Shown one piece after another: positions 1-34,820 of a stretch of 34,820 nucleotides of DNA. The number at the start of each line of letters is the position of its first letter. Positions within the stretch are counted from its first letter, which is position 1. This DNA is from Dirinaria sp. TL-2023a (taxonomy: Eukaryota): NCBI GenBank assembly GCA_051941275.1, contig JAVEBF010000069.1, positions 1 through 34,820 of the forward strand. The letters run 5' to 3'. The notes beneath the pieces are model-generated. The model was not told the origin of the DNA and made no database searches. It saw only the letters and a list, made by a program, of their open reading frames with translations. Made by a program: the position numbers and the translations under genes.

Positions 1-601
1 CGACCGCTCCTGCTCGTACAATACTTATTAGCTACACCCCTGACACCCCTCGACCCAGCAATTGTGAGGTACTACTGATCGACCCCTGCAGGTACTGATG
101 GAGATTGCCAGCCTAAGGTGAATGAATACCTTGGCGAAAAACAGTAGTGTCCCAAAAGACGGTTGAGACGCTGGTAATGGTCGGTGGAATCGCCTCCACA
201 GGCCTTGTACGCAGCGCAATCAAGCTCTTGTACCTACAGTGCCGCCGAGGTAAAGTAAGGTAGGTAAGGTACAGGCTGCTTAAACGTAACGCACCCCTGG
301 GACTAAGGTATCTTATGCCGCCCAGACTCGCCTGTATTAGCTTAGCCGTAGGGAGCCAGTAGTACCGGCATTGCTATTTCCCAGTGTAATTCACCTCTTC
401 CCTTCAGTTCAATTCCTTTAAGAACACTATTCATCAGTTAATGACTGATCCATTTTCCTTCTGGCATTCAAATTATAGACCTACAGTTCTTAGAACGCTA
501 AGCAGCAGCCCACTTTGCTTTGTCGTCCTACCATACCTTTTCTTCCCCTTCCGCTTTTCCTGTGAAAGCTGCCTGGGTGTTTACGATCTCTATACACCGA
601 G

Positions 602-2010
602 ATGCCGTCTTTGACCTCCATGGCTGAGGCCACACTGGCACATGCAAAGAAGCTGGACGCCTACCTAGAGAGCAACAACATCTCGTATCCATCCTTCGAC
701 GAGGATACACTCGATCAGCTGCCTGACGAACTCCAGGATGACCGCTGGGCGCTCGCCAACTCCAGCAACGAGCTGAAGAAACTGGCCCGTGGAGCTGCGA
801 TGGGTACTATGGACACAGCTTTGAGTGTAGGTGCGCACCCTCTCGGCTTACCTCTGCTCCTTACATTTTGCGGGCTGTCACCTACTTCAGATGCCCGGCA
901 CTGAGTTCATCTCTTGATTGCCAGACTGCCTAGAAGCTGACGTCTGCATTGCTTCTGTTCTTCTTCCTGTAGTGGGTAGATGCTCTCGGTCTACGTATCG
1001 TCTACCACTATAAATTGGCTAACGCGGTTCCATTGGATGGCACCGCCTCGTACGCGGAGATCTCCGCCGCCTCAGGACTTAAAGAGAGCTTCTGCCAGCG
1101 CTTCATCCGCCTGGCAATGGGGACTAACGTCTTCGACGAGGACCCCGAGACCAAGCGCGTACGGCACACGGCTGCTTCGCGACAGCTGGCCACCGACCTG
1201 GGTCTTTGTGATGCCGTTGGGCTCGAGCTTGAAGACATCGCGCCCGCCTCAGCCAAGCTTATTGATGTGTGGAATAAGTACGGCCAGGATAGCAGCGAGC
1301 CGACCGAGGCTGCCTTTTCCTTGTACAATGAGACCGACAAAACAGTCTTTGCCGTGTTGGCGAGCCAGCCCGAGCGCGGTCGTCGCTTCGGCGGCGCCAT
1401 GCGCTTTTTCACCAAGGGTGACAGCTGGAACCTCCGCCACATGCTAGCTTCGTTTGACTGGCCCTCCGTCGACAAGCCGGGAGATGTTGTTGTCGACATC
1501 GGTGGCGGAAACGGTCAGATCAGCCAGTATCTCGCTCGCCATACCAGCAACACCCGCTTTATCATCCAGGACCTTCCACACGTCGTGTCTGAGGCGCCGG
1601 CGCAGCTGCCCGACGATCTCAAGAGCCGAATTGACTTCGTCGTCCACGACTTCTTCACACCGCAAACCATGGACCCGCCACCCGCAGCGTTCTTGCTCCG
1701 TTACATTCTACATAATTGGAGCGACAAATATTCTGTCAGCATTCTGCGCAACCTGGTTCCTGCTATGCGCAAGGGCTCCAAGGTGCTCATATACGAATAC
1801 GTGCTCGAAGACGGACCAGTCACAGAATTGACAGCCCGCTTTGGCTTCCAGATGGATGGCATTATGGCCACCTTTTTCAACGCGCAGGAGCGGACTGCCA
1901 GAGAATTTGAGCGCGTGCTCGCGGCGGCAGATAAACGCTACGTCGTAGAAGCTGTACGGCGGCCGAAGGGCAGCACCATGAGTATCGTAGAAGTGGGTTG
2001 GTCGGGCTAA
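602..2010 (+). CDS. Fungal secondary-metabolite O-methyltransferase (class II, OmtA/OmtB-like), about 420 aa; exons 602-826 and 973-2010
   Basis: GTAGGT...TAG intron 827-972 joins the two ORFs in frame (ALS|WVDALGLRIVYHYKLANAVP). N-terminus YLESNNISYPSFDED, SAM-binding motif VVDIGGGNG, IIQDLP, HDFFTPQ, catalytic-His motif ILHNWSD and C-terminal AQERT are all present. Confidence 0.93.
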
Positions 2011-2256
2011 ACGCGATGGCTATTGATGAGCTGTAGATCGTTGATATGTGATTCAACATGGTAGTTGGAAAGTGACCGCTCTGTCTCCACATCTTCTTGC
2101 AAAAGCTTTTCGGCTTTGACGCATCAGCTGTACTACACACATGAAACCCCCGTTAATTGACGGCTTTGGGGCACGGCACAGGGCCGCATGAAGTTGCCCT
2201 TGTTCATTGACATGAATTTAGAGATGCCTGAAACGCAATTTTTGCCGTTCCACTCG

Positions 2257-2290
2257 TTTTTCTTTTCTTTTCTTTTCTTTTCTTTTTTTT
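2257..2290. repeat. (TTTTC)n pyrimidine microsatellite between the OMT and PKS genes
   Basis: tttttcttttcttttcttttcttttctttttttt. Confidence 0.85.
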
Positions 2291-2710
2291 AGACTATCTC
2301 GCGATCGACAATGTGGGACCGCATTCATAACAGGAACAGTCTTGATCGTTGCCTTCATGTACTCGTACTCATACAGTACTCGTAACATAGGCGGCCCCAT
2401 CGGCCCGGTCAATGGCTCCTGTTACCGCGGAGCAATTCCCTCGTCTGGCATAAGGTAAAAGGTACCGTAATGCAAGGTAGGCACATGTAAGTACCTAAGT
2501 AAGCCTGCATGTCAAGTCATGCTCGCTTTTCGCTTAGACCGAGCCCGCGCATTCGCCTCTTTGCCTCTTGTCCGGTCTCTACCTCCAGTGGTTGGTTTGT
2601 TAATCGACTTGGTCAGCTTCTTTCCCGCTGTCTTCTTCAGACATTGGCCCTTTTCTAGGCTCGTCATCCCAAGCTTCCTAGGCGCTGACCCAGTACCGCA
2701 TTGCCCCGTG

Positions 2711-5700
2711 ATGTCGTCTGTCCAAGTGCTCTACTTCGGAGATCAGTCTGTCGAACCATACGACTCTATTACAGACCTGCTGAGAGAAACCCGAGCTTCG
2801 AATGTCCTGGCCCAGTTTCTGCAGTCCGCCTTCGAGCCCTTGCAGGCTGCAATCTCGGCTCTGCCGCCTGCCGAAAAGTCTCTTTTCCTTGGTAGAGACT
2901 TTGCCCAACTCGTCCAGCATGTACAAGCCAATGGGATCTGTCATGCCGCTGTTTCGACGGTACTCAGCTGCGTTACTCAGTTGGGTTGGACGGTAGTGTC
3001 AGAGAGCTTGCCCCAAAGCCTGGACCGGTCATAGTTAACAGACTGCCTCAGACACAGAGAGCGCCATCCGGAGCTGTGGAGTGAACACGTTGAACGCACC
3101 TTCGTGGGCGTATGTACTGGAACTCTTCCGGCAACCGCAGCAGCAGCCGCTTTGTCAGATAGTGACTTGCTGAGATTGGCCCCTGCCTTTGTGGGGCTGT
3201 CGCTTCGGCTCGGTCTCGAAGTATCCCGTCGAGCTCTGCCTTTCGAGAAATCACATGAATCCTGGTCAGTTGCTATTTCCGGCGTCTCTGTTGAGACAGT
3301 CAGGGAGGAGTCATGGCGATTCAATCAATCCAAGGTTTGTGGCCGGTCGACCAACGTCCGAAGCTTGTAGAGACTAATTATCTCGTAGAACACTCCCACG
3401 TACAAGCGAATATACGTAAGTGCATATTCGGCTTTATCAGTGACGCTCAGCGGGCCACCCTCTTGCATCCGAGATTTCCTTTCTTCAGAACCAATGCATT
3501 CAGCACGGAAACTCCCACTTCCCATTTATGGCTTGTTCCATGCCCCTCACTTGCTCTTGTCAGGACTTGGTGAGATCATTGGCTCATCGGAGCTTTTCGA
3601 CCGCCCTGTGAGAAATTGCGGATGTCTTCTTCGTCCAAAGTTGCAGAGCAACTCAGATGGTCCCCCTCTCAGGGAGCTACTCGAACGTGCTGTGAGCGAG
3701 ATCTTGCAAGCGCCTCTGGATATGGACGATGATGTTCAGCAGATTCTCAGGCGAACTCAAGGCCGTGATCTGCAACTGACATCCATTGGACCGGCTCGTA
3801 TGAGCCATCTACAACGTACCTTGAACCCTGCGAGTGTCCATCGATTGGGTGCGAGGAAGCTGCAGTCACAGGAGAGCCACGTCCGTTCCCCAGACTTTGG
3901 GAAATCGATTGCAATTGTAGGAATGGCGGGAAGATTTCCAGACGCCCAGAACGTGGAAGAGCTCTGGAACGTCCTGATCGAGAACCGAGACTTACATCGA
4001 ATCGTAAGTGGCCGCAGTTCTTGAGTACCTGAGCCGGAAATTGATTGTCTTGCCCAAGATACCTATTGATCGTTTTGATATCCGCACCCATGTGGATCCC
4101 ACGGGAAAAGTTAAGAACACCAGTTTGACTCCGTATGGATGTTTCGACGAACACGTCGGCGAGTTTGACACTTCCCTGTTCAAGATGTCACCAAGGGAGG
4201 CTGCTCAGACAGACCCAATGCAGCGAATGATGTTGCTTACTGCCTATGAAGCTTTGGAATCCGCCGGCTACTACGACAGCGGTGATCCGGAGGCTCGTCC
4301 AAGGAATGGAACATTCTACGGGGTTGCAGGCGACGATTACCGTCAAGTAAATTCTGGTCAAGACGTGAATGTCAACTACATCACTGGTGGCACTCGAGCA
4401 TTTGGGCCCGGACGAGTCAGTTATTACTTTGGCTGGGAAGGCCCAAGTATGAGCGTTGACACTGCTTGCTCCGCAAGTGCTGTAGCCATGCACCAAGCTA
4501 TTTCTAGTTTGAGGCTGGGAGAGTGCGATGTCGCATTAGCAGGAGGTGCCAATCTTTTGACTTGTTCAGACATGTTTGCTGGGTTGAGTCGTGCAAAGTT
4601 CGTCTGCTCGACCGGCCCTTCGAAGACATTCGACGAGACAGCCGACGGCTACTGTAGAGCGGACGCTACCGCCACGGTCGTTCTGAAGCGCTTCAACGAC
4701 TCTGCCAGGGACAAGGACAATATTCTCGGCGTAATTCATGCGATTGAAACCCACCACGCAGGGACGGCCATCTCGCTCACGCATCCGGAGGCGGACACGC
4801 AAACAGCGCTGTTTGAGAGCGTCCTCAGATCTGCGGGAATCAGCATTGATGACATTGACCACATTGAGCTACACGGTACTGGCACACAAGCTGGCGACTT
4901 GGCCGAGGCATCCTCTGTTGTCAGACTTCTCAAGGAGCCGCGACCCATCGACAGGCCCCTGACCATCAGCTCTGTCAAGCCCAATGTCGGCCATTCAGAA
5001 GCGGCTTCTGGAGTAACGTCCTTGATAAAAGGCCTGTTAATGCTGCAACACCGAACAATTCCTCGGCATATCGGAGTCAAGACCAGTCTTAACCCCAAAT
5101 TACCGCGTTTGGATGACTTCAACGTAGTGATTCCGCAGACGAACATGCCTTATGTAGCCTTGGGCAAGGACTCTCTACGAAGAATGCTCGTGAACAATTT
5201 CAACGCAACTGGAGGAATTACTGCGATGCTCTTGGAGGAATACCGCCCGCCTAAAGCCATCGCCAAAGATTTACGGCATCACTATCCAATGACGCTCTCT
5301 GCAGCCAGTGCGATGACCTTGTCTCATAGCCAGACTCGGCTCCTGGAGCACTTGAAGTCTACTGCGAATATAGAGCTTTCACATCTGTCTTACACTCTCT
5401 CGGCAAGACGGTTGCATCACAAGCACCGTTTTGCCTGTGTTGCATGCTCCACTGAAGAACTCATCCACAAGCTCCAGGCCGAGTTATCAACTTCGGAACT
5501 CGCTTTGAAGCGGAGCACATCGGCCTTTGGCGTGATGGTGTTTACTGGCCAAGCTTCATCCTACTCTGGTATGGCAAATGTTCTTTTCACGACTAATGAT
5601 GCTTTCCGAAGCCACGTTCTTCGCTCCGACGCTATCTGTCGAGAGATGGGACTGCCACCGTTCGTTCAGCTCATCACGGATATCGAGGCTGACATTTCTC

Positions 5701-8198
5701 GGTCTAACCCGACTCAGTGCCAGCTGGCCCTAGTTGCCCTCGAGGTAGCCCTTGCGTCTCTTCTCGAATCTTGGGGTATTCGGCCCAAAGCCGTTGTTGG
5801 TCATAGCCTAGGAGAATACAGTGCCCTCTGCGTTTCGCAAGTCCTGAGTCTCGCGGACACTCTTTACCTCGTCGGACAGCGGGGGTTGCTTCTCGAATCC
5901 ACATGCAAATACGAAGAATTTACAATGGCCATGGTGTCGTTACCGTCTTGCGAAGTGGAGAAGGCCTTACGCTTGTCACTATCCTCAGAATGCGAGATTG
6001 CCTGCCTTAATGCGCCTGATCAGACCGTGGTGAGTGGGCCTCGTATGGACATGGAGTCGTTGATAGCACAATTCCAAGCCAACAACGTCCGGGCCACCAG
6101 GCTCCGGACGCCATACGCATTTCACTCGAAGCAAATGGAGGCAATTTTGTCAAAATATGAACAAATCGCTGAGCCTATCTCTTTCAGGAAGCCTTCGGTG
6201 CCGCTGGTCTCGACTCTGCTTGGAGAGGTTATCCGAAAGGAAGGAACACTGAACCCTCAGTACCTATGTCGTCAAACCCGAGAGCCTGTTAGATTTCAGG
6301 ACGCACTGTACAAAATAGAAGGCCTAGTGGAAGACGAACAGATCCTTTTTTGGATAGAAGTTGGACCTGGCCCAACCTGCTTACCCATGATCGCTTCAAC
6401 CATCCGAGCGAGGCCAACCGATCTCGTGTGTGCTCTCGATCCGAGGAAGCCAAATTGGCTCACGATCAGCAACCTTGTCGCTGAATATTACAGTAGCAAC
6501 GGAGATGTCCGATGGAATGAATACCACAAAGAGTATCTAGACGCCTTGAACCTACTACAATTGCCTTCATATCCATTCGACTTGAAGAAATACTGGATTC
6601 AGTATGATGGAGATTGGGCCATCCGCAAGAACACGAAGGCATCCGACCAGTCGCAGGCGGCCCAGGCAGTTGCACAGACACTAGAAAGTTCTACTTTGCA
6701 CCGCTTGGACAGTTCATCCGTGGAGAAAGGAATCCGGAGGCTTCTTTTTACCTCCAATTTGGGCACTGGAGACTTGGGATCCATGTTGGGGCTTTACGAG
6801 GTCAATGGACAGCTCATGTGCCCCAGCTCCATTTATGTGGACATGGCGTTGACTGCTACTTCTTATCTTTACAAGAAGTGGGGCCACGGCTTGAACTCTC
6901 CAGCGATGGAAGTTTCGGCGTTGGAACTATGCTCGGGTTTAGACCTCTGTAGGGGACAGTCCATCAAAGTCGTCGCAACACAACGCCCGTCCGATACCAA
7001 CATCGTCGAAATTTCGATCTCATCCTCGAATCATGCTGCTGCTGCGGTTGAGCAGGTGCGGTGCAAGGTAATCACTGGCGATGGCGAAGATTGGGCATCC
7101 GATGCAAACAGCAACGCCTATTTGTACCAATCTCGCATGGACCTTCTCAACTTCTTCCTAACCAACGGCAAAGTGTCAAGACTTTCACAGTCGGAGGTTT
7201 ATCAGCGGTTTTCTAGTTTTGTTGGTTATGAGAAGAGTTTCCAGGGCATCCAAGAGGTATTGCTCAACCTGGAGAGTTCAGAAGCCGTAGCCAAAATCAG
7301 GCTGTCTTCGAACAAGGGTATGTTGATGTGTGATCCGCGTTGGCTCGACAATTTCACGCAGGTGGCAGACTTAATCGTCAATTATAGCACTGCCAAACCT
7401 AAGCTCACTTGCCGTGGCTGGAATAGAATGCACATTCTGCTCCCTTTGCAGCCCGATGCCATCTACCGAGTTCACGCGCGGATGCAGCCTTGCGGGCAGG
7501 CAAATTCCATGATCGGTGATATGCACGTCCTGGACGAAGCAGGTTGTGTGGCTGTTGTGATTAAGCACATCCGTTTCGAACCCGTGTCGGGCTCCAAGCT
7601 AAACGCAGCGCCAATCGAAATCCCCAATGGCGCAAATAAAACCCCATACGCCAGCAGTAGCCAGACCCCGAATTTCCCCAGGGTTAATGGAATATTCGAT
7701 AATAGGACCCAACCACCAAACATCTCTGAAGGCAACAGGAACGCCCATTATGCTCCTCCTGTTAATCACGCGAAGCCTTTTGCCATGGAGAAGGTACCCA
7801 ACGGCGTCAGTAGCGGCGTCTCAGAAGATCAGCGCTTGAACGAGCCCCTTCAGCCGAGCGCCGCCGTCAACGGCGACATACCTGACATGCCACCAATCTC
7901 TATCTCAGCTTCCCCCGATGCAGTGCCAGAGCAGCTGCGCAACGGGAAAGCTTCGAATGGCAGCAGCGGTAGAGCCGTCGATTTTAACGAAATACTAGCT
8001 GTCATGGCAGACGAGATTGGCGTCAGCTCCGATAGTCTGACCGACGATGTTCTGCTCGACGAGCTTGGCGTCGACTCTATCATTCAGATCTCGCTCATCG
8101 CGCGTATTCAAGATTATCTGGCTAAGCCTGTTTCCCCCAGCTTGCTCGTTGACTGCAACAGCATCGCCAAGCTTCGTTTCTTCTTTGCAACCCATTAG
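2711..8198 (+). CDS. Non-reducing iterative type I polyketide synthase, SAT-KS-AT-PT-ACP, about 1774 aa, with no TE, R or cMT domain; predicted exons 2711-2997, 3052-3334, 3389-4003, 4059-8198
   Basis: SAT: YFGDQS, GVCTG, FHAPHL. KS: IAIVGMAGRFP, DTACSAS, HGTGT, GHSEAASG. AT: GHSLGE, YAFHS. PT: VNGQLMCPSSIYVDMA and WLDNFTQ. ACP: LGVDSI, followed by the stop. Three GT-AG introns restore a continuous frame; the first donor (GTCAGA) is the least certain. Confidence 0.95.
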
Positions 8199-8568
8199 AT
8201 GAGCAACGGCCTTCGCCTTCTTTCTGTCACGGGCTGGAAAGCAGTTGTCAAGGAGCTGTAAAAACATTCTCTTCGCACTGGCGTGTTGCATGGGAGAGGG
8301 AATGACGCATTTCCCACTTTGAATCCCTCCTTTGTTTTCTATCTTGCCGTCTCCCAGCCTTATTGCAGCGTGCTGGAAGAGAATTAAAAGCCAAGATCAA
8401 AGAGCGTGACAAGGCCAAAACTATTGTCTCAGAAGTGAGTAAAAGATTGAGCTGACCGCCGAAAACCAGCTTGACAAAATTCGTACTGAGATCTGCTGCA
8501 ACGAGCTCTATCCAAAGCCGTGATGAGCGGGCGCTGTGATCGCTTCTCGAAACTCTCAAATCTGACCG

Positions 8569-8582
8569 GAGAGAGAGAGAGA
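8569..8582. repeat. Short (GA)n microsatellite
   Basis: gagagagagagaga. Confidence 0.7.
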
Positions 8583-9474
8583 AAGGATGTATTCCGTAGC
8601 TGCGGCAAATGGCATGATACTAGTTCAGCAAGCCGCGTCCGCACATGAATAACGCCGGATACTTCTCGCACGGATATATCTCTGAATGCCGATTCCCTAC
8701 TGTAGGGATGACCGTCTAGATTACAGCTTTACAGTAGTGCCTATCGGGTTTGCGAACCTCTTCTAAGGCCCCCAATCATACTTGCCGTCTTTGCACACCT
8801 TCCCAGCCAGCGAGCTTACGCGTCATCGCAGCTCAAAACCGTGGGGGGCAAGGATGTCTTTGAAAGGAAGTTTTTTTGTGTGTGTCCAGGTGTAGAAGTC
8901 GCAGTTGCTATCCTGCTTTGGTGGAGGGATGCGATAGCTACAATAGAAACAATGAGGAGCCGTAAATACCGTTAAATACAAAGAATCTTCTGGATGCTGC
9001 TTACCTTACTGCTTGAAGCAGTGGGAGATCATCGGCTCTTGATAGCATGACTGCTATATGTGTGTTCTTGGCTGAGGTTCTCCATCGTGCCACCGAATCA
9101 GGGGTTCGCAGGCAAAATCACCCCGCTTTCGGTCCGCATCGCACTTTGCAGGTTTGCGTGCATATCGGGGTTCAAAAACATACTTTACCTACTCGGAAAG
9201 TAAGAGATCTAAGGCAAGCCTTGGAGCTTAGATACCCAAGATACTTATTAGGAGAGATAGGCGACCTGCGTGATTGCCATCGGTAGTAGACAGTACCTAG
9301 GTACCACTTTACCATTCGAAAATAGCTTACGCTAGTAAGCTAAGGTCATAGATACGTTCCTCACGCAGCACCATTTTACCTGGGACCCTTTGATCTAATC
9401 ACGGGAAAATCTACAAGCGGACGAGGGAAAAGAAACGCTACCTGAGTCGCTTGCATGGACGGGGTACAGTAGCA

Positions 9475-11304
9475 ATGACTCGCGCCGCAGCCGTGGATTC
9501 GGACGACAACAACGCAGTGCTTCGGGCCCTTGTCTCCAGGTACACAGGCGCAAACGGAGCGAAACTTCCTCACGATGCGCTATTTGCGGACGTAGGGCTC
9601 GATTCGATCGCGGCGGTGCAATTCGCCGGCGAGCTGCTCGCCATTTTCGGGTGCGAGATACACTCGGACGAGCTCTTTGAGATCTCGTTTGGGACTCTTG
9701 GAGAGTATCTTCAAGGACTGAGACCTAGTGCAGCAGCACCAGCACCAGCAGCTGTAGTCGGATCGTCTTCCAAGTCGCACACTGCGAATACCCCATCACC
9801 GCCTGTGGATCGAGGCCTGGTGCAGCAGTGCCACGGAGCTAGATCTGCGCACCTCTTGCAGGTGCTCTCAGGCGTGTCTGGCGTTTCAATTGAACAGGTC
9901 ACAGCCAACCAAACCTTGGGCGAGCTTGGGATCGATTCTTTCTTGTTTGTAGAGCTACAGCATCAGCTGGAAGAATTCTACCGTGTGCAGGTGAAGAACA
10001 AGCAGCTGGATCTCGACTGGACCGTGCAGGACTTGATCGATTTCGCTCGCATCGCCGAAGTAGACCTGCCGCACGCATCTCCAAACAATCGAGCAATCCA
10101 GAAGGATGCGGCGATATCAAGTTCCGTTTCAGAGCCGCAGCCACAAGGTGAACGTCTGCCGAACCCGTTCATAGCTCTTGCGCATTCCGACTCTCGATTC
10201 GAAAATGCAGCAAGAAAACGCCGGTTCGATAGCTACTGGGACAATGTTGCGCCTCTTCAGAATGATCTTGTGCTGGCATACATCATTGAAGCCTTCCGTT
10301 TCCTCGGAGTAGACTTGTCTGAATACCCACATGGAACCGAGATTCCTCTGGTCGAGCACATCCCAAGGTACGAACGCCTCATGCAGAGGCTGTTGGACAT
10401 CCTCGAGAGCCGCTACATTATCATACAGCGCGCCGGCAAGGTTCTTAGAGGCAGCGATAGGATCGACGTCACCACGTCCTCACAGCTCTGCCAGACCCTA
10501 CGGTCACAGCATCCTCAATTTGAATGTGAAGCTAATCTTATGGCCCTAATTGGACCTAAGGTCGCTGACTGCATCAGCGGCAAAATCAATCCAGTAACAG
10601 TCCTCTTTGGCAGCGCGGCATCACTGAATGTCATGGAAGACTTTTACGCAAGTGCACCCATGATGTCCGCGTCTACAGATCAGCTTATCGGATTTCTCAT
10701 CGCCATTCTGCGCTCCGCAGACTACAGCCGGGAGCATCCAATCCGCATCCTTGAGGTGGGCGCCGGGACAGGGGGAACGACTGCCCGACTAGCGGAGATG
10801 CTGGCGGCGGCCGGTATCGAGGTAGATTATGCATTCACCGACGTCGGCACGGCCTTCGTGACCAAAGCTAAAGCTAGATTTGGAAATCGTTACCCGTGGA
10901 TGAGATTCGAGGTGCTAAATCTGGAGCACGACATGCCGGCTGGGCTCCGGGGCCAGTACGACATCACGCTGGGCGCCAATGTTGTGCACGCAACATCTGA
11001 TCGGATCGCGACTTGCCGCCGTCTGCGCGAGACGCTGCGGCCTGACGGATTTATAGTCCTGTCCGAGGTCACTCACGTAATCGATTGGTACGACATCTGC
11101 TTCGGTCTGCTCGAGGGCTGGTGGCTCTCAGATGGCGGCAAAGGTTACCCCATTCAGCACGCCCACACGTGGATGGACACATTCGACCGCGCCGGATTTA
11201 GCAGCATGAGCTTCTCGACAGGGCCGACTGAGGAAGCTAATAGTCAGCAGCTGCTTGTCGCTTCCAACAAAACGTGGAACATGCCGAATTCCACCGTGAC
11301 TTGA
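9475..11304 (+). CDS. Stand-alone ACP-ACP-C-methyltransferase (PKS cMT-type) tridomain protein, about 609 aa, intronless
   Basis: ACP1 FADVGLDSIAAVQF (Ser codon 9604-9606), Ala/Pro/Ser linker, ACP2 LGELGIDSFLFVEL (Ser codon 9937-9939). cMT motifs ILEVGAGTGGTT, YAFTDVG, GANVVHAT, VLSEVT, FGLLEGWW. The first ATG is at 9475 and there is an in-frame stop upstream at 9391-9393. Confidence 0.9.
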   Translation: MTRAAAVDSDDNNAVLRALVSRYTGANGAKLPHDALFADVGLDSIAAVQFAGELLAIFGCEIHSDELFEISFGTLGEYLQGLRPSAAAPAPAAVVGSSSKSHTANTPSPPVDRGLVQQCHGARSAHLLQVLSGVSGVSIEQVTANQTLGELGIDSFLFVELQHQLEEFYRVQVKNKQLDLDWTVQDLIDFARIAEVDLPHASPNNRAIQKDAAISSSVSEPQPQGERLPNPFIALAHSDSRFENAARKRRFDSYWDNVAPLQNDLVLAYIIEAFRFLGVDLSEYPHGTEIPLVEHIPRYERLMQRLLDILESRYIIIQRAGKVLRGSDRIDVTTSSQLCQTLRSQHPQFECEANLMALIGPKVADCISGKINPVTVLFGSAASLNVMEDFYASAPMMSASTDQLIGFLIAILRSADYSREHPIRILEVGAGTGGTTARLAEMLAAAGIEVDYAFTDVGTAFVTKAKARFGNRYPWMRFEVLNLEHDMPAGLRGQYDITLGANVVHATSDRIATCRRLRETLRPDGFIVLSEVTHVIDWYDICFGLLEGWWLSDGGKGYPIQHAHTWMDTFDRAGFSSMSFSTGPTEEANSQQLLVASNKTWNMPNSTVT

Positions 11305-11764
11305 GTGCTGGTCACAGACAGTTGGAAGCATTGCGTGCAAAAGGAGCTTTTGGTAAGACAGTACAGTAGGTAGTCGACAGAAATACCGGCCCCCTCGGAT
11401 GACAATCAGCCACGGAACGGAGAAGGAGCCCTTCGCCCATGTGAAATGCGTAGAGTCAGCGCTTCTAGCCGAGTGCAAATACACTGCAGCATCGATTCTC
11501 GTTCCTTCTCTTCTTGATTCTATGCCACCAATTTGGGCTCGCCGTTCATAAAGTAAGGTAGCTGGCAGCTCTGGTGTAGCCCTTACCTGATTGGAGCTAG
11601 ACTACGCGGCTATTGCGCCTTGCGCGTCAAATGCAATGACGTATATGATTGGTGGTTACGCAGCTCGATTTCAAGTTGATAAAGAATTCGGGAAAGGTAA
11701 AGTCATTCAGTCTAGAGCGTCTCATGATCCGGTAAAGCTATTCGGAGGCAGCTCAACTCACGAA

Positions 11765-13558
11765 ATGCAATGGGCAAAGCCAGTCCCACGTGTGTTGCAG
11801 ACAGCACGTAAAGCAACTAGAAAACCTGTAACCCGTTGTATACGTGATCCAAAACCTCGGCAATTCAGCAGTCGAATTAGATCATCCAGGAAGATTCCCT
11901 CAAGACAGGCGGCTCTAGGATGCCTTTTTGCTCTTGGTGCAGGGACTGTTTTCTACTCCGGTATTATAGGGATCAGTGAGCTTCACGCAGACTCACCGCC
12001 AGCGCCAGTCGACTTCACAGTCGAGAAGACCCCCAAGAGAAGTGGTCTATCGAAAGAAGACAGTCGAGACTCGATCAGCTCCCAACATGTACAGGTAAGA
12101 CGAAGCTGGGAAAATCCCGGTGTGTATTGCTGGGGATCGAACAGCGGACGCGTAGCAGCCCCAGACTCAGACGAGAATATAGTAAGGTCACCAAGGCGAA
12201 TAGAGTTCTTCGATGGCGTGCTGCTGCGAGATATGAAGCTCGATCGAGATTTTGGAGTAGCAATTCTAGAGAATGGAGACCTTTTACAGTGGGGAACTGG
12301 ATTTTCACCAAACGCACGACAGCCGGTAGCAACCCTTAAGGGTAAAGGACTTGTCGCCTGCGAAATTTCGAAAGACAGAATTATAGCGCTTTCAAAGTCT
12401 GGAAATGTCTATTCCCTTCCTGTTTCTCAAGATGAACAATCCGCCGGCCCTAAACCGGATGAGCGCTCCTGGATCCCTTTCTTTTCCAATGCCTCCCCTA
12501 TAAGCTACCGCAGACTCAACCCATCTGGCCTGTCATACTCTGAGAAGATATCTTCCATATCGTCGGGGTTAGAACATGTTCTTCTCCTTACCAACACCGG
12601 CCGGGTGTTCTGTGCCGCTTCCAGTGGGGAAGAATACCCATCTAGAGGTCAGATGGGAGTTTCTGGGCTCACTTGGACTTCTCGGCCGCCAGGTCCGTAT
12701 GACCAACCGCATGAAATAACAACTTTACGAGGATTCGAGATCACTGATGTTGCAACTGGCGACTATCACTCCCTTGCTCTTGACCGTGAAGGCCGCGTCT
12801 TCGCCTTCGGTGATAACTCAACAGGTCAATTGGGATTCGAACCTTCCGCTGATTCTCCTTTCATCGATACCCCGTCTCTCTTACCTACCCAGCGTCTATA
12901 CAGCGGCACATCTTTGTCTGCTCGGATCACCGGTATTGCAGCAGGGGGTTCTAACTCCTTCTTTACGGTCGATGCCACTCGCGTTGCAAGGCCAAATGGA
13001 GATAGTGCAGCCCCTGGTATCGGATTAGGAAGAGCCACAGCTGATACCTGGTCATGTGGCCTCGGAATATACGGCACCCTCGGTAATGGAAGATGGACCC
13101 ACGTCCAGGGCACACCCATTAAAGTCAAGGCCCTCAGCGGCCTGTATGAGTACGATGAGATTGCCAATCGAGTAGTGCCCATCCGACTCAAACGCCTGTC
13201 GGTGGGTTCAACGCAAGCCTCTGCGACAATGGACAACGTGACGCATGTGCACGCCGGCACCAGCGCAGATGCTGACAGCGAAAATGACACTAATTGGGGG
13301 GCTGATGTTCTCTGGTGGGGTGGTAATGAGTTCTGGCAGCTGGGCACGGGGAAAAGGAACAATGTCGCAGCACCGGGCTATATTGCACCCCTGGACAATG
13401 CTGCAGATGTGGCAGCTAAAGGGAAGAAGAAAGGGGAGAAGCAGCATAGGTTCCAGATCACGCCGCGGCACACTGTCACTCTACACGGGAGGGAAGTCAG
13501 TATGGAGCAGAAGGTTGAGTGTGGAAGAGGATTGAGTGCGGTGTATTCATCCGTTTGA
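11765..13558 (+). CDS. FMP25: Mitochondrial RCC1-repeat protein, FMP25-like
   Basis: Arg/Lys-rich presequence-like N-terminus from ATG 11765, a hydrophobic segment, then SWENPGVYCWGSNSG and RCC1 repeats (GLEHVLLL, GDYHSLAL..EGRVFAFGDNSTGQLG, WWGGNEFWQLGTGKR). Confidence 0.85.
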   Translation: MQWAKPVPRVLQTARKATRKPVTRCIRDPKPRQFSSRIRSSRKIPSRQAALGCLFALGAGTVFYSGIIGISELHADSPPAPVDFTVEKTPKRSGLSKEDSRDSISSQHVQVRRSWENPGVYCWGSNSGRVAAPDSDENIVRSPRRIEFFDGVLLRDMKLDRDFGVAILENGDLLQWGTGFSPNARQPVATLKGKGLVACEISKDRIIALSKSGNVYSLPVSQDEQSAGPKPDERSWIPFFSNASPISYRRLNPSGLSYSEKISSISSGLEHVLLLTNTGRVFCAASSGEEYPSRGQMGVSGLTWTSRPPGPYDQPHEITTLRGFEITDVATGDYHSLALDREGRVFAFGDNSTGQLGFEPSADSPFIDTPSLLPTQRLYSGTSLSARITGIAAGGSNSFFTVDATRVARPNGDSAAPGIGLGRATADTWSCGLGIYGTLGNGRWTHVQGTPIKVKALSGLYEYDEIANRVVPIRLKRLSVGSTQASATMDNVTHVHAGTSADADSENDTNWGADVLWWGGNEFWQLGTGKRNNVAAPGYIAPLDNAADVAAKGKKKGEKQHRFQITPRHTVTLHGREVSMEQKVECGRGLSAVYSSV

Positions 13559-14511
13559 ATAGGGAGCTGCGCACCCAACATTTGCTGATGCCAAAAGAGC
13601 CTTTTTGCATAATTCGGATTGCTTATCTTATACAAATATTGCCACCTTTTTAGGTGGCATGTTCCCTGAACAAAGTGCAGGTTCCGGGTTGAAAGCAGAA
13701 TAGTTAAGGCACTCGTCATCGAGATCGTATATTCGATGGTTTGCGCCTGCAAATATACAGTATACTTATATGTGAAGGACACCGGGATGAGTCAAGTTTG
13801 CACGGGTCGTCACTGACATACGGACCGGTTGAGAAGCGTCGGAAAGGACTGGCTTTTTCTGTAGCCATGTGGCTGTCCGCATGACAAAGGGCATCTCAGA
13901 CACCCACAGAGCTGGCTGAATACATAAGACTGCCGACTTTCCGGGCCATCTTGTGGAGAGGAAGCAGCATCTACATCTACATCTATATATCTACGTGCTC
14001 ACCACTGCCATCCCATCTACTAAGGTAGTGTCCATTTCAATCACACTGCATACACTCGGTAGTACCTACCTTGCTGTGTGCTGTCTTGGCAGGGGTCTGC
14101 TATCTACATGTAAGTCTTACCTACTTTGCGATAAGTAGCGTAGAAGGCATATCTAGGCGGGCGAAGCTATCAAGTAGGTGTATTTAGGCTTCTTCCGGAG
14201 GCGACCCCGCAACTGGAGCCGCTCGCTCCTCCCTGTGAGGCAACGAGGCTCCGGCTAACCGACCCACAGAGTAAAGACAAATTTCACACCTTTTACACCT
14301 TGGGGAGGTACGAGTACATCCATTGAACCAGATTTCCTACAGAATCGATTCATGGACGATCACCCCAATGGTTTGACACTTGTTACGGTTCCATGAAGCT
14401 GAAGGCTGACCATCGACAAACCTCCCATCGGCCTCCGCAGTTGTCCTGCTACTTCTGGCCTTATCAGCCTCGTAGTAGCGCTCTAGTAGGGCACCTCCGC
14501 CCATCACTGCA

Positions 14512-15881
14512 ATGAATCCCTTAGGACAAGCAAAGCCTCAGATCCAACCATGCCGTTACAAGACCGGAAAGACATTGGGAGCGGGCTCATATTCAGTGGT
14601 CAAGGAATGTGTACATATCGACACTGGCAGATACTACGCGGCCAAGGTGATCAACAAGAGAATGATGCAGGGAAGAGAGCACATGGTGCGATAGTCTCGG
14701 CGACAGGCTTCTAATGCCACAAAGCAGCAGCTGACGCTAGGGACGGCAGGTCCGGAACGAAATCGCGGTGTTGAAGAAGGTCTCAATGGGCCATCAGAAC
14801 ATCCTGACCCTCGTTGATTACTTTGAGACCATGAACAACCGTACGTCTCTCCCCGTCCATAGGTTCTATCGGCTCTGGAACACATGTTGATGCCTGTTTC
14901 CGGAATCGCAGTATACCTCGTAACAGACCTCGCCCTCGGAGGGGAGTTGTTCGACCGTATTTGCAGGAAAGGCAGCTATTATGAGTCGGATGCCGCAGAC
15001 CTTATTCGCGCAACTCTTTCCGCTGTCGCATATCTCCATGACCATGGCATAGTGCACCGAGATCTGAAGCCGGAAAACTTACTCTTCCGAACTCCGGAAG
15101 ACAATGCCGATCTTCTCATCGCGGATTTTGGCCTGTCGAGAATCATGGATGAAGAAGCATTCCACGTTCTCACAACAACCTGTGGCACACCTGGCTATAT
15201 GGCTCCCGAGATATTCAAGAAAACCGGTCATGGGAAGCCTGTGTTAGTGCTCCTCTCTTCGTTTATCCAGCATGAAAGAGCTAACGTGGGGGTTTTAGAG
15301 ACGTATGGGCCATCGGTGTCATCACGTACTTTCTTCTCTGCGGGTACACGCCATTCGATCGCGACTCCAACTTGGAAGAGATGCAGGCTATTCTTGTGGC
15401 TGACTACTCATTCACCCCTATTGAATACTGGCGAGACGTATCCTTGGCAGCAAGACAGTTTATCAAACGTTGTCTAACCATTGACCCCACGGCTCGGATG
15501 ACGGCTCACGAAGCGCTTTCACATTCTTTTGTTGCGGAGCCCCGCGGTCAAGGTGCGGAGGAAGGGGAAGGCGCAGATTTACTACCAATCATTAAGAAGA
15601 ACTTCAACGCCAGAAGGACGTTACACGCAGCCATCGATACTGTTCGAGCCATCAACAAACTTCGAGAAGGCGGCGCCGCTGGCATGATGGACGGCATACT
15701 CAGCAAAGATCCAAAGAGGGAAGACAAAAAAGCAGTGGCTGAAAGCGATGACCGGATGGAAATTGACAGCCGGGGGAATGCACGAGGTCAGACGGAAGAG
15801 CAGATTCGTGCTCAAGAGCGACGCGTCCAGGAGACGAGTAGGGGCTTGTGGGCAGGTGCGAGGATCAAACAGGAGCAATGA
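14512..15881 (+). CDS. cmkB: Calcium/calmodulin-dependent protein kinase, CmkB/Cmk1 type; exons 14512-14685, 14750-14840, 14912-15242, 15299-15881
   Basis: QPCRYKTGKTLGAGSYSVVKEC, HRDLKPEN, DFG, TTTCGTPGYMAPE and the CaM-binding segment FNARRTLHAAIDTVRAINKL; three GT-AG introns give a continuous frame. Confidence 0.92.
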
Positions 15882-17062
15882 CACATCGAATCTAAGCGGA
15901 GAAATGCTCGATGGCTTTTGGACAGGTATACTCATACGGCTTTCGGAAGGTGCGATGCATTGCAGGGGGATGGGATCAGTGTAGGTTCGAGGTGGGCCGG
16001 CTACCTCCTTTACCTCATTCGCGTGTCTGCTCATCAGTGCTCAAAAGAGCGACTCTGGATACAGTATCCTAGACTCTATGGGCCCTATTTTTTTTCTTTT
16101 ACATATCTTTCTTATTCGTTTCACAGTGAGACGTCTCTGATTCGGCGTCTTTTACCTGAACTGAAGCCGGTGTCAAAATGGATTTAACTAGAAGGTCGGA
16201 GCGACCTTCAAATCAAGCTGACGGGTGATGAAAAGATTTATGTGCGCAACCCGAGTAAGAGGGATCCTCAAGAGACTTGGTGACTTGTTCATCTTCGTTG
16301 CAGCGATCTCAACGCTTACTAAAGGAGATCGTTGCTATGATTTACATGTAGGTATTGCAGATATCAGAAATGAATCCCAATTGCCCCGAATATTAAGCCA
16401 TCTCAACCGCATAACAGTCAAGCTAGTAAGATGCAGATACCTTAGCATTCCCTCGCATGGAATGCTTGACCGGAAATAGCCAGGGTACATGTAGTCAGCC
16501 AGTTCTTTGGGCTCAGGCATATCATTACTTTACGGAAAAGTGAAAGGTGATGGAGCTTGACTGACCGCTTGGTCTACTACTTACCTTTTCCATCCCATCC
16601 AAGGTACCTTAAGGTAGTGAATGGAAAGATGCTGCTACTACTGATGACATCTCGATCCAGTCCGGCGCTTTGTTCCGATCACGACCACCCAGTATATGCC
16701 TGTTCATGAGTGGTATTGGGATATGGGATGGCATGATCTTGATCCGCTGTGGGTTCCAAAGTGAGGTCGGTCTCCCTTTTCTCTGCTCATTCACTGCTCC
16801 AGCCCGGCAATCACATTAGGAAAGAGGAAAAGTACTGTTACTATGACGCGCCGGCCATCAACGCGCGGTTGATCTTAGGCAGAGGCACATGAATCAACTG
16901 CAACAGTCGCCACTATTTAACCGTGTCTTGCACTCATTCCCCCCTCCTTTTTCCTTCACCATCCATCTACCTTTCACCACACTCGCCACCTTTGACTCCA
17001 TCTCTCTTCCCCAACTAATCTAGACTCACTCTGCAAACCAAATCATCACCAAATCGGACAAT

Positions 17063-18434
17063 ATGAAGCTCGCCGCAACTGTCTTCATCGCCATCGCTGT
17101 CCTCGGCGCCGAGGTGGTTTTGGCCGTCCCCGCCGCTGTTGAGCACGAAGTGAGTCTACTTTCAGCATCCAGATCAAGCTCCTATCCAAACACTAACAAG
17201 ACCCCCATCTGCTACTAGAACTCTCCGACCGTTGCTGGCCGTGAGGTGCACCCTGGTGCCAAAGGCTTCACAGGTGGGCGTAAAGACGCCGCTGCTTTCC
17301 ATCACGGTCCTGAAGCTGATGATCATGGGCCTTCTGTAAGTCATGTTATTCTACACTCCACACACTTCTCCTTCCAAGTAAATGCCAAACCTTATCAAAG
17401 ACTTGCTTGTCTCCAGCTGCGACTTCCCTAAAAGAAGTTCATTCTCCCCACGAAGAAACATGTTGCTGACATCCATAATTGTCCAAGGGGACGGAGGGTG
17501 TTACTTCTGTGACCGTCTATCATCCGCATCCGCAGGGACCGCCGCCGCCAGGTTTCACTCCAAAATCGTTCGATAATGCTCATTCTCAGGGACCGCCGCC
17601 GCCAGGTGCCGCTCCAAACTCGTTTAACCATGATCATCCGCCAGGGCCACCACCTCCAGGTGCCACTCCGAAATCGCTCGATCATGATCATCCCCAGGGA
17701 CCGCCGCCGCCAGGTTCCGCTCCAAAATCGTTCGACCATGATCATCCTCAGGGACCGCCGCCATCAGGTGCTACTTCTGTGGCCCTCTACCGTCGTCCGC
17801 TAATCCCGCCACCGGCAGGCATCCCCCCAAAATCGATCGGCCATGGATTCCTAGATGCCAAAGCCAAGCGGACTCTCGTCACCGTCGCGTCCGGCGATCA
17901 AGCGACCGATAACGAGCCCTCCAAAGGTGCTGTAGGGTTCATGGGTGCGAAGATCAAGGACCTCCGGATGGCTATTCGCGCCGCGGAGCCGACTCCTGCT
18001 CCGGTGCTCGATGACCGCGAGACCCCCTGTGTGGCTGAGAACGACTGCGGTGCGAAGTCTTCTCCGGCGCCAGTAAGTTTTTTCTATCTATCTAGATATT
18101 CATCTCTCCATCCCATCCACCCCCCTCCTCCCCTCTCTGTCTTCCTTTTCGCTGCCAATACACCAAAACAAAAAAATCCAACAGCATACTGACCTCTTGC
18201 TTTAAATAGTCCTCGACCTCGGCCCCTCCGCCGTCTACAAGCTCATCGTCGGGGCCCGCGACCCCAGACACGACCCCGGCCACTACTACGTTGGCCAACG
18301 CCTTGACGCCCGTACCCAGCTTGGGATGGGGCAGCGAGGTCCCCGCGCCGGCTCCGGCGTTGTCGTGCTGGGAAGCGAGGGACGGCCAGGTCCGCTGCGT
18401 GCCTTATGGCGATCCTCAGCCTACTTCCGCTTAG
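17063..18434 (+). CDS. Orphan secreted Pro/His-rich repeat protein; predicted exons 17063-17149, 17219-17335, 17488-18072, 18210-18434
   Basis: Signal-peptide-like MKLAATVFIAIAVLGAEVVLAVPA. Donors GTGAGT, GTAAGT, GTAAGT with CTAAC/CTGAC branch sites, all phase 0. Internal 18-aa repeats, a Ser/Thr/Pro-rich region and a C-terminal CWEARDGQVRC. A TATTTAA box and CT-rich leader lie upstream. A micro-exon inside intron 2 cannot be excluded. Confidence 0.78.
17527..17778 (+). repeat. 54-bp coding tandem repeat, four full copies plus one partial, encoding HPQGPPPPGxxPKSFDHD
   Basis: Units start at 17527, 17581, 17635, 17689 and 17743, exactly 54 nt apart. Confidence 0.93.
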
Positions 18435-18764
18435 CTTTAAGCAACTTCTTGTTTTTCCCCCCCTGGTTCTGTCCTTTTTCGCTTTTTTTTTTTTCCTTGC
18501 TTTAATTTTCATCCAAGGAAAGGCGATGCGGGATGGATTTTGAGGGGAAAAATTATGGTGTTGGGTGGCGAACTCTGGGAATCGAATGGGGGTATGGAAC
18601 CACGAACCGTGCTTGATAGGGAAATGCGTGGTTTGCAGACTGCTTTTTAGCTGAAGTAGAATAACTGGAATTCAAGCTGAACTTTTTCTCTGCAAAGTCG
18701 TTGTGCTCCCTTTTTTTTCTCTTTTGGCCTTTTGGCTTTTTCAATGCTTGCTCTTGAAAGATTG

Positions 18765-21556
18765 CTAGATACTACCGCTACGACTCACACTTCGACTACG
18801 ACTGACACTTCCCGCATCCCCTGCGCCAAAGGACTCCAGTCTCCCAACATTGAACACACCGGCGCTCCACTCGGCAAACATATCCGGATCCCACACCTCG
18901 TCCTCCCGGCCTTTCCCCTTCTTGCTCGGCGGCTTCCCGCTCGATCGCTTCTCCGCCGTGAACACGTCGTAGAACGACTCGTAATTCTGCACCACCTGCT
19001 CCTGCACCGACGCCACCAGCGTCTCCTTCGTGCGGGGATCGTCGAGGTACTCGTCCAACTTGCGCCGCAGCAGGGGCACCTCCTTCTCCGCCGACTGCTG
19101 CACCTGCTGCACCGCCTGCAGCGCATCGAAGCCTTTCTTTTTCGCGGCGGCAGGCGCGCTGACGGAATCCGTGATCCGGGCGGCGCATTGGTCGATGAAG
19201 CGGTTGATGATGGTGCGCAGGCGGCCGTCCAGCTCGGCTTTGGCGTCGAGCATGTTTTCCACGACTTTCGGCAGCAGGGCACCGGCGCCGCCGCCGCTGC
19301 TCATGAATTTCCACAAGTTACGTGGGTCGAAGAGCCCGCCGCGTTCGCGCAGCTCCCAGAACGTGTTCGTCACCCCTGAAAAATCGAAGGAGATGTCCGG
19401 GGTCACGTACTCGATGTCGAAGGCGACAATTTGCTGTTTGAGGATTAGAAGGTGCTTGATTAGGAAGAGCTGTCCGTCGGTGGGGGTTGCTTTTGCGGAG
19501 ATCAGGGTGGAGGCATGGTGTAGCGAGAGAGTGGTTTGGTGGACGATTTGATGGGCGAGGTCGTCGAAGACGGTGGACTAGGAAGAGCTTTTTTCAGACT
19601 TGGGGGGATTGCCGCGCAAATTGGTGGCTTTACTTACATTGACGAGCTTGTAGATACGGCTGAGGAGCCAGATCGCTTTCCGGAGCGTAGGGTACCATCC
19701 TTGAACGGCCGCCTCTGTGTCAAAGCCCCAGATACCGTTGGGCAAGTCGCCTTCGTCGACAACCTGGGGCTCCTTAGGCGCTGGTATCTTCGGATCTGCG
19801 ATAGAGCTTTTACGGCCTGAGGTGACCGGCCCTTGCGGTTTGGTGCCTGAAAGGGAGGCCCGTCGGTTGCGGGAAGGGTAATCCAGGACGTCGGGTTTGG
19901 GCTTATACCTCTCAATGTCATCTCGAACAATCCCCTGAGCAAGGAAGACTAGCCGCGTCTGAGCATCTTCAAGCGCTGACTGGATTAAGACTGAGAAGTC
20001 CAGCTGATTTGGCTCGACCTCGTCAAGCTCATCTTCGGGATCGTGCATGTATCGGGTTTGGATCAAGGTGCAAAGCTCGCAAAGCTTGAATAGCTGGTTC
20101 TCGTGGATGATACGCGGTCGAAGATGGTCGTATAACGGCTCACAAACCGACTCGAGAAAATCGTAAAGCCCGTCCTCACCTTCAAACCATTCGCGCCAGA
20201 GCTCGTATTCATCGGAGCACACGCCTCTTATGTGGCCGATGCTACTTCGCGCAAAAGAAACTAGTTCCTTCGAAGTGCTTGGTGCCATTGCTATTTCTCC
20301 AATTTTTTTTCTGCTTAAGGGTATTACAAGCCTACCTCGAGTGGCAGAGTAGCTCGTATAGAGCTCGTTCATCAGGCTCTGATATTCAGCTTCAGCACCT
20401 GGCGCAGCACCAGCGGAGACTACTGAGCGTTTCCGAATCTCTTGAGCAACCGCTTTCAATTCAGAGGCGCCAACACGGAATTTAGCGTATAGTAGCGCAG
20501 ACATGGTGGTGTCGTTCAACTGACGGTCGGCAATACGCCGCGATACATCGGAAGCAATTTCACGTAGTGCTCCAACAAAATGTACTCTGATCAGCGTCAA
20601 GCCTCGTGTCATGAGCAGACGGTAGCGGGAGCGGTATGTCGCTGCTTCACGGTGCGAGGGCTACCGTCATTAGAGCGTGTCGACGGAGTCTGGGGAGCTT
20701 ACCCACATGGGATGTCATGTATTCCAGGCACTCGTCTAGCCTCGAAAGCATTCCCGAGAATTCGGTACTTCTGACGAAGGCCCCAGCTCCAGGGGCGTTC
20801 AGCCGTTTAGTGACAGGTCCTAGATAGCTGTAGTACTTGAGATTTCGATCGAGATCGTCGGCCAGGCCTGTAATGCGCTCCTGCTCCTTTAGGATACCCT
20901 CGCATTGCTGCTGGAAATTCGTCGTCTGGTCCTGAACAGCTTTGAACGACGCGGATAGGGAGGAAAGGAGCTGCAGGGTCGAGTTCGTGTCCGAGAGGAT
21001 AGAATCGATGTGTGATTTGGTGAGCTCCAGTTGCTTCTGATAGGCGCTACAGATCGGTGTTGATTAATGATAGGAACAAAGCCCGCTATGCAAGTAGACG
21101 TACGTGTATTCGTCGTGGCTTGCGTCGATTAGCCCATTTTCCACGTCCCGATACCAATCTTCAAAGTCCAACTCGTTTTTTATCCCTCTTTCTCCCTCAT
21201 CATTGTCTTCTTCTTTGGACTGGCTTGAAAGCCTACGACTTTTCTTCTCCTTTTGTCCAAGAACAGCGTGGACCGCATAATGGAAGTCACTATAAGATTG
21301 ACTACGCCGTGCTACGGTGGCCTTTGGGGGGCTAATTGACTGCAACACCTCCTGAATTTCTCCATGACCATCTAATAGACCGAAGTCAGCCTGAACGTCC
21401 TCCTATAGAGCGCATCAGACAATATTCGAAAATGGCCCATCCAGGTCTTACGTCGGGCTGCTTCGGTAACGACTGCTTTCTTTTATGCTTGAGCTTTGAA
21501 GACCTCTCCTCTTGGGCGTTAGAGTTGAAGCTATAAAATGAAGCATCGTCGTACAT
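18765..21556 (-). CDS. COG3: Conserved oligomeric Golgi complex subunit 3 (Sec34), multi-exon
   Basis: Start MYDDASFYSF...KRKQSLPKQP, RRSQSYSDF, RLDECLEYM..HP..REA..YRSRYRLLMTRGLTLIR, LLYAKFR, WYPTLRKAIWLLSRIY, AKAELDGRLR. About four introns; the acceptor of the first is uncertain. Confidence 0.9.
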
Positions 21557-21763
21557 GATTAGGATTCTCTTGACTGGCGATCATGCATCCGCTCACTCCG
21601 TTTCTGAGAATCACTGAACGGTCATCAGCTGCTGTCCGTTGGGTGCAAACAGGGCAAACACAATAATTTCGCCGAACATTTGCCGAGTGGATATGATTTG
21701 GATTCTATGATGCCAAACTCAAGTAGTAGGCGCTCTTCACCTCTTCGCGCAAGTTCGTCCGTG

Positions 21764-22973
21764 ATGATAGCCCGGCAAAGCTTGAGGAGACAGAGTAGGA
21801 ACCTCGATTGTTTCACAGTCGCTTGTCCTAGACGGGTGACATCTCCCTTCTCCATTGGAACCTCCGACATAGCATTAAGCCGCATCAATCGAGCACTGCC
21901 AATCCAGTCATGGAGGAGAGGTTTAGCCTACGCTGCAGATCCAAATCATGGAACACTACAAAACTCAATCCCACAAACACACTCTGCCGAGCCTTCGCAA
22001 CAAAGTCGGGCAGATAAGGATGTACCGCTGGTCGAAGATGGAAACCAAACAACGACAGACCCTCTCAAAGATGAGACAACGGAAATGTCAGATGCAGAAA
22101 TACTAGATATTCGGCATCGACAAGGTACGCTACATTCTACTCTATGATTCTACAGAAGATATTGAAGCTTATTTTTATACAGCCAAGGGACGGCAAATTG
22201 GTACTCGAGTTGGCGAGTTCTATACCCCTCAATCACTCCTCATTCACCCCCCTAGACCGGAAGCTGTAACCCTCGAACTACTCCTCGCCTCGCAGTCACA
22301 TCTTGGTCATTCGACTTCGCTGTGGAACCCGATGAACGCACGCTACATCTATGGAATACGTCAAGGAATCCATATCATTTCCCTTGACGTGACAGCTGCA
22401 CACCTACGGCGCGCATGCCGCGTCGTCTCCGGAATTGCTGAAAGAGGAGGTCTGATTCTATTCGCCGGCACACGAAAAGGCCAGGATAGATGCGTCGTCA
22501 ATGCTGCAAAGATGGCGAAGGGCTACCACCTCTTCGACCCATGGGTACCTGGCGCTCTGACTAACGCACACGAAATACTCAAGAAATGCCAGTTGAAAGT
22601 CGTCGACGAATTTGACCGAGACATTCCGGGCCATGAGGAAAATCTGGCACATATGCCGCCTTTAAAACCCGACCTGGTCATCTGTTTGAATCCATTAGAA
22701 AACTGGACATTGCTTCACGAATGCGGCATCAATACGGTACCTACCATAGGTATCATAGACACAGACGCCAACCCTACATGGGTTACGTACCCAATTCCGG
22801 CGAATGATGACAGTTTGAGATGCGTCCAGCTTATTGCTGGCGTTTTGGGGCGGGCAGCACAGCAAGGGAACAGAGAAAGGTTCCAGATGGCGCTCAGGGG
22901 GGAGGTTTTGTATACAGCGACTCAGCTAGGACAGCCGAGAACGAAAGACACTGTGTCTAAGGAAGCAGGCTGA
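21764..22973 (+). CDS. MRP4: Mitochondrial ribosomal small-subunit protein uS2m; exons 21764-22124 and 22183-22973
   Basis: Presequence-like MIARQSLRRQ, then TLELLLASQSHLGHSTSLWNPMNARYIYGIRQGIHIISL and PTIGIIDTDANPTWVTYPIPANDDS (ribosomal S2 signature). The start codon is inferred. Confidence 0.9.
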
Positions 22974-23592
22974 GCAATACACTCGTATTGTAAACTCTGT
23001 CTGCATAATTGAACTTATGGATATCCTTTCTTATTTCTTGTCCTTTACAATGAACATGCTCTTCTCGCCCTCTGTGATGGATGAGGACACCAAAACTTTT
23101 GAAAGCTTTACATATGTACACTTGGAAGCCGAAGTCCGGAATAGAAATTATAGCAAGTGTTGAGCCAATGAATTGATTATTCACTTATCAACGCAGATTT
23201 ATCAAAGTACCTTCCTCCCTTTCTAGAAGTTCAGGGTCTCTTGAGGGTCCTTGCTCCCTGCAGCCTCCCGCGTGCAGCGCATCGTCATATTATTTTTTTG
23301 AAACTTTTGAACCCCCCACAAGCAAAATCCCATATCAGTGCAGCTCGACATTCGGATCGCCTTCGCTGATTTGTGCAAGACTTTCTCTATTCTCTGCAGT
23401 ATGTCAAACAACATGCTATAGCTATCAAAGCTATATCGCTCTGCAAACAACGACCGATTTTTAATCACCTCAGTCATCACACATATTTACTGCCACTATT
23501 TTCGCGTCTTGACTTCAGATGGGCGCGTAAGGCAACCGTTGTTGAAGATCCCCGAGCAGTGCCTCCTCGGCGGATCTTAGGACTACGCAATC

Positions 23593-26500
23593 ATGTCGCT
23601 CTTACCACCAGAAATCACTGCAGCTTTGAATCAGCTTCTCGAGGGACTATCCTCAAAAGACAATAACACTAGAACGCTTGCAGAGGATCAGCTCAACAAC
23701 GAGTGGGTTGCTAAACGTCCAGATGTCCTCCTCGTAGGCTTGGTTCTCCAGACACAAAATTCTTCTGACCCCGCGGTAAGGCCTCGCATGCAGCCCTCAA
23801 TGTTCCCCACTCCTCAAAGCAGCGACACTTCACTGACATACTATTGTGGCGCTTGAACAGACCCGATCTTTCGCTGCAGTGCTCTTTCGCCGCATTGCAA
23901 CAAAGGCTAGAAAACTGCCCAGCAGCGATGATTCGACGGAGCTATACAGCACGCTGCAAACAAGCCAAAAGGAATTCATACGAGCAAAGCTACTGGAATG
24001 CTTGCACGGCGAAACACTGCTGCACGTCAGGCACAAGGTCTCCGATGCCGTTGCTGAAATTGCGCGCCAGTACGCCGACTCGGGTACGTCACTAAGATGG
24101 ACTGAAGCCTCAGGAGTTTGGCTGACGAGATATGGTAGATGAAAGCTGGCCCGAGCTTCTGCACGCGCTCTTCGCCGCCAGTCAGTCGCCTGACGCAGCT
24201 CAACGAGAAGGCGCCTTCCGCATATTCACGGCGACCCCTGGTATAATAGAAAAGCAACATGAGGCTGCAGTGCTCGGCGCCTTTTCCAAAGGCTTCAAAG
24301 ACCCAGACGTTTCCGTGCGCTACCCTGAGCAGCTGACCAAAGTAATTTATTAATTGCGATACAGGTCCGATTAGCGGCGATGGAGGCCTTCTCATCGTTC
24401 TTTACATCTTGCCCCAAAAAGGCACAAAAGAAATATTATCCTCTCATAGCCGAGATACTCAATATTCTTCCCCCTTTGAAAGAGTCGGGCGACTCCGACA
24501 ATCTCAGTCAAGCGCTGATGGCCTTGATCGAATTAGCAGAAGAAGCTCCGCTGATGTTCAAAACCCTATTCCATAACCTTGTCCAATTCAGCGTTTCTGT
24601 CATCTCGGACAAAGACTTGGAAAATCAAGCCCGTCAGAATGCTTTGGAGCTCATGGGTACATTCGCAGACTACAGCGCCACCATGTGCAAGAGGGATCCG
24701 TCGTATACTGCCGACATGGTTACCCAGTGTCTAAGCCTGATGACTGATGTTGGGATGGATGATGATGATGCGTCCGAGTGGAACGCCGCAGAAGATGTCA
24801 GTACGTCTCAACGTGTTTGGTAGCTATGCTTACAAATGTAGCTCGATGCTGAAGAGAGCGACCTCAATCACGTGGCTGGAGAACAGGCTATGGATCGACT
24901 TGCTAACAAGCTTGGTGGCCAAGCTGTTCTGCCTCCGACTTTCAATTGGCTTCCGAGAATGATGACATCTCAAGCATGGCGCGATCGACATGCAGCGCTT
25001 ATGGCTATCTCAGCAATTTCGGAAGGCTGCCGAGAACTCATGGTTGGCGAATTGGATAAGGTTTTGGACCTGGTTGTTCCAGCTTTGCGAGACAGTCACC
25101 CCCGAGTCCGATGGGCAGGCTGCAACGCGATGGGCCAAATGAGCACGGATTTCGCTGGTACAATGCAGTCAAAGTACCACCACATTGTCTTGGCTAATAT
25201 TATACCTGTGCTCGAGTCACCTGAGCCACGGATCCAGTCTCACGCAGCAGCAGCGCTTGTCAACTTTTGCGAAGAAGCTGAGAAAGCGACGCTCGAGCCC
25301 TACCTGGACGATCTCCTCCATCACCTACTCCTGTTGTTACGCAGTCCGAAACGGTATGTCCAAGAACAAGCGCTATCAACAATCGCTACTATAGCCGACT
25401 CCGCTGAGACAGCATTCGGCAAATACTACGGAATACTTATGCCGTTATTGTTTAATGTTTTGCGAGAAGAGCAGTCGAAAGAGTATCGACTTCTAAGAGC
25501 CAAAGCCATGGAGTGTGCCACGCTGATCGGTATGAAGCCTTCGTTCGTTTCCAACACCACTAACATTGGATATAGCTTTGGCCGTTGGCAAGGATCAGAT
25601 GGGCCAAGACGCGTTTGACCTGGTGCAGATACTGGGTACTGTGCAAGGTTTGCTTGAAAGACTCTTGACATCTATATGGTTGATTGACAAGGCGATAGGA
25701 AACATAACAGATGCAGACGATCCACAATCGCAATATCTGCTGCATTGTTGGGGTCGCATGTGTCGCGTGCTTGGGCAAGACTTCGTTCCTTATCTAGGAG
25801 GAGTCATGCCTCCCCTGATGGAATTAGCTAGTGCTAAAGCTGACATACAGCTTCTCGACGACGACGAACAAATCTCAAGCTTCCAACAAGAGGATGGCTG
25901 GGAGCTTGTACCTCTCAAAGGAAAGGTCATTGGAATTAAGACCTCCACCCTTGAAGAAAAGCACATGGCTATTGAGCTGATCCTCATCTATTCGCAACAA
26001 CTAGAAGCGGCCTTCGAGCCTTATGTTGTCGAAATCCTAGAAAAGGTCGTTCTCCCTGGCTTAGGATTCTTTTTCCATGATCCTGTACGAGTTGCATCCG
26101 CGAAAAGCGTTCCCATGCTTCTGAATTCGTACAAACTAGCGCATGGCGATCGATCCCCACAATTAGCCAAGCTCTGGGAATCAACCGTGGGAAAGGTACT
26201 GGAAGTTCTTAGTGCCGAGCCAGCAATCGATACTTTGGCTGCAATGTACCAAAGCTTCTATGAGTCGGTCGAAGTTATTGGTAAGAATTGCCTGACGACG
26301 GCACACATGCAAGCTTTCATTGAAGCTGCCAAGTCGACGCTCGAAGAGTACAGGGCGCGTGTCAAGAAGCGAGACGAGGAGACTCAAGAAACCGAGGAGG
26401 GCGAGGAGCTTTCAGAAGACGAGATGGTAGCAATAGAGGACGATCAGACTCTGCTCTCCGACATGAACAAAGCTTTCCACACGATCTTCAAAAACCAGGA

Positions 26501-27266
26501 GACATCCTTCTTACCTGCGTGGTCCCGCTTGATTGACTTCTACGATGCTTTTATCAATAATAAAGAGGATCCGACCCAACGCCAGTGGGCATTATGCATC
26601 ATGGACGATGTTCTCGAATTTTGCGGTGATCAGAGCTGGAGCTACCAATTGCACATACGACAGCCACTGATCGATGGTATGCGAGATGATGTGCCTGCAA
26701 ATCGGCAAGCAGCCTGCTATGGCGTCGGTATCGCAGCTCAGAAGGGTGGTGCACCCTGGTCAGATTTCGTTGCAGAGAGTCTGCCAATCCTGTTCGCGGC
26801 TTGTCAACGCCCAGACGCACGAGAGGAGGATCATAATTTTGCCACCGAGAATGCCTGTGCCAGTATCGCTAAGATCCTTCAAGCCAATCCTAGCAAGGTA
26901 CCGAACGTGCAGGAAGTTGTGGCCCACTGGATCAATACCTTGCCGGTGGTAAATGACGAGGAAGCTGCTCCGTACGCCTACATGTTTCTGGCACACTTGA
27001 TAGACCAGTGAGTTTGTCTGGATGAGCTCACCGAGCAATGGCTAACACTAGAAACCAGGCATAACCCAGCCGTGATCGCTGCCGCTTCCTCGGTTTTCTT
27101 AGCCATTGTGAAAGCCCTCGAAGCGGAGACCCTGCAAGGTGTTACCGCGGGGAGAGTCGTAGCAGCTGCGAAGAGTCTAGTGCAAATGGCCGGAATCGAT
27201 GCTAATGGCCTGCTGGCAAGCCTAAGCCTAGAAACGCAGCAGAAGGTCAGGGCTTGGTTTGCATGA
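23593..27266 (+). CDS. KAP121: Importin beta-3 / karyopherin (Kap121/Pse1/Sal3), multi-exon HEAT-repeat protein
   Basis: MSLLPPEI...[89 protein letters not shown]; about seven short introns. Confidence 0.93.
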
Positions 27267-27558
27267 TGATCGATGACAGCATGAGTCAGCTTAATATGAA
27301 TGGACTGTGAAAGACGGGCGCATTGGACATCGATTATGTTTGGCCTGGGGATGGAGCTATCTGGCTAGACGATCTGTGGTGCTGCATTATCGGATGCTTG
27401 TACTGCTTTATTCAGCAATGTAAGCATGTCTTGGGGAGAGTGCCTCAAGATGGTGCTCTGAAGATTGTTGAATGGAAGATTACCCGTGATATCCTCATGA
27501 TATCCGTGCGAATGCCTTAGATATGTGTGCACGGCTTACAGGTCACCAAAGCTTGTTG

Positions 27559-27596
27559 AGGTAAGGTAAGGTAAGGTACCTTACCTTATGTACCTA
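27559..27596. promoter_or_regulatory. AAGGT-repeat element containing a perfect 22-bp palindrome TAAGGTAAGGTACCTTACCTTA (27567-27588) upstream of CCT7
   Basis: The palindrome is read directly from the sequence; a regulatory role is inferred only from its position about 300 bp before the ATG. Confidence 0.5.
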
Positions 27597-27879
27597 ATTC
27601 ACTGCAAGAGGGAAGAGTGCCAAGACCTGGCACCTCGCGCCAAACGCGTCTTTACCTTACTTGGGGTTGGAAAAAGGTAGCAAGAAATAGACATGCATGT
27701 CCTCTCTAAATAACAGTAGACTTTTTTTAAAAAAAATAAAATAAAATAAACAATCCTCCAACGAAATTCTCCCTGACCATACACCAAAACAAAGAATGCA
27801 AGACTTCAAAATATAAGTGTACAAATACCAACGCAAGCTTCGATGATTTTTTAAATCACCCTCTGAACACTTGCCTGAA

Positions 27880-29824
27880 ATGTCTTTCGGTGGGCAGACG
27901 CCTACAATTATTGTGCTCAAAGAAGGTACCGATGCTTCACAGGGGAAAGGCCAAATCATATCGAATATCCAGGCATGCTTGGCTGTACAGGATACCATAA
28001 GAAGCACATTGGGTCCTTACGGTGGAGACCTGTTACTTGTGGATACGAACGGAAAGCAAACTATCACCAATGATGGCGCAACCGTTATGAAAGTGAGGAA
28101 ACCGGTTATTCGCTCAGAAGCTCATTTACTGATCCACATGCCTAGCTACTAGATATTGTCCACCCCGCAGCGCGAATCCTTACAGATATAGCCCGCTCAC
28201 AAGACGCTGAAGTTGGGGACGGTACAACGTCGGTCGTCGTACTGGCCGGCGAGATTCTCAAAGAGATCAAGGAACATGTGGAACAAGGTGTTAGTTCGCA
28301 GACAATTGTCAAAGGTCTGAGAAGAGCGTCCGCTATGGCTGTGAACAAAATCAAGGAGGTCGCTGTCAGTACGAATGAGAGCAATAAGCGGGACACTTTG
28401 AGAAGACTAGCTGCTACGGCGATGAGTAGCAAATTAATTCATCGGAATGCGGACTTCTTCACCAAGAGTACGCCCTGGACGCACTCTGTTCATGTAAGAG
28501 GCAAGATGATGCTAACGTTGTCTAGTGGTTGTCGATGCTGTGCTCTCCTTAGATCAGGACGACCTCAATGAGAAATTGATTGGTATTAAAAAAATCACGG
28601 GAGGGGCATTACAAGACTCTCTGTTCGTGAATGGCGTGGCTTTTAAGAAGACGTTCTCATACGCTGGATTTGAACAGCAACCGAAGAGCTTCAAAGATCC
28701 AAAGATTGTTTGCTTAAATGTTGAACTTGAACTCAAGAGCGAAAAGGATAACGCCGAAGTTCGAGTGGATCAGGTGTCAGACTACCAAGCAATTGTGGAT
28801 GCCGAATGGCAAATCATCTACAACAAGATGGAGGCACTGTATCAGACAGGAGCGAAAGTGGTTTTGAGCAAATTACCAATAGGTGATTTAGCTACACAGT
28901 CAGTGTTCAGTGTATCAGCGGGGAAACAGCGCTAACTTTTGCCTACCGTAGGTACTTTGCTGATCGGGATGTATTCTGTGCTGGTCGAGTCTCATCAGAC
29001 GATCTCGACCGTGTGGTCGAAGCCACTGGAGGAATCATCTCATCGACGTGCTCTGACATCCAAGCGCAACATCTCGGTTCTTGCGAAAGATTCGAAGAAC
29101 GCCAAATTGGAGGCGAGAGATTTAACTTTTTTGAAGGGTGTCCTGCAGCTAAGACCTGCACGTTAGTGTTACGAGGCGGAGCTGAGCAGTTCATTGCGGA
29201 GGTCGAGAGAAGTTTACACGACGCCATCATGATTGTCAAGCGAGCAATCAGGAATAACAGTATTGTTGCAGGTGGAGGTGCCTGCGAGGTGGGTGCGCGG
29301 CTACATTTAGCCTTCGAACTTCTCACTAACGCGGTCTCGCAGATGGAAATTTCGGCATATCTTCACAAGTTTGCAGATCAGAATGTCCCAAGAAAACAAC
29401 AAGCCATTATCAAATCGTTTGCTAAAGCTCTCGAAATAATACCTCGACAGCTGTGCGACAATGCTGGCTTTGACGCAACCAACATACTCACCCGTTTACG
29501 GGTCGAGCACCGGCAGGGTAATGTCTGGGCAGGGGTCGATTTCGAGACAGAGGGTGTGAGAGATAACCTCAAAGCCTTCGTATGGGAACCAAGCCTGGTG
29601 AAAGTCAACGCTATCCAGGCGGCAGTAGAAGCGGCCTGCCTGATCTTGAGCGTAGATGAGACCATCAGTACGTTTCCAAGCCTCGTTCCTTGCACGGAGA
29701 TTCTAGCTAACTTCAATCAGAGAACGAGCAGTCAGAGCAGCCGCAAGCCCCACAACGAGGTTTGCCCCCCGGCGCTGCTCAAAGAGCGCTCAGGGGCAGG
29801 GGCAGAGGGATGCCAAGGAGATAA
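27880..29824 (+). CDS. CCT7: T-complex protein 1 subunit eta (CCT7), multi-exon
   Basis: [76 protein letters not shown] and C-terminal [10 protein letters not shown] with stop at 29822-29824. Confidence 0.96.
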
Positions 29825-30064
29825 TCGTACCTGTCTACGAATTTCATGTAATCAAGCGTTCCGTGAGATGGATTTAAAGTGGACCATACTACGGGTCACT
29901 TTAGAGCCTGTACACCAATAGATAAAATGGATTTCTCATTGAAAATATCCTCTGCAAAACTTTATGTAGATGCTATCCGCAATCATAACAATCAGCACCT
30001 CGATACGGCATCTCAATCAATCAGCCGGTACGCCTGCCATATCCTACATTTGAATGTAATCATA

Positions 30065-30677
30065 TCATTTCTTTCCATGCCCGCCATCCCCTGCGCCGCC
30101 GTCGTTGCTCATTATGTTCCCTTCGCCCTCCCCACTTTCCTCCCCGCCCATATCATCCCACGCATCGTCATCCGCATGAGCGTCAACGACTCCTTGCTCC
30201 TGACCCGCCATTTCCAGGTCGTCATCTCCCTCTTGTGATACTATTCCATACCCTTTCCTCCGGCGCTTCCTATCAAGCATGCGCTTGTGGTACATAGCAC
30301 ACAAGCCTAGCGCTGCCAGCGACCCTACAACGTTGGCGGCAATGTCTATAGCGTCGAAGTTTCTGCCGTTCGGCAGGAGACTTTGCAGGACTTCGGAGCC
30401 GAGGCCCAGACCGAAAGTAACCGCAAGCAGCGTAAGGTGTAGGACGCGGCGACGGCTGGTATCAAGGATCCAATAGAAGGTGATGGTGAGTAGGAAGAAA
30501 GTAACGAAATGTAGGAATTTGTCATTCAATTGAGGTATATGGATTGCCGAGAAACCAAGATACGCAGCAAGTAGTGTGAGGAAAAGGAACGCGCCTGGGA
30601 TCCATGAGTCGAGCCCTGCTATCTGAAGTCCAGATCCAGACCTGGGGCCTACCTGCGAAAGGGTAACGTATCCGCAT
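30065..30677 (-). CDS. VanZ-like family small membrane protein; exons 30677-30653 and 30594-30065
   Basis: MRIRYPFAG|AFLFLTLLAAYLG, NDKFLHFVTF, GSEVLQSLLPNGRNFDAIDIAANVVG (VanZ-like pattern) and an acidic C-terminal tail. Confidence 0.8.
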
Positions 30678-30970
30678 GGCCACTGCTATCGGAATATAGG
30701 CAGGAGGCAAGAGAAGTTCACGGGTCGACCATCACCATGCACATTTGGAGGCAGAGGACGGCGATCATGTCAGAGTCAATCAGTAATGCAGGTTTGCGAA
30801 GAATGATCGCTCCCTGCAGTCAGAGAAGTCTGACGTTGCTTACTACATTCAGCCTCGAGCTTCAAGCCGAGGAGCCTCTCCCTGGGCGCAGCAAGACTGC
30901 TGACTCATCAAACCCAATAATCAGCTTGGGGTTAGGGTTCCGTCACTTCAGCTCTCCCGTCGGATTCGGC

Positions 30971-31004
30971 AGTACCTTAAGGTACCTTACCTGACTTACC
31001 TAAG
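30971..31004. promoter_or_regulatory. AAGGTA/TACCTT motif cluster in the divergent VanZ-like/SPT7 promoter, including palindrome GTACCTTAAGGTAC (30972-30985)
   Basis: Read directly; same motif family as 27559-27596 and 16601-16616. Function is inferred. Confidence 0.45.
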
Positions 31005-31246
31005 ATAGACTTCAGTCCAACCTTTACGTAGAACACTCACCCAAATTGCAGCCAACTTTGCCATCAAATCCTCACCACCAACCATCTCCAAAAGCTTCAA
31101 AACTTCGTCAACCATCCCTCCACGATGTTAGCTATCGCGCAATGTACATTATACTAGATCGCGACCCATCATCGACGCCGCAACATCGGTGCTCCCTTCG
31201 CGGAGCGGCCCCCCCCATGTTCAGGCGAGGGGCCATGATTTGAGCG

Positions 31247-34200
31247 ATGTCACTCAGAAATAACTTTGTCCATTCCCATTCAACGCTTGCCTCTCAAGTC
31301 CGCGACGCGCTTCAGATGAATGGCTTTCCTGTACACTCTGCTAGGTCGCGCTCACCCAATGGCCTCCAACCACTGCATCTTACGAATACTGCTGAGAGCG
31401 ATCCGGGAGCCGATGACGACCCCAAGCTATCTGTCTTTCGAGAACTGATACAGAAGAGCGAGGCACGTTTCGGAACGTTGTTTGGCGGGGAGAACGCAGG
31501 GGATGATGAGAAAGAGCACGACGGCGACCATATTGTCACTGAACACCAACGGAGCCACACCGTAGAGGTGGTTCAACCGAAGGTTGTCCCCCCTCCTAAG
31601 AAGCCCGCTAGGACCATTGAAGAAGACGACTATGACGATGATGATTCTGGGGACGAGGAAGATGCGCCGGTGAATGTCTCACCCCTGAAGGCCAAGAGCA
31701 CAGGCATTCCCGCCCTTCCTGGACTCCTGTCAACACCCGTGCGCAGGCCATTGTCGATCGGTTCCGGCCCAAACAGCGCGAAAGCCACGCCGTCCACAAA
31801 TGTGGCCAAGACTTCAGAAGACATTCGCAAGAAGCTCGAAGAGGATAAGAAGGCGTCCGAAGATGCTGCCAAACGAAGCTTTCACACGGAATTCCATACC
31901 CTGGAAAATGACAAGGATGCAATGCTGGACCAGAAAAGGCTCGAGGAATCTGACCGCCAAGTCGATGTGGAGATGAATGGTAGCAGTAACCATGGGGCTA
32001 ACGTGCATGGCACTTCAGGCAATGGTCAGCAAGGCACATTGAGCCAGACCAACCTCGGCGCTTCGAGTCTTACACTCAAACATCTTATTGCTCGTATTGA
32101 TGCCAAACGAAACATGGTGAAATCTTCTGATGCGGAATTAAGAAGTCTCATGAGTGAGGTCCGGAAAAACCGGAGTAAATGGGCAAACGAAGATAGAGTT
32201 GGTCAAGAAGAGCTCTATGAAGCTGCCGAGAAGGTTTTAAATGAGCTCAAAGCTATGACCGAGCACTCGTCTGCGTTCCTGACAAGGGTTAACAAGAGGG
32301 AGGCTCCTGACTATTCCAACGGTATCCATACCCACACCTAATCGAGAAGCTTTGACTAATGATTGCACGTCTCAGTCATCAAACATCCAATGGATTTGGG
32401 TTCTATGACGAAGAAGCTCAAAGCTATTCAATACAAGTCGAAGCAAGAATTCGTCGACGATCTCAATCTCATCTGGGCAAACTGTCTTAAGTATAATGCT
32501 AATCCAGAACATTTCCTGCGTCGTCACGCTTTGTTCATGCGCAAAGAAACAGAGAAGCTTGTGCCTTTGATTCCTGCTATCGTGATTCGTGATCGTGCCG
32601 AAGTCGAAGCCGAGGAGCGTCGGCAGCAACAGGCTGAAGCTGAAATTGACGGTGGAGAGGAGAGTGACGAAGAGCCGATCATCGCTTCGAGAGGCCGTAA
32701 AGCGCCAGGGAAAAAGACAAAGAAAGGCATTGCTCCTCGTAAAGCCCCCCCTTCAGTCTTGGAAGGCTCGCCAGCTGCAGAGAACAAACCTTCGTTGCAT
32801 TCTTTGGCAAATGGGCTCGGGTCTAACCTGAAGAGTGAGACATTGCGGGCTAGCTCCGAAAACAGAGAAGGCAGCCATAAAGACTTCGCGACACCACCTC
32901 CAGGGACGCATACTCCGGCTGGCGTTAACGGTATACTCAGCCATGATGCTACCAGTGTTCACTCCGATCCAATGGATGTCGACAGTATAGATACAACACT
33001 TAACTGTCATGGTCAATTAGCGGGTGGGATTGGTGAGGAAGTCGATCATGACGATGTCGAATATAAGGCCTGGAAGCAGGTAACAAAGAAAGACCGTGCT
33101 ACAGTGACTGCTGAGAGACATCGATTGTTCAAGGGTAATCGTATCAATCCTGAGGAACATGCTCTACTCAGAAACAAAGTTGGCATGAGACGCTGGCTAC
33201 GCAAGCAAAAACAGGCAGTGGCTGATGGAGTCTTGGGACAACTAAGAGCGGAAGCTGAAGTAACAGAGGCTGAAGAGGCAGCACCTGGGGGAGAGACTCT
33301 TGCGGAGGGTATGGAAGGGGAGGAGGAGCGGACGTTGCCTGACTACTACGATACTCTGGCGGGTATTCCTGACCTACCACCTCGTACACGGTGGAAAGAA
33401 GACAGCGAGGGTCAAGTCCAAGATCCCTCAGAAGACTTCCTTCGCGTCTTACCCCAAGGACTGTTCATTTCTGGCGATAGCTCCTTGACCAGAAAAATCA
33501 AAGACAACATGCGCCAGATGCAACAGACCCGAAAGGTGTGCTCGAAGATCGGGGTCGTAAAGCAAATGCAAATTCAAGCACAAGTAGGTGATTCAGGAAT
33601 GACAACCATGAGCGGCTTGCTAATAACTCATAGATGTATCATGGCCAATTCCAGAAGCACGAGCCTTTACCTCTAATAGAGCAGGACATTGAGCCTCATG
33701 TCATGTCAGACGAAGGTCCAGTAGTATCGCCCTGGGTTTCCCGAGCCGCGCTTCAGCGCTCTGTTGCAGCAGTTTGCTTTCATGCAGGCTTCGAAGAATT
33801 CCAGCCTTCTGCGCTTGATGCATTTACCGAGATCGCAGGAGACTATTTTACTAAGCTTGCTGCGTCGTTGGTGGGATATTCTCAAACGCCTAAGGTCGCT
33901 GTTCAATCGCCTTTATCAGATACGGCAGGCGAAGCTCAAGTGACATGGAAGTCTAGGTTTAGCCAGGAAGAGATGATCCTTCACAGCCTACAGGATAGCG
34001 GAACTGATTTGGATGCGCTCGATACTTATGTTTCAGAGGACATTGACCGCGCCGGCAACAGGTTCACAACCATGCATGATCGGATGAAGGCTCACCTTGC
34101 CGATCTGCTCCGTCCGGCTCTCCACGATGCAGGCCCTGACGGATCGAATGCCTTCAACGATGGGAGCGAACAATTTATCGGAGGTGATTTCGCAGAAGAG

Positions 34201-34820
34201 CTTGGAGAGGATTTCTTCGGCTTTAAAGAACTCGGTCTTGATGTTGAATTTGGCATGGGATCATTAGGTGTACCGCTACATTTGTTGCAGAACCGCATGC
34301 ACCAAGCCAATCAAGCCCAAAATCCAGGGTGGGTCTTTCTTCTGTCGCAAAATTGTTTTCTCATAAGCATGCTAACATTTCGTTCAGCGCTCTCTCTGCT
34401 TCCGCGACATCTTTCCTCCCGACCCCACCTCCGATTCCACCACTCACGCTCGAAAGTCTCAAATCCCAGATTGGCCTGGTCCAAAACTTCTTCCTCGCGA
34501 AGCTCCACGCTCAGAACGACGCTCCCTTGGTCGAAGATGACGACCTGCCGCAGAAGCAGCGCTTCCCCAAACCTCGGTTACCGCCTACGGGGAAGATTAG
34601 CAGCCCACGGAAACGGCCGGTTAGGGAGCCTGGACCAGGCAAAGGCCATCCGAGGAAGAAGATGAAGCTCGAAGAAGCTGCGAAGGAGGCAAACGCAAAG
34701 GATGCCAAAGCCGGCGAGAAGGACAAGCCGATGCCGAAAGCAACCAAGGGAGGAGCGCAAACAGAGCGGAATCGAGGTAGCAATGCCGGCGTAAATGGAG
34801 CTGATGTCGTGAAGGAGAAG
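31247..34820 (+). CDS. SPT7: SAGA complex bromodomain subunit Spt7, 3' end beyond the window; introns 32322-32375, 33584-33633, 34329-34387
   Basis: [43 protein letters not shown], bromodomain [14 protein letters not shown]...[14 protein letters not shown], histone-fold region [13 protein letters not shown] and [12 protein letters not shown]. Confidence 0.95.

What the first reader, a model, noticed from the sequence alone, without database searches (positions are those of the whole stretch)
2711..11304. Split PKS system: TE-less NR-PKS next to a free-standing ACP-ACP-C-methyltransferase gene
Seen: the PKS stops right after one ACP (...FFFATH*, 8198). About 1.28 kb later a separate intronless ORF with its own ATG encodes exactly ACP-ACP-cMT and nothing else. 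Known: fungal cMT domains normally sit in cis within methylating NR-PKSs (SAT-KS-AT-PT-ACPn-cMT-TE/R). The trans-acting precedent I recall is the pseudoACP-MT didomain TlnC of the Trichoderma tricholignan pathway. Inference: this is a two-polypeptide synthase in which C-methylation, and possibly chain carriage, is supplied in trans, and the tandem-ACP version may be undescribed.
Basis: partly seen in the sequence, partly recalled or inferred. Interest (0 to 1): 0.85.

Follow-up and report, generated by a model that had tools for sequence, protein, structure and literature searches.

The report
Two-gene fungal polyketide synthase with separate methyltransferase
A lichen fungus carries a polyketide synthase that lacks a release domain next to a separate gene for carrier domains fused to a C-methyltransferase, and this pairing recurs in many fungi, so it is probably an uncharacterised way of adding methyl groups to a polyketide from a second protein.

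Summary
The PKS (2711-8198, four exons, SAT-KS-AT-PT-ACP) stops just after its only ACP. A separate 609-aa ORF (9475-11304) encodes ACP-ACP-C-methyltransferase, and housekeeping genes follow it.

It is not a broken or badly spliced single PKS.
- 33 of 34 PKS relatives stop at the same place.
- Free-standing ACP-(ACP)-cMT relatives appear to share a contig with such a PKS in 18 other assemblies (lichens, Xylariales, Lasiodiplodia, Conoideocrella).
- In metagenome contig L002 the PKS lies on the opposite strand from the OMT and cMT genes.
- RNA contigs from a ~95%-identical lichen relative show the second gene with its own spliced 5' leader.

"Split" is misleading. The cMT protein nests among the cMT domains of methylating NR-PKSs, while its partner PKS groups with non-methylating ones. 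It looks like a captured C-terminal fragment.

The first ACP keeps its phosphopantetheine serine in 32 of 32 family members, unlike the pseudo-ACP of TlnC/UsgM. The second ACP is degenerate or missing in 16 of 32. The cMT His and Glu are invariant.

Function (C-methylation in trans, perhaps chain carriage) is inferred, not shown. I rate it a new variant of a known kind. I found no description in the open literature I searched.

The parts
602..2010 (+). O-methyltransferase gene (exons 602-826 and 973-2010; intron 827-972)
   Evidence: Pfam Methyltransf_2, E 2.7e-25. RNA contigs in 3 runs of one sample join 826 to 973 with GT..AG ends. It is 58% identical to the OMT beside the orthologous PKS in L002. 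ATG read.
2711..8198 (+). NR-PKS gene, SAT-KS-AT-PT-ACP, no release domain (exons 2711-2997, 3052-3334, 3389-4003, 4059-8198; about 1774 aa)
   Evidence: Translation and Pfam. Intron positions come from 18-codon gaps against orthologues P0073 and P0083 and from the GTAAGT..AG site at 4004-4058. 100% identical to the NCBI model P0058 of Dirinaria sp. TL-2023a, which lacks the SAT exons.
2729..3541 (+). SAT domain (interrupted by two 54-nt introns); GXCXG cysteine present (VGVCTG)
   Evidence: Pfam SAT profile positions 1-239 are matched consecutively by three pieces. Sequence read.
3905..5078 (+). KS domain (DTACSAS, HGTGT and NVGHSE motifs present)
   Evidence: Pfam ketoacyl-synt E 2.4e-60 and Ketoacyl-synt_C E 3e-30. 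Motifs read.
5535..6416 (+). Malonyl acyltransferase domain (GHSLGE)
   Evidence: Pfam Acyl_transf_1, E 1.5e-42. Motif read.
6738..7595 (+). Product-template (PT) region, divergent: the usual GHxV histidine reads LYEV here
   Evidence: Weak Pfam PKS_DH_N and PS-DH hits. Alignment of 52 PT regions.
7989..8174 (+). The PKS's single ACP (serine codon 8076-8078); stop codon at 8196-8198
   Evidence: Pfam PP-binding, E 3.7e-10. 33 of 34 relatives end 0-22 residues after the same KLRxFF motif.
8199..9474 (.). Intergenic spacer. It holds the PKS 3' UTR and the 5' leader of the next gene (leader exon at least 9246-9292; leader intron 9293-9351, alternative acceptor at 9344)
   Evidence: No Pfam domain on either strand and no transposon-like repeats. 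RNA contigs run through the PKS stop to 8390, 8413 or 8924. RNA contigs join 9292 to 9352 or 9345 with GT..AG ends.
9475..11304 (+). Free-standing ACP-ACP-C-methyltransferase gene, intronless coding region, 609 aa
   Evidence: Orthologues of 580-616 aa share the same N-terminus. RNA contigs cover it completely.
9517..9759 (+). ACP1 (GLDS, Ser44 codon 9604-9606)
   Evidence: Pfam PP-binding. Serine kept in 32 of 32 family members. 38% identical between lichens and Xylariales, against 14% for the following linker.
9871..10089 (+). ACP2 (GIDS, Ser155 codon 9937-9939)
   Evidence: Second PP-binding stretch and an ACP_SdgA_C hit. Serine kept in 16 of 32, lost in 4 of 32, domain absent in 12 of 32. 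No more conserved than its linker.
10222..11265 (+). C-methyltransferase domain (SAM motif LEVGAGTGG; His505 codon 10987-10989; Glu531 codon 11065-11067)
   Evidence: Pfam HTH_51 and Methyltransf_12. Matches the citrinin PKS CMeT structure 5mpt at E 6.4e-64 over residues 250-597. His and Glu invariant in 32 of 32.
11591..13558 (+). RCC1-repeat gene: the first of the housekeeping genes that mark the right border of the cluster
   Evidence: Pfam. Further right lie a kinase, COG3, ribosomal S2, importin, TCP-1 and bromodomain genes.

Best explanation
This is a conserved two-protein non-reducing PKS system in a lichen-forming fungus (the contig matches Dirinaria sp. TL-2023a).

Protein 1 is a SAT-KS-AT-PT-ACP synthase with no release domain and no methyltransferase. 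Protein 2 is a separately transcribed ACP-ACP-cMT. It descends from the C-terminal part of a different, methylating NR-PKS lineage and has co-evolved with protein 1 ever since.

The most likely mechanism has three steps.
1. During iterative chain extension, the free cMT domain (SAM site and His505/Glu531 intact) C-methylates alpha-carbons of beta-ketoacyl thioester intermediates made by protein 1.
2. ACP1 of protein 2, whose phosphopantetheine serine is kept in every member, is a real holo-carrier. The synthase's AT and KS can load and extend it, or at the least it tethers the cMT to the synthase. Either way the chain is presented to the cMT. ACP2 is a dispensable spare.
3. The neighbouring O-methyltransferase then methylates a hydroxyl of the released product.

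Shown here: two genes, a conserved pairing, intact catalytic motifs, expression of gene 2 and the OMT in a close relative, and the mosaic origin. Inferred: the trans-methylation itself, the carrier role of ACP1, the release route and the product.
For: Separate genes:
- The stop right after the ACP is conserved in 33 of 34 PKS relatives. None has a precomputed MT or TE Pfam domain.
- In L002 the orthologous PKS (45% identity, same C-terminus) is on the minus strand. The OMT (58% identity) and ACP-cMT (39%) are on the plus strand.
- Locus tags put 1-2 genes between the pair in Hypoxylon texense, Xylaria bambusicola, Conoideocrella and Lasiodiplodia.
- RNA contigs of a ~95%-identical relative carry gene 2 with a spliced GT..AG leader intron. 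They retain the stretch that holds the in-frame TGA upstream of the ATG.

Partnership:
- 18 pairs of hits share the same longest-contig length.
- Both trees show the same three subclades: the L002 group, the Sordariomycete/Lasiodiplodia group and the lichen group.

Functional cMT:
- E 6.4e-64 to the PksCT CMeT structure.
- His505, Glu531 and the SAM motif are invariant.
- The cMT part is 57-64% identical across fungal classes.

Holo-ACP: the ACP1 serine is kept in 32 of 32, and ACP1 is more conserved than its linker.

Origin:
- The free cMT family is one clade of 32 rows (SH-aLRT 98) nested among the cMTs of fused NR-PKSs.
- Its partner's KS-AT groups with non-methylating NR-PKSs and is separated from all 25 cMT-bearing ones by branches with support 100.

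Precedent: free-standing ACP-like-MT proteins TlnC and UsgM methylate NR-PKS-bound chains in trans (PMC8597850, passages read).
Against: - No biochemical or genetic evidence exists for this family, and the product is unknown.
- RNA evidence comes from one sample of a relative, as assembled contigs only. The PKS contigs are unspliced over introns 1 and 2, so correct PKS mRNA is not demonstrated.
- ACP2 is lost or degenerate in half of the family and is no more conserved than a linker. This argues against a need for tandem carriers.
- In the known precedents the ACP-like domain is not a carrier, so a docking-only role for ACP1 remains possible.
- No release enzyme was found in the window, whose cluster is cut by the left contig end. 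None was found in the 21.7 kb of L002 examined either.
- The PT domain lacks the usual histidine, so the chemistry may be atypical.
- Equal contig length is only indirect evidence that two proteins share a contig.
Confidence: 0.7

Rival explanations
1. Docking-only model. The ACP domains of protein 2 are not carriers. Like the pseudo-ACP of TlnC/UsgM, they only bind the synthase (for example competing at the KS to pause elongation), so that the cMT can methylate the chain held on the PKS's own ACP.
For: The characterised trans cMTs work this way according to PMC8597850 (passages). ACP2 has lost its serine in 4 of 32 members and is absent in 12 of 32, and it is no more conserved than its linker. 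The PKS has an ACP of its own with the serine.
Against: The ACP1 serine is kept in 32 of 32 members across at least three fungal classes, whereas the pseudo-ACPs replaced it (DPL). A pure docking role puts no obvious constraint on that residue.
Confidence: 0.2
2. Starter-unit model. Protein 2 builds a methylated starter or extender on its own ACP (for example methylmalonyl- or 2-methylacetoacetyl-ACP). The SAT domain of the PKS, an ACP-to-ACP transacylase, takes it over.
For: The SAT keeps its active-site cysteine (VGVCTG). ACP1 looks holo-competent. No HR-PKS or FAS that could supply a starter lies in the window or in L002. Starter-unit C-methylation on an ACP is discussed for other fungal PKSs (PMC13749307 abstract; PMC12953777 passages citing UttA).
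Against: Protein 2 has no AT or KS to load itself. NR-PKS-type cMT domains of this lineage normally act on growing beta-keto chains (my recall of PksCT work, not tested here). An intact SAT cysteine is also normal for acetyl-primed NR-PKSs.
Confidence: 0.07
3. Artefact or decay. The two ORFs are one conventional PKS gene interrupted by a long intron, an insertion or an assembly error, or the second ORF is a decaying fragment.
For: The two ORFs lie on the same strand 1276 nt apart. The record is a metagenome-assembled contig, and the deposited gene model of the PKS is incomplete.
Against: The stop position is conserved in 33 of 34 relatives. The genes are on opposite strands in L002. There are intervening genes in four named genomes. 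No transposon features are in the spacer. An independent DNA-run contig and RNA contigs are colinear through the stop. The leader is spliced and an in-frame stop lies upstream of the ATG. Catalytic residues are invariant. The two proteins have discordant phylogenies.
Confidence: 0.02

Closest known systems
TlnC (tricholignan pathway, Trichoderma) and UsgM (ustilaginoidin pathway, Ustilaginoidea virens): free-standing pseudo-ACP-MT didomain C-methyltransferases
   Same: A separate gene encodes an ACP-like domain fused N-terminally to a PKS-type cMT. It sits beside an NR-PKS that has no cMT of its own. Those proteins are reported to methylate the ACP-bound growing chain in trans, with the ACP-like domain essential (PMC8597850, passages).
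   Different: Their ACP-like domain has lost the phosphopantetheine serine (DPL). Here ACP1 keeps it in 32 of 32 members, and this window has two ACPs. UsgM's partner has a TE; this partner has none. The only Trichoderma hit (P0040, 394 aa, no ACP part, 31% identical) lies in another part of the cMT tree, so an independent origin is likely. I could not verify that P0040 is TlnC, because the primary paper is not held.
CMeT domain of the citrinin synthase PksCT (PDB 5mpt)
   Same: Same domain type, with an N-terminal helical subdomain plus a Rossmann fold. E 6.4e-64 over residues 250-597, with the NxVHAT and LxE motifs aligned.
   Different: In PksCT the domain sits in cis within SAT-KS-AT-PT-ACP-CMeT-R (architecture recalled). 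Here it is on a separate polypeptide with its own ACPs.
Fused NR-PKSs SAT-KS-AT-PT-ACP-ACP-cMT(-TE), e.g. P0104, P0123 and locus L003
   Same: Their ACP-ACP-cMT part is 38-44% identical to the free protein over its full length, and they are its nearest neighbours in the cMT tree.
   Different: Their KS-AT is only 30-36% identical to the window's PKS and lies across a branch with support 100 in the KS-AT tree. Their cMT is in cis.
TerA/TerB (6-hydroxymellein): an NR-PKS working with a truncated PKS fragment
   Same: A fragment of another PKS class, kept as a separate protein, supplies a tailoring activity in trans to an NR-PKS (PMC12953777, passages).
   Different: TerB supplies a ketoreductase and its cMT is inactive. 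Here the fragment supplies a cMT and carrier domains.
Clade V TE-less NR-PKSs (AdaA, VrtA, StpA) released by metallo-beta-lactamase-type thioesterases
   Same: SAT-KS-AT-PT-ACP architecture with no release domain (PMC12139152, passages).
   Different: No metallo-beta-lactamase gene is in the window or in L002. Clade membership was not tested against named references.

Membership tests
Fungal non-reducing PKS | SAT domain with the GXCXG cysteine | tested here: met
   Pfam SAT profile positions 1-239 are matched across three exons. VGVCTG read.
Fungal non-reducing PKS | KS with Cys-His-His and MAT with GHSxG | tested here: met
   Pfam hits. DTACSAS, HGTGT, NVGHSE and GHSLGE read. Which residues are catalytic is recalled.
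Fungal non-reducing PKS | PT domain with the catalytic His (GHxV motif) and Asp | tested here: not met
   In 52 aligned PT regions all but one (P0099) of the 17 non-family rows have the His, while the window reads LYEV with no His within 3 residues. The Asp column is kept (LDNF). That these are the catalytic residues is recalled from PksA work. Fold not tested.
Fungal non-reducing PKS | ACP with the phosphopantetheine serine | tested here: met
   GVDS in PP-binding, E 3.7e-10.
PKS-type C-methyltransferase domain (PksCT CMeT-like) | Sequence homology over both subdomains, SAM-binding glycine-rich motif, and the His/Glu pair | tested here: met
   HTH_51 plus Methyltransf_12. 5mpt at E 6.4e-64. 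LEVGAGTGG, His505 and Glu531 invariant. The role of the His/Glu pair is recalled.
Pseudo-ACP-MT trans-acting C-methyltransferases (TlnC/UsgM) | Free-standing gene with an ACP-like domain N-terminal to the MT, beside an NR-PKS that lacks a cMT | tested here: met
Pseudo-ACP-MT trans-acting C-methyltransferases (TlnC/UsgM) | ACP-like domain has lost the phosphopantetheine serine (DPL instead of DSL) | tested here: not met
   ACP1 serine in 32 of 32 members. ACP2 serine in this window and in 16 of 32. Definition taken from PMC8597850.
Pseudo-ACP-MT trans-acting C-methyltransferases (TlnC/UsgM) | Common descent with TlnC/UsgM | tested here: inconclusive
   The Trichoderma harzianum hit P0040 and its relative P0039 fall outside the 32-row family clade. 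Their identity with TlnC is unverified, and UsgM was not among the hits.
Pseudo-ACP-MT trans-acting C-methyltransferases (TlnC/UsgM) | Demonstrated methylation of the partner's ACP-bound chain in trans | not testable with these tools
   Needs expression or in vitro assay.
Clade V TE-less NR-PKS with a metallo-beta-lactamase thioesterase partner | Neighbouring or dedicated metallo-beta-lactamase-type thioesterase | tested here: inconclusive
   None in the window or in the 21.7 kb of L002. However, the window's cluster is cut at the left contig end, and such partners can lie elsewhere (PMC12139152).

The most novel reading that the evidence does not exclude
The free protein is a true mobile carrier module. 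The synthase's AT and KS load and extend chains on the trans ACP1 as well as on the cis ACP, and only chains riding on ACP1 are presented to the fused cMT. Which carrier is used in a given cycle would then decide whether that cycle is methylated. That would be a way of programming regiospecific C-methylation by partitioning between carriers. It would have evolved by capture of the ACP-cMT tail of one NR-PKS by an unrelated TE-less NR-PKS with a degenerate PT domain.
Probability: 0.3. Interest if true: 0.78.

Novelty: new variant of a known kind. Interest (0 to 1): 0.62.

Why it matters
How iterative fungal PKSs decide which cycles are C-methylated is still poorly understood. The two characterised trans-acting cMTs carry dead ACP-like domains. 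This family spans at least 32 proteins across lichens, Xylariales, Lasiodiplodia, Conoideocrella and unnamed metagenome fungi. Its members keep a serine-bearing ACP fused to the cMT and always sit beside one clade of TE-less NR-PKS.

That gives a natural, separable system for three experiments:
- mutating the carrier serine;
- swapping carriers;
- asking whether methylation needs the chain on the trans carrier.

It also shows that a C-terminal PKS fragment from one lineage can be recruited by another lineage, which is useful for engineering methylation into non-methylating NR-PKSs. Finally, it flags an uncharacterised cluster (OMT + PKS + ACP-cMT, with a P450 in L002) expressed in a lichen thallus, where very few clusters are linked to products.

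Tried and rejected
- Transposon or insertion in the spacer: the repeat finder on 7900-9800 gave only two short chance direct repeats and one palindrome. Spacer ORFs on both strands have no Pfam hit.
- RNA cover of the spacer: no contig was laid on about 8925-9245. I do not use this as evidence. The flanking loose end at 9246 looks like diverged colinear sequence, so contigs there may simply fall below the 90% likeness cut.
- Fused relatives of this PKS clade longer than 2443 aa: the 'longer' search gave 1 irrelevant hit among 6153 candidates. The tool itself rates this as weak evidence.
- Primary TlnC paper: not held by DOI or PMC id. A 'TlnC' word search returned unrelated papers. TlnC properties are therefore taken second-hand from PMC8597850.
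- The window's own genome is not held, so I could not look for a release enzyme elsewhere in the genome.
- Earlier findings of this scan: three look-ups, nothing returned.
- The Lasiodiplodia modular PKS paper (PMC13749307, outline and abstract) concerns a different system. PMC12368960 and PMC13293291 (passages) only list domain strings. PMC12142736 and the Dirinaria search (listing only) added nothing.
- Product prediction from lichen or Xylariales chemistry: considered and dropped as guesswork.
- Structure or complex prediction: not run. The homology to 5mpt is already decisive for the fold, and enzyme-carrier pairs are poor cases for the complex tool.

Full report
**What is there.** The window equals a whole 34,820-nt contig. 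Its PKS exon is 100% identical to an NCBI model from the metagenome-assembled lichen fungus Dirinaria sp. TL-2023a (P0058).

On the plus strand lie three genes:
- An O-methyltransferase gene (602-826 and 973-2010).
- An NR-PKS gene starting at ATG 2711. It has introns at 2998-3051, 3335-3388 and 4004-4058, placed by gaps against orthologues.
- After 1276 nt, a 609-aa ORF from ATG 9475 to the stop at 11302-11304.

Pfam reads the PKS as SAT, KS, AT, a weak PT and one ACP, with nothing after it. It reads the second ORF as two PP-binding domains, HTH_51 and Methyltransf_12. The methyltransferase part matches the solved CMeT domain of the citrinin synthase at E 6.4e-64 (5mpt). Everything to the right of 11304 is housekeeping: RCC1, kinase, COG3, ribosomal S2, importin, TCP-1 and bromodomain genes. 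The cluster therefore ends there on the right and is cut by the contig end on the left.

**Are these really two genes?** Four independent lines say yes.

1. *Conserved stop.* A search with the PT-ACP part returned 42 proteins. Of these, 34 (P0058-P0091) belong to the family. 33 of them end 0-22 residues after the same ACP motif KLRxFF. The exception, P0090, is a model cut before the ACP. None carries a precomputed MT or TE Pfam domain.
2. *A recurring partner protein.* A search with the 609-aa protein found free-standing relatives of about 450-660 aa in unnamed lichen-type assemblies (59-94% identity), Letrouitia, Hypoxylon, Xylaria, Nemania, Conoideocrella and Lasiodiplodia.
   - In 18 cases the cMT hit and a PKS hit have the same longest-contig length. 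That is indirect evidence for one contig.
   - Locus tags confirm proximity, with one or two genes in between: Hte_008153/008156, RRF57_006088/006091, QQS21_008658/008660 and O1611_g540/g542.
3. *Opposite strands in a relative.* Metagenome contig L002 holds the orthologous PKS (45% identical over 1398 columns, same C-terminus) on the minus strand. The OMT (58% identical to the window's) and the ACP-cMT (39%) are on the plus strand, followed by a P450. No splicing can fuse those. L001 is another stand-alone copy.
4. *RNA contigs.* Three RNA-seq runs of one lichen sample come from a relative about 95% identical.
   - They cover the PKS 3' end straight through the stop, to 8390, 8413 and 8924.
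   - They cover the second gene with a leader exon (at least 9246-9292) spliced to 9352 or 9345 with GT..AG ends.
   - The retained stretch 9352-9474 contains the in-frame TGA at 9391-9393, so this mRNA cannot encode a fusion.
   - The OMT intron is spliced as well.
   - A contig from a second, probably DNA, run (X4; listed as 'DNA?') is colinear through the stop.
   - Caveats: one sample and contigs only, and the PKS contigs are unspliced over introns 1 and 2.

**Is the second gene under constraint?** Yes.
- Among 32 family members (window, 30 proteins and L002), His505, Glu531 and the SAM motif are invariant.
- Between the lichen and Xylariales groups the cMT is 57-64% identical, ACP1 38%, ACP2 27% and the linkers 14-28%.
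- The ACP1 serine is present in 32 of 32.
- ACP2 has the serine in 16 of 32, has lost it in 4 (P0011, P0102, P0108, L002), and is absent in 12. Some of those 12 may be gene-model errors.
- The conserved architecture is therefore serine-bearing ACP plus cMT. The tandem ACP seen here is a retained but dispensable extra.

**Where did it come from?** I built a tree of the cMT region with 89 rows.
- Row selection: hits with at least 330 aligned residues, at most 3000 aa, and at least 40.3% identity to the window's cMT, plus 8 more distant rows that I chose.
- Method: quick IQ-TREE with LG+G4.
- Result: the free-standing family forms one clade of 32 rows (SH-aLRT 98), nested among the cMT domains of fused NR-PKSs such as P0123, P0104, P0101 and the ACP-ACP-cMT-hydrolase P0024.
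- The Trichoderma harzianum and Xylariaceae short cMTs (P0040, P0039; no ACP part) sit elsewhere, beside other fused PKSs.

The KS-AT tree (51 rows, same method) puts the 16 family PKSs with 8 non-methylating TE- or R-bearing NR-PKSs. All 25 cMT-bearing NR-PKSs fall on the other side, and both branches have support 100. KS-AT identity is 38-45% to the former and 30-36% to the latter. By contrast, the free ACP-ACP-cMT is 38-44% identical to the tails of the latter.

The pair is thus a mosaic. The tail of a methylating NR-PKS became a separate gene and the partner of an unrelated TE-less NR-PKS. Both trees then show the same three subclades, which fits co-inheritance. Both trees are quick searches on similarity-selected rows, and the root of the cMT tree rests on one long bacterial row.

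**How it most likely works.** By homology the cMT is a PKS-type, SAM-dependent alpha-carbon methyltransferase. Its only plausible substrate source is the neighbouring synthase, which has no cMT of its own.

The published precedents are TlnC and UsgM. According to PMC8597850 (passages read):
- both are free-standing pseudo-ACP-MT didomains;
- they act on the ACP-bound growing chain;
- the pseudo-ACP is essential and is thought to hold back KS elongation.

The difference here is the strictly conserved ACP1 serine. It points to a phosphopantetheinylated domain that either carries malonyl or acyl units served by the partner's AT and KS, or needs the arm for docking.

I commit to trans C-methylation during chain assembly, with ACP1 as a functional holo-domain (confidence 0.7 for the whole statement and about 0.5 for true chain carriage). 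The rivals are a docking-only role (0.2), a role in making a methylated starter for the SAT (0.07), and artefact or decay (0.02).

Release is unexplained. No TE, R or metallo-beta-lactamase gene is in the window or in L002. The PT region also lacks the histidine that all but one of the 17 non-family rows keep. Spontaneous or PT-independent release, for example as a pyrone, is possible but is speculation.

**Novelty.** Six full-text searches covered trans-acting, standalone or discrete C-methyltransferase, the strings ACP-MT, ACP-ACP-MT and ACP-CMeT, and pseudo-ACP. In the open-access library they found only TlnC and UsgM as trans cMTs. TerA/TerB appeared as another PKS-fragment partner (PMC12953777, passages). 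An unstudied 'ACP-MT-Te' PKS-like gene is listed for Aspergillus niger (PMC12368960, table passage). Subscription literature and supplements were not seen. I therefore rate this as a new variant of a known kind: the concept is known, but this serine-bearing family, its dedicated TE-less partner clade and its mosaic origin appear undescribed.

Noticed in passing
window 6738-7595 (PT region; motif near 6792-6824): The PT domain lacks the histidine of the GHxV motif that all but one of the 17 non-family NR-PKS rows keep. The window reads LYEV, and several lichen orthologues also have no His within one residue. Xylariales have His one position earlier and Glu instead of the second-motif Asp. The PT may be catalytically atypical.
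   Followed up: partly
window 2998-3051 and 3335-3388: PKS introns 1 and 2 are both exactly 54 nt with in-frame stops, and intron 1 has an unusual GTCAGA donor. RNA contigs of the relative run unspliced through both, while contigs break at intron 3 (4004-4058). The deposited NCBI model (1473 aa) omits the SAT exons altogether.
   Followed up: partly
window 9246-9352: The ACP-ACP-cMT mRNA has a 5'-UTR intron with two alternative acceptors (exon resumes at 9345 or 9352) in RNA contigs of a close relative. In that relative an upstream in-frame ATG adds 7 residues (P0004); the window has TTG there.
   Followed up: partly
window 8199-8924: One RNA contig (run X2) continues about 725 nt beyond the PKS stop, with an 89-nt gap relative to the window (8732-8820, no GT..AG ends). 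This may be a long 3' UTR, read-through, or a strain indel.
   Followed up: no
proteins P0020/P0086 and P0028/P0087 (Xylaria bambusicola): One species holds two paralogous PKS + ACP-cMT pairs on different contigs. One pair has a two-ACP partner (591 aa) and the other a one-ACP partner (497 aa). The one-ACP form is common in Xylaria and Nemania.
   Followed up: partly
L002 11729-12688 (minus strand): A cytochrome P450 gene directly follows the ACP-cMT gene in the metagenome relative. The window has a housekeeping RCC1 gene at that place, so the accessory gene set differs between lineages.
   Followed up: no
L003 5840-13024: A fused SAT-KS-AT-PT-ACP-ACP-cMT gene is followed in other frames by Abhydrolase_3 and Peptidase_S9 pieces (probably a TE exon). 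It is an example of the lineage from which the free ACP-cMT seems to derive.
   Followed up: partly
window 11591-34820: The rest of the contig is a run of housekeeping genes (RCC1-like, protein kinase, COG3, mitochondrial-type ribosomal S2, importin, TCP-1 chaperonin, VanZ-like, bromodomain proteins). The biosynthetic genes therefore sit at the very edge of the assembled contig.
   Followed up: partly
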